Below, piece after piece: positions 1-64,000 of a DNA stretch of 64,000 bases (position 1 is the first letter of the stretch; each line of letters begins with the position of its first letter). This DNA comes from Chloropicon primus. Taxonomy: Eukaryota. Where the stretch lies: contig CP060766.1 of NCBI GenBank assembly GCA_023205875.1, positions 62,001 to 126,000 on the forward strand. The letters are read 5' to 3'. Under the pieces are notes generated by a model. The model made no database searches and had not been told where the DNA came from. It was given only the letters and a program-made list of their open reading frames with translations. Both the position numbers and the translations under genes were made by a program.

Positions 1-444
1 CCACTTGTACTTTCCGTAGCCATGCTTCACACCCTCCGACCACTCCCCCTCGTAGAAGCTGCCGTCGCTCCACTCGTACTTTCCGTAGCCGTGCGGCTGC
101 GTCGTGGACGGAAGAGAGAACAACACAATAAGAGCAAGAGAGACAGACGGAAACAGACTCGCAGTTAGTCCTCCGCATTCATTCATTCATTCATTCCAAA
201 AAGAAGGTCCACCTGTCGAGGGAAGAGAAAGAGAGATGGAGAGAGAGAGAGAGAGAGAGGGAGTGCGCGCGCGTGTGTGCGTATGTGGAGGAGGCAGGGC
301 GAGAGGTCCAATGCCGAGCCTCTCCCTCCCTCGCTCCCTCGCTCTCTGAGTCCCACTTACGAGGTCGTTTTCCACCGCCCCGTGGTACACGTCGCCGTTT
401 GGGAAGGTATGCCTGCACGAGTCGGACTCCATTTCGTTCGCCAT
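1..444 (-). CDS. MORN-repeat protein, 5' part (possibly a PIP5-kinase); runs off the window
   Basis: Exon 444-361 (MANEMESDSCRHTFPNGDVYHGAVENDL), intron 360-97 (GTAAGT, branch CTAAC, CAG), exon 96-1 PHGYGKYEWSDGSFYEGEWSEGVKHGYGKYKW = consecutive MORN repeats. Confidence 0.8.
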
Positions 445-1179
445 CCCGCCCGTGAGAGATCCTTCCGCTCCTGTCCCCTCCTCCCTCTCTCTGGCTCCTC
501 GGTTGTTGGTTTGAGGTGGGGCTACCGCAGCAGCGACCGCTTTCGTTCCAAAGAGCAAAGGAGAGCGACGCGACACGTCGGTAGAGGAAGGCGTGACGTG
601 ACGCGACGCGACGCGACGTGACGTGAGCGGACCGCCTCGCCCTCGTGTCCCAACCCTCCGAGGCCTCTTTCGTTCGTAAGCGCCGGCCGCGCCAACAACC
701 ACAACACAGCCCCTCGCTCTCAAGCTTTTTCACACAAGATTTTTCAAATCCCTCCTCTGCTTGGATGGAGACCTTGGAGATGGAGGAAGGAGTCATGCGA
801 TGCAATGCCGGACCTCCACCACGGGGACAAGAGGAGCGGGCCTTGGATACACAAGCATCAGGATGAACTCTCTCTCTCTCCCATTCTCATCTCTCTCTCT
901 CTCTCTGTGTATTGGTTTGGATTGGGTTGGCTCACCTTTCTTGTTGCTCTCCACACCAAGATGGGAGGATGGCCGCAGCAGGACAACGCGCACGAGAGGG
1001 AGGGAGAGGGATGGGATGGGGATCGGGTGGGGGTGGATGAGGACAGGTAATATGCAAGCAAGCTGCGATCTGGAAATGTTTAGGGGGGAGGTCAGCCGGG
1101 ACCCAAGGCTCAGACCCCCGAACGCCTCAACACCCTATCGTCGTCCAAGTCGACTGCCGGCACCGGTGCGTTGCTGCCT

Positions 1180-2340
1180 TCAGAGGGTGACCCGGGGTGG
1201 ACACCGCTTGAGAATGCACTCCCCCGCCGTGGCCTCCCCCGAGATGTGGGGAGAGATGAGAGAGCCAACACCCCCGGACCCTTCCGGGTTCTCGAGCTCA
1301 AAGCCGTTAGAGAAGACAACGCGGCCCGGAAGGACATCGTATCGGTACTGCGTCACCTCGCCGTCCGCAAAGGCCCTGGCGATGGCGCTGCTCGTGTCTT
1401 TGTTCAGGTTGCACCCCCCCGCCAGCACACGCTGAAGCGGGGTCAAAACGTCCTGAGCGATTCGCAGGGGCGTTCCTGGCTGGGCGCCGACGTGTTCCAC
1501 AAAATAGTACTTCCCCCCTGGCTTCAGGATCCTCCTGATCTCCGCTAAAGTCGCGTCCTGGTCCTCCACGGAGCACAGCAGCAGAGTGGCGATCACGGCA
1601 TCGGCACTGGAGTCCGGGAGCCCCGTGGCTCCGGCGTCCGCAACCACGAGGTTCACGTCAGGCGCACTCTCGAGCTTCGCTATTCGGTCCCTCGCGTACC
1701 CGAACATTTCGCAATTGGTGTCTATCCCCGTAATCGTGTCCCCCTTGCCCGCCCTCCCGGGAGCGTAGTACTGCAGGTTGGGCCCGGACCCGATGCCGAG
1801 CTCCACGATGCTCAAGTTCTCCCTCGGGCTCCCGGCCAGGCCTCCGAACAATCTTCGTTTCATCAGAGCGATGCTCTTCTCGTAACCAACCATCCCCTCC
1901 GAAAGGTTCACCGCCTGAAACTTGTCGTACCGCTGGGCCAAGTAACCACGTCTCGACCGCACCCTCCCCTCGGTCGACCGAGCTGCGCAAGCTGGGTTCC
2001 CGCAGCACTGCAACAAGAGTCCTGTGCCTCCGAACAGAACGGATGACCTTCGTGACGCTTGGTTCCCGTCCCGATTCAGCTCCACGCCCTCCAACCCTCC
2101 ATCCTCCCGGCCACGCCCTGCCCTCACGGGACCCGCCCTGGTGGTCGTCAACTCCTTCTTCTTCTTCTTCTTCTTCTTCGTCGTCGTCGTCATCGTCGTC
2201 ATCATCGACACGCTGTTGATGTTGAAGTTGATGTTGGTGTTGCTGATCAGCTTCGGACGGTTCGCTCTCGCTGGTACGGCCTCCCTTCCCTCCCGACCGA
2301 TGGCGGACCACGCGCATCTCGACCGTGCGACGAGCGCCAT
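1180..2340 (-). CDS. Class I SAM-dependent methyltransferase (METTL7/Methyltransf_11-like) with transit-peptide-like N-terminus
   Basis: ELGIGSGPN motif I, DAVIATLLLCSV, EIRRILKPGGKYYFVEHV, GGCNLNKD; the exact C-terminus is uncertain. Confidence 0.8.
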   Translation of the reverse strand: MALVARSRCAWSAIGREGREAVPARANRPKLISNTNINFNINSVSMMTTMTTTTKKKKKKKKELTTTRAGPVRAGRGREDGGLEGVELNRDGNQASRRSSVLFGGTGLLLQCCGNPACAARSTEGRVRSRRGYLAQRYDKFQAVNLSEGMVGYEKSIALMKRRLFGGLAGSPRENLSIVELGIGSGPNLQYYAPGRAGKGDTITGIDTNCEMFGYARDRIAKLESAPDVNLVVADAGATGLPDSSADAVIATLLLCSVEDQDATLAEIRRILKPGGKYYFVEHVGAQPGTPLRIAQDVLTPLQRVLAGGCNLNKDTSSAIARAFADGEVTQYRYDVLPGRVVFSNGFELENPEGSGGVGSLISPHISGEATAGECILKRCPPRVTL

Positions 2341-2667
2341 GGTCACGCCCCTCGTCCCCGTCCCCGTCCTCGTCCTCGTCCTCGTGCGCCCGATCGATCG
2401 CGCGAGTGGATCCATCGGAGCCACGTGCCTTGCTGCTGATTGTAATATGGCGCCAAGGTGTGTATGATGGATACTGGATTGGATCGATTGCATTACTCGA
2501 GGACGAGGGGGTGAGGGAGCAAGAGAGTTGACTGGTTGGAAGCATCGCGTCACGCTCTTTCCGAAGTGCCCTCACTTGGGTAGAATGCCGCCGTGGTGAA
2601 GAAGAGGAAAAGCAGGACAGGAAGAAGACCGTGGTGTTATGTTTGTGTTGGTACTACAATGTCGCAA

Positions 2668-4722
2668 TCACAAGATCGGCTCCGAGCCGTTCCAATCGAC
2701 AGTGACCTTGGGCCACCTCGTCTCAATAACTTTCTCCAGGGGCGGCCTGTCCTCGTCCTCCCCCTCGTCGTCCAAGGACAGGTTGTCCCCGAACGCTGGC
2801 GACAAGGAGGGCCGGGACGGTCTAACGGTGAGTTTGATGATGTCGTCCTGGTTGGCAAGCTCGTCGTAGTAGTACAGGTCCAGAGAATCAGAGGGAGAGA
2901 GCTTTGACTCGCCCGTGGAGCACTTCATGTCGCTGGCAAAGAGGACAGAGAAGTGCGACTCGGAATTCACGACCCAGATGGGTTTGTAAGGATCCTTGAG
3001 GTTGCTCCCCACCTTGAGGTGCTTGTACCACTCGAAAATGGTGAGGAACCCGCACCGGGATCTTGCCTTGACGCCCTTCAGCGTCGTGCTCTCGTCCAAG
3101 GCCATGTTGCCGTCAAAAACATTCGTAGCCGCTCGGCCACTGAGCAACAGGTTCACCAGATCTTGAGTGCAGTACCCGTATCCACCGATAAGGCCGCAAG
3201 ATGGATCGTCCATGTCCCCGCCAATCGACGTCACGCCTCGAGTCAGAGCCACGGAGAGCACGAACGAGATTAGGCCGTACCCCTTCTTCTCACTAAGTTT
3301 GCCCATCAAGCTCCGCAAGGTTCTCTCTGCCTCCGAGGTGCTCCCCACGGCGTACACCTCCAGTGAGTTCATGTACTCGCTGAAGCTCAAGCCTTGCTCC
3401 GAGTGCACGCTGCTGCCACTGGTGACTATTTTCAGAGACCCTGTTGTGACTTGCTTGAGCATTCTGGCCAGCGCCTTGGCCAGGGCTGCCGCTCTCACCT
3501 CGTCTGACACGAGCTCTGGGTTCGCGACCCATCCTTCCACATCCGGAAGCGACTCCATGAGGGCGTCCAGGACGGATGCTTGGACTGCAGCCAGAACCCC
3601 GCAAGGTCCGCCCTCCTCCTGCACAATGCCGTACCTCAGCCTCGGGTTATCGGAAAAGTAAAAGCCTTGGACCCACGATGGAGGCGGGCTCGTTCTGTCT
3701 TTCCCCAGGAGGATTGTCTTCAGACGGCGCGCAGTACTGATGTCCACGTCCTCTGCGGAGGGCAGTCCGGGCTTGCAGGAAGTGTGGGACAAGAAGCCGC
3801 CCGTCATGGACGCGGACGAGTGTCTGGCAGCAGCATCGATGCCATGGTTGTCCTTCCTCGACGAGGAAAAATCCTCATCAAAATCAACGTCTTCGATCAC
3901 CAGGTCGCTCTCGCCCTGCAGGCTTGGCTCTGACTCTCGCCCAAAGTTGCGTTGCGGCTTGGGAGGGGCGGTGCTCGGGCGTGCCAGGCGCGGTTTTTGC
4001 GGCTGCATGCTGCCGCTGTCCCTTCCCACGCCATTCCTGGCCCCCATGCTCTTCAGCTCGTCCATGAGGAAGCTCGTGGTCGCCCCCGGCTTGGGCGGAG
4101 AGGCGGCCGCAGAAAAAGCTGCCGTCCCGACAGGTCGACCGAGAACGGGAGACACCTTAGGAGGTTTTTCGCCACCAGTCCCGTTTCCGTCGGCAAACCT
4201 CGGACCAACACCAACACCCCGCGACGAGGAGGTGGAGGTGGTTCTGCCCATGACCCGGAGTCCAGAGTCTTGGGCTGGGCTCTGCCTCGCCGTCGCGGGA
4301 CGCTGCTTTGCGGTCCTTGCGGCCCCCGATGGATCCGACCTGGACGACGCCGCGACCTTCTTGGTCGACAGCGTGTAACGGACCAGCATATCGAGCGTAG
4401 CCGGTAGCTTCTCGTCCTCGGCCAGCTTCCTCTTCAGTCTTCCCGCAAACCTGTCCAGCCCAAGGGACTTCCGCAAGACGTTCTTGTTGGTGATGCTGTT
4501 GCCGTCCCTTGGCCTCTCTCCATCGAAAGCGGCGAGGGTCTCCTTCAAGCCCTCCCTGTGAAGGTACTCTCTCACCAAGGCCTCTGCCAAGACCACACTG
4601 CTGCTGCTGGACGTCGTCGTCGTCGTCGTCGTCGTCGTCGAGTTTACCGTCCCAGGCGATCTCGTCCTGTCCGCCCCAAAGGCCACCCCGTAACGCCCCT
4701 CAGCCATCGTGCTCGCCCCCAT
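2668..4722 (-). CDS. MINDY4: MINDY-3/4 family deubiquitinase (FAM188B-like)
   Basis: QEEGGPCGVLAAVQA catalytic Cys, SESHFSVLF catalytic His, YYYDELANQ, terminal WNGSEPIL; N-terminal LVREYLHREGLKETL; start 4722 or 4707. Confidence 0.85.
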   Translation of the reverse strand: MGASTMAEGRYGVAFGADRTRSPGTVNSTTTTTTTTTSSSSSVVLAEALVREYLHREGLKETLAAFDGERPRDGNSITNKNVLRKSLGLDRFAGRLKRKLAEDEKLPATLDMLVRYTLSTKKVAASSRSDPSGAARTAKQRPATARQSPAQDSGLRVMGRTTSTSSSRGVGVGPRFADGNGTGGEKPPKVSPVLGRPVGTAAFSAAASPPKPGATTSFLMDELKSMGARNGVGRDSGSMQPQKPRLARPSTAPPKPQRNFGRESEPSLQGESDLVIEDVDFDEDFSSSRKDNHGIDAAARHSSASMTGGFLSHTSCKPGLPSAEDVDISTARRLKTILLGKDRTSPPPSWVQGFYFSDNPRLRYGIVQEEGGPCGVLAAVQASVLDALMESLPDVEGWVANPELVSDEVRAAALAKALARMLKQVTTGSLKIVTSGSSVHSEQGLSFSEYMNSLEVYAVGSTSEAERTLRSLMGKLSEKKGYGLISFVLSVALTRGVTSIGGDMDDPSCGLIGGYGYCTQDLVNLLLSGRAATNVFDGNMALDESTTLKGVKARSRCGFLTIFEWYKHLKVGSNLKDPYKPIWVVNSESHFSVLFASDMKCSTGESKLSPSDSLDLYYYDELANQDDIIKLTVRPSRPSLSPAFGDNLSLDDEGEDEDRPPLEKVIETRWPKVTVDWNGSEPIL

Positions 4723-5284
4723 CACCCCTCCTTCCCCCCCAACACCAACAGCAACACTGCAGGCAGGCGAGTCCAAACCACACCACTACTCCAAGATCCC
4801 GTCTTGACCTTCCTGAAACCTGCCAACCGAGGTATGAATCGAAAGACGGCGAGGCAACGGGTCCGATGAGACGTCTTCCGACCACTCCACCCTTTTCCTC
4901 GTCCCCTCACTTGCCCCTCACTTGCCCCTCACTTCCTTCTCCTCCTCTGCCAGGCGAAGTCCAAGATTAATGGACAAAAACCAAACGTCTCTTTTGGAAT
5001 TTTCGTTCCCTCCAAAACTGAGAACTGACAGACGGGAAGTGACGAGGACGACGACGAGACGAAAGCGGCGCGCACGGAGGGCGAGGACGTGTCGAGAGGG
5101 AGGGTGGGAAGCGTGCAGGCGGAAGGAACTTCTCTTCTTCTTTCGTTCGAGTGGTCGGTCGTAAGATTTGACCCCGTGGCGAGGATTGGACGAGAAGAAG
5201 AAAGAGGGGGTGACTCGAATCGAAACACTTTTTGATTGGTATTTTTTTGTGCTGAAGGGGAGGACAAGGGAATCAGTCGCGGCA

Positions 5285-6214
5285 ATGGTGAGTGGGTGCG
5301 ATCGAACGGGACGGGACGGGATCTGTCTCGAGGTGGTCGCTCCGAGTGAACTCCGACGGGGCTTTCCTTCATTTTCCAAAAGAGGTTTCGTTCTGTGATG
5401 CTCGACCCCTCGGGAGGCCCAGCACCACGACCGGGTCACTGAACCTCCAAGCGTTTTCGGTTTCGCTTTTTCTTTACTCTCTCCGCGTGGTCGCCGCTTG
5501 ATCGACAGGGGGGTAAGAAGAGGGGCATGAGCCTGGCCGAGAAGAGGGAGGTCCTCCTCAAGGTATTTTCGGACTCTGAGGACGTCTTCGCTCTCAAGGT
5601 GAGTTGTTGCTCTTGTTCTCCTCGGTCCCTTCGCGCAAGCCACTGACGCCTTGTTTTCGATCACTTTCTTGGCGTTCAAGGAGCTCGAAAAGATCGCCAG
5701 CAAGCGCGGGATCAACTCCATGGTGGTCAAGGACTTGCTCCAAGGCATGGCAGACGACGACCTGATCCACGCGGAGAAGGTCGGCATATCGACGTACTAC
5801 TGGATGTTCCCCTCGGAGGCCGGCCTCAAGATCTCCAACTTGATCTCCTCCCTCGAGAGCGACCTCAAGGCCTTGACGAGCGAGAAGACCAAGCTCGACT
5901 GCGAGCTGGCCACGAGGCAGGCGCTGGTCTACGAGAGCGAGGAGAGGCCCGCCCTTCTGAAGAAGCTGAAGCTGGTGAAGGAGGAGAGGGGTGAGGTCGA
6001 GAAGGAGCTCGGCAAATTCGCGGACTGCGACCACGAAGTGTATCTACAGATGAAGGGGGGGCTGTCGGCATCGAAGGACGCCGCGAACAGGTGGGTCGAC
6101 AACATTTGGTCCCTCGAGGGCTGGATGAAGAAGAAGTTCGAGGGCCGAGGCAAGGACATCGACGCCTTCTTCAAGTCCAAGGGAGTGACGGAGGACCTTG
6201 ACACCATCCCTTAA
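5285..6214 (+). CDS. MND1: Meiotic nuclear division protein 1
   Basis: Exons 5285-5287 (ATG only), 5509-5598, 5681-6214 give MGGKKRGMSLAEKREVLLKVFSDSEDVFALKELEKIASKRGINSMVVKDLLQGMADDDLIHAEKVGISTYYWMFPS...AANRWVDNIWSL; both introns GTGAGT...AG. Confidence 0.9.
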
Positions 6215-6506
6215 AGAGGTCCTCGCACGAGACGAGAGGGACGGCGCAAACAATTGTCCTCCCTCGTGCGCTGCATGTAAAACCAACCGAGACAAGTGTA
6301 AAACAACAAGTTCGACCGACGACAACGACGACGCGCCCGGAGAAAAGCTTTTCTCTTCTCTTTCTTTTGAGTTGAACTATTATTCTTTTGTGAAGAAGGG
6401 CCTTTGCCTTAATATGGACAAAGGTTCCAGTTTATGGTACTTAAGATTATAGATTACTCCCCGACCCGAGAACCTGCAGTCTCAACGCAAACTATGGTGC
6501 ACATAG

Positions 6507-7180
6507 TTAGGCCTTGACAGCGTACTTCCTGAGGGAGAACTGGGCGTCCTTCTTCTGCTGCTTGACGGTCTTAAGGTTCTTCTGAGCCTTGGTCAAAGCC
6601 TTTCTGATGGCCCTGGTCTTCTTCACTCTCAAGTCCAATGGCTTGTGCTGCTTTCCCTCATAAGCCTTCTGGAGCGCGGCCCTCTGGTTGTGGGAGATGA
6701 CGGTGAGCACCCTCGCGATGGAGAGGCGGACCATCTTAATCTTGGACAGCTTGTTTGGGGCTCCTCCGGTAACCTTGGCGACGCGGAGAAGGGCAAGCTC
6801 TGACTTCAAGTCCTTGAGCTGGTTGAGAAGCTCCTGCTTGCTCTTGCTCCTAAGGTCACTCACTCTCAGTCTCGCTGAAGAACAAGAAGGAAAAAACGAC
6901 GAGGGGTCAGAACACAAGAAGAAGGCCAAAGGAAAGGCATCCACCACGCCACGCCACGCCATGCCACGACACCGTCCTCACACACACACACACAAACAAA
7001 CAAACACAAACACACGCTCGCTCACTCGCGTCATTCCCCCATCAGGTTTTCCTCTTCTTTGGCAGGAGGAGGACCCGCGAGGAGGAAAGGAAAGGGAAAG
7101 AAAGAAAACGTCGTCGTCGCTTTCACCTCCTCGTCCTCGCGTTCGTCGTCTTCGGTCGTCTTCCTCGCTGACTTACACAT
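6507..7180 (-). CDS. RPL35: 60S ribosomal protein L35 (uL29)
   Basis: Exon 7180-7177 (ATG T), intron 7176-6875 (GTAAGT...CAG), exon 6874-6507; [42 protein letters not shown]. Confidence 0.95.
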
Positions 7181-7688
7181 CGTTCCGGTTCTCGCGTCCT
7201 GTCGTCGGTCGTCTCGTCGCTCGTCGTTGTGTTTGGCTCTTCTCTTCTGACGAGCGCAGCAGCCGCCGCCGCCTTTTTCCTCAAAGACGTATCATTTCAC
7301 GAAACACGTAACAACAATGTGAGAAAACTACCAATAGTGAATCTCTACCAACGAACAATTATGGTGTTCGGTAAGAGATGAACTGGTAGAATGCGATATC
7401 TGTTCGTAGGTGACGTCCCGTGTAGAACGTGTTTTGGGTGTGAGATTGTGCTTTTTGTTTCGAGCGCGAGGCGGTCACTCGGTCACTCGGTCACTCGGTC
7501 GAGAGGCAGAGGCCTTTGGTTCGGGGTTTGTTTCGTGCCTAGGACGGTCGTCAGGGGGGAGGACAAGTCTACCATACGAATCTACATCTCGAGAGCTTTC
7601 GATTGATACCTTGGTCGAGGAGTTTCGCGTCCGATTGATACTGTGGTCCTTGTTCCCATTCCTTCATTCATTCATTCCTTCATTCAGC

Positions 7689-8144
7689 ATGAGCGTGATG
7701 AGAATGCAAGGCTTGGTGAGGAGGGCGTCCGTGTCGATGCCGGGGTTCCTGGGCGGGGCGTCCGTGTCGAACTCCGTCAGCGTCATCGCAGAGGCTGACA
7801 CCCCCGGAGACGCTCGGGTTGGGTTTCTTTCGTGGTTCCGTCACGCGACGAAGAAGGCCGGCGGAACGAGCAGGAACGGGAGGGACTCGAACCCAAAGTA
7901 CCTCGGAGTGAAAAAGTTCGGAGGAGAGTACGTGATACCGGGAAACATCATCGTGAGGCAGCGGGGGACGAAGTTCCATCCGGGACAGCACGTGGGCATG
8001 GGACGAGACCACACCATTTACTCCTTGGTCACGGGCCAGGTCAAGTTCTCCGTCGACGCCACGACCAACTCGAAGAAGCCCAGGAAGTACATCTCTGTCG
8101 TCCCGGGGGAGGACAGGAGGCTCAAGAGGTGGAGGAAGAAGTAA
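7689..8144 (+). CDS. Organellar (probably mitochondrial) ribosomal protein bL27
   Basis: [49 protein letters not shown] after an Arg/Ser-rich presequence. Confidence 0.9.
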
Positions 8145-8280
8145 AAATAGGGCTGTCGTCGTAAATTATCCATAGAAGACCGCAAATTCTTTTTCACTCT
8201 TCGTATATCATACAAACACCATACAATTTCATTTATTGTTGCTCCTCGGCTCGCTCGCTCCTATTGCTGTCCCCCGCGAG

Positions 8281-9279
8281 CTACTCCCCGGCGTAGGACC
8301 ACAGGGACTTCTGCGATTTCTTGTCGCCAAAGACGGCCAGGCTGCTGTTCCCGATCTCCGTGAACGGCCTCTTCGCTTGCCTCCGCCTCTTTTGGGACGC
8401 TTGCTGCTGCTGTTGTTCCTTCTTGCCCTCGCCGTCCTGGCGCTTCGTCACAGCGGAGGAAGCCTTTCCCATGAACTGCGTGATCCTCCTGTTGTTCCTC
8501 AAGGCCTTCTGCTTCTTCGTCCCGAGGTGCTGAAACTCCGCCGTGATGGACGTCGTGGGGATCGGAAGCGAGCACACCGAGGTAAGGATCTTCCTCCTGG
8601 CTCCCAGAGAGGACACGCCGAGGGTCAGCAAGTCGCTGTCCGTCAGAGTTCCAACCAATTCCAGAGACACTTCTTCCCTCACGAAGGCCTCGGCGTGCTT
8701 CTCCAGGCCCAGGGACCGAAGCCAGTCCACGACGCAAGTCTCGGGCGCCGGAGGCTCCCTCTGCGACGCTTGCCCGTCCCCCCCCGCGGCCTTCGCCTGC
8801 TTCTTGCTCCTCGTGCACTTCTTCACGTGGGCAACCCTCTGCTCGTACGTGCTTCGAGACAGGTCCTTGAAGCAGATGCCGCAGGTGTACGCCTCGCCCT
8901 TCATGTCTCTCGAGGTCTTGGACCGCGGACTCCTCCTCTCGCCTCCGTCGCCGCCGCTCCGCCCTTTCTGCCCGCAACGGGACACGTGACCCTGCCTGTG
9001 CACAAGCGACAGGTGCGTGATGTCCTCCCCGCACACGGGGCAAGCGCAAGACGACGCAGGCGCCACCGGGCACGACGCCCTCTGCTTCTCTTCCCGAGAA
9101 CAACCCGATGATGATGATGATGATGGTGGTGGTGAAGGAGGACCGGGTTCCCGTCCTTGCTGCTGCGTGACTTTGACCGGACTTCCTCCGCCAAAGTCAA
9201 GGCAGTCGTTGACATGCCTCTGCCTCCCCGACTCAGGAAGCCCGTCCAGCGGCAGCTTGCACACGGGACACTCCATCAT
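8281..9279 (-). CDS. Protein with three UBZ-like CxxC...H...C fingers, a SAM domain and a PIP-box-like motif
   Basis: CPVC..RHVNDC, CPVC..GHVSRC, CGIC..AHVKKC; SAM VVDWLRSLGLEKHAEAFVREEV...LGVSSLGARRKIL; NRRITQFM. Confidence 0.75.
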   Translation of the reverse strand: MMECPVCKLPLDGLPESGRQRHVNDCLDFGGGSPVKVTQQQGREPGPPSPPPSSSSSSGCSREEKQRASCPVAPASSCACPVCGEDITHLSLVHRQGHVSRCGQKGRSGGDGGERRSPRSKTSRDMKGEAYTCGICFKDLSRSTYEQRVAHVKKCTRSKKQAKAAGGDGQASQREPPAPETCVVDWLRSLGLEKHAEAFVREEVSLELVGTLTDSDLLTLGVSSLGARRKILTSVCSLPIPTTSITAEFQHLGTKKQKALRNNRRITQFMGKASSAVTKRQDGEGKKEQQQQQASQKRRRQAKRPFTEIGNSSLAVFGDKKSQKSLWSYAGE

Positions 9280-9776
9280 CAATGCAATCCTCTCGACCAA
9301 AAAACACTCTCGACAAACGATTCCTCCCGACCACTCCAACCGCCAAACGGGTCAAGCGACCCGTCAATGGAAAGATCTCGAGACGTATCTTTGTTCGCAC
9401 GCTCTTTGAGTCTTCGAGCTGTGGCCTCGACTATGGGGGCGCGTTCACTTAAAAAGCAGCTTCATCATGGCTGGGCACACCATGGTGATGGGCACACGGC
9501 GTCGCCAAGGGAAGTGCTGGTCGCTCGGGCAGGCCGGTCGCTCGGGCAAGCGACCGGCCTGGTGCGACGACGGACGTTCACAACTGAGGGTGAGGGTCGT
9601 GGTCTCCGATGACACTTTCAAAATTTCCACGACCACAGCCACAACCACAGCCACAGCCACAGCCACAGCCACAGCCACAGCCACAGCCACAACATCTCAC
9701 AAAAAGAGAGGAGAGGAGAGGAGAGGAGAGGGGGAGGAGGGGCTGGGCACTTCCACATTAACTCTACTTCGACACC

Positions 9777-20488: not shown

Positions 20489-21343
20489 ATGAGGCGTCCC
20501 ACGAGACAAAGTCCCAGAACACGCACCAGGTCGACGGCGGCGACGACAGCAGCGACGACCGACGCCGACGGTGATGACAAGGGAGGACTGCTCGCAAAGC
20601 CAACGCTTCGGGATGCCATCTGTTGCGTTCTTCAAAATGCGGGAGGGAGGAGCTTGCACTACAATGAGATCCTTGAGAAGATCCAGGCCAAGAAGTTGTA
20701 TGTTTTCATGCGTAAGGATGGTTCGCTTTCTTTTGATCCGAAGAAAATGGGAGCCAGTGTCAATACTGTTTGCAACAAGAACTCCCGCAACAAGAACCCC
20801 CACTTTGCTCGCACTGCACCCGGAACATACGCAATTGCCGCTGACTCCTTGAATGTGTCCAATATTCAAGATCATGTCAGGCCCTCACCGCTTGGTGATG
20901 CCATCTCTCGCGTTCTTCAAGATGCGGGAAGGAGTTTACGACCCAAAGCGACGACCGACGCCGACGGTGATGACAAGGGAGGACTGTTCACAGGTGGTCC
21001 AGATCCAGCGCAGGTGTTGATAACTATGATGCGAGACAACACACATCGCATGACTGCTCGCAATCGAAAGACTGCTCGCAATCAAAAGAGAACGCTTCGG
21101 GATGCCATCTATCGCGTTCTTCAAGATGCAGGGAGGAGCTTGCGCGTCAAAGAGATCCTTGTCCGGATCCAGGCCAAGAGGTTGTATGTGTTCAGGCAGA
21201 AGGGTGGTTCTATTTGTCAAAATCTAGAGAGATTGCGGAACCGTGTGAGCTCTACTTGTATAAAGAGCCCCTGCTTTGTTCGCACTGCACGTGGACTATA
21301 TGCCATTGCCAAGGAATACTTGAATCGATCAACCACTGGCTGA
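20489..21343 (+). CDS. HARE-HTH domain protein, copy 1 (chimeric; SHOCT-like tail lies out of frame downstream)
   Basis: TLRDAICCVLQNAGGRSLHYNEILEKIQAKKLY...ASVNTVC...FARTAPGTYAI; two complete domains plus one truncated. Confidence 0.7.
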   Translation: MRRPTRQSPRTRTRSTAATTAATTDADGDDKGGLLAKPTLRDAICCVLQNAGGRSLHYNEILEKIQAKKLYVFMRKDGSLSFDPKKMGASVNTVCNKNSRNKNPHFARTAPGTYAIAADSLNVSNIQDHVRPSPLGDAISRVLQDAGRSLRPKATTDADGDDKGGLFTGGPDPAQVLITMMRDNTHRMTARNRKTARNQKRTLRDAIYRVLQDAGRSLRVKEILVRIQAKRLYVFRQKGGSICQNLERLRNRVSSTCIKSPCFVRTARGLYAIAKEYLNRSTTG

Positions 21344-22347
21344 ATCAGGAGCTGAATGAGGAGGACTCCAACGCCGCTGCCAACAACAACAACAACAACA
21401 ACATTATGAGTTCTCCCTATGCTTTGGTTTTGAGAGAGGCTCTCGAGTCCGGTCTGATGACGGAGGAGGAGTACGCCGAAGCCGTGCAGGAGGCCCAACG
21501 TGTTGGAAGCAAGTCACCGGAGGAGAAGAAAGAGATCGAGGACTACAACGAGGCGTTCTAGGTCGTTGTCGAGGACGCATCTCTTCTGTTGAGTGAAGAG
21601 CAAAAATTTGGTGTGAAGAGAGAATACCTCGAAGAGGTCGGGCTCAGCAAAGCTCGTAGTCGTCCGTCAAAGAGAAGACGACGCAAGACGGTCCCTTCCA
21701 TCGTCAAGGTCAAGCAGGAAGAGTGATGAGGGAGTGTTTAGGGTAGAGCGAGTAAGCCGTACAAGACAGTTGATGAAATGTAGATACAAATATGATCACT
21801 CTGTAGTCTGTGCCCTGACAGCAGTCTTTTCTCATCACCATCGTCATCCTCATCGACGCCGCCCCCGACCCGAGACCGCCGCGTACGTTACAAAGCAAGC
21901 AAGTGGCAGATCCAACTCATTTCTTGATCCAACACTAACCTTACGACCAAGCAAGTCCTTCCCTCTTGCCCTCGCCCCCTTCTCCAAAACAATGGGTTTC
22001 AGAATCCCTAGGCCGGAGAGAGAGGATAACGCATGAGCGGATAACGCTCGTTCTCATTTGGCGGCGGCGCATCACGTGGGAGAGAGGGTCTTTGTCGAAG
22101 AACTTTGTGCACGGACGGGGACGGCGAAGGGGAGGAGGTGTTGAAAGAACGGAAGCGCGTCTCAAGGGCTTTCCATTGATACCTCGGCTGAAGGTTTTGG
22201 CAAAAAAGAGTGATCCCTCGCGCCCTTTGAGGTTCTCAGAGGATCTCAGAAGTTTGTTTGTGAGCTCGGTTCGTGAAGAGGAAGGGGAGGGACGTCTTCG
22301 AAGGAACTCGTGGAGCAGTGCAGTGTTGTGCGGTGCTTTATTTCATC

Positions 22348-23265
22348 ATGAGGCGTCCCACGAGACAAAGTCCCAGAACACGCACCAGGTCGATGGCGGC
22401 GACGACAGCAGCGACGACCGACGCCGACGGTGATGACAAGGGAGGACTGTTCACAGGTGGTCCAGATCCAGCGCAGGTGTTGATGACTATGATGCGAGAC
22501 AACACACATCGCATGACTGCTCGCAATCAAAAGAGAACGCTTCGGGATGCCATCTGTTGCGTTCTTCAAAATGCAGGGCGGAGCTTGCGCGCCAGAGAGA
22601 TCCTTGAGAAGATCCAGGCCAAGAAGTTGTATGTTTTCATGCGTAAGGATGGTTCTGTTTGTTCTTCCTCTGACGCAATGCAGACACGTATCAGGTATGC
22701 TTGTCGAACGACCCCAAGCATTGCTCGGACTGCATACGGAGCATATGGAATTGCCAAGGAATCCTTGAATGGGTCCAATATTCAAGATGCTGTCAGGCCC
22801 TCACCGCTTGGTGATGCCATCTCTCGCGTTCTTGAAGATCAGGGAGGGAGCTTGCGCGTCAAAGAGATCCTTGCCAAGATCCTTGCCAAGAAGTTGTTTG
22901 TCTTCAGGCGGAAAGATGGCTCTGTTTCTAATGATCCGAAGAAAATGCGAGCCAGTGTCAATACTGTTTGCAACAAGAACCCCCGCTTTGTTCGCATTGC
23001 CCTGGGAACGTATGCCATTGCCAAGGAGTGCTTGAATGGAGCCACCATTGACGAGCTGAATGAGGAGGACTCCAACGCCGCTGCCAACAACAACAACAAC
23101 AACAACATTATGAGTTCTCCCTATGCTTTGGTTTTGAGAGAGGCTCTCGAGTCCGGTCTGATGACGGAGGAGGAGTACGCCGAAGCCGTGCAGGAGGCCC
23201 AACGTGTTGGAAGCAAGTCACCGGAGGAGAAGAAAGAGATCGAGGACTACAACGAGGCGTTCTAG
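22348..23265 (+). CDS. HARE-HTH domain protein, copy 2 (two domains + SHOCT-like motif)
   Basis: Two LxDAIxxVL..G.SL...EIL.KI.AKKL...F.R...G.Y.I domains; LREALESGLMTEEEYAEAVQ. Confidence 0.75.
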   Translation: MRRPTRQSPRTRTRSMAATTAATTDADGDDKGGLFTGGPDPAQVLMTMMRDNTHRMTARNQKRTLRDAICCVLQNAGRSLRAREILEKIQAKKLYVFMRKDGSVCSSSDAMQTRIRYACRTTPSIARTAYGAYGIAKESLNGSNIQDAVRPSPLGDAISRVLEDQGGSLRVKEILAKILAKKLFVFRRKDGSVSNDPKKMRASVNTVCNKNPRFVRIALGTYAIAKECLNGATIDELNEEDSNAAANNNNNNNIMSSPYALVLREALESGLMTEEEYAEAVQEAQRVGSKSPEEKKEIEDYNEAF

Positions 23266-24051
23266 GTCGTTGTCGAGGACGCATCTCTTCTGTTGAGTGA
23301 AGAGCAAAAATTTGGTGTGAAGAGAGAATACCTCGAAGAGGTCGGGCTCAGCAAAGCTCGTAGTCGTCCGTCAAAGAGAAGACGACGCAAGACGGTCCCT
23401 TCCATCGTCAAGGTCAAGCAGGAAGAGTGATGAGGGAGTGTTTAGGGTAGAGCGAGTAAGCCGTACAAGACAGTTGATGAAATGTAGATACAAATATGAT
23501 CACTCTGTAGTCTGTGCCCTGACAGCAGTCTTTTCTCATCACCATCGTCATCCTCATCGACGCCGCCCCCGACCCGAGACCGCCGCGTACGTTACAAAGC
23601 AAGCAAGTGGCAGATCCAACTCATTTCTTGATCCAACACTAACCTTACGACCAAGCAAGTCCTTCCCTCTTGCCCTCGCCCCCTTCTCCAAAACAATGGG
23701 TTTCAGAATCCCTAGGCCGGAGAGAGAGGATAACGCATGAGCGGATAACGCTCGTTCTCATTTGGCGGCGGCGCATCACGTGGGAGAGAGGGTCTTTGTC
23801 GAAGAACTTTGTGCACGGACGGGGACGGCGAAGGGGAGGAGGTATTGAAAGAACGGAAGCGCGTCTCAAGGGCTTTCCATTGATACCTCGGCTGAAGGTT
23901 TTGGCAAAAAAGAGTGATCCCTCGCGCCCTTTGAGGTTCTCAGAGGATCTCAGAAGTTTGTTTGTGAGCTCGGTTCGTGAAGAGGAAGGGGAGGGACGTC
24001 TTCGAAGGAACTCGTGGAGCAGTGCAGTGTTGTGCGGTGCTTTATTTCATC

Positions 24052-25101
24052 ATGAGGCGTCCCACGAGACAAAGTCCCAGAACACGCACCAGGTCGATGG
24101 CGGCGACGACAGCAGCGACGACCGACGCCGACGGTGATGACAAGGGAGGACTGTTCACAGGTGGTCCAGATCCAGCGCAGGTGTTGATGACTATGATGCG
24201 AGACAACACACATCGCATGACTGCTCGCAATCAAAAGAGAACGCTTCGGGATGCCATCTGTTGCGTTCTTCAAAATGCGGGAGGGAGGAGCTTGCACTAC
24301 AATGAGATCCTTGAGAAGATCCAGGCCAAGAAGTTGTATGTTTTCATGCGTAAGGATGGTTCGCTTTCTTTTGATCCGAAGAAAATGGGAGCCAGTATCA
24401 ATGCTATTTGCAACAAGAACTCCCGCAACAAGAACCCCCACTTTGCTCGCACTGCACCGGGAACATACGAAATTGCCGCTGACTCCTTGAATGGGTCCGA
24501 TACTCAAGGTGCTGTCAGCACCTCACCGCTTGGTGATGCCATCTCTCGCGTTCTTCAAGATGCAGGAAGGAGTTTACGACCCAAAGAGATCCTTGCTAAG
24601 ATCCTTGCCAAGAAGTTGTTTGTCTTCAGGCGGAAAGATGATTCTGTTTCTAATGATCCGAAGAAAATGCGAGCCAGTGTCAACACTGTTTGTAGCCGGA
24701 ACCCCCGCTTTGTTCGCACTGCCCTGGGAACATATGCCATTGCTACTGACTCCTTGAATGGGTCCAATGCTCAAGTTGCTGTCAGCGCCGCACCACTTCG
24801 GGATGCCATCTATCGCTTTCTTCAAGATGTGGGAGGGAGCTTGCACTACAAAGAGATCCAGGCCAAGATCCAGGCCAAGAAGCTATATGTGTTCAGGCGT
24901 ATGGATGGTTCGCTTTCTTTTGATCAGAAGGCAATGTGGTCCAGTGTCAGAACTGTTTGTTCACAGTCTCCTCTCTTTGTTCGCACTGAACCGGGAACAT
25001 ACGCGATTGCCAAGGACTTGAGAAAGGCTCTCGAGTCCGGCCTGATGACGGAGAAGGAGTACGCCCAAGCCGTGCAGCAGGCCCAGCGTTATGAGTCATA
25101 A
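24052..25101 (+). CDS. HARE-HTH domain protein, copy 3 (three domains + SHOCT-like motif)
   Basis: Three domains; LRKALESGLMTEKEYAQAVQ; the stop codon is created by a 14-nt insertion. Confidence 0.75.
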   Translation: MRRPTRQSPRTRTRSMAATTAATTDADGDDKGGLFTGGPDPAQVLMTMMRDNTHRMTARNQKRTLRDAICCVLQNAGGRSLHYNEILEKIQAKKLYVFMRKDGSLSFDPKKMGASINAICNKNSRNKNPHFARTAPGTYEIAADSLNGSDTQGAVSTSPLGDAISRVLQDAGRSLRPKEILAKILAKKLFVFRRKDDSVSNDPKKMRASVNTVCSRNPRFVRTALGTYAIATDSLNGSNAQVAVSAAPLRDAIYRFLQDVGGSLHYKEIQAKIQAKKLYVFRRMDGSLSFDQKAMWSSVRTVCSQSPLFVRTEPGTYAIAKDLRKALESGLMTEKEYAQAVQQAQRYES

Positions 25102-25541
25102 CTTATGACAGCAAATCCACGGAGAAGTATAAAGAGATCGAGGACTACAACGAGGCGTTGCGGGTGATCTTTGCGGAGGCATCTCTTAAGCTGAGCGACA
25201 AGGAACAATTTGGTGTGAAGAGAGAATACCTCGAAGAGGTCGGGCTCTGCAAGGCTCCTCGTCGCTCGTCGAAGAGAACACGAAGCAAGACGGCCCCTTC
25301 CATCGTCAAGGTCAAGCAGGAAGAGTGAGGAAGGGGTTGGAAGCCATCAATCCATCTGCGGAGAGAGCAAACACCCAAAGTGAAGAAACAGAATTGATGG
25401 ATGCATCCCATCATTGATGGATTGGTTGGTTCACTTGTTGCCCACCTTGGCGTTCTCAGTCTCATACTCATATACAAAAGTCATCGTTTCGTTTCGATTC
25501 CGGATTTTGATGACAAGTGGTCGTGAGACAGAGGGAGGAAG

Positions 25542-26388
25542 ATGGTTTCTGTGACGAGAGGGAGTCTACTTGCGGCGGCCTTGGTCCTGGTTTTGGTCTC
25601 CTGGACCACGGCCGTGGATGGAGCACGCCAAGGCGCAAGCTTTGTGGTTCCTTATGGGCAGGTTGCAGTGGAGGGACAGAGAGAATGGAACGTGACAAGA
25701 GCATTGGAACTTCATGCTGCAGAGGGTCCTCACGACTATCCTCTCTACAAGCAGTGTGACTCGAGGTGGGGGAGCGACGTCATTGTCAGCAAGACGGTGT
25801 GTCAGGTGGGCTGCTTGATGTCGTCCATATCCATGGGCCTCGCAGGTGAGTAACTGGACTGCCACTTGGAACTGGAACTGGAACTGGAAGTGTCCGTTTG
25901 CTCCCTCTTTCAGGCTTCTGTCTTTGACCTCGGGCACCAAGGTCTGGATCCATGACGCTTTACTGCATAACGTTGACACGTACTTTTCGTGCTTGTTCTT
26001 GCTCTTGGCGTGGGCGAACGAAGGTTGGCAAATCAGCATTGATGGCTCCGCGAGTAACCCAGGCACTTTGAACTCCTGGCTCTTGGACAACTCTGGGTAC
26101 ACACAAGGCAACAACCTGATTGAGGACGCCTTGAATGCAATTGTTCCTGGCATGTGGTCCGGCAGCGGGATGCACAAGAGCAACGACCTCGATCCTCAGG
26201 AGCTCCCTTCGTATTTCGACAACTCCATCGTTGTCGCGAACGTCATGAACGGCAGGCACTTTGTGTTGGCCACTGGCTGGGATCCAGAAGAGCCCGACAA
26301 CGTCTACGTGAACGACCCTGGATTCAGGAACACGCAGTACTCCTTCTCGGAAGATATTGTGGGCTGGAGAATCTTCACCATGACTTGA
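25542..26388 (+). CDS. Secreted peptidase C39-like protein
   Basis: Signal peptide; exons 25542-25845 and 26024-26388; YKQCDSRW...CQVGCLMSS (Gln/Cys), GRHFVLATG (His), VYVNDPG (Asp). Confidence 0.75.
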
Positions 26389-26458
26389 GCCGTGGACGTG
26401 CAGTCAGTTGGGGCAAGGCAAGGCAGAAAGAACACGGCGTCGATGTCGTTCATATATT

Positions 26459-28007
26459 TTACAATTTCTTCATTCCTTCCATCCCGTCCAGTGACCCCTC
26501 GTCGCTCACCTCTTCACGAGCAACCTCGTCCTGCACCCCGCACTTCATCAGCTTGCTCCGGGTGAATTGCCCTCTGGGCATGCAAGCCCGAGTCCTGTTG
26601 GTACTTTCCGAGAGGGCTGCCATGAACTCCATCTCCGCGTCAAAGGAGTGGTGAGGGTGCTCTCTAAGCTGCTCGCTGTCCAGGTGCATGCCCAGCCCCG
26701 CAAATTGAGTGAATCGAAAGTAGTGGTACGGCCAAGACCGGTTGTTGATGCCGAAGAGCTTCTGCGATGAAAAGGCGTAGATGGCCACCCTCTCGCACAC
26801 CTGAAGCAGGAAATAGAATCCAATGAAGCCGCTGGACGGCGCGTCACCGCCGTCGTAGCTGATTGGGGATTGCTCCCTCAGGGAAGCCTCCTTGAACGCT
26901 GCAGGGTTGGACGAAGAGGAAGGGAACAAGAGGGACGACGGATGGTCAGTACTGGCCACGCCCTGCAAGCGAATGATTTCCAAAGCTGCTGCCAGGGAAA
27001 GGAAGGAAGGAAGCAACTGCTGAGCTTGGCGATACTCCACCGTTGTCGGACTCACCTTTGAGGAGATTCCTCGCCCTTGATTCGAGGCCCTGGGCCACGT
27101 AAAGCAATCTGAGATCCTTCCTCGCGTGCCTCACCACGCTGGCCAGGTGCTCAAAGGATCTCCCGCTGATCCTCGAAGCCAAGATGGTCGCGTTCTCCGC
27201 CTCGCTGGGCAAGAACACCTTCCTGCCCTCCGTCGCCGAGGTGTACATCGAGACCCACTTCTTGTTCAGGAGCCGGAACGTGGTCTTCGATCCAACGATC
27301 TTCTCGTACCCTTTGCTTGGTCCTTGGTTGATCCGCAGGACAGCTTCATGCTTGTCGATGGTTTCTCCAAAGTTAGCAGCTCGGGCTATGCCGGCGTTCC
27401 CAACGAGAGCGCAGCTTTTGTACCTCGCGCGCCGGCCCGAGGAGGGCTCCGCTCCCGCATCGCCGCCCTCGTCTTTGACGAAAGGCGAAGTCTGGGGCAA
27501 GAATCGCTCCGGCCTCGACAGGTGCGCTCGAAGCCTCTCCATGTTCTCTTGGGTCACCACGATCAGCTCCGGAGAATAGCCGAACTCTGAACGCGAGAAA
27601 GACTGTTGGTCCTCCATGACTTGGAAGAGCTCGCTCAGTGTCCATGCCTTCTTCGGTCGGGGGGGCTTTGCCTGTTCCCCTCCGCCCTCCACCTCCCCTG
27701 GTGTTTCCTCCGGGACACTCGCTTCCACGACGACCTCCTCCTTTCTCGCCCCCCCTGCCGCTGCTGCGCCCCCCCCCTCGCCGCTGCTGAGCTCCACCTG
27801 ACTCCCTCCCCCGGCTAACTCCTTCCTGGTCTCAGCAGCCTGCGCCACCTCCACCCTTCCTCCCGATTCACTCGCATCACTGTCCAGCAAGTCGTGGACC
27901 GAGTGGACGTTCGAGGCAAACTGGGTCACCAGCACGAGGGCGCAGAGGAGCGCAATGCACTTGATGACGAGCCACAGCCTCACCCTCACCCTCGGTCTCC
28001 CAGGCAT
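26459..28007 (-). CDS. GT29 sialyltransferase-like glycosyltransferase (type II membrane)
   Basis: Exons 28007-27056 and 26898-26459; sialylmotif L CALVGNAG...IDKHEAVLRIN...VGSKTT, motif S PSSGFIG..CERVAIYAF, motif III YHYF, motif VS HSFDAE. Confidence 0.85.
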
Positions 28008-28783
28008 CCTCTCTCTGTCTCCGTCTCTCTCTCTCTCTCTGTGTCTCGACCTTTCAAACAACCTCCTTCTGCCCAGAGCCTTCCTGCCTGTTCATACCTT
28101 GCTGCTGCAGGGCCCGCCTGGCTCTGTGACTCAAAGGGCCGGTGGAGCGAGCGAGTACGTGTTCCTCTTCCCCGTCTCACGCGTCCATGAATCAGCGCTC
28201 TGCTTCACGCCAACAACTCGTGGAAACAAACTCCTTGCTCAGACAAAGACACAGAGTGCGAGCGTGTTGGGGAGCTTCACTGCGGTGTCTCCCTCAAGCC
28301 CCTTTCGGTCCGTTCCGAACCAGGCAAAGTGTCAGAGATATCAGAGCGTTTGAGAATGTCTATGCCCTATGCCTGTGGGCCCATCCCCTCGATTGCCTCG
28401 CCCCACCACTCCTCAAGACGACACCTGGACGCCATCGCCATCGCCATCGCCATCGCGAGCGTAGGCCATTGCCAATCTCCAAGATCGCGCCTTGGGCCCC
28501 CAAAAATCTCCGCCGGGGAGCGGGGAGGGGGAAGAGGGACAACAGCAGGAGAGGAGGGACGCAAAGGGCGAGGACGGGCGGAGGGGCGAGGGAAAGGGAC
28601 GTAGGACGGCTTAAGGGGTAGCTTCGTCTCTTCGGCTTTCGAAAGAGCCGTCGCTCGAGAGGAACGGCGTTCTGGTGAGGAATTGGTGGACACGGAGGGG
28701 TGACGGGACGGGACACGGGAGGGAGGGGTAAGGCGGAGGACGTTGGTCGGTTGGCTGGCGACGCGACGCATGGGGAGAAGAAG

Positions 28784-30553
28784 ATGAAGGGGAAAGAGGA
28801 CGGAGCGATGGAGGCGAGGCCTCTGCTGGGGTACACGGATGAGGGGGAGGGGGAGGGAGGGGGGGCGCGGGAGGGGGTCACCATGAATTGGTCTGGGTTT
28901 GACGCGAACACCTCGACATTGGACGTTCCGGTTCTCGTGGAGGCGAACACGGTTGGGGATGCCGTTGACGTCGCCGAGGAAGGACGATATGCTGGAGCCA
29001 AGTTGTCCAAAGGTTTGGTGTTCTCGTACGGGTTGGGGCACGTGTTGAACGACTTGTGCGCGAGCATGTGGTTCTTCTACGCGGTGCTGTACTGCCAGCA
29101 GGTCCTCGGCATCGACAGCGACATGACGGGTGTGATTGTGCTGATTGGCCAGGTGGTGGACGGGTTGACCACGCCGGTGGTGGGGTACGCCTCGGACCGC
29201 ACGCGGACGTACTTTGGGGCGAGGAAGCCCTGGCACTTTTTCGGGGCCGTGTGCGTCGCCCTGACGTTCCCCTTCGTGTTCGGAGGCTGCTTCATCGGGG
29301 CGACCCCCACGAACTTTCTGTCGGGGGCGTGCCTCTTGAAGCCATGGCAGGACACCAAAGGGAAGATGGCCCTCCTCATCGGGTTCATCTCCCTGTTTCA
29401 GATTGGCTGGGCCTCCTCCCAAGTCAGCCACTTGGCTCTCATGCCGGACATCAGCCACAACAAGAAGCAGAGGACGACGCTTTCTTCGGTGAGGTACGGC
29501 GTCACCGTGGCTTGCAACATCTGCATCCTCCTGATGCTGTCCATCCTCCTCGCGAGGGAGAACAAGAGCGACAGCAGCTCGACGACGACGACGACGATGG
29601 GCGTCGAGAAGTCGGAGTGCGACGGGGTGCAGCTCACTCGGGCGGACCAACCGCTCTTCCAGTCCCTCAGTTGGATGGTCACCCTGATCGGTTCGTTGTG
29701 CGCCTGCGGCTTTTGGTTCGGTATTCCGAACCACCCGAAGAGGACCAGGAGGGCCTCCGAGGACGCGAACAACCTGTTCAGCTCGACCGGGAGCCTGTCT
29801 GCGAGCTCCCTGTCCATCTTCGAGGACGCCCTGTTCTGGAAGCACGGCCTGCTGTACATGCTGAGCCGGCTGATGATCAACCTGAACATGGTGTACATGC
29901 CCCTGTACGTGCAGAGCACCATGCGGATGAGGCGGGCCGACATCGCCATCATCCCGCTCTTGATGTACGTGCTGAGCCTGCTGGGGAGCTTCATCCAGAA
30001 CTTGCTCAACGAGAAGTTCGGCCGAGTCGCGGCTTTCAGCATCGGGGGCGCGCTCCAGGTCGTTGGGTCCCTGTCCCTGCTTCTGCTGCCGTCTCACCTG
30101 TCGGTGCTGATGTACGTCATCGCCCCGCTCATCGGGCTGGCGGGGACGAGCATGCTCGTCACGGTCATCTCCATGACGAGCGACTTTATCGGAAAGAGGA
30201 ATTTGAGCGCGAAGGTCTTCGGCCTGTACAGCTTCTCGGACAAGGTGTGCTCGGGCATCGCCGTGTACTGGATCCAAGCGAGCCTGACCTGCGGGGACTG
30301 CTGCATGAACGGGAGGTGCTGCTCCAAGTTCTACAGGAAGGTGCTGGGGATCGTGCCTCTCGGCGCGGCCGTCCTTTCCTTTGCGATCATCCTCCTCTGG
30401 AGGCAGATGAAGATCAGGAGGCTGAAGAGGGAAGAGTCCACGCTTCTGCTGGATCCGACGGCGTCGATTTCGGACCGCAAAGCGTACTCGTACGGGGCAA
30501 TGGGCGAGTCGGACCACAACGGTGGTGGTGGCCGCAGCATCATGGAGGGGTGA
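28784..30553 (+). CDS. MFS/GPH-family transporter, MFSD12-like
   Basis: SYGLGHVLNDLCASMWF, GQVVDGLTTPVVG, FGARKPWH, FQIGWASSQVSHLALMP, SFSDKVCSG; about 12 TM segments; start uncertain. Confidence 0.88.
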   Translation: MKGKEDGAMEARPLLGYTDEGEGEGGGAREGVTMNWSGFDANTSTLDVPVLVEANTVGDAVDVAEEGRYAGAKLSKGLVFSYGLGHVLNDLCASMWFFYAVLYCQQVLGIDSDMTGVIVLIGQVVDGLTTPVVGYASDRTRTYFGARKPWHFFGAVCVALTFPFVFGGCFIGATPTNFLSGACLLKPWQDTKGKMALLIGFISLFQIGWASSQVSHLALMPDISHNKKQRTTLSSVRYGVTVACNICILLMLSILLARENKSDSSSTTTTTMGVEKSECDGVQLTRADQPLFQSLSWMVTLIGSLCACGFWFGIPNHPKRTRRASEDANNLFSSTGSLSASSLSIFEDALFWKHGLLYMLSRLMINLNMVYMPLYVQSTMRMRRADIAIIPLLMYVLSLLGSFIQNLLNEKFGRVAAFSIGGALQVVGSLSLLLLPSHLSVLMYVIAPLIGLAGTSMLVTVISMTSDFIGKRNLSAKVFGLYSFSDKVCSGIAVYWIQASLTCGDCCMNGRCCSKFYRKVLGIVPLGAAVLSFAIILLWRQMKIRRLKREESTLLLDPTASISDRKAYSYGAMGESDHNGGGGRSIMEG

Positions 30554-30694
30554 GAAGCGGGAGGGGGAGGGGAGGCAAGAACAACGAAAGAAGGGGGATT
30601 TGGGGATTTTTTTTTGTTTCCAGTAATAGGATGTGATGTAAAATTACATGATGAATGCATGGCCGTGGTGTTGCCGTTGCTGCCTGTGTACCCT

Positions 30695-33037
30695 CTACAG
30701 CTCGTCCTTCGCCTCAAGCTCCTTCCTCGCCTCCTCCGGGAGGTCCTCCGGCTTGCTGGCATGGTCCCCGATCCACTCCAGCAGCCTGTCCTTGAGGAAT
30801 CCCTGCGTCTTGTTGAACTCGATGGGCATCATCTTGTTGCTCGAGGGAAACAAGTACGTGCAAGGAAAGTAGCCGATGTCCGGGAACTCCCTCGGTTTCT
30901 CGTTCTTGAACCCGTCGATCTTGCCGATCAACACGCTCTCCGTCCCCTCGAGGACCTCCGCGGCGTTCTTGAGCTCCGTCTCGTCGTAGTCCCACTTGTC
31001 ATCCATGGGGGAGTAAAAGTGGATCACGACGTCCTTGGTGGGGTCCAGGACCACCTCCATGAGGTTCTCCCCCACCACGTCGTACACCGGGCCGACGTTC
31101 GACTCCCTGCTCGGCACGGGCTCCGACCTGAGTTTGTCCGGGCTCCCCAGCACGGTCTTGTCCCTGCCCACGAAGCCCTCCACCAGGCGCTCGATCCTCC
31201 CGAAAGTCAGAGGCCTGTCCGAGCTCGCCTCGATGCAGTACCTGTACTCCTCCCTGAAGTCCTCCAGGACGGCAAAGGTGGTCTCTCCGTCGAAGTCGCA
31301 CCTCAGATGGCTCAGCAGGTCCATCGCGGCCGTGTTGTTGCTGCTCACGTGGGTGTACACGAAAGTCAGCCTCTTCGCGTTGGCCTTGGCCACGGGCCGG
31401 ACGACGTCCAAGATCTCCTCGTGGTGGCTCGTGTCGTTCCCCGCCAGCAGGATGTAGAGCATGGGGTTCCCCTTCCTCCTGAACTCTGGGAAGTTGTTCG
31501 GGGTGACTTGCTCCAGGACCTTGAACTGCGCTTTCCTCAGCCAGTGGAACACGGCCTTGGCCTTCCAAGACGACGACGAGGACAAGGTCTTCTTGTTCTT
31601 GTTCTTGTTCTTGTGGTGGCGTCGTAACGGCTCCGGGTACCGTAACGGCTCCTCGCCAGCCTTGAGAGCGAGAAGCGTGATGCCGGTGCTGGAGGAGGAC
31701 GAGGAGGACGAGGAGACGAGGCCCGAGACGTTGGAATTGGCCTCGTCGTCCAGGTTGCTGTTGCTGCTGTTGTTGTTGCTCTTCTTCTTCTTTTCCTCCT
31801 CCTTGAGGAGGGCGAGGACGGTCGCCTCGGTCGTCTTCACGAAGACCATGCTCGTGTGCTTGACCAGCATCGCCCGGAACTTTTTTGCGGCGCCCTCGAA
31901 GGCCCTCTCGGCCGCCTTGGCCCGCCTCGCCTCGTCGCTTCCCTCGCTGTCCTCTGGCACAACGAAGAGGGCCACCCTCTCCATCCGGGTCAGGACGTCC
32001 TCCAGGGCCTCGGCGCCGCCGTCGACGTCCAGCCAGGCCGGCTGGAGCTGCTCGACCAGGTAGTGCTGCAGCTGCCTCGAGCTCCTCACGGAGGGGGCGT
32101 CCACCGTGACCACGTCCCCGTCCCGGAAGAACAGCTTGAGCTGGGGGAAGCTCGTGACATGGAGCCTCTTCATCACCTCGAAGGATGCGATCCCATCCAC
32201 CCTGCCCACCGAGAGCTGCTTGTTCTCCTCGTTGACCTGGCTGGCGACGTGGGCCAGGAGCTTGGCGAGCTGCCTGCACCCCTTGCACCTCTCCGCCCTC
32301 TCGAAGCACAGCACGAGCGTCAGGTTGGCCCGCTCCAGGTACGGCGCCAGCGTCCCCGCGTCCAGCAAGGGCACGAGGGAGTCGTCGTACTCCTCCTCGG
32401 GGAAAGATGCCACCTTTGTCACGGTCAGGTCGTCGTCCAGCCACTCCGAGTCCAGGAGTGGCCGCGGTGGGCCATTCTCGTCCTCGTCCTCGTCCTTCCA
32501 CCGCTTCCAGTCCACCCCCACCTTGCTCCTCAGGGGGTCCTTCGGGTCCCGAAGCAGCCTCGGCCAGTACATCCACTGCCACTTCTTCCTCACCGTCAGC
32601 AGGACTCCTTCCTTGGTTGTTGTCGCTGCTGCTGAGGACGAGGACTCTATCCTGCGAAAGTAGTGGAGCAGGAGGCAGTATGGTGGTGGGGATGATGGTG
32701 AAGAGGAGGAGTCCTCGCCGGACGACGACGTCGCCCGGACCAGCAGGTGGGTGTCGTTCTGGTGAACCACCACGGAGGATGCCACGAGGGAGGGCACAAG
32801 CACCCTGATGTACAGGAGCTCGGACCTCTGAGCCCACAAGACCCTCGGCGTGGTGGTGGTGGTGTCCGTGGGGCAGGAGAAAAAGCTTGTTGTTGTTGAT
32901 GTTGTTGATGATGATGAATGGTGGTCCAATGCAACAACATCATTTTGGTCTGGTGGTGGTGTGGCTGCTGCTAGTGGTGGTGCAGCAAGCAGCAGCAGCA
33001 GCAGCAGCGATGTGGTCAGCAGGAGCAGCAGCCTCAT
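30695..33037 (-). CDS. ER-lumenal p23/CS-domain + PDI-like thioredoxin-fold protein
   Basis: Leu-rich signal peptide; PRVLWAQR...YWPRLL...VGVDWKRWKDEDED; CKGC thioredoxin domain; LRSEPVP..GPVYDVVG; C-terminal KDEL. Confidence 0.8.
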   Translation of the reverse strand: MRLLLLLTTSLLLLLLLAAPPLAAATPPPDQNDVVALDHHSSSSTTSTTTSFFSCPTDTTTTTPRVLWAQRSELLYIRVLVPSLVASSVVVHQNDTHLLVRATSSSGEDSSSSPSSPPPYCLLLHYFRRIESSSSAAATTTKEGVLLTVRKKWQWMYWPRLLRDPKDPLRSKVGVDWKRWKDEDEDENGPPRPLLDSEWLDDDLTVTKVASFPEEEYDDSLVPLLDAGTLAPYLERANLTLVLCFERAERCKGCRQLAKLLAHVASQVNEENKQLSVGRVDGIASFEVMKRLHVTSFPQLKLFFRDGDVVTVDAPSVRSSRQLQHYLVEQLQPAWLDVDGGAEALEDVLTRMERVALFVVPEDSEGSDEARRAKAAERAFEGAAKKFRAMLVKHTSMVFVKTTEATVLALLKEEEKKKKSNNNSSNSNLDDEANSNVSGLVSSSSSSSSSTGITLLALKAGEEPLRYPEPLRRHHKNKNKNKKTLSSSSSWKAKAVFHWLRKAQFKVLEQVTPNNFPEFRRKGNPMLYILLAGNDTSHHEEILDVVRPVAKANAKRLTFVYTHVSSNNTAAMDLLSHLRCDFDGETTFAVLEDFREEYRYCIEASSDRPLTFGRIERLVEGFVGRDKTVLGSPDKLRSEPVPSRESNVGPVYDVVGENLMEVVLDPTKDVVIHFYSPMDDKWDYDETELKNAAEVLEGTESVLIGKIDGFKNEKPREFPDIGYFPCTYLFPSSNKMMPIEFNKTQGFLKDRLLEWIGDHASKPEDLPEEARKELEAKDEL

Positions 33038-33566
33038 CGCTATCGTATCGAGTCAGTATATCAATAGCGGTCGATCAACAGCAGCAGCAGCAGCAGCAGC
33101 AGCACAATTGTTTTTTGTGTTTTTGTTTTTTGTGTTTTTGTTTTGTGTGTGTGTGTGTGTGTGTGCTGATGGTCTTGGTGGGATAGAAGACCGATCCGAC
33201 CGAAGAACGGCGGCGGTCCAAGCGACCGAACGACGACCGAACGACGACCGAACCGCCAACCAACCAATCAATTTCCTTTTGACCTCAAGATGCTGCTGCT
33301 GCTGCTGCTGATGCCGTTCTTTCTTGGAGTCGTCGCCGTCGCCGTCGCGGTGGTGAATGAATGAATGGATCAATGGATCGATGGATCGATGGTGTGAACC
33401 AATTCCAGCAGCAACCAAGTTGGAGCCTCTGGAAGTCCAAGCCCCAAGTCCCTCTCCACCTCCTTGAGGAGCTCAACTAACAAAACTGATAGGGAAGAAG
33501 AGGAGGAGAGGGAGGAAAGAGGGAGGAGGAAGGAAGGAAGGAAGAGGTGCCACGTGATGATAAATC

Positions 33567-34865
33567 GACGACAACAAGGTGATACCAAAAGATGATACCA
33601 AGACGACAACAAGACGACAACAAGATGACAACAAGGTGATACCAAGACGACAACAAGGTGGTACCCTAAGATGATACCAAGACGACAACAAGGTGATACC
33701 AAAAGATGATACCAAAAGATGATACCAAGACGACAACAAGGTGATAACAAGGTGATACCAAGACGACAACAAGGTGATACCAAAAGATGATACCAAGACG
33801 ACAACATGGTGACAACAAGACGACAACAAGATGATACCAAGATGACAACAAGGTGATACCCTAAGGTGATACCCTAAGATGATACCCTAAGATGATACCA
33901 AGACGACAACAAGGTGATACCCTAAGATGATACCAAGACGACAACAAGGTGACAACAAGATGACAACAAGGTGATAACAAGATGACAACAAGGTGATACC
34001 CTAAGATGATACCAAGACGACAACAAGGTGATACCCTAAGATGATACCAAGACGACAACAAGGTGACAACAAGATGACAACAAGGTGATAACAAGATGAC
34101 AACAAGGTGATACCCTAAGATGATACCAAGACGACAACAAGGTGATACCCTAAGATGATACCAAGACGACAACAAGGTGATAACAAGATGACAACAAGGT
34201 GATACCAAGATGACAACAAGGTGATAACAAGGTGATACCCTAAGATGATAACAAGACGACAACAAGATGACAACAAGATGACAACAAGGTGATAACAAGG
34301 TGATACCAAAAGATGATACCAAGACGACAACAAGATGACAACAAGATGACAACAAGGTGATAACAAGGTGATACCAAAAGATGATACCAAGACGACAACA
34401 AGGTGATAACAAGGTGATACCAAAAGATGATACCAAGACGACAACAAGGTGATAACAAGGTGATACCCTAAGATGATACCAAGACGACAACAAGGTGATA
34501 CCCTAAGATGATACCAAGACGACAACAAGGTGATACCAAAAGATGATACCAAGACGACAACAAGGTGATAACAAGGTGATACCCTAAGATGATACCAAGA
34601 TGACAACAAGGTGATAACAAGATGACAACAAGGTGATAACAAGATGACAACAAGGTGATACCCTAAGATGATACCAAGATGACAACAAGATGACAACAAG
34701 ATGACAACAAGGTGATACCAAGATGACACCAAGTTGATACCAAGATGACAACAAGGTGGGAACAAGATGACAACAAGGTGATACCAAGATGACAACAAGG
34801 TGGGAACAAGATGACAACAAGGTGATACCAAGACGACAACAAGGTGGGAACAAGGTGGGGCACAA
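33567..34865. repeat. Variant minisatellite, 11-bp units AAG(A/G)(T/C)GA(T/C)A(A/C)C with 13-bp variants
   Basis: Interspersed AAGACGACAAC, AAGATGACAAC, AAGGTGATACC, AAGGTGATAAC, AAGATGATACC, CTAAGATGATACC, AAAAGATGATACC; AAGGTGGGAAC near the right end. Confidence 0.95.
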
Positions 34866-35120
34866 GAAGTTGCACGGCCTTTGGATGAGGCGGCCACGCT
34901 TCAAAGATGATGCCGTACGTGTGCGAGCAGCGCCAACGGAAGGAGGACGAGGACTACTTGCGAGGAAGTCGATAACGGTGGCGGAGATCTTTCGACCCAA
35001 AGCTTATGGGGCGGAATACATATATTGTATTTTAAGGGAAGCCTTCTGCCGTACCAGACTTTGTAGACTACAATGTACAGACTCGTCACCATGTTGACGT
35101 TTGTGGAGCGTCCATGTCAC

Positions 35121-36214
35121 TCAAAACCAGCGTCTGTAAAAGTCATGGCTCGGCTTTGCCCCCTCTAGTTTTGCACCGCTCGAGTTGCTTTCATGGGGCT
35201 TCTTCGCGATTTCCAGGTGGACCACGTCGCCTTCGTTCACACGGACGCGAGGGTGAAACGCGAAACGTGCGTGACGGCAGCGAGTCCAATCGTCGCACGA
35301 GCGAGCGCAAGAACAGGTACATGGGTCGCAGTCCACCTCCACCAAGGCCGGGCTGGCCGGCGAGCCGTGGAACTGCACCGAAAGCCATCCCGCGAACAAG
35401 TTGATCTCGCCACTTTGCTCCGCGTTGAAACGGCAGTTGAGTCTCATACTGCGCACATCCTCCGAGGTCGCAGTGAGCAAGTCCATCGTCTTGACCAACT
35501 CGAAAGGCGCGACCAGCTCGGGAGACTCTATATGGACGTCGTACCTCTGCTGGTCTGCAAGGCCGTCGCTCGCACGCCCCCGCTTGCCCATGCCTCTCCT
35601 GCGTTTCGTCCTCTGCCCGTGCGACTCTTCTTCGTCGCAGACCTCCACCATTGGTTCCTCTGACTCAAACTCCGTCGAGGCCGAGGCAGCTGGAGCGAGG
35701 AACACCTTGCAGTGAGAAGGGTACATGGCTCCGTCGGGTTTGAGGTACCTGTCTCTGGCGTTCAGAATCCTGTAGATCTTGGAGTGTTGCAGCCAGACAT
35801 CACCCGCCAAGTCGGACAAGATGATGTCCACCTTCCCTTGAATGTCCTCCTTCTTGGCTATGTTCTCGTCGTACACAGTGACGGTATCACCACCTAATTT
35901 GGTAGCATGCACGAGCTGCATGAGCTGCCTGGTAAAGACTTCCTCTTTCGTATCTGGCAGGATGTACACCTTCCTTGCCCCCGCTAAGGCGGCGAAGAAA
36001 CCGAGCACTCCACAACCGACGTCCAAGACCACTTTCCCCTGAAAGAGAGAGTCATTAAAAAAGATAGCGTCTCCGTACGCTTCTGGACAGCTCAAAACAT
36101 CCAGTAGCGGAGCAAAGGTAACCCAGGTAGCGTAGGTCAGGAAGGCTTCGTTGTCCCACGGCAGAGGAGTGTCCCCTTCCAAGGGCGGTGTGCCTTCGTC
36201 TTCCGCCGCCACCA
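35121..36214 (-). CDS. Degenerate protein-arginine methyltransferase-like protein (PRMT10-like)
   Basis: FQGKVVLDVGCG, ALAGARKVY, KVDIILSD, LNARDRYLKPDGAMYPSH, FAGWLSVQFHGS; catalytic motifs altered. Confidence 0.75.
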
Positions 36215-36639
36215 TGCTTGCTCTGTCTGCTCTTCGGTGGAGTGCCGCAAGCAAAACCCAGTCAACCAAACAACGACGTGTTCCATTAATTCTATGAAGA
36301 TGGGGTTCGATTCTCCCAACAACAATAGGATCCTAATCTGTGGAAAAAGAAAGAAAGCCTGGAATGATGAACATGATATTCACGGAGAAATAAATTCATG
36401 AAGCTCACATAACATTACCTATCCTGTTAGGCGTGAAACTAGTTTCGTTTGAGAGGCACTCTCGTGTGAGTTTTAGTGTTTCATTTTTTTCTGAAAATAA
36501 TCACATCGGCTCTTTCTCGTGAGCCTCTTATCCAGGGGGTATATAAGGCGAAGTCGACCAACAGAGCGCCTCACTTTTACGAACACGAGCTCGTACAAAC
36601 ACACACAACAACAAACCCAAACACCAAATCATCATCATA

Positions 36640-37242
36640 ATGGAGTCCGAGAGAAGATCCACCATGTCCAGCCTCAAGGGACAGTTGTCCAACGTCGAGG
36701 GCTCTGTCAAGAGCATGAAGGCCGCCGTCGTTGTCGGTTCCGTCTTGACCGTTGCCTGCTTGGCCGCCGTCTTCGGAGTCACCATCCTCGCCAACGAGGT
36801 CTCCAAGGAGGTTAAGGTTTCCAACGGAACCCTCACCGCCAAGAACGGACAGGCTGTCTTGACCACCAACTTGATCGCCACCACGAACGTCAACAGCGTC
36901 CTCCCAAAGGCCATTGAGTTGACCCACAACAACGTCGATATTGTTGCCAAGGTCAACGCCGTCGTTTCCGAGGGTGCCAAGACTACCTTGATCTGCGACG
37001 ACCTCGTCTACACCAGCGAGAACGGACAGGGCTCCACCCAGGTCACCTCTGGCTCCGTCTTGGAGTCCGTTTTGGACAACACCGTTGAGAAGAGAAACAA
37101 CGAAGATTCCAGCATGGATCGTTATTGTGATCGCCAAGTTCATCATTGGCGCTGGCTGTGACGGAATCGCCGCGAGCGAGGCTTTCCTGGATACGGCAAG
37201 GCCATCCAGAAGGCCATCCAGTTGTGCAGCGACTGGATCTAA
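36640..37242 (+). CDS. Membrane-anchored peptide-precursor-like protein, copy A (in-frame TGA at 37159-37161; probably disrupted or mis-called)
   Basis: Shared N-terminus MESERRSTMSSLKGQ...AVVVGSVLTVACLAAVFGVTILANEVSKEV; TLICDD; VEKR; the frame continues past TGA to TAA 37242 (...GYGKAIQKAIQLCSDWI). Confidence 0.65.
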
Positions 37243-37526
37243 AGGACCTGAATGAGAAACCCATATAATATACAGTTTTTTCGATATACAGTTTTTCGAT
37301 ATACAATTTAGTTCTGTTGGTGACCATCTTAGCCCGCGATCAGTAAAACATATTAGTTATGTACTTTGGAAGCCTTCTTTAAAGGCGATGCACTTGCACA
37401 CATACTTCTCTTCTCATGACTGGAGATGCAATAATTGATTTGGATACTTTTGTTAAGAAATTTCTTTCCACTGTATATTATATATTTCTTCCGAGTAAAA
37501 CCTTAAGGATTAGGAAAGGAAGTAAT

Positions 37527-38093
37527 TTACTGGTTCTCCTTCAACCACTCTCTGGCCCAAGCGGCACCCTTCTTGACGAGCCACTGAACGACGGCCATGA
37601 CGCACTTTCTCATGCTAGGCTTCCTCTTGCACTTCTTGCCGTAGTCCTGGTTAAGGCTTCTGAGCTCCAAGCTGTCCTCAGAGTCAAGGAAAGATCCCTC
37701 ACGGATGAGGACCTCCTCACCGATGACAACGATGTCGTCGCAGATGGTGGTGACGGTGGTTCCCTGGGTAACAACAGCGTTGACAGCGAAGACTCCGTTG
37801 AAGGAGCCGAAGTCAGCGACCACGCTCTCGGCAAGACCAGAAGCCTTGTTGGAGGTGTAGGTGGTGGTGGTCAAGACAGCCTGTCCGTTCTTGGTGGAGA
37901 GGGTTCCGTTGGAAACCTTAACCTCCTTGGAAACCTCGTTGGCGAGGATGGTGACTCCGAAGACGGCGGCCAAGCAGGCAACGGTCAAGACGGAACCGAC
38001 AACGACGGCGGCCTTCATGCTCTTGACAGAGCCCTCGACGTTGGACAACTGTCCCTTGAGGCTGGACATGGTGGATCTTCTCTCGGACTCCAT
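37527..38093 (-). CDS. Membrane-anchored peptide-precursor-like protein, copy B
   Basis: Same N-terminus; TTICDD; LELR then SLNQDYGKKCKRKPSMRKCVMAVVQWLVKKGAAWAREWLKENQ. Confidence 0.8.
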   Translation of the reverse strand: MESERRSTMSSLKGQLSNVEGSVKSMKAAVVVGSVLTVACLAAVFGVTILANEVSKEVKVSNGTLSTKNGQAVLTTTTYTSNKASGLAESVVADFGSFNGVFAVNAVVTQGTTVTTICDDIVVIGEEVLIREGSFLDSEDSLELRSLNQDYGKKCKRKPSMRKCVMAVVQWLVKKGAAWAREWLKENQ

Positions 38094-38501
38094 TATGATT
38101 TGGTGTTTGGGTTTGTTGTTTTTGTGTGTGTGTGTGTTTGTACGAGCTCGTGTTCGTAAAAGTGAGGCCCTCTGTTGGTCGACTTCGCCTTATATACCCC
38201 CTGGATAAGAGGCTCACGAGAAAGAGCCGATGTGATTATTTTCAGAAAAAAATGAAACACTAAAACTCACACGAGAGTGCCTCTCAAACGAAACTAGTTT
38301 CACGGATGATATGATAGGCCTTATCGTGTGAGTTTCATTGTTTTTTCTATTTTTCACAGCTTCCACCAGGCTCTCTCTTGTGATTTTAATTAATCCCAGT
38401 GGGGTATATAAGGCGAACTCAACACACAGAGCGCCTCACTTTTACGAACACGAGCTCGTACAAACACACACAAAAACAACAAACTCAAACACCAAATCAT
38501 A
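38094..38501. promoter_or_regulatory. Bidirectional promoter with two GGGGTATATAAGGCG TATA boxes
   Basis: TATATAA at 38190-38196 (-) and 38405-38411 (+), each about 90-100 bp from an ATG; further copies at 36540 (+), 40087 (-), 40302 (+). Confidence 0.75.
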
Positions 38502-39104
38502 ATGGAGTCCGAGAGAAGATCCACCATGTCCAGCCTCAAGGGACAGTTGTCCAACGTCGAGGGCTCTGTCAAGAGCATGAAGGCCGCCGTCGTTGTCGGT
38601 TCCGCCTTGACCGTTGCCTGCTTGGCCGCCGTCTTCGGAGTCACCATCCTCGCCAACGAGGTCTCCAAGGAGGTTAAGGTTTCCAACGGAACCCTCACCG
38701 CCAAGAACGGACAGGCTGTCTTGACCACCAACTCCTTCTTCACCGATAAGGCTAACAGCAACACTGAGTCCGTGGTCTTGAACTCTAAGGACGGTGCTAC
38801 CAGCGGAGTCTTCGCTGTCAACGCTGTTGTCACTGTGGGAACCAAGGCCACCATGATCTGCGACGACATCGTTGTTGTCAGCGAGAACGGTGCCAACGAC
38901 ATCACCATCGCTGAGGACTCCATCTTGAACAGCCTCATGCAGGAGGTTGAGGCCAGAAGTGTGAGCAAGTTGCCCAAGTGGCATCCATTCTGGTGGGCTG
39001 TTGGAAAGTTCAAGGCCTACATCTATGAGAACAGACAGGAGATCTGGGACTACGGAAAGAGATCTAGTGCTACCATGGACATGTGCGGTGTCGCTTGCGA
39101 CTAA
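38502..39104 (+). CDS. Membrane-anchored peptide-precursor-like protein, copy C
   Basis: Same N-terminus; TMICDD; VEAR then SVSKLPKWHPFWWAVGKFKAYIYENRQEIWDYGKRSSATMDMCGVACD. Confidence 0.8.
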   Translation: MESERRSTMSSLKGQLSNVEGSVKSMKAAVVVGSALTVACLAAVFGVTILANEVSKEVKVSNGTLTAKNGQAVLTTNSFFTDKANSNTESVVLNSKDGATSGVFAVNAVVTVGTKATMICDDIVVVSENGANDITIAEDSILNSLMQEVEARSVSKLPKWHPFWWAVGKFKAYIYENRQEIWDYGKRSSATMDMCGVACD

Positions 39105-39372
39105 AGAAGATCAATTGTCTAAAATATAATATGATATTTATGCAAAAAGTAACTACTTTTTCGAATTGAACGCAATGTGATGGAAGCACGGAATCTACAG
39201 CAGGAACAAGTCTCTGGTTACAAGTAACTTACTTGTGCGCCGTAGTCGACCTCGAGAAAACGTTGAACACCACCAAAGCAAACTTCAACATTGTCTGCGA
39301 AAGAATCAACTTTTGCATAAATATCATATTATAACAGAGATGGTGAATTTTGTTTTAGACAATTTATCTTCT

Positions 39373-39996
39373 TTAGCCGCAAGCGACACCGCACATGTCC
39401 ATGGTAGCACTAGATCTCTTTCCGTAGTCCCAGATCTCCTGTCTGTTGTCCCAGAGGTAGTCATATGCACCATGAATAAGCTTCGTGGTGTACTTCTCGC
39501 AAACCTTCTTCCAAGCACCAAACCAGCCGCACATACCGTTCACGCTTCTCTTCTCGACACTGTCACTCAGGTTGTTCAACATCGAGTCCTCAGTAACCTG
39601 GACATCGGTCTCACCGCCCTCCTGGGAGACAACGACGTCGTCACAGATGAGGGTAAGCTTGGTTCCCTGGGTGACAACAGTGTTGACGGCGAAGGTACCG
39701 GTCATGTCCTGATCAGCAAGGGTGACAACGGCGGTGGACGTGGAGAACTTTGCGGTGTAGTACATGTTGGTGGTCAAGACAGCCTGTCCGTTCTTGGCGG
39801 TGAGGGTTCCGTTGGAAACCTTAACCTCCTTGGAGACCTCGTTGGCGAGGATGGTGACTCCGAAGACGGCGGCCAAGCAGGCAACGGTCAAGACGGAACC
39901 GACAACGACGGCGGCCTTCATGCTCTTGACAGAGCCCTCGACGTTGGACAACTGTCCCTTGAGGCTGGACATGGTGGATCTTCTCTCGGACTCCAT
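39373..39996 (-). CDS. Membrane-anchored peptide-precursor-like protein, copy D
   Basis: Same N-terminus; TLICDD; VEKR then SVNGMCGWFGAWKKVCEKYTTKLIHGAYDYLWDNRQEIWDYGKRSSATMDMCGVACG. Confidence 0.8.
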   Translation of the reverse strand: MESERRSTMSSLKGQLSNVEGSVKSMKAAVVVGSVLTVACLAAVFGVTILANEVSKEVKVSNGTLTAKNGQAVLTTNMYYTAKFSTSTAVVTLADQDMTGTFAVNTVVTQGTKLTLICDDVVVSQEGGETDVQVTEDSMLNNLSDSVEKRSVNGMCGWFGAWKKVCEKYTTKLIHGAYDYLWDNRQEIWDYGKRSSATMDMCGVACG

Positions 39997-40323
39997 TATG
40001 ATTTGGTGTTTGAGTTTGTTGTTTTTGTGTGTGTTTGTACGAGCTCGTGTTCGTAAAAGTGAGGCCCTCTGTTGGTCGACTTCGCCTTATATACCCCACT
40101 GGGATTAATTAAAATCACAAGAGAGAGCCTGGTGGAAGCTGTGAAAAATAGAAAAAACAATGAAACTCACACGATAAGGCCTATCATATCATCCGTGAAA
40201 CTAGTTTCGTTCGAGAGGCACTCTCGTGTGAGTTTTCGTGTTTCATTTTTTTCTGAAAATAATCACATCGGCTCTTTCTCGTGAGCCTCTTATCCAGGGG
40301 GTATATAAGGCGAAGTCGACCAA

Positions 40324-40974
40324 TAAGCTCACGAAATTGTGTTCTTGATGGACAAAACTGATTTCGATGCAAGGTACGTGTGAGCCTGATTGGATCACAC
40401 CAGAAGAAGAAGCAGCGCGAACTAGAGGGTTCTCCTCCGTCTTCATCAGCCTCCCGTCAAGGCTGTCCAGGTAACCCACCCGGTACAGGCCCTCCACCCT
40501 CGCCTTTGTGATGTCCTCCACCGGGAAGTACGTGTGGAGGGCGACCGTGTACACCATCTCCTCGCACCCCGTGTTCGTCACCATGAGCTTGGTGAACAGC
40601 TGCGTGTTGGTTATCGTGTACCTCACGTTGATGGTGAAGCTGTCCTCGCACCCGTACTTGTCCAAAAAGTCGTCGTCCGAGCTGTTCAGCTTGAGCACCA
40701 CCGTGTCCCCCTCCCTCTCGAACAGCTTCCACCGGGTGTTCCTCGCGAACCCGTGGCTCGTCTTCAGGTTCCCAAAGTCGCTGAACTGCGGGAAGCATAT
40801 CGGGACCCCGCCCCGAATCGCTTTCGGGGGCTTGAACACCGCCTGCTTCGACACAAATACCTGCTCCTGCCCGTTCGCCGTCTTCCACGACGTCAGGTGA
40901 GCCCCGTGGAGCTCGATGCACGCCCGAGCCCCGCTCGGGTGCCCTATGTACACCTTTTCCTCGCTCGACGCCAT
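40324..40974 (-). pseudogene. Glucose-6-phosphate 1-epimerase (aldose 1-epimerase family), 3'-truncated
   Basis: LHGAHLTSWK, KAIRGGVPICFPQF, SHGFARN, ALHTYF, GYLDSL; similarity stops near 40420 and the DAVVWNPW / CVE C-terminal third is not visible in the window. Confidence 0.7.
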
Positions 40975-41138
40975 CGACAACACCTCCTCCCCACCCCCAA
41001 CACCAACCCCCCCCCTCCCTCGCCCTGGGGTTGGGTGGGAGGTCCGTTGTATTGTTTGTGTTTGGAGAGAAGTCGTTCGTTCGTTCGTTCGTTCGTTCGT
41101 TCGTTCGTTCTGCCTTGAGCCTGACAGATCTCGGAGAG

Positions 41139-42245
41139 ATGAAGAGGATGAAGAGCTCGTCATCGATGACGAACTTGCTTGGGGCGCACCAGGAGAGCGC
41201 GGAGATGAAGGTGACGGTGTTCGGGAGCGGGTCCTTCGGGATGGCCATGGCGACCCTGGTGGCGAGGAACGGGTTCGACGTCGTGGTGCTGACGCGCCGC
41301 GAGGAAGTCGCCGAAGGGATCAACAAGGACCGGAGGAACCCGACCCACCTCAAGGAGTTCCTCCTGCCTGAGAACCTGAAGGCGACTACGGACGCGGTCG
41401 AGGCGCTCCGGGGGACCTCCTTCATCGTGCACTGCATCCCTCTCCAGTCCACCAAGTCCTTCCTGGAGAGCATGAAGGACAAGATCGAGCCCGGGGTCCC
41501 GATCGTGTCGACGTCCAAGGGCCTCCACACGGAGACCCTGGAGATGATGCACGAGATCATCCCGAACGCCCTCGGGCGCCCCCAACCGGTGGCCTTCCTC
41601 TCCGGACCGACCTTCGCCCAGGACATCATGGCGAACACGCCGAGCGGGGCGGTGCTGGCCTCGGAGGACATCATGATGAGCCAGAAGCTCGCCCACCTCT
41701 TCAGCGGCCCGACCATGAGGGTGTACCCCAGCGAGGACGTCATCGGGGTCCAGGTCGGGGGGGCCCTGAAGAACGTGATCGCCATCCTCGCCGGCGTCGC
41801 GGAGGGCCTCGGCCTCGGCATCAACGCCGTCGCCCTCCTGGTAACGAGGGGGTGCCGGGAGATGAACAGGCTGGCGGTGGCCATGGGGGGCCAGGAGCAC
41901 ACGATGAACGGCCTTGCGGGGATCGGGGACCTCATGCTGACTTGCCTCGGTGGCCTGTCCAGGAACAAGCGCGTCGGCATCGAGCTCGGCAGGGGGAAGA
42001 ACCTGGAGCAGGTCCTCAAGGAGAGGGCGGAGAGCCTGCAGGGCGTCGCGGAGGGCGTGGCCACGACCCCGGCCGCCGTCAAGCTCGCCACCAGGTACAG
42101 GATCCCCACTCCGATCATGTTCATGGCGAACAGGCTCCTCAAGGGGGAGGACGACGCCGCGAACCTGCTCAAGGACATGATGGAGGCCCCCATGCTGGAC
42201 GACGTGAGTCTCGAGATGGAGTTCCAGGCCATGAAGTACTGGTGA
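41139..42245 (+). CDS. NAD(P)-dependent glycerol-3-phosphate dehydrogenase (GpsA type)
   Basis: VFGSGSFGMAMA, STSKGL, LSGPTFA, GGALKNVIAI, GLAGIGDLMLTC, LSRN, VAEGVAT. Confidence 0.93.
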   Translation: MKRMKSSSSMTNLLGAHQESAEMKVTVFGSGSFGMAMATLVARNGFDVVVLTRREEVAEGINKDRRNPTHLKEFLLPENLKATTDAVEALRGTSFIVHCIPLQSTKSFLESMKDKIEPGVPIVSTSKGLHTETLEMMHEIIPNALGRPQPVAFLSGPTFAQDIMANTPSGAVLASEDIMMSQKLAHLFSGPTMRVYPSEDVIGVQVGGALKNVIAILAGVAEGLGLGINAVALLVTRGCREMNRLAVAMGGQEHTMNGLAGIGDLMLTCLGGLSRNKRVGIELGRGKNLEQVLKERAESLQGVAEGVATTPAAVKLATRYRIPTPIMFMANRLLKGEDDAANLLKDMMEAPMLDDVSLEMEFQAMKYW

Positions 42246-42401
42246 TGAATAGAAACAGTAGGGAGGAGGAGGAGGAGGTGGGGGGTGGGGGGTGTTCTTC
42301 GGAGGAAGGAGGGGAAGGAGAAAAGTAAGAAGAACATTTTTATTTATTCTTTTAGTCCGTTTCGTGTGTGTGTGTCTGTTTTGTCTGTTTTTTTTTGTCT
42401 G

Positions 42402-42442
<41 letters not shown>

Positions 42443-42483
42443 GGTGGGCCTTGTCTTGCTTGTTCTATTATTAACAAGCATCA

Positions 42484-42658
42484 AAGATGATACCAAGGTG
42501 ATACCAAGACGACAACAAGGTGATACCCTAAGATGATACCAAGACGACAACAAGGTGACAACAAGGTGACAGCAAGATGACAGCAAGATGACAACAAGAT
42601 GACAGCAAGACGACAACAAGATGACAACAAGATGACAACAAGATGATACCAAGATGAC
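42484..42658. repeat. Second, shorter array of the same 11-bp minisatellite
   Basis: AAGATGATACC AAGGTGATACC AAGACGACAAC ... including a local AAGATGACAGC variant; same orientation as the 33.6-kb array. Confidence 0.93.
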
Positions 42659-42849
42659 CGAATTCTTCTTCCCTGAATGAAATAGAGAATCCATTGTGCC
42701 TCGATTGTGTCTCCTCCTGGTGCATTGATCCCATGGAAAGGACCGAGCCGAGGAGGACGAGGAGGAGAGAATCTCTTGGCTTTAGCAAGGGACAGGCCGA
42801 GGAGAGGAGGAAGGAGGAAGGAGGACGAGGACACGCAGGCACACACACA

Positions 42850-42880
<31 letters not shown>

Positions 42881-43133
42881 GCGCGCACACACACACACAC
42901 GTGGTGACACCTCTTCCTCGTGGTGCAGGGATCCCAAGGAAAGGAGCGAGCCTGAGGAGAGGTGCAGGGTTGGTGGTGCTGGAAGGAAGGGAAAGGGAGC
43001 AGGATAGAGAGAACCAGTGTCGTTGTTGAGAGAGTTGAATCCCATTGAGAGAGTTGAATCCTGATGATGGTTGTATGTATGGAGGTTGGTAGATTAGCTG
43101 GTTGATTGGTTTTGGGGTGGGTGGGGGCAAGCC

Positions 43134-43781
43134 ATGTCCCTGTTTGACGCGACGTTTGGGCAGGACTCCCACGACAGTGCGCCTCCTGAGATCGAGAACG
43201 TGCACTGGGTACCCTTCGTCTTGCACTTTATCCCCGGCGGGTGCAAGCTCAGGTGGGTGTTGTTCGGTTTTCTCTGGCCAACCCCCCTATCATCGTCGTT
43301 TGCTGACTGACTGACTTGACTTGACTCCGCGATCGATCTTCTCAGCTTGTCCGGGGCAGCTCCCGCGTGGATCAGCCGGGAGGCGGTGGGTCCCATACTC
43401 AGGAGGATGGAGAAGGTGAAGGAGAGGGACCTCACGCTTCGCTCCATGGCGCTGCTCGGTTCGTGCTGCCTCTGCGGACTCCCCCTGTACTTTCTCGCTT
43501 CCCTGGAGAGGAAGAACCAGAAGCGAATGAGGGAACTGCTCGAGGAGCTCAAGTCCACCATCGTCGCGAGCGGTGGGGCCGGCGTGAGGTTCGTCTCGAT
43601 GCTGCGGAGGTACCAGGGCCCCGACGAGGTCTACAAGTACGAGGACAAGTGGCTCGGGTTCGCCAGGACCGAGGAAGCCGTGGACAGGCTGAACGACCTG
43701 CCCACCAACTGGCTTCCCTACGCCACGTCGAGGGTCTTCAAGAACATCAACAGGCTGGAGGTTAGGGACCGCGTGTATTAG
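43134..43781 (+). CDS. Small Cys-rich membrane-associated protein (weakly Erf4/golgin-A7/CHIC-like)
   Basis: Exons 43134-43252 and 43346-43781 join in frame (GTGGGT, CTGAC branch, CAG); hydrophobic LLGSCCLCGLPLYFL; family call is weak. Confidence 0.55.
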
Positions 43782-44014
43782 TAGAGGAGCAGAAGTCCGT
43801 CCAAAGAGAGGAAGGAGGGAAGAGAAGAGGAGGGAAGGACCAGACCCAGACCATTTTTTTTTATTTTTGGGTGTGGAGGGGTGTACAAATGCCATTCATT
43901 TATGATATTTAAGCCGTGTTCGTCGAAATGATGTTTAAGCGAGCGAGCGAGTCGTCGCTAGACTCCTCTTTCTCCCTCTCTCTCTCTCTCCCTCCGTCTC
44001 CTCCTCCTCCTCCT

Positions 44015-44880
44015 CTAGAGGACGTACCTGTCCTTGGCCTTCTTGTCCAGCCTCTTGGCGTCGGCGTGAGTGAGGTAGCCGATGCTGGTGGTCTCAGGCA
44101 AGTCCACGAACTGCTTGAGGGCCTTCCCGATGGAGATCTGCCCGGCCTCGTTGGAGGCGGTCTTGGTCCACAGGGCGATTCTGTCTCCCCTGTTCCTCAC
44201 CGAGACCACGGCGCCGCAGATCTCGTCGCTCTCCGCGAACTGCTCCCCAATCATGGCGAGAAGCAAGTTCAGCCAGGACGCGTCCGTGTTGCTCTTGCTC
44301 GTCGCCTTGGAGTACGTCACGGTCCACTTGCCACCGTTCGCGCACATGGGGTCCTCCCACTAGTTTTTGGTTGTTGTTGTTGTGTGCGTGTGCGCGTGTG
44401 ATTCAACAGGGATGAAGAAAAGCAATGCAATCAAAGTTTTTGAGGAGTCAGCGACGACAACGACGACGAGGAGGGCGATGACGACGACGAGGAGGACGGC
44501 ACTTACCTTTGGCTCGATGCCCTCCTTAAAGACGTGGAGGTCAGCACCCGTGACGAGTCTCGAGGGTGGGACGACGTTGTTGTACAAGCACCAGAAGTCT
44601 TCGATGGTCTTGAAGGTGTACACGCTCCGCAAGGTCTGGCCCCAGGTCGTCTGCTTCTGCTTCCCGTTCGGGTTGTCGAACCAGAACGTCCACGAGTGCT
44701 CGAGCGGGTGCTAGAGAATCAGAGAGAATCAGAGAGCGGTGTCAGCGGCAAGCGCGTGCACGAGCGGAGGCCAGGGCGGGGTCTCGTCCTCACCTTCTTT
44801 GTGAGGTCGAGGGTGACGTCCTTCTTCTGGGAAGGCGCCTTAATCGAAAGGTCGCTAGGTTTCTTCAAGGTGTCCGCCAT
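44015..44880 (-). CDS. EIF4E: Translation initiation factor eIF4E
   Basis: Exons 44880-44794, 44710-44507, 44359-44015; [54 protein letters not shown]. Confidence 0.95.
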
Positions 44881-45042
44881 CGTGTGTGGAGTTTGTGGGG
44901 GAGGGACGAGGGTTTGAGGAGGGCGCGGGCAAGCCGCCAGACGACCGAAAAGGGGGGCGCAGCGGTATATAGGGACAGAAACTCCGATTTCCGAACACGT
45001 AGAATTCTCGCAATGTGTAGCGACGTCGCGAGAGTGAACAAG

Positions 45043-45141
45043 GCACATTTGGCCGAGTGGTTAAGGCGTTCGCCTGCTAGCAGTAGTAGTGACGACAGTG
45101 AATTCCCTCTGGGAGCGAAGGTTCGAATCCTTCAGTGTGCG
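45043..45141 (+). tRNA. tRNA-Ser(GCU) with a 17-nt canonical intron (45080-45096)
   Basis: Acceptor GCACATT/AGTGTGC + discriminator G; A box TGGCCGAGTGG; anticodon stem TTCGC/GTGAA with CT-GCT-A; long variable arm TCCC-TCT-GGGA; T arm GAAGG-TTCGAAT-CCTTC. Confidence 0.93.
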
Positions 45142-45313
45142 GTTCCAGGCATGGAATCGGTAGCAAACAAACCGAGCTACCTACCTTTACTTTTACTCGG
45201 GGAGAGAAAAGATTCTGTGAGAGACGTTAATCAGGGTCGGTCGAGAAGAGGAGGAGGAATCAGAAGAGGAAGCGAAGGTCGATGACAGGTTCGTCGTGAG
45301 ACATTGTTCTTGG

Positions 45314-46870
45314 TTACGAATTAGCCTTCATCCAATCGACGACGTGCTGGTGATTGTAGTACTTCGCCTCTCTTCTGCAATCCTCTGGGTTCCAATCACA
45401 AGGCGGATCCTGGCTTCGAGCCCACTGCAGAACCTCAAGGTGACCTCTTCGAGCTGCCCCATCACAAGTATACTTGTTCCAAGGGCAAGGCGGGTCCTGG
45501 CTTCGAACCCACTGCAGGACATCAAGGTGACCTCCTCGAGCTGCGTACCAACAAGTCCCCGCGTTCCAATCACAAGGCGGATCCTGGCTTCGAGCCCACT
45601 TCAGAACATCAAGGTGACCTCCTCCAGCTGCCTCATAACAAGTCCTCGAGTCCCAATCGCAAGGCGGGTCCTGGCTTCGAAGCCACTGCAGAACCTCAAG
45701 GTGACCTCTCATAGCTGCCATCCCACAAGTCCCCGCGTCCCAAGGGCAAGGTGGATCCTGGCTTCGAAGCCACTGCAGAACCTCAAGGTGACCTTCTAGA
45801 GCTGCATCACCACAAGTCTGCTGGTCCCAAGGGCAAGGCGGATCCTGGCTTCGGAGCCACTGCAGAACGTCAAGGTGACCTCCTCGAGCTGCCCATTTAC
45901 AAGTCGCCCAGCCCCAATCACAAGGCGGGTCCTGGCTTCGAGCCCACTGCAGAACGTGAAGGTGACCTCCTTTAGCTGCCCAATCACAAGTCAACTCGTC
46001 CCAATCACAAGGCGGGTCCTGACTTCGAGCCCACTTCAGAACATCAAGGTGACCTCCTGCAGCTGCCTCATAACAAGTCTCCTCGTCCCAAGGGCAAGTC
46101 GGGTCCTGGCTTCGAGCCCACTGCAGAATGTGAAGATGACCTCTTGAAGCTGCCTCTTTACAAGTCTCGTAGTTCCAATCGCAAGGCGGGTCCTGGCTTC
46201 GAAGCCACTGCAGAACATCAAGGTGACCTCCTCGAGCTGCCCAATCACAAGTCAACTCGTCCCAATCACAAGGCGGGTCCTGGCTTCGGAGCCACTTCAG
46301 AACGTCAAGGTGACCTCCCCGAGCTGCATAAGAACAGGTCCACACATTAAACCCGTACCCCTCGCTCCTCAACCATTCCAGCAACTCAATGTGACCTCCT
46401 GCAGCAGCTCCTGTAGCTGCTACCACTTCATGATCCTCGCGATCGATATTCAAAGGGATCCCTTGGCTCACCAACCACTCCATCACCTTCTTGCTGCCCT
46501 GGAAAGCGGCGAGAAACATCAGGTCAGAGTCGTACAAGTGGTCGTCGTACTCGCCCTCTCTCAACTCTATCGGCCCTCCCTTCCTCCTTTTGAACGACCG
46601 AAGCACCCACTGGAACCAACCCAAACTGAAGCGAGGCATCTGCTCGAACAACTTGTCGTCCGTCAGGTCCGTCTTCAGAGCAACCTTCTTCTTCGGATCA
46701 GGGTTCGCCGTTGTCACCGCCTCGAAGAACATCTTGCAGGTCAACCCGAAAGCGACCCGGTCGTAGTCGGCCACATGCGTGCCAATGACGCTCCACAGTA
46801 CCCCCGGCAGCACGTCCAGTGCATCCCTGCCCTCCCTCCTCTGCCTCTTGCTCTCCATCGTCTCCTCCAT
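45314..46870 (-). CDS. F-box-like + 11 x 29-aa ankyrin-like repeat protein, copy 1
   Basis: LDVLPGVLWSVIG...DRVAFGLTCKMF; repeats TCxxAAxxGHLxVLQWxRSQDPPCxWxxx. Confidence 0.85.
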   Translation of the reverse strand: MEETMESKRQRREGRDALDVLPGVLWSVIGTHVADYDRVAFGLTCKMFFEAVTTANPDPKKKVALKTDLTDDKLFEQMPRFSLGWFQWVLRSFKRRKGGPIELREGEYDDHLYDSDLMFLAAFQGSKKVMEWLVSQGIPLNIDREDHEVVAATGAAAGGHIELLEWLRSEGYGFNVWTCSYAARGGHLDVLKWLRSQDPPCDWDELTCDWAARGGHLDVLQWLRSQDPPCDWNYETCKEAASRGHLHILQWARSQDPTCPWDEETCYEAAAGGHLDVLKWARSQDPPCDWDELTCDWAAKGGHLHVLQWARSQDPPCDWGWATCKWAARGGHLDVLQWLRSQDPPCPWDQQTCGDAALEGHLEVLQWLRSQDPPCPWDAGTCGMAAMRGHLEVLQWLRSQDPPCDWDSRTCYEAAGGGHLDVLKWARSQDPPCDWNAGTCWYAARGGHLDVLQWVRSQDPPCPWNKYTCDGAARRGHLEVLQWARSQDPPCDWNPEDCRREAKYYNHQHVVDWMKANS

Positions 46871-47384
46871 CTTCACGTCCGTGCACCTCAGATGATCCTC
46901 ACCAATGGGTCGTTCTTGTCGCGCGAGGGCTCGCTCGAAAGAGCAAGAGACACTCCTTCCGCTCGTCTATCACTCGAGAGAAACCTCCGGCACAAAATCC
47001 CGCCCTCGTCGTCGCCTCCCTTCCTCGGTGATCTACTCCTCGATTTCTTTCTGCCTCTCTTTTTCGTGTTTCGTGTCGCCAGATCCTCACCACTGGGTCG
47101 TTTCTTTCGCGCGAGAGCTCGTTCGAAAGAGCACGAGACAACGCTTCCTTCTTTCCTGTCTTCCGCTTCTCTCTCTCTCTCTTCCTCCTCCACGCGCTCC
47201 CGTCCTCTTCGTTTCTCTCTCGTGCTCGTCCTCGTTCGGCCCCTCGTGGCCTCGGGCCGTTTTGATGGTTCAGCGGAAGGGAGAAAATCCACCGGAAGAG
47301 AAAGAGCAAAGGAGAAAGGAGGAGGAGGAATCAGAAGAGGAAGCGAAGGTCGATGACAGGTTCGTCGTGAGACATTGTTCTTGG

Positions 47385-48941
47385 TTACGAATTGGCATCG
47401 ATCCATTCGATGACGTGCTGGCGATTGTAGTACTTCGCCTCTCTTCTGCAATCCGCTGGGTTCCAATCACAAGGCGGATCCTGGCTTCGAGCCCACTGCA
47501 GCATGTCAAGGTGACCTCTTTCAGCTGCAGCAGAACAAGTATACTTGTTCCAAGGGCAAGGCGGGTCCTGGCTTCGAACCCACTGCAGGACATCAAGGTG
47601 ACCTCCTCGAGCTGCGTACCAACAAGTCCCCGCGTTCCAATCACAAGGCGGATCCTGGCTTCGAGCCCACTTCAGAACATCAAGGTGACCTCCTCCAGCT
47701 GCCTCATAACAAGTCCTCGAGTCCCAATCGCAAGGCGGGTCCTGGCTTCGAAGCCACTGCAGAACCTCAAGGTGACCTCTCATAGCTGCCATCCCACAAG
47801 TCCCCGCGTCCCAAGGGCAAGGTGGATCCTGGCTTCGAAGCCACTGCAGAACCTCAAGGTGACCTTCTAGAGCTGCATCACCACAAGTCTGCTGGTCCCA
47901 AGGGCAAGGCGGATCCTGGCTTCGGAGCCACTGCAGAACGTCAAGGTGACCTCCTCGAGCTGCCCATTTACAAGTCGCCCAGCCCCAATCACAAGGCGGG
48001 TCCTGGCTTCGAGCCCACTGCAGAACGTGAAGGTGACCTCCTTTAGCTGCCCAATCACAAGTCAACTCGTCCCAATCACAAGGCGGGTCCTGACTTCGAG
48101 CCCACTTCAGAACATCAAGGTGACCTCCTGCAGCTGCCTCATAACAAGTCTCCTCGTCCCAAGGGCAAGGCGGGTCCTGGCTTCGAGCCCACTGCAGAAT
48201 GTGAAGATGACCTCTTGAAGCTGCCTCTTTACAAGTCTCGTAGTTCCAATCGCAAGGCGGGTCCTGGCTTCGAAGCCACTGCAGAACATCAAGGTGACCT
48301 CCTCGAGCTGCCCAATCACAAGTCAACTCGTCCCAATCACAAGGCGGGTCCTGGCTTCGGAGCCACTTCAGAACGTCAAGGTGACCTCCCCGAGCTGCAT
48401 AAGAACAGGTCCACACATTAAACCCGTACCCCTCGCTCCTCAACCATTCCAGCAACTCAATGTGACCTCCTGCAGCAGCTCCTGTAGCTGCTACCACTTC
48501 ATGATCCTCGCGATCGATATTCAAAGGGATCCCTTGGCTCACCAACCACTCCATCACCTTCTTGCTGCCCTGGAAAGCGGCGAGAAACATCAGGTCAGAG
48601 TCGTACAAGTGGTCGTCGTACTCGCCCTCTCTCAACTCTATCGGCCCTCCCTTCCTCCTTTTGAACGACCGAAGCACCCACTGGAACCAACCCAAACTGA
48701 AGCGAGGCATCTGCTCGAACAACTTGTCGTCCGTCAGGTCCGTCTTCAGAGCAACCTTCTTCTTCGGATCAGGGTTCGCCGTTGTCACCGCCTCGAAGAA
48801 CATCTTGCAGGTCAACCCGAAAGCGACCCGGTCGTAGTCGGCCACATGCTTGCCAATGACGCTCCACAGTACCCCCGGCAGCACGTCCAGTGCATCCCTG
48901 CCCTCCCTCCTCTGCCTCTTGCTCTCCATCGTCTCCTCCAT
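47385..48941 (-). CDS. F-box-like + 11 x 29-aa ankyrin-like repeat protein, copy 2
   Basis: Near-identical to copy 1 apart from the last repeat, the cap and two point changes. Confidence 0.85.
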   Translation of the reverse strand: MEETMESKRQRREGRDALDVLPGVLWSVIGKHVADYDRVAFGLTCKMFFEAVTTANPDPKKKVALKTDLTDDKLFEQMPRFSLGWFQWVLRSFKRRKGGPIELREGEYDDHLYDSDLMFLAAFQGSKKVMEWLVSQGIPLNIDREDHEVVAATGAAAGGHIELLEWLRSEGYGFNVWTCSYAARGGHLDVLKWLRSQDPPCDWDELTCDWAARGGHLDVLQWLRSQDPPCDWNYETCKEAASRGHLHILQWARSQDPPCPWDEETCYEAAAGGHLDVLKWARSQDPPCDWDELTCDWAAKGGHLHVLQWARSQDPPCDWGWATCKWAARGGHLDVLQWLRSQDPPCPWDQQTCGDAALEGHLEVLQWLRSQDPPCPWDAGTCGMAAMRGHLEVLQWLRSQDPPCDWDSRTCYEAAGGGHLDVLKWARSQDPPCDWNAGTCWYAARGGHLDVLQWVRSQDPPCPWNKYTCSAAAERGHLDMLQWARSQDPPCDWNPADCRREAKYYNRQHVIEWIDANS

Positions 48942-49453
48942 CTTCACGTCCGTGCACCTCAGATGATCCTCACCAATGGGTCGTTCTTGTCGCGCGAGGG
49001 CTCGCTCGAAAGAGCAAGAGACACTCCTTCCGCTCGTCTATCACTCGAGAGAAACCTCCGGCACAAAATCCCGCCCTCGTCGTCGCCTCCCTTCCTCGGT
49101 GATCTACTCCTCGATTTCTTTCTGCCTCTCTTTTTCGTGTTTCGTGTCGCCAGATCCTCACCACTGGGTCGTTTCTTTCGCGCGAGAGCTCGTTCGAAAG
49201 AGCACGAGACAACGCTTCCTTCTTTCCTGTCTTCCGCTTCTCTCTCTCTCTTCCTCCTCCACGCGCTCCCGTCCTCTTCGTTTCTCTCTCGTGCTCGTCC
49301 TCGTTCGGCCCCTCGTGGCCTCGGGCCGTTTTGATGGTTCAGCGGAAGGGAGAAAATCCACCGGAAGAGAAAGAGCAAAGGAGAAAGGAGGAGGAGGAAT
49401 CAGAAGAGGAAGCGAAGGTCGATGACAGGTTCGTCGTGAGACATTGTTCTTGG

Positions 49454-50323
49454 TTAAATATTGGCATTGATCCATCAGCGATGACGCGCTGGTGATTGTA
49501 GTACTTCGCCTCTCTTCTGCAATCCTCTCGCCCCAATCACAAGGCGGATCCTGGCTCCTCAACCATTCCAGCACATCAAGGTGACCTCCCCTGGCTGCCC
49601 CTTCACAAGTCCACGCATCAAACTCGCACCCCTCGCTCCTCAACCATTCCAGCACATCAAGGTGACCTCCCCTGGCTGCAGCTCCTTGAGATGCTCCCAC
49701 TCCATGGCGGTTCTTGCGCTTGATATTCAAAGGCATCCCTCGCTCCCCAACCACTTCAGCACATGAATGTGACCGCCGCTAGCAGCAGCTTCCACACTCT
49801 TCCAGTCTCCGATATCCAAGCAGATCCCTTGGCTCACCAACCACTCCATCACCTTCTTGCTGCCCTGGAAAGCGGCGAGGTACATCAGGTCACAGTCGTA
49901 CAAGTGGTCGTAGTACCTGCCATCTCTCAACTCTTTCGCCGCTCCCTTCTTCCTTTTGAACGACTGAAACGCCCACTGGAGCCAACCCAAACTGAAGCAA
50001 GGCATCTGCTCGATCAACTTGTCGTCCTTCAGGTCCGTCTTCAGAGCAACCTTCTTCTTCTGCTCAGGGTTCGCCGCCGTCGCCGTCGCCGTCGTCGCCA
50101 TTGTCACCGCCTCGAGGAACGTCTTGCAGGTCAACCCGAAAGCGACCCGGTCGTAGTCGGCCACATGCTTGCCAATGATGCGCCATGCACTACCTGGCAA
50201 CACTTCCAGCGCGTGCTTGGGCTCAATCCTCTGCCTCTTGCTCGCTCTCCTTGTCACCACCACCAGCGCGTCACCAGAGAGAAACACCCTACTCCTCTCT
50301 CTCTCCCTCTGAGGTGCTTTCAT
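49454..50323 (-). pseudogene. Frameshifted third member of the F-box/ankyrin-like family with a collapsed repeat region
   Basis: Same N-terminal domain (DRVAFGLTCKTF, HLYDCDLMYLAAFQGS); frame changes near 49735 and 49530; only one RSQDPPCDW unit. Confidence 0.75.
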
Positions 50324-50891
50324 GCTCCTCAAATCCTCACCAGAGCGCCGTCTCCTTCGAGCGAGGGTTCGTTCGAAAGATCAAAAGACTCTCCTTCCGC
50401 TCGCCTATCACTCGAGAGAAACCTCCGGCACAAACTCCCGTCCTCCTCGTCGCCTCCCCTCCTCGGTGATCTACTCCTCGATCTCTTTCTGCCTCTCTCT
50501 CTCGTTTCGCGTCCTCACCAGAGCGCCGTTTCTTTCGAGCGACGGCTCTTTCGAAAGATCAAGAGACGACGCTTCCTTCTTTCTTGTCCCCTCCTCTCTC
50601 TCTCCCCCCTCCTCGCGCTCCCGTCCTCTTCGTCTCTCTCTCTCTCGTCTCGTCTCCTCGTTCGCCCTCGTGCTCGGCCGTTACGATGATTCGGCGGAAG
50701 GGAGAAACCCACCAGAAGAGAAACAAAGGGGCGCCTCGACGAGAGAAGAGAGCGAGAGCGAGAGAGAAGGTGTCGAGGAAGAGGTTTACCAATCTCCTCG
50801 TTCCGTTTCTCCTCTTGTCTTCCAAAAAAAAAAACATCAGAGTAACGTAAGGGCTGCCCTCCTTTCTGGCTGCTGGCCTATTCCGTTAAGG

Positions 50892-52406
50892 ATGGAGGAG
50901 GACGGCAAACACAAACACAAACAACCGAGGGGGAGCTCCTCCTCGGGAGCGGCGTCGGGCTCCTCCTGGAAGCTCGACCCCGCGATAGAGAGGAGGTTGT
51001 CCGGGCAGTCCTCCTTCTCCTTCGCGGAGGGGACGCCCGAGACGAGAAACAACAATGACGACGACGACGACGTCGCTGTCGTCGCGGCGTCCTCCACCCC
51101 CTCCCCAATCTTCGGGTTGTCCAGGACGACGGGCCTTGCCCTGCCCTCCTATGATATGTACTCCAACATACCCGAGTTGAACTCCGACAACGCCCGGAGG
51201 CAGGAGTCCTTCTCGAGCCTCCCCGTGCCGAACCTGGGGTCCCAGCCCCACAGCAGGAGGCAGACGCCCGCCGACGCCGGCTGGATGGAGACGCTGGACC
51301 TGACCAGGCTCTTCTTCGGACTCGGGAAGCCTCGGGGCCAGCTCGACGGCTTTGACGAGTCCCTGACCCCGCTGCAGACTCCGGAGAAGGGGAGGAGGAG
51401 CAAGAGGAGCACCCCGGGGTCCAAGCACGGGCAGGGGGGCGCCAACCTCAGCTCGAGGCTCCTGGAGGACGAGGACGAGGACAGCGACCACTCCTTTCGG
51501 GAGACGATCGAGGGGATCGACGGGGGCAAGGGCAGCGAGCCCACGGATCACTCCCTCGCGTTCGACGCCCACATCCGAAGCAGGAGCGGGAGCTGGCTCT
51601 CAAGGCTGTGGAACAAGCACTTTGACTCCCGGAACTACTACAATTCCGAGTTCAGGGCGAGGGATTACGAGTCGGATTACTTGGCCCTCGTCCCGCTCTC
51701 GGACCCCAGGCTGAGCAAGAGGTGGCCCCTTTGGGTCTTCGTCCTCCTGGTGGTCCTCTTCAGCGCGTCCGTCTTCTGCGGGGTCTTCTTCTTCGTGCAG
51801 AGGCAGGTCGCCGTGAACCAGGGCGAGATCGTCACGAAGACTTCGTCCATCCACGTGAACCCCCTGAAGCCTGGCGGTAAGTCGCTCGTCATTTCCTTTC
51901 TCGCCTTGCTCCTTCCTGACATAACCTGGCATGCTTTCGTGCGATCGTCCTCGATCAGATTATCACGGCTCGTACACGTTGGACCTCGAGATAGACATTC
52001 CCGTGCACAACCAAAACTACTTTCCGGCCAAGGTGTCTGGAGGTGAGTGATGACGATGCTCCTGATGCTCCTGCTGAGCCACAAAACATGTTCTGTTCAA
52101 CTGACGCCCCAGTCCCCTCGCGTCGATGCAGGGATCGGAATTTACCTGTACAACTACAAGGGTGGAGAGGTCTCCCTCGACGTGGCCGTCCCGAGCAGGA
52201 CCACGCAGATTTTCACGGTAAACGCCAACGCAAGCGACTTCGATTCGGCGGTCACGAGCACTATTATTGGGCGGTGCACCTTCCTTCAGCCCCACCTCCT
52301 GCAGTTCGTGCTGAAGGGGAACTTCACGACGGAAGTTCTCTTTTACCCCACTCAAATCACCCAGATCAACACGTACGCCATCGTGGACTGCAAGATCGAG
52401 GACTAG
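50892..52406 (+). CDS. Type II membrane protein, TMEM106/LEA_2-like C-terminal domain
   Basis: Exons 50892-51876, 51959-52042, 52132-52406 join in frame; TM WVFVLLVVLFSASVFCGVFFFV; IPVHNQNYFPAKV. Confidence 0.6.
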
Positions 52407-52526
52407 CGCGGCTTCCTCGACTGAATCGAATTTTTGCAAGCGGTGGGAACGAATGTAGAAGCTTTAAATATAAATCTTTTTGTGTTAGATGCACCAGCGC
52501 CACCACCATCCCCAGGCCCCGCCGCT

Positions 52527-54158
52527 TCAGAAGATCTTCTTCGCAGTGGCGTTGCTCGAGGCGTAGCCCACAATCGCGTCCTTGAGCGGCCCAGAGTTGT
52601 TCAAGATGTCCATCCCAAGGTTTCTGGTCAGAGCCAGGGGCGTGTACTGAGACTGGTAGAGGGACTTGACCGCGTCCAGCGTCCTTATCATCGCAGCATT
52701 GGCGATCCTCCTCTCCCTCGAATACTTCTCGAGGGTCAGGAGGTCAGAGTAATCCTGCCCCGACCACAGGGCCTCCTGAAGGACTATCATGAGGCATTCC
52801 ACGTCGCCAAACCCTATGTTCACCCCTTGGCCCGCCAGCGGGTGAATCCTGTGGGCTGCGTCCCCCACGAGAACGACGCCCCTCTGGCAGTAGGTGAGCG
52901 CGTGCTTCGAGCCGAGAGGGAAGGACTTTTGGCTCGTCCCCGCGACTTCGAGAACCTCTGGCGGGTCCACGAACTCCCCCCTCGTTTCCGTCACCTGGCC
53001 CAGGTCCCCGCCGACGTCGTTGGTCCTCCTCCTCCCCCCCAGGAGGGTCGACACCGCGGAGCCCAGAGTCGCTGGCGAAAAAAAAGGCACGTCCCCCCCC
53101 GCTGATGCTGGCTCGCTCCGCAACGCGTCGTCGACGGCTCGGGCAAACTCCTTGGACCCCAACGACTCCAGCCGCTTCGCCTCCGCCACGGTGGTCGACC
53201 ACACCACGTTGCTGTACCCGCCCCTCACCGGCAGGAGTGCGATCGGCCCCGTGGGGAGGAACCTCTGAAAGGCGGTGGAGTGGGGCTCGCTCACTCTCAA
53301 GGCGCAGGTCACCGCCCTCTGCCCGTAGTTGTACTCCAAGAATCGGATTCCGGCCTTCTTCGCCACGAGGGACTGGGCCCCGTCCGCCCCAACGACCAGA
53401 GGCGTCGATATCGAAAGGCCGGACGCAAAGGAGATCACCGACCTGTCTCCGTCCCCGCCCGGCTTCTCCTCGGGCGCTTTTGTGATGCCGACCTTGGGCC
53501 GGGGTACCGCAATGTCCGTCACGCTGCCGTACACAAAGTCACAACCCAGTTCCTCTGCCCTCCTCTGGAGCTCCTCCTTGAGCACCTCGTTTTCGATGAC
53601 TTGGCCCAGAAAGGTCGGGCTCGAGAACTGCATGTGTCCTCTGCCGAACGCGTCCCAGACCTGCATGGAGTCGAACGAGGCCGAGACCGGCGGAAGGAGA
53701 TTGCTTCCCACACCAACCCTGTCAAGGAACCCCAAGGTCGAGGGCGTGAGCGTGCTCACTCGGATGTCAGGGACTGAAGCACCCCGCCGGGACTCCGCGC
53801 CCCATCCTTGCTGCTTCTCCTTGTCCACCACCGCCACCCTCAGCTCGCTCGTCAGGGGGCCGTGCTTCAGTCCGCACGCTAGGGCGGACCCAATCATCCC
53901 GCCTCCCACCACAACGACGTCGTACTCGTCCCCTCCTTGGCTCGCACTCGCACTCGCACTCGCACTCGCACTCTCGCACAACTTCCTGCTCCTCCTCGTC
54001 GTCCACGAGGGAGAGACCGAGGTCGCCGGGTCCAACGAACGTACGCCTTCGGTGCTCGAGGCGGAGCAGACCTCCGCCTGGCACACCACGCCCGTCGCCC
54101 GCGCCCTCGTCGACGCCGCGAGGTCACGCCCGAGCCTCCTCACCGCAGCGAGCGCCAT
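52527..54158 (-). CDS. COQ6: Ubiquinone biosynthesis monooxygenase (UbiH/COQ6 family), mitochondrial
   Basis: DVVVVGGGMIG, MQVWD, LVVGADG, AFQRFLPTGPIALLP, LVGDAAHRIHPLAGQGVNIGFGD. Confidence 0.92.
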   Translation of the reverse strand: MALAAVRRLGRDLAASTRARATGVVCQAEVCSASSTEGVRSLDPATSVSPSWTTRRSRKLCESASASASASASQGGDEYDVVVVGGGMIGSALACGLKHGPLTSELRVAVVDKEKQQGWGAESRRGASVPDIRVSTLTPSTLGFLDRVGVGSNLLPPVSASFDSMQVWDAFGRGHMQFSSPTFLGQVIENEVLKEELQRRAEELGCDFVYGSVTDIAVPRPKVGITKAPEEKPGGDGDRSVISFASGLSISTPLVVGADGAQSLVAKKAGIRFLEYNYGQRAVTCALRVSEPHSTAFQRFLPTGPIALLPVRGGYSNVVWSTTVAEAKRLESLGSKEFARAVDDALRSEPASAGGDVPFFSPATLGSAVSTLLGGRRRTNDVGGDLGQVTETRGEFVDPPEVLEVAGTSQKSFPLGSKHALTYCQRGVVLVGDAAHRIHPLAGQGVNIGFGDVECLMIVLQEALWSGQDYSDLLTLEKYSRERRIANAAMIRTLDAVKSLYQSQYTPLALTRNLGMDILNNSGPLKDAIVGYASSNATAKKIF

Positions 54159-54485
54159 CGTCCTCTTCTGGTTTCCCCCCTCATCATGCCTCTAGGCTTG
54201 CTCTTTGTTGGATGGAAACGACTTTGGCTTGGTGGTGATCTCATGTACGTTTTTTTTGGGGGGGGGAGGGGGGTGCATAAAGGTTGGCTGGGTTGGCTGT
54301 GGCTATCCCGCGGGGCCATCATCCTCTCCTCTCCCTAGCGACCAATAGTTTACATGAAAAACAACAATTCCACGTGCTTCGTTTTAATATTGTTTTGTTT
54401 TGTGCTCGAAGAGGGGGAGGAGGCAAGGTTGCCCCCCGAAATATAAAAGGCCCCGTCTCCGGCTCGCCAACCCGCCGGCGCCGTC

Positions 54486-55400
54486 TCACCTGACGTACGT
54501 GCTGGCGAACCACTGCGTGATGAGCGCGAATATCGTGCACACAGCTTGCACGGACACGCCTTCGGGGAGGACGGGCAAGACGATTGGGAATAGGTTTCCC
54601 AGGATCCATCCGGCCGCCGTGGCCACGATGGCCGTGCCGACGCTCCCCCAGAACACGTTCTCCTCCTTGTCGGCCTTCTGCTGCCTCTTCTGCTGCACGA
54701 AGAAGATGGTGGCGACGAGTCCGGCGGTGACCTGGGCGGTCGGCTCGCTGTCCAGCGCCGTGGCCACGGTCCACACGATGACGGTGAGGAAGACTCCGAC
54801 GGTCTTCATCAGGGCCTTCTTCGCGACCCTCGTGTCGAGGAACTTGCCCAAGGGACCCTCGGGCTCCTCGTCCTCCGAAGGCGGCAGGACCTGCTTCCCC
54901 TTTCCCTTGTTCACAAGCTTGATCCCGTCCTCCTTCCTGTGCTTGAAGTTCATGCTGATGATCTTGTCGTGGGCTATCTCTATGGACTCCACGCTCATCT
55001 TGTTGCCCTTGTACTCCTCCACGAGGTACGCCCTCGCCTCCTGGACCTCCTCGTACGAAGCCTCAGCCCCGATCCCCAGGAGCTTGTAGGGGTCCTTCTC
55101 CTTGTGGCGTGGGAACACCTTGTGAATGTCCGGAAGCTCGTCTTCGAACTCCTCTGCCGCGTCTCCCTGAGCGAAGGACTGGTCCTGAAAGTCCCCAGAG
55201 CTGCTCACGTCCGCCTCCGCTCGAACGGAAAGAAGCCACTCCCTCCTCTCGCTTCGAGCCTCCCTCCCCACCACCACCAAGTGTCCTCCCCCTGCTGGCG
55301 CTGGAGGAGGAGGAGCAAGCCGGGAACACGTCCGAAACGCTCCAGGCCTCGGCCAGCTCCCTCCCCCTCGCCTCGCCACGCACAACGACGACGCCACCAT
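54486..55400 (-). CDS. CPP1: Chaperone-like protein of POR1 (J-like, DUF3353 type), plastid
   Basis: KDPYKLLGIGAEASYEEVQEARAYLVEEY...SIEIAHDKII, C-terminal TM segments, transit peptide; start 55400 or 55448. Confidence 0.8.
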   Translation of the reverse strand: MVASSLCVARRGGGSWPRPGAFRTCSRLAPPPPAPAGGGHLVVVGREARSERREWLLSVRAEADVSSSGDFQDQSFAQGDAAEEFEDELPDIHKVFPRHKEKDPYKLLGIGAEASYEEVQEARAYLVEEYKGNKMSVESIEIAHDKIISMNFKHRKEDGIKLVNKGKGKQVLPPSEDEEPEGPLGKFLDTRVAKKALMKTVGVFLTVIVWTVATALDSEPTAQVTAGLVATIFFVQQKRQQKADKEENVFWGSVGTAIVATAAGWILGNLFPIVLPVLPEGVSVQAVCTIFALITQWFASTYVR

Positions 55401-56277
55401 CTCCACCCTCCTCGTCGCCGCCAACCTCTTCCCTCCTGGAACCGTCATGCCAATCCAATCCGATCAAAAACAACTCTCTCTCTCTCTCTCTCTCGGTTTC
55501 CTCCTCCAAACTCCAAACGAAACGAAACGTAACGAAATGGAGCAAGCGGCGCGACAAGAAAAAGCGGCAGAGAGATGGAGGGGCCTCGTCCCTTCCCTGT
55601 GTCGCGCGCAGTCGCCGTCCCGGAGCCTCGGCCGCGGTTGTGGTCAAGGGATTCGTCACGGCCGCCGCAGACCTCAACCTCCTCCCTTTTTTTTCTTTCT
55701 GGATAAGGCAACGTCTGGGAGGAAAATGAAATGGTGTAAGGGAGTCTAAGGGAGGACAAACCAAGAAGAAGGTGGCAATGGACGACGAGGGAGGGAAATT
55801 GAAGGACAAGTGACTTAAAAAGACGATAGTGTGTCTCACGGGCTTTCCAGTGGTACCTTGGTTGACCCTATTGGCGTCCTAAGTGGTCGGTAACGGTTGC
55901 AGGAAGGACAACTTGGTGGAGGAAAAGGGAGGATGGGAGGATTGGTGATGATGTGCGGTGGTGGTGGTGAGAACAAGTCACCGTTTTGTCCGCTCCGAGA
56001 TCGAGCCGCTCCATCTTGGCCGTTCTCCCGAGAATGCAGGCAGGAGGTTGGGGGGGGGGCGTTATGGAGTCTGCCTTCTTCTTTGGTTGGGAGGAAGAGG
56101 GACGCCGTTGTTCCTGCTTGCCAAAAAAAATGGTAAAGGTTTGTATTATCGAAGAATTCTGATCGCCGTGCTTCCACACGACGACAACTTGGTTCCTTTC
56201 TCTTGCGGGTTTTGCGTCCTTGGCGGGACGCGTACGCGTCGCCGTCGCCGTCCTCGCGTCGCTATTGCTACTGCTAT

Positions 56278-57411
56278 TTACTTCTTCTCTGGTGCAGGGG
56301 CCTTGGATCCGGTGGTTGGGAGACCGACGGAGACCTTGAAGGCGTCGTAGATTCCCCACTGGAGTCCCGTGAGGGTACCGATCATGACGATACGGAGAGG
56401 GAGTCCTCTAGTGAACAAGCCGACCATGCCCATCTCCTCGACGATCTGGCCCATGGTGGCACCCTTGGTGGCGTTCAACTTGGAGACCATGTTATCAGCA
56501 GGATGGGAGACGATGGCGCAGAAGACACCGGCGATGTATCCGGCAAGGAAACTGACTCCGAGCTGCTCGGTCTTGGTGCACTCGGCCTGTGGCTTTGGCA
56601 CGACGTACTTGTAGAGGGCCTTGACGGTGTTCTCAAAGCAAGCAAACTTCATCATGGTGTAAGGGATCTGCCTTCCCCAAAGTGGCGTCAGACCCTTGAA
56701 CAAGCCGCCGTATCCCTCCGCGGCAACGAACTTGGGGAATCCATCGCTGAATCCCTTGGCGAACCCTGGGACGGTCTGAACCTTCACCTTGACGGCCTCG
56801 AAGGGGCAAAGCATGATGTCGGCGAAGAACTCGGCGGAGGCACTTCCGGCCAAGAACACGAAGGTCTGGTACTTCTCGGCGGCTTCCTCTCCGAGCTGAT
56901 CAGAGTAGTACTTCTTGAAGAACTCGTACAGTCCGAACTTTCCAGCTCCCTGAGCAGAATACCCGAAGAGGGTTGGCACCCAGCCCCTGACAAGGCCAGC
57001 GAATCCCTGCTCCTTCAACACGGTTCCGAATCCCTGGAAGATTCCGGTGTACTTCTTGGGATCGGTCTGCATGTTGCACTTGACGACATCCAGCGGGGTG
57101 ACCAAGGTGTGGGTTCCACCGCAGGACAAGACACCTCCGACAGCGCAGGCCGCATAATAGGCGGGCGAGAAGAGAACGATCCCTCCCTCGGCCGCGGATG
57201 GGATAGCTCCCACGGTAGGCACGGCACCCAACCTGAACTTATCCCTCAAAGAACCCTCGTAAGCAGACGCAATCGTCCTCACCACTGGGGTCTTGGCCGT
57301 GGCAGACACCACTGGACTCGCTTCGGAGGCAGCCTTGCCATTCCACTTGGCCGCAAACTTCCCAAAAGCCTGGTCGTACACACACGACGGCGCAATAAAC
57401 CTGTTCTCCAT
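56278..57411 (-). CDS. Mitochondrial phosphate carrier
   Basis: GGVLSCGGTHTLVTPLDVVKCNMQ, GYSAQGAGKFGLYE, PLWGRQIPYTMMKF, RIVMIGTLTGLQWGIYD. Confidence 0.95.
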   Translation of the reverse strand: MENRFIAPSCVYDQAFGKFAAKWNGKAASEASPVVSATAKTPVVRTIASAYEGSLRDKFRLGAVPTVGAIPSAAEGGIVLFSPAYYAACAVGGVLSCGGTHTLVTPLDVVKCNMQTDPKKYTGIFQGFGTVLKEQGFAGLVRGWVPTLFGYSAQGAGKFGLYEFFKKYYSDQLGEEAAEKYQTFVFLAGSASAEFFADIMLCPFEAVKVKVQTVPGFAKGFSDGFPKFVAAEGYGGLFKGLTPLWGRQIPYTMMKFACFENTVKALYKYVVPKPQAECTKTEQLGVSFLAGYIAGVFCAIVSHPADNMVSKLNATKGATMGQIVEEMGMVGLFTRGLPLRIVMIGTLTGLQWGIYDAFKVSVGLPTTGSKAPAPEKK

Positions 57412-57934
57412 CTTCTCTTCCTGCTCCTGACACAAACACACACAAACACACACAAGCTTGTCACCTTCGCTCCGCTTCACCGCGCGCGCGCTCGATCGTT
57501 TTGTCTGCTCTGCTCGTGTTGCGGTCGATCGCGGCCTCTAGATGGGAATTATACTGCCACCCGATTATTGCGTGACGCCACCAACGGAACAAGTGAAAAT
57601 TCCATCTTAACAAGGGTCGGCGCACAAAGAGGCCTCCAGGTCATGCCTGCATGAGCGAAAGGCGAGGCGGAGCCAAGGCGGGAGCTTGGCTTGATGGCGG
57701 GGGGGTGGGGGTGTGGAGGAGAGGAGAGGAGAGGAGAGGAGGAGGATCCCGATGGAGTTGGGAGGGGGATCGTGGGAATTTCGCCTTGCTTCAGGCACTC
57801 GTCAAGGGATCATCGAGTGGATGGATGGATATAGGAATGTTGTCGTTTGTTTATATTAAGGTAGGTCTCTGGTGGATTATTTTCATCAATGGCATATCGC
57901 AAAGCATCTCTCTCTTCTGCTCGCTCCTCCCGTT

Positions 57935-60900
57935 CTAGTTTGCCTTGAGAACAAAATCGGAATCGTCGTCCTCGTCGTCCGAGTAGACGTCGTCGTTGTT
58001 GTTGTTGTTGTTGGTGGTGGTTTGGTGGACAGGCCCAGGCGCCGCGGCGTCCCTGGCGTCCTCCGCCGCGACGACGACGGTGCCCGGGGTCACGTCGGGG
58101 CACAACTTCTTGAAATTCTTCTGCAGAACAAAGTAGTCGAGCTTGAAGTCGCCCACGAGCTGCACGGCCGCGACGGGCGGGAAGGCAGGGAAGGCGCACA
58201 TGTTCCTGTCCCTGGTGTAGTTCTGCATCACCTTGGCCATCCCGGTGGCGGAGAGGCACGTGAAATTCGTGCCGTCCTTGTTGAGGGGGTTGTCCCTCTG
58301 GATGTACTTGTACGCGTCCACCCTCTTGGACAGGGGTTTGGTGCTCTTCCTAAAGGCGATGGCGGCGTCGAGGCACCTCAGGCGGTACTGCAGCCCCGCC
58401 GTCGTGGGGGGGATCCAAGAGACGTCGCCCTCCTGGGCGACGTAACCGATGAACCCCTCCTCGTCCTCCTCCTCCTCGTCCACGTCGTCCCCCTCCTCCT
58501 CCATGGCGGCGTCCTCGTCCTCGTCGAGGTCCCTGGGGACCCACGCGCCCGGGATGATCCTTGGGTTGCGGTTAAAGTGGTCGTGGTCCAGAAGCTTGTC
58601 CTTGATGGCGCCCTCGAACTCGCCCAGGATGTCCCTCAGGTCCTCCAGGGCCGCGGCGGACCGCACCTTCGCCATCCAGACGGAGGGGCCGTCCCACTCC
58701 TCGCTCTCAAACGAGTCCGCAGGCAGAGCCTGGTAAATGTCCAGCATGTCCCCCTTGAGCTTCTCCACCAAAAATCCAGCGGCCTTGGCCTCCTTGGAAT
58801 CGTAGTCCACCTGCTGCGAGGGGGGCTTCTTCCCCTCCTTGACGAGGATGGCAGAGGCCTCCGTCGGATACTCCACGATGAACTCGCGGCTTGGCTCTGG
58901 CATCAGTATCTTACAGCGTCGCGCCGGAAGGCTGACGAGGAGGTCTTGGGCCTTTGCCTTGAGGGCCTCCAGGAGCTTGCTCTCCCTCGCGCCCCGCGGG
59001 TTGAGTCGGCTCACGAGCAAGTCCAAAGAGTCCTTGTCCTTGATCACCTTCAGGCTCTGGTCCTTGTAGCTCTCCACGACAAGCACAGCGTCGCTCTTTT
59101 CCTTGGAGAGCTTCATGTACCAGTACCTGTTGAACCTTCTGTCGAGGCCTAGCGGGCGCCTGTTGATCTCCTCGGTGAGCACCTGCAACTTCTCGCCAAT
59201 GTCATTCTTCTCCAACACGGTGGTCTCCAGCTCCGCCTTGAGCTCCGCCTCGTTGAGGTTGCTCACGATCTTCTCTCTCTCTGGGCTCACCGCGATGTTG
59301 CTGGCGTTTGCCGCGGCAGTAGCCTCGGCCGTTGCCACCGCCTGCCTGAGCTTCTTCTCCTCTCTCTGCACCTCCCTCAGCCTCTTGGACAGAGCGTCCT
59401 TCTCCTTAATCGCGGCTTCGATTTGCTGGTACAAGGAGGGGCACTCCAGCACAGCGGTGCAGAGAGCCGCGAGGCACGCCGTCCTCTCAAACAGGGTCAA
59501 GTCGTTGTACTCAGAGACAGCCAGTTTGCGCACCCAGCCCTCGCCTCTTCTCAGCTTGGTCTGCTCAGGCTTCTCGCCATTCTTCACCACCTCCTTCTTC
59601 TCCGGGCTGTTGTTCTCGCTCTTCACCTCCTTCACCTCCTCCTCCTCCTCCCCCTCCTCCTTTACAACCTTCCCCTCAGCCAGGTCCTTCTTCCTCTTCA
59701 GCTGCCTCCTGTGCCAAGAGCAGATGACCCTCAAAGCGTACTTGTGGTTGCCAACCTTTTCAAAAACGAAGGAATCCCTGCTAAGCGCCCCATTGACGCT
59801 GGCCTCTGGCGTCTTGTTCCCTCCCATAGACCCAGTCCTAAGGCCAAGCTCATTCATCTTGTCGGTGATCGCCACCGAGGTCATTCCCTCCACCCCAGCC
59901 TCCTTGAGCACGGTCCAGGCGGCCCCCTTAATGGTGCCTGGCCTGCACGTTGCAGGTGGCTTCATCTTGGGCCCTTCGCTGTCGTCCTTCACCACGGTCT
60001 CCCCCGACTCGGCCTTCTTCTTCAAGACGGGCCTCTCGGGGCCATACCCAAGGATCACGAGAAACTGCCTCATGACCTCGGGCCACGTCAGGTAGTTCCT
60101 CTGCGCGCGCAGCAGGTCAGAGCCAAAGTGCCACTCCCAGATCTCCCCGAGATGCTTCGCAAAGTTGTGCACAACCCTATCCAGGCCGCTTATTTGCCCG
60201 CCCTTGTGCTCAAAGCCATCCTCCTGGTTGACAAGCGAGTGCGACTCCTCCACGTCAGCGAGAAGGAGCTTGAGAAGGGCCATGTGGAGGTCCGCCAGTT
60301 GCTTGGACTCCACGCCGCAAGCAAGGTAACCAACCAGGCTGCTCAGGGGCACTGGCTTGACGTTCGTCACAAACGAGTAGTCGCGGACAAACTTCCAGAT
60401 CATCAGAAGGTCCTGCTGCACCTCTGGGCTCATCTGCTTGCGCATCATCTCGGGCAGGTCCGAGGTGTCGAAAAATGGAACCATCGCCACCTCCTCTGGT
60501 GGGAAGCTCGGGAGCTTGAGCCCCTTCACGTCGACCTCGACTTCCATCCCATTCCCCGTGGCCTCCTGCTCGTTCTTGATGGCCAGCGCCATTTCTTCCC
60601 TCTCGAGGTCCTCGTCTTCCACCACCTGCTTCTTCTTCTCCTGCAGGAGCTTTGCGGCGGCTTTCTCCTCGGCGGCTTTCAGCCTCTCAAACTCCCTGAG
60701 CCTCTTCCTCTCGCGCAACTCCTCCTCCCTCTTCCTCTTCAGCTCCTCCTTCATCAGCTGCTTCTCGATCCTCGCCTTTGCCCTCTCCTCCTCCCTGAGC
60801 CTCTTCATCTCTTGGATCTCCCTCTCCTTCTCAAGCTTTTCTGCCATCCTCTTCTGCCGCTCCAGTTCCTTCCTCTCCATCATCTCGAGCTTGAGCTGCA

Positions 60901-61793
60901 TCTTGAGCGCCCTCTCCGCCTCCCTCTCGGCGGCCCTCTGCCTGCGGATGGCCTCCTGCTCCCTCTTCCTCAGCTCGATCTCCTCCCTCTTCTTCGACCT
61001 CTCCTCCTCCCTGACCCGGTTCAGGAGCCTTGAGAGCTCCTGCCTCTCCTGCTGCCTGGCGCTCCTCTTTGTGCTCCCGCCCCGTCCCCGGCCGGCGGGC
61101 AAAGGGATCTGATCAAAGTAAAGCGCGAGCGTGGGTCCATTGTCCTTGAACTCCAGCTTGGGGTACTGCTCGCTTCCCTCGACCAGGAGCATCTTGGCCT
61201 TGGAGATGATCTTCGAGGCCAGCTCCGATTTGTTGGTGTGCTGCAGGTCGCCGCTCGCTCTTCTCCGCCTCCTGCCGCCGCCTGACAAGGGCCTCCTCAC
61301 CCCGGATCCATCCAGACCCACGCTGTCCCCCCCCGTCTTGGACTTCTTCCGCCTCTTGCAGAACCACTCTCTCACCTGGAGGGTGGTGAGCGCCAAATTG
61401 TTCGACAACTTCTTGTACTGGTCGTCGTTCGGGTAGTTGTCCATCAGGTACGCCGCCTCGAGGGCTGTCCACTGCTCCTGGGTCTTCTGCTGCCTGGGGG
61501 CCCTCTCTCTCTTCACCCCCACGGTCACTTTGGCTGGGGAGTCCCTCTCAGGCTCCTCGGGAGGAGCCTCCTCCTCCTCCTCCTCCCCCACCCCCTTCGT
61601 CGAGGCCTTGGCATCATCATCTGAAGAAGATAAAGCGATAAAGAGTCAGTGACGTGAGGTCCCCAGCACAAGAGAAAAGCGCTCCTCTCCTCCACTCACC
61701 TTCCGGTTCCATCCCGATGATCTCGTCGTCGTTCTGCGCAGCGGCAGTGTTCGTCCCAGGCATCCTTCCCGCCACTTGTTCCTCCTCTTGCAT
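57935..61793 (-). CDS. Homeobox-DDT-HARE-HTH-WHIM chromatin protein (RINGLET/HB1-like)
   Basis: Exons 61793-61700 and 61620-57935; homeobox QVREWFCKRRKK, DDT DLLMIWKF..LHMALLKLLLADVE, LTWPEVMRQ, HARE-HTH PGTIKGAAWTVL...KTPEASVNGALSRD, WHIM PLGLDRRFNRYW. Confidence 0.88.
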
Positions 61794-62480
61794 CGCTCCA
61801 GCGAGCGTGCGCGAGCAACGTCCGTCGTGCGTCGTCCAAAGGTCTGCCAACCCTCGGCCTAGGCGGGGGCAAAGAAAGAAAGAAAGAAAACGTCGAGAGT
61901 CAGACCGCGTCCGTCGTCGTTCAAAACAAGAACAAGAACAAGAACAAGAAGAGGATGCTGATGTTGGGAAAGGGAGGCTCGCTCGATCTGATCCTGGCCC
62001 CACGAAGAGGACGGACGATCTCAGTCGCTCGAGCTCGAGGTCTCTCGCCCTCGTCCCCCGTCACGAAAGGAAACGAAACGAAACCTAGCAAACCCTCGCT
62101 AGGTTCGTCCACGTCGTCGTCCTCGTCGGGGGGCGGGATCCTCACGAGGGGCCACCGACCGACCCAAAAGGGGAAGAAGAAGAAAAAAAAAACGTAAACG
62201 CCGTCGTCGAAGGGCCGCGCCCAAGCCGTCGTCGTAACGCCTCCGCGCTCCTCGTTGCGCGCGGTCGTCGTACCTCCGTCCTTGTGCGCCGATCGATCGC
62301 GAACAATAACCTGACGATCGATCGATCGGGTTTGGTGATCGCATCGATCGATCGCATCGCCGACAACAACAAAAGTGGAAAACGAAACCAAAAAAAAAAA
62401 AAAAAAACCAAATTTTTTTTTTTCGTGAGCGGCGCGGAGATTTTTAGATCAGGTCAGCGCCAACTTTTCCCCCAACCAAG

Positions 62481-62520
<40 letters not shown>

Positions 62521-62725
62521 GATAGAAGGTGCATCATGATTAGGGCAATGATGGAAGGAATGTACGATGATGATGATGAAGGATGGAAGGAAGGAATTCG
62601 TCTTCTTCTTCTTACCACTTATCCACCCCGCCTTGCTTATTGGTTATTAATATTGATATTGATAAGTTTAGGTTTAGGTTCTCTCACAGGCACCACCGAC
62701 GAGACGATTGGATTGTATCTCGTTG

Positions 62726-64000
62726 TTATTGGATGGTCTTCTTCGTCGGCAAGAGCGTGGTGGGACTCCTGCCGTTGGAGTCCGAGGCGCTCGGGAGGTT
62801 CCCCACGGCGCAGGGGGTCCAGGTCCTGCACCGCTTCCACGGGACTCTGGAGGCATCCCCGTCCTCGTCCTCGTCCTCGTCCTCCTTCCTCTTCCGATCA
62901 GGCGGCGGCGGAGGCCTCTGGGGAAGGAGGAGGTCCGGCCCCTCGAACCCGCTGACGTTGCCCAGGATGCGGTCCGTGATCTTCAGGCCCTCGAAGGTGG
63001 CCGGGTCGAGGCGGTCCAGCCGGGAGAAGAGGACCTGGAAGAAGGACTTGAGGGTCAGCTTCAGGGCCCCCTTGCCCTCCTCGTCCCCCGCGGCCCTCGC
63101 CAACCTCGCCCCCTCGATCACCATGCCGTACAGCATCTTGAGGAGGCTCCTCTCCTTGTCCTCGTCCCCCGCGTGCCTCCACAGCTCCCCGCTGCTCTCC
63201 ACCAGCCACCGCACAAAGGGGTTCAGGCTCCGCTTGCGCTCCCTGGCCTCCTCCCCCCCGTCCTTGAGGCCCTCCCAGCACCGCTCGAGGAGCAGGGTCC
63301 CGACCGAGGGCCAGTACTTGCAGATCTTGGCCATGAACGTCCTCCACCCCTTGCCGTCCTGCTCCCGGAACGGCTTGGAGACCACGAGGGAGTACAGAGC
63401 CTCCTTGAGCTCCGAGCCCTGGGACCCGTGGACGCAGTCCAGCAGCTCCTTCACGAGCTCCGCCCTCCGCCGCTTCGTGGAGGACCCCTCCCCGTCCTCG
63501 GAGCTCAGGTCCACCAGCTCCCGAAGGATCCCCCCGACCTGCTCGCGCTGCTCCTCCAGCTCCCCGGCCTGCCTCCTCCAGTAGTTGTCCCTCAGCCAAA
63601 CCAAAGCCTGCTCCGCGGCGATGGAGAGGACGCTCATGCTCGGCAGGGCGTTGTGCGTGGCCTCGTGCCTCAGATCGACAAGGATTCGAGGCAGACCGAC
63701 GCTCTCCGCCAAGTTCGCCACCGACTTGGCATACACCCCCTTCTGCAACTCTCCTGACACGCCGTTCACCAAACGAGTAAGCGTCATGCTCAGGGCCAAC
63801 CTGTTGACGTGACTGCTGTGATCCCCGCCGCAAGACCGCAGCTTGATCTGCACGATGTCCGCGGTCACCCCCACCGCCATCGGCACCCTCCCCCTCGCCC
63901 GCCACGACGCTACCACGTCCAGAGCCCAACTCGCATCCTTCCACTCCTCCTCTTCACGACAACCACTCCTCCTCGTCGTCGCCGTCGTCGAAGTGGCTGG
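62726..64000 (-). CDS. LAS1: Ribosome biogenesis endoribonuclease LAS1 (5' end outside the window)
   Basis: SWRARGRVP, LSMTLTRLVNG, GLPRILVDLRHEATHNALPS (HEPN RxxxxH), LVWLRDNYW. Confidence 0.9.
   Translation of the reverse strand, partial: PATSTTATTRRSGCREEEEWKDASWALDVVASWRARGRVPMAVGVTADIVQIKLRSCGGDHSSHVNRLALSMTLTRLVNGVSGELQKGVYAKSVANLAESVGLPRILVDLRHEATHNALPSMSVLSIAAEQALVWLRDNYWRRQAGELEEQREQVGGILRELVDLSSEDGEGSSTKRRRAELVKELLDCVHGSQGSELKEALYSLVVSKPFREQDGKGWRTFMAKICKYWPSVGTLLLERCWEGLKDGGEEARERKRSLNPFVRWLVESSGELWRHAGDEDKERSLLKMLYGMVIEGARLARAAGDEEGKGALKLTLKSFFQVLFSRLDRLDPATFEGLKITDRILGNVSGFEGPDLLLPQRPPPPPDRKRKEDEDEDEDGDASRVPWKRCRTWTPCAVGNLPSASDSNGRSPTTLLPTKKTIQ

Follow-up and report, generated by a model that had tools for sequence, protein, structure and literature searches.

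A homogenised promoter-leader module joined to diverse cassettes in a predicted prepropeptide gene family of Chloropicon primus

Introduction

Conotoxins are produced as prepropeptides in which a conserved leader, an acidic pro-piece and a basic cleavage site precede a hypervariable mature part with Cys and Trp. They are encoded by many paralogs, and the charges of the pro and mature parts are negatively correlated. Candida Ece1 is a secretory precursor with basic cut sites, disulfides and hydrophobic helices, for which antagonism has been proposed. At the DNA level, the R64 shufflon (Rci/sfx) and antigenic-variation cassettes join a constant N-terminus to variable C-termini in an inverted layout with traces of recombination, while palindromes and other families that evolve in concert have near-identical inverted arms maintained by arm-to-arm conversion, with an occasional crossover that inverts the spacer.

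The conotoxin plan, together with its charge correlation and its many paralogs, recurs in frog-skin antimicrobial peptides and alpha-defensins, in which an anionic propiece balances the cationic peptide (PMC7073735). In the green lineage, the RALF, PROSCOOP and GOLVEN precursors carry an RxL-type site before a C-terminal, often Cys-paired peptide, and RxLx is an S1P/SBT6.1 motif (PMC13082318). The yeast killer preprotoxins K1, K2 and K28 share the features of Ece1 (PMC13211469).

Here, we describe an array of four genes, A–D, in a 64,000-nucleotide stretch of the unicellular green alga Chloropicon primus (contig CP060766.1, positions 62,001 to 126,000), referred to as the window; all coordinates are window positions. 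The array has counterparts, in part predicted, to the traits listed above, and it also differs from each of these systems. No sequence homology to the animal prepropeptides was found, and in place of a short signal peptide the leader is a signal anchor that looks uncleaved and includes a coiled-coil-like stretch on the cytosolic side, followed by a ~75-aa beta pro-domain that is predicted to fold. The genes are intronless and alternate in orientation, and the leader is homogenised at synonymous sites along with the TATA box and UTR. Compared to RALF, PROSCOOP and GOLVEN, the membrane anchor and pro-domain are different, no Pfam or sequence match was found, and the tails have no conserved receptor-binding motif. 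No homology to K1/K2/K28 or Ece1 was found either, and the Chloropicon precursors carry a single short C-terminal peptide and belong to a chromosomal multigene family. Unlike the shufflon and antigenic-variation cassettes, the array has no short crossover sites at the border, no silent cassettes and no recombinase among the window ORFs scanned, and the recombining tract is the constant part. Unlike palindrome conversion, homogenisation is restricted to the front third of the genes, and acts across chromosomes as well as arms. The reading that we favour, with a probability of roughly 0.6, is that the sequences represent an arsenal of prepropeptides, homogenised through ectopic gene conversion, whose products probably act on membranes in defence.

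Results

Layout and Integrity of the Array

The alternating +/-/+/- layout proposed in the sequence-only reading was borne out by the four ORFs (Table 1). The "bidirectional promoter" between B and C, however, turned out to be a back-to-back pair of diverged copies of the same ~100-bp promoter, P1 at ~38201-38305 and P2 at ~38300-38400. The two match at 69 positions over 105/101 nt, and each has its own TATA box and initiator, 33 nt apart. The last P1, to the right of D, is cut off as had been noted, ending at 40323, 21 nt past its TATA box. At the left edge, 36398-36561 matches 40160-40323 at 91%. The aldose-1-epimerase-family gene at the right junction covers Pfam PF01263 profile positions 3-200 of 299 and is broken off at 40427, its frame continuing into the P1 stub. 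An intact continuation of this gene was not found within the window; runs X3 and X4 also contain another continuation at 40427.

Table 1. Features of the array in window coordinates.
Feature	Position	Strand	Details
P2-like promoter remnant upstream of A	36398-36431	+	diverged; partner gene absent
Promoter P1 and 5' UTR of A	36432-36639	+	TATA 36540, initiator 36573, palindrome 36578
Inverted arm 1a	36432-36868	+	pairs with 37865-38304
Gene A ORF	36640-37161	+	stop at 37159-37161; homologous end 37242
Gene B	38093-37527	-	188-aa precursor; predicted site LELR/SLN; 43-aa tail; net +8; 2 Cys
Head-to-head control region, B/C	38094-38501	.	B UTR, TATA- 38196, P1, P2, TATA+ 38405, C UTR
Inverted arm 2a	38175-38732	+	pairs with 39766-40323
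Gene C	38502-39104	+	200-aa precursor; predicted site VEAR/SVS; 48-aa tail, its 3' end D-type
C/D 3' conversion tract	39017-39146 vs 39311-39460	.	around tail-to-tail spacer (39017-39460)
Gene D	39996-39373	-	207-aa precursor; predicted site VEKR/SVN; 57-aa tail; 4 Cys
D UTR, promoters P2|P1	39997-40323	.	TATA- 40093, TATA+ 40302; fifth gene missing
Right junction	40324-40977	-	103 nt of other origin, then truncated aldose-1-epimerase-family gene

Palindromes are prone to errors, and we considered the possibility that the array is an assembly or fold-back artefact. This is extremely unlikely, and the fold-back that the sequence-only reading had held in reserve was not found: independent short-read contigs carry the palindrome junctions. 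Those of run X1 span the A-B tail junction (37237-37891) and, with 0 differences, the tail junction of C and D (39070-39394) as well as that of P1|P2 (38231-38417), the latter also being bridged by X2 contigs. In X3, X4 and X5, D, P2|P1 and the right flank lie on a single contig. Furthermore, the four cassettes are distinct, the B, C and D proteins are each recorded on 2 contigs (the exact D sequence also coming from a transcriptome source, mmetsp), and other lineages show the same arrangement. Missing cover of A, B and C in X3, X4, X5 and X8 was not read as silence, nor was contig depth used as copy number. A joint at 39101-39378 in X2 might be taken for an inversion, but is accounted for by the common C/D 3' tract. 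An artefact is thus refuted for the layout, and only two compensating frameshifts in gene A, near 37100 and 37185, may be assembly errors. The counterparts of A are in frame in P0006, P0126 and the X1 and X2 contigs, and readthrough of the TGA in A was rejected, as comparison with these other records points to two frameshifts instead.

The island had been described as AT-rich. Its GC content is indeed lower than that of the window (0.493 vs 0.573), but the coding parts are at 0.55-0.57, and the AT-richness is confined to the promoters and UTRs (0.34-0.41). Eight other intergenic stretches have a GC content of 0.41-0.58, and that of 33001-35000 is lower still than the island.

A Shared Module in Front of Diverse Cassettes

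The near-identity of the inverted arms was confirmed. The A/B pair (437/440 nt) aligned with 427 matches, 4 substitutions and gaps of 9 and 6 nt, and the 558-bp C/D pair was identical at 550/558 positions without gaps. In all four genes, identity stops abruptly at codon 76-77 (…GQAVLTT), as previously observed: A–D differ from each other at 0-4 positions in the 228 nt before this border and at 74-106 in the ~210 nt after it. At the border, a homology of 330-560 bp simply stops. The renewed match between C and D at their 3' ends also held, with 2/75 nt different over D codons 183-207 and a longest identical run of 70 nt, which was reached by 0/2000 permutations. This 3' end of C is D-type in the window and different in the C paralogs P0003 and P0005. 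Likewise, D is a mosaic: its P2 upstream region gives way after the TATA box to a short B-type tract, which is followed by a C-type UTR.

Synonymous sites separate the leader from the cassettes. Among A–D, leaders have 0-1 synonymous differences in 70-73 codons and pro-regions 7-12 in 21-37, while 8-18 leader differences separate them from 10 metagenome loci, for which leader type served as a proxy for species and among which L005/L008 and L006/L007 may be alleles. Three of these loci, L002, L003 and L004, have 0 leader synonymous differences, yet carry three different cassettes. The primus leader is found on 9/9 named C. primus cassettes, even though two of them, P0069 (98/94) and P0073 (98/96), fall together with cassettes of the C. 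roscoffensis type. A single clade of the nine was rejected (AU p=0.019, with a simple model and after the larger tree had been seen), from which it follows that cassette lineages are older than speciation. Between lineages, the leader is 80-91% identical, above the 78% genome ANI given for the two Chloropicon species (PMC12301720), so that selection adds to leader constancy.

These data support the claim that gene conversion evens out the N-terminus and the DNA near the promoter, with variation left to the 3' parts. Homogenisation is not limited to exchange between arms but is also genome-wide: the same leader occurs on five C. primus chromosomes (named copies on 1, 3, 13, 14 and 16). Both tests made of membership place A–D in a concertedly evolving multigene family, and the sequence comparisons indicate that the module from TATA box to codon 76 very probably evolves in concert.

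A Family of Predicted Precursors

A–D belong to an unnamed Chloropicon family with 255 homologs, the other C. primus clusters being known from proteins and gene numbers only. The precursor plan comprises a 76-aa signal-anchor leader, an acidic beta pro-region, an R-x-hydrophobic site and a 43-71 aa helical tail, as predicted. A hydrophobic segment starts at residue 29 of the leader (KD19 2.48) after a basic N-flank, which would correspond to a type II topology with TM 29-47, beyond which the N-glycosylation sequon N62 would lie across the membrane. Identity decreases from 97% in residues 9-62 to 33% in 77-135 and 15% in the tail. The site has R in 69/70 members and a hydrophobic residue at +2 in 59/70, whereas K-R occurs in only 40/70, so that Kex2 alone does not fit. 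R-K/S/T/R-L/T/M-like sites were found in 17/18 distant homologs inspected, in some of which the cargo is Cys-rich or repeated. A structure model has a single long N-terminal helix, a five-strand meander and two tail helices; folding P0126 from its sequence alone gave a pLDDT of 37.5, too low for use. We consider it quite probable that the A–D products are processed prepropeptides, which the sequence-only reading had missed.

The family had no Pfam match at E<0.001 in 70 members, no match in a PDB sequence search, no usable match in either Atlas search, and no viral relative. The best Foldseek E was 0.39, and VIA-align returned generic helices only (Z<=5.9), the tail and pro-domain not having been folded separately. 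No description was found in the literature searched, including two Chloropicon genome papers by term, and five gene names looked for are absent from one supplementary file of PMC12301720, orthogroup files possibly lying outside that search.

Several properties of the tails are shared with peptide toxins. The Cys count is even in 68/69 Cys-bearing tail types (Poisson expectation 0.44), and Trp is present in 77/80 tails compared to 5/80 pro-regions. The pro-region is acidic in 77/80, and its charge is anti-correlated with that of the tail (rho -0.49 to -0.65 in five de-duplication settings), mostly due to the last 30 pro residues. Net charge is positive in 38 and negative in 34 of the 80 tails, with a median of 0. 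The hydrophobic moment exceeds that of shuffles in 59/70 tails, but z>1.64 was reached in only 32/70, not including the gene C tail. Differences between close paralogs are concentrated in the tail in 5/9 pairs (Fisher p<0.05), with no tail excess in 4/9; these nine pairs are not independent.

Discussion

The observations are consistent with the following mechanism. Membrane-anchored precursors would be cut at R-x-hydrophobic by a Golgi protease, perhaps an S1P/SBT6-like or Kex2-like subtilase, with the acidic pro-region masking the tail before release. The released tails would be hypervariable, likely disulfide-bonded and membrane-active, and may kill or deter bacteria, competitors or grazers; such a defence role is slightly favoured. 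The identical module of ~330 bp would be the sole stretch long and alike enough to recombine. Ectopic conversion probably keeps this front end identical genome-wide, with purifying selection on top, while divergence would put the tail and pro-region beyond the reach of recombination and let them diversify. On rare occasions, a crossover between the arms would flip two cassettes (A,B,C,D vs A,B,D,C).

The pattern might also come from ordinary inverted duplications without any conversion, the leader being held constant by purifying selection. In favour of this, the leader protein shows 97% conservation in the family, codon choice has a strong bias (GC3 0.75-0.78), and segmental duplicates of the A/B/C/D blocks occur on chromosomes 1, 3 and 13. 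Selection alone, however, would not fix lineage-specific synonymous variants in paralogs with pre-speciation cassettes, homogenise 5' UTRs or yield the D-type 3' tract in C, and this highly improbable explanation is already largely refuted. The sequence-only reading had likened the locus to a shufflon or antigenic-variation locus, in which frequent programmed inversion or conversion would swap cassettes behind promoters and vary a surface tip. Part of this idea survives: the arms are near-perfect, and the order on chromosome 3 is A,B,D,C (from gene numbers, strands not being visible), the product expected of an inversion between arms, which probably happened once. The two promoter types would change places in an inversion between the leaders of B and C, a loxP-like TACGA-N8-TCGTA palindrome is present in 4/4 window copies and 7/10 other loci, and chromosome 14 may differ in copy number between strains (4 vs 2 listed). 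A switch, on the other hand, is not supported and is very unlikely. Because every copy is a complete gene with its own TATA box, initiator and leader, the array has neither silent cassettes nor a single expression site, and inversion between the 558-bp arms would leave both C and D behind P2, promoter pairing being unchanged. No short crossover repeats were found at the constant/variable border, the only palindrome lying in the 5' UTR, and no recombinase families were found among 34 window ORFs scanned with Pfam, a set made up of ORFs of at least 150 aa other than the repeat genes at 20.4-25.1 kb. Two strains share gene order on chromosomes 1 and 3, the two genomes are reported to be fully collinear (PMC12301720), and the predicted cleavage site suggests release rather than display.

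The same precursors and the same conversion could instead supply signals, such as pheromones, density or identity cues, or receptor ligands like RALF or SCOOP. Helical, disulfide-bonded ciliate pheromones share a similar precursor plan, half of the tails have a neutral or negative charge, and G-K-R motifs occur in C and D. The S1P-type site is also that of RALF and PROSCOOP (PMC13082318). However, both strains carry much the same >=9 types, unlike a mating-type locus, and the 80 tail types share no common motif (15% identity), unlike receptor-family ligands. Amidation-type motifs occur in only 12/80 tails, and the pro/tail charge balance fits self-protection better. We therefore regard signals as unlikely and prefer the defence arsenal. 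An extension of the latter, a eukaryotic bacteriocin-like arsenal in which dozens of killer peptides hang on one 330-bp promoter-leader handle that living populations use to exchange cassettes and promoters (P1, P2, others) through inversion and conversion, altering the toxins of a cell, is doubtful.

Chloropicophyceae dominate picophytoplankton in moderately oligotrophic seas. The >=80 tail types with peptide-toxin hallmarks are candidates for synthesis, which is feasible for 50-residue peptides, and the tail family may be a new source of antimicrobial peptides. As an example of domain-restricted concerted evolution, the family is unusually clean, with promoter, UTR and leader homogenised genome-wide beside cassettes older than the species. 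L002 and L003 resemble inversion isomers but were not counted as such, the stretch common to them upstream of the ATG being only 105 nt. A second copy is present in 5/11 metagenome loci, and in 5/5 of these the two copies are paired on opposite strands.

Organization of the Island

The window is part of a compact chromosome of green-algal type, and the four paralogous open reading frames between 36.4 and 40.3 kb do lie in the +/-/+/- order proposed from the sequence alone. The inverted arms were exactly as described, with 427 matches in 437/440 nt and 550 matches in 558 nt, and identity ends abruptly at codon 76–77 in every gene pair. The resemblance between the 3' ends of C and D proved to be a second common tract, with 2 differences in 75 coding nt, and D is indeed a mosaic, made of three parts around its TATA box. 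The island was also thought to be AT-rich; its GC content is low, but the source is the promoters and UTRs rather than the coding DNA. The A–B, C–D and P1|P2 junctions and the stretch from D to the flank are all bridged by independent contigs, and the layout is thus no artefact. Gene A carries two frameshifts in this assembly and is in frame in contigs from short-read runs X1/X2 and in family proteins P0006 and P0126; the frameshifts may mark a pseudogene or may be assembly errors.

What had been taken for one bidirectional promoter is a back-to-back arrangement of two diverged copies of a single promoter. P1 and P2 share 69 matches over about 100 nt, and each has its own TATA box with an initiator-like TCACTT 33 nt downstream. 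Elsewhere in the genome, a third upstream type is attached to the same TATA (loose contig end at 38403). A TACGA-N8-TCGTA palindrome with a variable 8-nt spacer was found in all four window genes and at 7 of 10 other loci; it may bind a dimeric factor or form a 5' RNA hairpin, and a recombination site is less likely. After the last TATA of the cluster a fifth gene has been lost, and the right edge adjoins 103 nt of other origin, followed by a 3'-truncated epimerase gene. Both this truncated form and another continuation are present in runs X3/X4. Contigs from X3, X4 and X5 extend from the epimerase gene across P1|P2 into D, and read-through is possible.

Concerted Evolution of the Leader

Concerted evolution of the leader is well supported. 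Genes A–D differ by 0–1 synonymous codons over the first 76, compared with 7–12 of 21–37 in the pro-region, while the window leader differs from ten metagenome loci by 8–18 synonymous changes. Three of these loci (L002, L003, L004) carry three different cassettes with 0 synonymous leader differences among them, and there, too, the common tract begins at the TATA box. In a tree of pro-region plus tail, beside which a larger quick tree was made, a single clade for the nine named C. primus cassettes was rejected (AU p = 0.019): two of the nine group with C. roscoffensis-type cassettes, even though all nine have the primus leader. The cassettes therefore predate the species, and since then the leader has been overwritten across chromosomes. 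Selection acts on the leader as well, since its identity between lineages is 80–91%, against an average nucleotide identity of 78% between the two species reported in PMC12301720.

The sequence-only reading ascribed the homogenization to inversion or gene conversion and likened the island to a shufflon or antigenic-variation locus. Gene numbers, without strands, give chromosome 3 of either named assembly the order A,B,D,C, as expected if the inverted C and D leaders had crossed over. The inversion looks historical, because both assemblies have the same order on chromosomes 1 and 3. Nor is it an expression switch, since all cassettes are full genes and C and D both stay behind P2; only an inversion running from the B leader to the C leader would exchange P1 and P2. 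A recombinase was not found among the 34 window ORFs scanned. A shufflon is unlikely.

An Apparently Undescribed Family of Predicted Precursors

The genes belong to a real family, apparently undescribed so far; no description was found in the literature searched, including parts of the Chloropicon papers PMC6731263 and PMC12301720. The best homologs of D are named C. primus proteins, with up to 96% identity. There were 255 homologs (120 listed), and a profile search of 1.84 billion proteins gave 71 clusters at 50% identity. Among the matches listed, the only species names are C. primus (named copies on chromosomes 1, 3, 13, 14 and 16) and C. roscoffensis (several copies on chromosome 7); the others are metagenome proteins. 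A second copy occurs at 5 of 11 metagenome loci, always on the opposite strand. A non-exhaustive look-up gave the chromosome 14 cluster (P0069, P0070, P0073, P0130) four genes in one assembly but two in the second, which may reflect a copy-number change between strains.

Across 70 aligned full-length members, picked by us from the first 120 homologs and the window genes, mean identity fell from 97% (residues 9–62) to 63% (63–76), 33% (77–135) and 15% (tail). A hydrophobic segment begins at residue 29. The predicted structure, with a pTM of only 0.35, has one long helix (6–58), a five-strand meander (90–134) and two tail helices. Of 80 pro-regions, 57 have a single Cys (ICDD motif), and residues 9–26, ahead of the membrane segment, show a heptad pattern; both features hint at oligomers.

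Processing of the tail is a strong prediction. An Arg occupies the D150 position in 69/70 aligned members; relative to it, −2 is E in 53, −1 is K in 40 and +2 is hydrophobic in 59. RxLx, the S1P/SBT6.1 motif according to PMC13082318, describes the predicted site no less well than a dibasic pattern does. Distant homologs retain a similar site yet bear different cargo, which suggests a general peptide-delivery leader. In one of them, P0170, the same leader precedes about nine QCxxC-S/N-N-x-GR units, an arrangement resembling a multi-core peptide precursor.

Tails were compared in the 185 of 246 proteins with leader, site and a tail of at least 35 residues; this left aside 32 proteins without the leader, 24 without the site pattern and 5 that were short. 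The 185 form 80 types below 50% identity. Of the 69 types that contain Cys, 68 have an even number, and Trp occurs in 77/80 tails versus 5/80 pro-regions. Pro-regions are acidic in 77/80 types. Among the tails both signs occur, 38 being positive and 34 negative. Tail and pro-region charge are anti-correlated (rho −0.49 to −0.65, with five stricter de-duplications as the sole handling of relatedness), mostly through the 30 residues ahead of the site. PMC7073735 describes the same balance in defensins and frog peptides as self-toxicity protection. Amphipathicity exceeded that of shuffles in 59/70 tails, clearly in 32. In 5 of 9 pairs of close paralogs the changes are concentrated in the tail, as in the A types (12/48 vs 1/76). 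The family would work in the manner of animal toxin and antimicrobial prepropeptide families, yet no homologous one was found. Among several putative roles of the tails, defence is the likeliest.

Surroundings of the Island

Features in and around the island (window positions)
Feature	Position	Strand or remark
Three direct tandem gene copies with repeated winged-helix-like units	20400-25100	+
Degenerate 11/13-nt repeat arrays, both sides of island	33400-35000 and 42460-42690	strongly strand-skewed
Arginine-methyltransferase-like gene, divergent, next to A	35121-36269	-
TACGA-N8-TCGTA palindrome	36578, 38141, 38443, 40038; also loci L002-L008	just after initiator
Aldose-1-epimerase-family gene, truncated at 40427	40243-40977	-
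Ankyrin-repeat gene, many near-identical units	45314-46876	-

The X1/X2 contigs that cover the methyltransferase-like gene show differences at several sites and greater depth than the right flank, so that the gene may have been duplicated with the cluster. An X2 contig has 405 other letters in place of window 41015–41027, a site upstream of the glycerol-3-phosphate dehydrogenase gene where the window may have a deletion or an assembly gap.

What the first reader, a model, noticed from the sequence alone, without database searches (positions are those of the whole stretch)
36640..39996. Four-gene family: constant membrane-anchored prodomain + hypervariable bacteriocin-like C-terminal peptides
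Seen: four intronless genes share a nearly identical first ~76 aa (one TM helix), then a diverged region that keeps VN(A/T)VV..G...T.ICDD. An acidic spacer ends in VEKR / LELR / VEAR / VEKR, followed by very different Trp-rich, amphipathic-looking tails of about 40-60 aa. The tails share an aromatic-L/I-x-x-N core (WLKENQ, YIYENRQEIWDY, YLWDNRQEIWDY) and YGK. Known: KR/xR after an acidic propiece is the usual kexin/subtilase layout of antimicrobial and signalling peptide precursors. The leaderless bacteriocins of the aureocin A53/lacticin Q class have a K-Y-G..K-A-V-Q-W-A-W-A-N-K..I-L-D-W pattern (from memory) that these tails resemble. Inference: an algal system that releases diversified antimicrobial or recognition peptides from a conserved carrier. 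I know of no description of it.
Basis: partly seen in the sequence, partly recalled or inferred. Interest (0 to 1): 0.9.

Follow-up and report, generated by a model that had tools for sequence, protein, structure and literature searches.

The report
Algal hypervariable peptide-precursor gene family
Four neighbouring genes of the marine green picoalga Chloropicon belong to an undescribed family in which an almost invariant membrane-anchor head and an acidic middle part are predicted to carry, and likely release at one invariant arginine motif, very diverse tryptophan-rich, cysteine-paired tail peptides, which would be the first gene-encoded peptide arsenal of this kind seen in ocean picoplankton.

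Summary
The four genes are real. They belong to a family found only in Chloropicon and unnamed marine contigs: 255 clusters at 90% identity, 72 at 50%. No Pfam family, solved fold or paper was found for it.

All members share:
- an almost invariant N-terminal 62 residues (short cytosolic stretch plus hydrophobic helix);
- a variable five-strand beta region;
- an acidic spacer;
- an Arg invariant in 94 of 94 aligned members;
- a roughly 55-residue tail rich in Trp, with an even Cys count in 92 of 94.

The 5' part is homogenised within genomes (dS about 0) yet under purifying selection between lineages. The rest diverges at dN/dS of 0.7-2. Pro-region charge mirrors tail charge (rho -0.68; 21 of 26 independent pairs).

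The conserved junction is R-x-[L/M/V]-x, the consensus of S1P/SBT6.1 subtilases, and becomes RSLL/RKLL/RRLL in distant relatives. It is not a strict KR site: 43 of 94 members lack the dibasic pair.

Three of its details do not:
- the aureocin-like resemblance;
- the shared tail motif;
- tail A, which is out of frame.

Transcription, cleavage and activity were not tested.

The parts
36640..37161 (+). Gene A, ORF as it stands (173 aa). Family member with the invariant N-terminal module and beta region. The reading frame is broken just after the VEKRN junction.
37096..37242 (+). Gene A tail region. The orthologous tail is readable first in the +1-shifted frame and then, from about 37176, back in the original frame (stop at 37240-37242). 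This is either an assembly error or a recent pseudogene.
   Evidence: three-frame translation compared with P0006 and P0037
37527..38093 (-). Gene B (188 aa)
   Evidence: It is at least 90% identical to C. primus HOP50_01g05660 and 03g24360.
38502..39104 (+). Gene C (200 aa)
   Evidence: Its closest relative is C. primus A3770_03p24390.
39373..39996 (-). Gene D (207 aa)
   Evidence: It is 96% identical to C. primus A3770_01p05830.
36721..36792 (+). Hydrophobic helix of A (residues 28-51, AAVVVGSVLTVACLAAVFGVTILA). The same segment lies at 37941-38012(-) in B, 38583-38654(+) in C and 39844-39915(-) in D.
   Evidence: It is the best conserved stretch in the distant relatives.
37650..37670 (-). 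Junction motif of B: L-E-L-R-S-L-N (invariant Arg145)
38946..38966 (+). Junction motif of C: V-E-A-R-S-V-S (Arg152)
39538..39558 (-). Junction motif of D: V-E-K-R-S-V-N (Arg150)
37084..37104 (+). Junction motif of A: V-E-K-R-N, with the first frame change directly after it
37530..37658 (-). Tail of B (43 aa, 2 Cys, cationic)
38958..39101 (+). Tail of C (48 aa, 2 Cys)
39376..39546 (-). Tail of D (57 aa, 4 Cys). AF2 predicts a helix-turn-helix, residues 157-201, at pLDDT 64-73.
36398..36639 (+). Repeated promoter and 5'UTR of A. It holds a TATA-like GGGGTATATAAGG at 36536 and the palindrome TACGA-N8-TCGTA at 36578.
38094..38501 (.). Divergent promoter between B and C, with TATA-like boxes at 38188(-) and 38401(+)
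39997..40323 (-). Promoter and 5'UTR of D (TATA-like box at 40085), plus an orphan second TATA-like copy at 40298(+) left by the inverted duplication
   Evidence: (repeat I1, 576 nt, 97%)
39017..39130 (+). 3' end of C. It is homologous to the 3' end of D (39347-39460, 93% complementary), which explains the shared ..ENRQEIWDYGKRSSATMDMCGVAC ending.
   Evidence: repeat I6

Best explanation
Each gene is predicted to encode a secretory-pathway precursor: an almost invariant N-terminal signal-anchor (or long signal peptide), an acidic beta-sheet pro-region and, after an invariant Arg in an R-x-[L/M/V]-x motif, a hypervariable tail of about 55 residues that is Trp-rich, Cys-paired and helical, and that is likely cut off by a subtilase and released or displayed outside the cell.

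Shown by the sequences:
- the modular architecture;
- the invariance of the Arg;
- the even Cys counts in the tails;
- concerted evolution of the 5' module within genomes, with fast divergence of the rest;
- inverse co-variation of pro-region charge and tail charge.

Inferred:
- N-in topology;
- cleavage at the motif, more likely by an S1P/SBT6.1-type enzyme after the fourth residue of R-x-L-x than by a strict kexin after K-R;
- masking of the tail by the acidic pro-region until cleavage;
- that the tails are membrane-active effector peptides used against bacteria or competing plankton. Signalling or recognition is the second choice.
For: 1. Family and architecture. There are 255 clusters at 90% identity and 72 at 50% identity among 1.84 billion representatives. 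All listed named members are Chloropicon (12 of 120). In alignment A2 (the 4 window proteins plus 90 of the 120 listed hits), 45 columns are invariant, nearly all in residues 1-62.

2. Junction motif.
- Arg is present in 94 of 94.
- P1' is S or N in 83.
- P2' is L/M/V/I in 79.
- P3' is N or S in 72.
- Conservation stops exactly after this four-residue R-x-L-x.
- P2 is K in only 51.

3. Distant relatives keep the Arg in 11 of 11 rows of A3, followed by SLL, KLL, RLL, SLM or KLQ. RxxL/RxLx is the stated consensus of AtS1P/SBT6.1, SBT3.5 and mammalian S1P (PMC13082318, passages). Chlamydomonas has a subtilase whose best human match is SKI-1 (PMC6313938, table passage).

4. AF2 puts the motif in a disordered linker (residues 146-157, pLDDT below 50) between a beta meander and a helical hairpin.

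5. Tails.
- The Cys count is 0, 2 or 4 in 92 of 94.
- W is 5.1% in tails against 0% elsewhere.
- Helical amphipathicity exceeds the tails' own shuffles (33 of 93 at p<=0.05).

6. Charge compensation.
- Spearman rho is -0.68 (n=93).
- It is -0.71 over 49 clusters at >=70% identity and -0.66 over 29 clusters at >=55%.
- In 46 non-overlapping nearest pairs rho is -0.59, with 21 opposite-sign changes against 5 same-sign (p 0.0025).

7. Evolution.
- N-terminal dS is 0-0.018 among the four paralogues, against 0.48-1.03 in the middle region.
- L002, L003 and L004 have identical N-terminal DNA but different tails.
- Between lineages, pS is 0.15-0.67 with pN 0.03-0.19.
- Mid-region dN/dS is 0.66-1.01. 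Tail dN/dS is 1.4-2.1 in the C-D and L004-L005 comparisons.

8. A distant subfamily carries 7-8 tandem CxxC...G-R units on the same N-terminal module. This is the layout of multi-copy peptide precursors.
Against: - No transcript, cleavage product or activity was seen.
- The metagenome contigs are genomic and show no poly(A) ends.
- P1 of the proposed S1P-type site would be N or S, which is not among the cleavage sites quoted in the passages read.
- Two hits left out of A2 (P0059, P0117) have no Arg at the expected place.
- Tails are not uniformly cationic: 44 have charge >=+2 and 27 have <=-2. Eighteen of 94 are hydrophobic enough to be a second membrane span.
- The window's own tails are not significantly amphipathic.
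- Charge compensation would also arise if an uncleaved ectodomain merely had to keep a constant net charge. It vanished at the coarsest clustering (11 clusters, rho -0.03).
- The pairwise dN/dS values above 1 rest on 5 synonymous differences each.
- Whether the hydrophobic helix is an anchor or a cleaved signal peptide (invariant Ala at -1, Gly at -6 before N-E-V-S-K) could not be decided.
- Whether Chloropicon has an S1P orthologue was not tested.
Confidence: 0.5

Rival explanations
1. Uncleaved variable surface proteins. The protein stays whole as a type II membrane protein, and its variable C-terminal hairpin is displayed on the cell surface. It would serve cell-cell recognition or variation against viruses and grazers. 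The invariant Arg motif would be structural, or a docking site.
For: The N-terminal anchor is invariant, and its helix is the most conserved part of the protein, which fits a permanent membrane function. A constant net ectodomain charge would also explain. Paired Cys and a frequent N-x-S/T near the membrane (69 of 94) fit any extracytoplasmic domain. Eighteen of 94 tails are very hydrophobic.
Against: Conservation around the Arg extends over exactly four residues in a disordered acidic linker. In distant relatives it becomes RSLL, RKLL or RRLL, a protease consensus. The tandem CxxC..GR relatives are hard to read as a surface domain.
Confidence: 0.22
2. The same precursor idea, but processed by a kexin/furin-type convertase directly after K-R. 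The mature peptide would then begin with the conserved S/N-L-N.
For: P2 is K in 51 of 94 members and P3 is E in 65. An acidic propiece followed by K-R is the usual convertase layout. BRICHOS-type antimicrobial peptide (AMP) precursors are thought to be cut at such sites (PMC6265681, passage). The tandem relatives end each unit in G-R.
Against: Forty-three of 94 members have S, A, T, D, E or L at P2, and no basic residue is conserved at P4 or P6. Distant relatives have G-R, E-R, T-R, S-R or A-R. The conserved P1'-P3' residues remain unexplained.
Confidence: 0.15
3. Two-pass membrane proteins. The C-terminal hairpin inserts into the alga's own membrane, as a channel, a holin-like protein or an organelle protein. 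Nothing is released.
For: Eighteen of 94 tails reach a transmembrane-like hydropathy of >=1.6 over 19 residues. AF2 gives a helical hairpin.
Against: Most tails (76 of 94) are not hydrophobic enough. Many are highly charged, from -7 to +8. Even Cys counts point to an oxidising compartment.
Confidence: 0.08
4. The tails are homologues of leaderless aureocin A53/lacticin Q-type bacteriocins, acquired from bacteria.
Against: None of 16 tails has a Pfam match near threshold. phmmer of tails D and B against all PDB chains at E<=10 lists no bacteriocin. Tail D has no short free-standing homologue. These tails are not leaderless. AF2 gives two helices. Codon usage and promoters are shared across the whole gene.
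Confidence: 0.02

Closest known systems
BRICHOS-type precursors of polychaete antimicrobial peptides (arenicin, alvinellacin, nicomicin), and Bri2/ITM2B (the latter recalled)
   Same: Both have an N-terminal hydrophobic segment, an acidic beta-rich pro-domain of about 100 residues, and a protease site followed by a short Cys-bridged C-terminal peptide. Peptides of different structural types sit on the same pro-domain (PMC6265681, abstract and passages). Bri2 is a type II membrane protein whose C-terminal peptide is released by furin (recalled).
   Different: There is no sequence match to Pfam BRICHOS. The main family has only one Cys in the beta region. No BRICHOS chain appears in the listed structural matches. 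The junction is R-x-L-x rather than dibasic. The organism is an alga and the tails are helical.
Plant propeptides cut by S1P/SBT6.1 or SBT3.5 (RALF23, GOLVEN, PROSCOOP)
   Same: The mature peptide lies C-terminal to an RxxL/RxLx motif. They are multigene families with variable peptides (PMC13082318, passages).
   Different: The plant precursors have ordinary short signal peptides and short linear peptides. They share no homology with this family. Here P1 would be N or S.
Animal toxin and AMP precursor families with a conserved prepro-region and a hypervariable mature peptide (conotoxins, frog-skin peptides, defensins) - recalled
   Same: The prepro-region is extremely conserved next to a fast-evolving mature part. 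An anionic propiece balances a cationic peptide. They are tandem multigene families.
   Different: They are unrelated in sequence. Here the conserved head is a 51-residue cytosolic-plus-hydrophobic module, homogenised by gene conversion. The tails are longer and include anionic classes.
Chlamydomonas peptide precursors processed by subtilisin-like convertases and amidated (PMC6919629 and PMC6313938; listing abstracts, plus passages of the latter)
   Same: They show that green algae have the machinery to make bioactive secreted peptides from precursors. The distant CxxC..G-R relatives have the Gly-basic layout of amidated peptides.
   Different: There is no homology. The main Chloropicon family shows no excess of C-terminal Gly (11 observed against 9.7 expected).
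Bacterial polymorphic toxins (CdiA-CT, Rhs) - recalled
   Same: A conserved N-terminal part and a variable C-terminal part are demarcated by a short conserved motif.
   Different: These are eukaryotic genes with tiny tails. No adjacent immunity-gene candidate was noticed in the ORF list. Tail classes mostly follow the mid-domain tree (38 changes against a minimum of 32), so cassette swapping is not frequent.

Membership tests
Substrates of S1P/SKI-1/SBT6.1-type subtilases | An R-x-x-L or R-x-L-x motif at the junction | tested here: met
   Arg is present in 94 of 94, and the second residue after it is L/M/V/I in 79 of 94. Distant relatives read RSLL, RKLL, RRLL or RSLM. The consensus is taken from PMC13082318.
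Substrates of S1P/SKI-1/SBT6.1-type subtilases | The motif is exposed in the lumen of the secretory pathway | tested here: inconclusive
   Even Cys counts, a juxtamembrane sequon in 69 of 94 and sub-threshold EF-hands N-terminal of the helix in two distant relatives all point to N-in topology. No topology predictor was available.
Substrates of S1P/SKI-1/SBT6.1-type subtilases | An S1P orthologue in the same organism, and cleavage by it | not tested
   No Chloropicon genome is held, and no S8 peptidase lies in the window. Cleavage itself needs experiments.
Kexin/furin-processed propeptides | A dibasic K/R-R (or R-x-K/R-R) directly before the mature peptide | tested here: not met
   K-R occurs in 51 of 94. 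The other 43 have S, A, T, D, E or L at P2, and P4 is V in 62. Distant relatives have G-R, E-R, T-R, S-R or A-R.
BRICHOS domain proteins | A match to the Pfam BRICHOS profile | tested here: not met
   None of the four window proteins matches at E<=1. BRICHOS is not among the 25 families most often matched by the 94 members at E<=1 (which shows 25 of 47 families).
BRICHOS domain proteins | One conserved Asp and two conserved Cys (recalled definition) | tested here: inconclusive
   D119 is conserved in >=90% and sits next to a Cys in most members (ICDD). A second Cys is seen only in the divergent L009 and L010.
BRICHOS domain proteins | A beta sheet flanked by helices, similar to solved BRICHOS structures | tested here: inconclusive
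   The mid-domain model has five main strands plus one short helix, with core pLDDT 71-87. Foldseek PDB gives 0 hits at E<=1e-3. VIA-align wide gives a best Z of 4.8, rmsd 4.3, 64 aligned, to 5jk2_A.
Aureocin A53 / lacticin Q leaderless bacteriocins | Sequence similarity to family members | tested here: not met
   Pfam on 16 tails gives nothing near threshold. PDB phmmer with tails D and B at E<=10 lists no bacteriocin. That solved structures of these two bacteriocins are in the PDB is recalled.
Aureocin A53 / lacticin Q leaderless bacteriocins | Made without any leader or pro-sequence | tested here: not met
   The tails are the C-terminal third of proteins of about 200 residues. No free-standing short homologue of tail D was found.

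The most novel reading that the evidence does not exclude
A globally distributed picoalga encodes a private arsenal of dozens of classes of secreted, disulfide-stapled helical peptides. They are made from one invariant type II carrier, cut by a Golgi S1P-type protease and kept harmless by a charge-matched pro-region. This would be an algal counterpart of animal venom and AMP gene families, evolved independently and used for chemical warfare or communication in the phycosphere.
Probability: 0.3. Interest if true: 0.88.

Novelty: new variant of a known kind. Interest (0 to 1): 0.72.

Why it matters
Gene-encoded peptide weapons or signals are well known in animals, plants, fungi and bacteria. As far as my searches went, they have not been described for marine picoeukaryotic phytoplankton.

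Chloropicophyceae are abundant in moderately oligotrophic oceans (PMC12301720, abstract). This family is common in marine assemblies. If the tails are released and active, they would be a new class of natural peptides. They would also give a handle on alga-bacterium or alga-alga interactions in the open ocean.

The family is also a clean natural example of three things together: gene conversion freezing one module while the neighbouring module diversifies; charge co-evolution between a pro-region and its cargo; and a likely S1P-type processing site outside plants and animals. Each is testable with cultures that already exist.

Tried and rejected
- Own genome: none is held, so paralogue counts come from names. 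These give 10 HOP50_ locus tags in C. primus and 5 HKI87_ tags in C. roscoffensis.
- Pfam: nothing on the four proteins, the 94 members, 16 tails or 10 distant relatives. The best hit is noise: DUF6133 in 44 members, best E 0.011, on the hydrophobic helix.
- ESM Atlas: no usable hit.
- Structure searches:
  - Full model against Foldseek PDB: 0 hits at E<=1e-3.
  - Full model against VIA wide: only the long helix and the hairpin matched, Z<=5.4.
  - Mid-domain model against Foldseek PDB and BFVD: 0 hits at E<=1e-3.
  - Mid-domain model against VIA wide: no Z>=5.
- Viral contigs: 34 pattern matches, none confirmed, so there is no sign of a viral origin.
- Earlier findings of this scan: nothing, by place or by sequence.
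- Amidation signal in the main family: tails ending in G[KR]0-3 number 11 against 9.7 expected, so the idea was rejected. A C-terminal basic residue is enriched instead (34 of 93 against 10 expected).
- Frequent cassette swapping of tails:
  - Only 6 of 78 pairs with >=80% identical mid regions have tails below 30% identical.
  - None of 60 pairs with >=60% identical tails has a dissimilar mid region.
  - Tail class changes 38 times on the mid-domain tree against a minimum of 32 (quick IQ-TREE, LG+G4).
  - Tails therefore mostly diverge with their lineage.
- Faster tail divergence between the window and its nearest C. primus proteins: seen in 2 of 5 comparisons (D-P0001, p 0.002; B-P0135, p 4e-5) and not in the other three.
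- Codon usage as a sign of high expression: the family's usage is unlike the 13 other window genes compared, a tubulin among them (RSCU r 0.07-0.45). No cytosolic ribosomal-protein gene was available to define the optimal set, so the meaning is left open.
- Poly(A) ends on the metagenome contigs, as a sign of transcripts: none.
- Complex prediction (pro-region against tail): the queue was full at every permitted try and nothing was folded.
- Rows dropped before the counts on A2: of the 120 listed hits, 3 are the window's own proteins. Another 27 were left out by eye because they were truncated, began at Met9 or read through the 5'UTR. Two of these, P0059 and P0117, lack the Arg.

Full report
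**What is there.** The window carries four ORFs of 173, 188, 200 and 207 codons at 36640-37161(+), 37527-38093(-), 38502-39104(+) and 39373-39996(-).
- They are arranged as two convergent pairs. The pair unit of about 1.9 kb is duplicated: direct repeats lie 1862 and 1903 nt apart, and there is an inverted repeat of 576 nt at 97%.
- The repeats include the promoters and 5'UTRs. Each gene has a TATA-like GGGGTATATAAGG about 100 nt upstream of its ATG.
- The first 76 residues differ at 0-3 positions between copies.
- tblastn finds no fifth copy in the window.
- The neighbours are ordinary genes: a methyltransferase, an aldose epimerase and a glycerol-3-phosphate dehydrogenase.

**Correction to the observation.** Gene A's tail as read by the first stage is out of frame. 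Compared with its C. primus orthologue (P0006), the DNA has one extra base just after the VEKRN codons and lacks one base about 80 nt further on. The orthologous tail can be read in the shifted frame and then again in the original frame, down to a stop at 37240-37242.

**Organism and family size.**
- Protein D is 96% identical to a hypothetical protein of Chloropicon primus.
- The word-indexed search gave 255 clusters with E<=1e-3. Of the 120 listed, 12 carry organism names, all Chloropicon (10 C. primus, 2 C. roscoffensis). One more is labelled only 'hypothetical protein', and most of the rest are marine assembly contigs of about 1 kb.
- Names seen give 10 locus tags on chromosomes 1, 3, 14 and 16 of one C. 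primus strain, and 5 on chromosomes 5 and 7 of C. roscoffensis.
- An exhaustive profile search of 1.84 billion representatives found only 72 clusters at 50% identity, so the family is narrow.
- No hit in viral contigs was confirmed.

**No known family, fold or paper.**
- Pfam gives nothing above noise, and the ESM Atlas gives nothing usable.
- The two Chloropicon genome papers do not mention the family in the passages returned for my search terms. For PMC12301720 I saw the outline, abstract and passages. For PMC6731263 I saw passages. Their supplementary orthogroup files were not opened and may list it.
- Text searches for Chloropicon with 'gene family', with 'antimicrobial peptide', and with propeptide, bacteriocin, pheromone or hypervariable found no description.

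**Anatomy.** I aligned the 4 window proteins with 90 of the 120 listed hits (A2). The 30 left out were the window's own three proteins plus 27 that were truncated, began at Met9 or had N-terminal read-through.
- Conservation is almost total over residues 1-62. It is moderate over the next 85 or so, rises again in a short motif, and is then lost.
- AlphaFold2 (mean pLDDT 63) gives one long helix over residues 7-57 covering the hydrophobic segment 28-51, a beta meander, a disordered stretch at 146-157 and a helix-turn-helix tail.
- The beta region folded alone has a core pLDDT of 71-87.
- Neither model has a significant structural neighbour.

**The junction.**
- The Arg is present in 94 of 94 aligned members. 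It is preceded by V (62), E (65) and K (51; otherwise S 18, A 11, T 10). It is followed by S/N (83), L/M/V/I (79) and N/S (72). The next position is already variable.
- Two of the left-out hits, P0059 and P0117, lack the Arg.
- More distant members found in metagenome contigs and by the profile search keep the hydrophobic helix and the Arg in 11 of 11 rows of alignment A3. They have no Lys before the Arg. After it they have SLL, KLL, RLL, SLM, KLQ, TLQ or KLS.
- The conserved element is therefore R-x-[L/M/V]-x, not K-R.
- This is the RxxL/RxLx consensus quoted for Arabidopsis S1P/SBT6.1, SBT3.5 and mammalian S1P (PMC13082318, passages).
- A Chlamydomonas subtilase has SKI-1 as its best human match (PMC6313938, table passage).
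- Conservation ends exactly after the fourth residue. That fits cleavage there, but no cleavage was observed.

**The tails.**
- They average 55 residues. They hold all of the protein's Trp (5.1% against 0%) and have 0, 2 or 4 Cys in 92 of 94 cases.
- They fall into at least 32 classes with no detectable similarity between classes.
- Charges run from -7 to +8, and 18 of 94 are transmembrane-like in hydropathy.
- Helical amphipathicity is above the tails' own shuffles for the family (33 of 93 at p<=0.05) but not for the window's three readable tails.
- None of 16 tails matches Pfam. Tails D and B match no bacteriocin among PDB sequences at E<=10. Tail D has no free-standing short homologue.

**Evolution.**
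- Among the four paralogues, the first 76 codons have dS of 0-0.018, while the middle region has dS of 0.48-1.03 with dN/dS of 0.66-1.01.
- The same holds in environmental genomes. L002, L003 and L004 have identical N-terminal DNA but different middles and tails. L004 and L005 have identical middles (1 change in 87 codons) yet 35 non-synonymous and 5 synonymous changes in the tail.
- Between lineages, the N-terminal module shows pS of 0.15-0.67 with pN of 0.03-0.19.
- The head is therefore homogenised within genomes and also kept by purifying selection on the protein. This also shows that the annotated strand is the coding one.
- Tail classes largely follow the mid-domain tree (38 changes against a minimum of 32). 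Only 6 of 78 close mid-domain pairs have unrelated tails. Tails mostly diverge in place rather than being shuffled.

**Charge compensation.** The net charge of the lumenal pro-region (mean -4.0) falls as the charge of the tail rises.
- Spearman rho is -0.68 over 93 members.
- It is -0.71 over 49 clusters at >=70% identity and -0.66 over 29 clusters at >=55%. At 11 very coarse clusters it is -0.03.
- In 46 non-overlapping nearest-neighbour pairs the differences correlate at -0.59. Of 26 pairs that changed in both parts, 21 changed in opposite directions (binomial p 0.0025).
- This is the behaviour recalled for defensin-type precursors, where an anionic propiece neutralises the cationic peptide. 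It could also reflect a constraint on the charge of an uncleaved ectodomain.

**A telling relative.** Five unnamed proteins (P0177, P0194, P0196-P0198) have the same N-terminal module, followed by 7-8 tandem units of 11-16 residues. Each unit has a CxxC and ends in G-R. This is the layout of multi-copy, possibly amidated, peptide precursors. It supports the view that the module is a carrier for processed peptides. The main family shows no C-terminal Gly excess.

**Verdict.** The best reading is a lineage-specific family of secretory precursors whose diversified C-terminal peptides are released at the R-x-L-x motif. I put the odds at about even that processing occurs, and lower that the products are antimicrobial.
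- The main rival is an uncleaved variable surface protein.
- In function, the closest known systems are the BRICHOS-type AMP precursors of polychaetes (PMC6265681, abstract and passages), plant S1P-processed propeptides, and animal toxin and AMP families with conserved prepro-regions. Membership in BRICHOS, in the kexin-substrate class and in the leaderless bacteriocins was tested, and was either not met or inconclusive.
- The attempt to fold pro-region and tail as a complex could not be run.

Noticed in passing
window 37096-37242: Gene A carries two single-base frame changes relative to its C. primus orthologue: one extra base after the VEKRN codons and one missing base in a C run near 37176. 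The deposited protein for this genome (P0040) follows the broken frame.
   Followed up: partly
window 36578-36595 and 38443-38460 (on the minus strand for B and D); also L002-L008 and L013: A conserved palindrome, TACGA-N8-TCGTA, lies in the 5'UTR about 55 nt upstream of the ATG and about 30 nt downstream of the TATA-like box. The stem is kept while the 8-nt loop varies between lineages.
   Followed up: partly
window 40298-40310: An orphan TATA-like promoter copy on the + strand points towards the epimerase gene. It is a leftover of the inverted duplication of the B/C divergent promoter.
   Followed up: no
window 36640-39996: The family's codon usage is unlike the 13 other window genes compared. 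It uses no GGG or GCG, AGA for 18 of 20 Arg, and GTC/GTT for 100 of 105 Val. Its RSCU correlation is 0.07-0.45 with the other genes, while 11 of those genes correlate 0.78-0.91 with tubulin. High expression, gene conversion bias and foreign origin were not distinguished.
   Followed up: partly
P0177, P0194, P0196, P0197, P0198 (unnamed assemblies): A distant subfamily has the same N-terminal module and 7-8 tandem CxxC...G-R units, which looks like a multi-copy amidated-peptide precursor.
   Followed up: partly
9 of 93 tails in A2 (e.g. P0014, P0028, P0034); L004, L005: One tail class ends in C-K-R-R-S-L-L-M-M-(G)-C. This is a second RR-x-L / R-x-LL motif 4-8 residues from the C-terminus (9 tails against 0.9 expected by shuffling, but the tails are related).
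   Followed up: no
L003 4979-5332(-), 3' end of L006, 3' end of L002: Environmental contigs also show convergent pairs of family genes. Assemblies often break inside the invariant 5' module of the neighbouring copy.
   Followed up: no
window 10000-11909 (+): Two adjoining ORFs (459 and 181 aa) are present. The second matches the Cas12f1-like TNB domain (E 6.7e-8), so this is possibly a TnpB/Fanzor-like element in the algal genome.
   Followed up: no
window 45317-46870 and 47388-48941 (-): Two tandem, nearly identical ankyrin-repeat genes of 518 aa. For the copy examined (45317-46870), codon usage also departs from the other window genes compared (RSCU r 0.18 with tubulin).
   Followed up: no
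window 20489-25098 (+) and 57938-61444 (-): Three consecutive HARE-HTH paralogues lie in a lower-GC stretch (0.52). A fourth HARE-HTH sits in a DDT/WSD protein.
   Followed up: no
P0189, P0192 (unnamed): The most distant profile hits place the conserved helix and the ANE-x-SK motif behind a cytosolic part with sub-threshold EF-hand matches. This hints at a wider, older membrane module.
   Followed up: no

Follow-up and report, generated by a model that had tools for sequence, protein, structure and literature searches.

A large unannotated Chloropicon family of predicted peptide precursors with a conserved Arg site before variable tails, and a Gly-Lys-Arg motif likely copied between two of its genes

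The locus examined here raises the question of whether two related genes of Chloropicon primus, which end in the same 23 residues, encode precursors of amidated peptides. The window, meaning the whole 64,000-nucleotide stretch of contig CP060766.1 that was analyzed (positions 62,001 to 126,000), carries four paralogs: A (plus strand, 36640), B (minus strand, 38093), C (plus strand, 38502), and D (minus strand, 39996). Copies C and D both terminate in NRQEIWDYGKRSSATMDMCGVAC, followed by D or G, and the shared residues include a Gly-Lys-Arg (GKR) motif and a terminal CGVAC. In the preliminary description, GKR was read as a cleavage-plus-amidation signal within a polyprotein-like secretory precursor.

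Copy C (38502..39104, plus strand) encodes a 200-aa precursor, has no apparent intron, and belongs to the same length class as its family homologs. Copy D (39373..39996, minus strand) encodes a 207-aa precursor and contigs (X4 and X5) of two runs guessed to be RNA span its full length with no splice joint; such contigs speak to presence only, with neither level nor strand readable. Copy C is not covered by the contigs of such runs, and no conclusion on its expression was drawn from that. Copy B (37527..38093, minus strand) encodes a 188-aa precursor with a cationic tail (+8). The tail of copy A (36640..37242, plus strand) is out of frame in the window, with a stop at 37159-37161; relative to the X1/X2 contigs and to the intact database allele P0006, copy A gains a base near 37100-37103 and loses one after 37185. 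These two compensating indels are likely an assembly error in the window, and X1/X2 may come from another strain. Both C and D encode a hydrophobic segment predicted to be a signal anchor (residues 29-51, 38586..38654, plus strand, in C; 39912-39844, minus strand, in D), which in copy D has a Kyte-Doolittle 19-residue mean of 2.48, with a charge of +2 before it and 0 after it.

Together with their promoters, the four genes form nested direct and inverted repeats of up to 576 nt at 97% (36398-40323), and these repeats are a substrate for conversion and inversion. Tandem arrays of ~11-12-nt units (GATGATACCAA and GACAACAAGGT types) lie on both sides of the region (33570-34860 and 42485-42657). 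Beside the cluster is a divergent PRMT-like gene (35121-36215, minus strand), and in the published strain three PRMT-like genes, all with an expression of 0, adjoin family clusters on chromosomes 1 and 3 (PMC6731263, in part). A role for this neighbor as a tailoring enzyme was considered and rejected, as it is a C. primus-specific duplicate and is missing from 14 metagenome loci, mostly short ones; the gene is treated here as a hitch-hiker.

The stretch shared by the two genes begins at 39030 in copy C (39031 in the preliminary description) and at 39447 in copy D. Over the last 24 codons, 71 of 72 nt are identical and 23 codons are shared, and the likeness reaches the 3' UTR as a 114-nt inverted repeat at 93% (39017..39130, plus strand, partnered by 39347..39460, minus strand), which is taken as the tract of recent copying between C and D. 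Beyond the stop codon, 19 of 20 nt match, 19 extra nt are present in D, and an identical 23-nt block with TATAATAT follows. The common GKR-bearing end and shared 3' UTR named in the preliminary description are thus confirmed; since TATAATAT trails each of the four paralogs (0.01 matches expected in the window, 4 found), part of that shared UTR is family-wide. Identity between C and D is 99.6% over codons 1-77, 61% over codons 78-150, 49% in the first half of the tail, and 98.6% over the last 24 codons. At codons specifying the same residue, the shared end shows 0 silent differences in 20, and the middle part shows 12 in 36 (Fisher p 0.005). Silent changes would survive selection for a peptide motif, so their absence fits recent copying between the inverted genes and not selection on GKR. 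The nearest C-type database gene, P0003, ends in GVGCVRP, and copy C of the window bears a D-type end. The GKR-bearing common end of C and D is likely the product of such recent copying, for which we infer conversion as the mechanism. The sharing is far above chance, yet it represents one copying event and therefore does not provide two independent occurrences of GKR.

Whether any part of these proteins is under constraint as a processing signal can be judged across the family to which they belong. A search with copy D found 255 homologs, and the analysis was performed on the 120 of these that were listed; among the listed homologs, those that carry names are hypothetical proteins, from Chloropicon primus and C. 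roscoffensis, and the others come from marine assemblies. A profile search brought in more remote members (71 clusters, with E up to 0.001). The 120 listed homologs have a common layout, in which a near-invariant N-terminal 70 residues, including a near-invariant hydrophobic segment at 29-51, is followed, in this order, by a moderately variable domain, a spacer of acidic character, the conserved Arg, and the tail. Random pairs are 90% identical over residues 9-77, 34% in the middle domain, and 19% in the tails, and in 72 of 77 nearest-neighbor pairs the tail is conserved less than the middle domain. The middle domain is modeled as five beta strands (pLDDT about 80-89) and contains one Cys in 78 of 110 members; 1 of 15 branches in its tree is well supported. 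Three pairs (P0058/P0097, P0015/P0048, and P0006/P0037) combine middle domains that are 96-100% identical with tails that are very different or fast-changing, the extreme being P0058/P0097, with tails 25% identical and a middle domain 100% identical. Such pairs could reflect tail swapping or chimeric assembly. In the tails of two DNA pairs, pN/pS was 0.24/0.12 in one and 0.11/0.29 in the other, a mixed result by which diversifying selection is not established. Near the N terminus, an RRST motif (38514-38525 in the window and equivalents) occurs in 101 of the 120 listed homologs, 17 others being annotated from a later Met, and it is echoed in distant relatives of the family. We take RRST to resemble an ER-retention signal of the di-Arg kind that overlaps with a site for a basophilic kinase, and it might serve as a release switch.

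The family is large, unannotated, and from Chloropicon. Pfam gave no match above the cut-off for the four copies, 62 members, and three tails; NCBIfam and PDB gave none for the tails of B, C, and D at E up to 10; a sequence search of PDB gave nothing significant, and the ESM Atlas gave no usable match. With a full-length model (pTM 0.35), Foldseek found no match at E 0.001, and the best VIA-align hit (Z 5.6, with the beta domain barely probed) was to generic long helices. No relative was found among viral contigs, and a homolog search with the tail only returned just two near-identical proteins. The published gene table, as far as consulted, has no homolog of six named paralogs in 13 other green algae, Chlamydomonas included (PMC6731263), and no description of the family was found in the open-access literature searched, including the main texts of two Chloropicon genome papers; the supplements of PMC6731263, or PMC12301720, could list it as an orthogroup.

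The Arg preceding the tail is present in 115 of the 120 listed homologs. All tail counts use 110 of these rows, excluding 5 without an aligned Arg and 5 whose tails fall short of 30 residues (copy A with its frameshift and four truncated rows). The site reads R-x-[LIVM] in 94 of the 110 (33 of 40 clusters) and K/R-R in 60; all 50 nondibasic sites have the aliphatic residue and all 16 sites without it have KR, an association with p 0.08 when taken on the 40 clusters. Among the distant relatives, Lys precedes Arg in 2 of 15 listed, at a site picked by an ad hoc rule that picked wrongly in a 16th row. Sequence entropy stays near 2 bits through R+3 and climbs to 3.8 bits at R+4, and this jump places a border after R-x-x-x, which fits a cut after R-x-L-x. 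The motif RxLx/RxxL is that of site-1 protease (S1P/SBT6.1), by which RALF23 is cut after the fourth residue, RRIL (PMC13082318, in part). The enzyme acts in the early Golgi (PMC7162652, in part), and a C. primus MBTPS1 orthologue is annotated in another strain (A3770_04p31680, primary KO K08653; PMC6731263, from Supplementary Data 2). We regard processing at the R-x-[LIVM]-x site as likely, and the motif makes site-1 protease probably the cutter; because the 16 of 110 sites without an aliphatic residue are all KR, an enzyme specific for dibasic sites may process some members or even all of them.

In the window, the predicted processing site, on the predicted luminal side, is (EA)RSVS in copy C (38955..38966, plus strand; R-x-[LIVM]-x type), (EK)RSVN in copy D (39538..39549, minus strand), and RSLN, again of the R-x-[LIVM]-x type, in copy B; in C and D it sits 35-42 residues upstream of GKR. 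The tails predicted to be released are 45 aa with 2 Cys and a net charge of +2 in C (38967..39101, plus strand) and 54 aa with 4 Cys in D (39376..39537, minus strand). A subfamily (P0014, P0028, P0034, P0053, P0064, and others) ends in C-K-R-R-S-L-L-M-M-C, so that a Cys loop encloses a second motif of the site-1 type; RR.LL is found in 12 of 110 tails, all of one lineage, and in none of the shuffles.

The tails are 39-68 aa long and fall into 40 clusters at 40% identity (n = 110). Their composition favors Ala, Gly, Lys, and Trp (5.4%), their first half is more positive, and their net charge has a median of +2 and is negative in 41 of 110. The number of Cys residues is 0, 2, or 4 in 109 of 110 tails and even in 39 of 40 clusters, versus an expectation of 51%, which points to disulfides and hence to a luminal or extracellular location, that is, an oxidizing compartment. 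In 31 of 40 clusters, the helical hydrophobic moment is higher than in shuffled sequences (mean z 1.2, compared with -0.3 for the beta-angle control). The model of the copy D tail shows a pair of helices and a flexible end, GKR closing the second helix (mean pLDDT 57, pTM 0.26). Most antimicrobial peptides are more positively charged than these mildly positive tails, and no sequence or fold match of the family to a known antimicrobial peptide was found in Pfam, NCBIfam, or PDB. The tails of B and D recall, in what we take to be a resemblance of type, leaderless bacteriocins such as aureocin A53 and lacticin Q; this assignment found no backing in the searches, which gave no match at the sequence or profile level.

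These features bear on whether the tails leave the protein at all. The family could instead consist of anchored variable surface proteins, for example decoys or barriers against viruses, in which the Arg site matures the protein or stays uncut. The invariant anchor region, the multi-copy clusters, and tail swapping (as in P0058/P0097, where chimeric assembly is possible) would suit such a role, but a protease-type motif that is strongly conserved behind an acidic spacer, exactly at the border of variability, does not, and the even tail Cys count argues against a disulfide tether to the prodomain. We consider surface display highly improbable and release of the tail the better reading.

If the tail is released, the Gly-Lys-Arg codons of C (39054..39062, plus strand) and D (39415..39423, minus strand) might direct a second cut. 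Its products would be a 13-aa peptide with two Cys and a peptide ending in Tyr-amide, 29 aa long in C and 38 aa long in D. The motif is canonical, its KR-S-S-A is like the family sites KR-S-A-S and KR-S-T-N, and its modeled place at the helix end may be reachable by a protease, at low model confidence. GKR is kept in 7 of 7 C/D-type database sequences, all near copies, with Gly-Lys also in P0005. Against this, the nearest independent paralogs have GKT (P0005) and AAS (P0004) at this place, so that the Arg is missing, whereas CGVxC does not vary, nor do Y, N, and E; all 7 subfamily rows keep the two Cys, the G, and the V of the terminal loop (CGVAC, 39084..39098, plus strand, in copy C). One metatranscriptome contig matching up to 39060 continues, as we read it, with a non-Arg codon (Thr; Leu if offset by one). 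The Gly varies among close copies of B, which read DYGKK, DYAKK, and DYKKK, and A-type tails read YGKA or YSKT; the DYGKK pointed out earlier for copy B is present, but it lies at the start of the B tail and not where GKR of C and D aligns. Across the family, G[KR][KR] occurs in 9 of 110 tails (three of the nine terminal) versus 8.5 in shuffles, and in 5 of 40 cluster representatives versus 2.1 (p 0.054). A terminal Cys loop ends 26 of 110 tails, and in 23 of the 26 no basic pair is found in the 14 residues before the loop; only the three C/D-type rows have one.

The enzymes that a second cut would involve are partly annotated. PAM is annotated twice in the species (A3770_07p49720 and A3770_19p83380, in another C. 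primus strain; supplements of PMC6731263, in part) and is expressed, so that the absence of PAM, named earlier as grounds for refutation, does not apply. Zinc carboxypeptidases are annotated in the published gene table (PMC6731263, in part), PAM is also found in nonciliated green algae (PMC6529398, in part), and amidated products are proven in Chlamydomonas (PMC6919629, in part). The part of the gene table examined for kexin contains several subtilisin-like genes and no convincing kexin/PC label, the nearest trace being a secondary KO label on a hypothetical protein. The base rate of the motif is also high, as it occurs in 331 of 771 Chlamydomonas secretory proteins (PMC6313938, in part). A distant relative, P0161/P0176 (E 3e-12), joins the family front part to eight units of the form R-x-x-x / C-x-x-C-x-N...G, each with a final Gly that precedes the Arg of the following unit. 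Judged by its sequence, this relative is a genuine polyprotein whose amidation signal is plausible, although it is neither C nor D, and its Gly-Arg-ended units lend the second cut some plausibility.

We consider the second cut in C and D unlikely, and on sequence comparison GKR is probably not a conserved or selected amidation signal there. A selected signal releasing a 13-aa peptide does not agree with the loss of Arg in the nearest paralogs and the lack of enrichment, nor does a polyprotein layout hold for C and D, in which GKR is single copy per precursor and unconserved among homologs. The proteins do look like secretory peptide precursors, which the hydrophobic segment and the even Cys counts fit, and with PAM annotated amidation is possible, though unsupported at GKR. 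Even if it took place, amidation at the GKR of these two copies would be a small addition, the main interest being the family.

Amidation might also occur at the true C terminus of some tails. Basic C termini are found in 37 of 110 tails versus 12.6 in shuffles, and terminal G[KR]1-2 is found in 7 of 110 versus 1.5; the tail of copy D ends in Gly and that of P0004 in Gly-Arg. Terminal Gly amidation as a family rule was rejected, as Gly accounts for 7 of the 37 basic ends (p 0.13, not significant). These ends bear on a reading of the tails as signals, such as pheromones or recognition ligands of a rare sexual or stress stage, some of them amidated. Near-silence in vegetative culture, as for meiosis genes (PMC6731263, in part), processing of plant signaling precursors by site-1 protease (PMC13082318 and PMC7162652, both in part), the mixed tail charge, and the terminal G[KR]1-2 counts speak for signals. 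Set against them are at least 40 unrelated tail types with no common receptor-binding motif, the nonsignificant Gly enrichment at basic ends, a terminal residue that varies within the C/D group (D, G, A, VRP), and the amphipathic, Trp-rich character of the tails, and a signaling role therefore seems doubtful to us.

The near-silence is seen in another C. primus strain, in which six named paralogs have mean read depths in culture of 0, 0, 0, 0.14, 0.59, and 1.88, compared with 5.9 for MBTPS1, 34 for PAM, and 150 for RPL18 (PMC6731263, in part). Contigs of family relatives are present in two marine metatranscriptomes, and we infer that expression of the family is inducible. Each paralog has one TACGA-N8-TCGTA element upstream (38443..38460, plus strand, for C; 40038-40055, 36578-36595, and 38141-38158 for the others) and one TATAATAT element downstream (39125-39132, plus strand, for C; 39326-39333 for D; 37264-37271 for A; 37475-37482 for B). 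Among 14 metagenome loci, most of them short, the former is found in 8 (L002-L008 and L013) and the latter in 7. The presence of both once per paralog and in metagenome loci suggests shared regulation. The palindrome has constant arms and an 8-nt spacer that varies among metagenome relatives, and it could be a 5' UTR hairpin or a factor-binding site.

The preferred reading, release of the whole tail, can be laid out as a pathway. The precursor would be inserted in the ER through its signal anchor in a type II orientation, with the N terminus in the cytosol, and would then pass to the Golgi, where one cut after R-x-[LIVM]-x, probably by site-1 protease, would release the variable tail as a single oxidized, disulfide-looped helical peptide. 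By analogy, the beta-rich middle domain may act as a folding or shielding prodomain. The released peptide would likely act on the membranes of other cells, in defense or competition. For this complete course, from a membrane-anchored precursor to a released tail with a defensive role, we see the chances of its being right and wrong as evenly balanced. A wider proposal, that Chloropicophyceae maintain an inducible, recombining library of dozens of secreted, disulfide-looped peptides on a constant membrane-anchored carrier, freed by site-1 protease, with distant relatives that include polyproteins of probably amidated, Gly-Arg-ended Cys-x-x-Cys peptides, is put forward tentatively and is somewhat less likely to hold.

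Chloropicophyceae are dominant open-ocean picoalgae. If the tails are secreted effectors, they would represent a large new source of bioactive peptides from abundant ocean phytoplankton and a testable handle on the interactions of algae with bacteria, competitors, grazers, viruses, and mates. Peptide release by site-1 protease would be extended to a deep green-algal lineage, with conservation reversed relative to plant hormones, and a unicellular alga would possess a peptide arsenal like that of frog skin or cone snails.

Among known systems, the proGATI-type precursors of Chlamydomonas likewise come from a green alga with PAM and have Gly-basic motifs (PMC6919629 and PMC6313938, both in part). 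Two of the three Chlamydomonas substrates identified in those sources end in -GRRR or -GR, whereas GKR of C and D is internal and unconserved, and there is no homology.

The BRICHOS precursors of polychaetes (nicomicin and arenicin) offer a closer parallel in layout. As described in part of PMC6265681, they share with the Chloropicon family a length of about 200-240 aa, a hydrophobic N terminus, an acidic proregion with a folded domain, a subtilase site, a short C-terminal peptide, and the use of one prodomain for several peptide types; nicomicin consists of a helix with a disulfide loop as its cap, the form predicted for C and D, which is an analogy and not membership. The Chloropicon proteins differ in having no BRICHOS match in Pfam (62 members), one middle-domain Cys in 78 of 110 instead of the two that, with one Asp, define BRICHOS, a site that is mostly R-x-L-x and not dibasic, and antimicrobial activity that is putative.

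Precursors of frog-skin antimicrobial peptides have a conserved prepro front and a variable peptide. The frog-skin Rana box peptides have in common with the algal family an acidic spacer, a basic site, and an amphipathic helix, the Chloropicon counterpart of their loop being the terminal Cys loop of 26 of 110 tails (PMC6265681, in part). There is no sequence match, and the Chloropicon prodomain is longer, folded, and equipped with a predicted anchor, and many tails are neutral or acidic.

Plant precursors cut by SBT6.1 (RALF23 and CLEL6/GLV1, with PROSCOOP via SBT3.5) carry the same RxLx/RxxL motif directly before a small peptide (PMC13082318 and PMC7162652, both in part), and the RALF peptide holds Cys residues, as the Chloropicon tails do (PMC13082318, in part). 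In the plant precursors, the mature peptide is conserved and the prodomain is variable; in Chloropicon, the reverse is the case.
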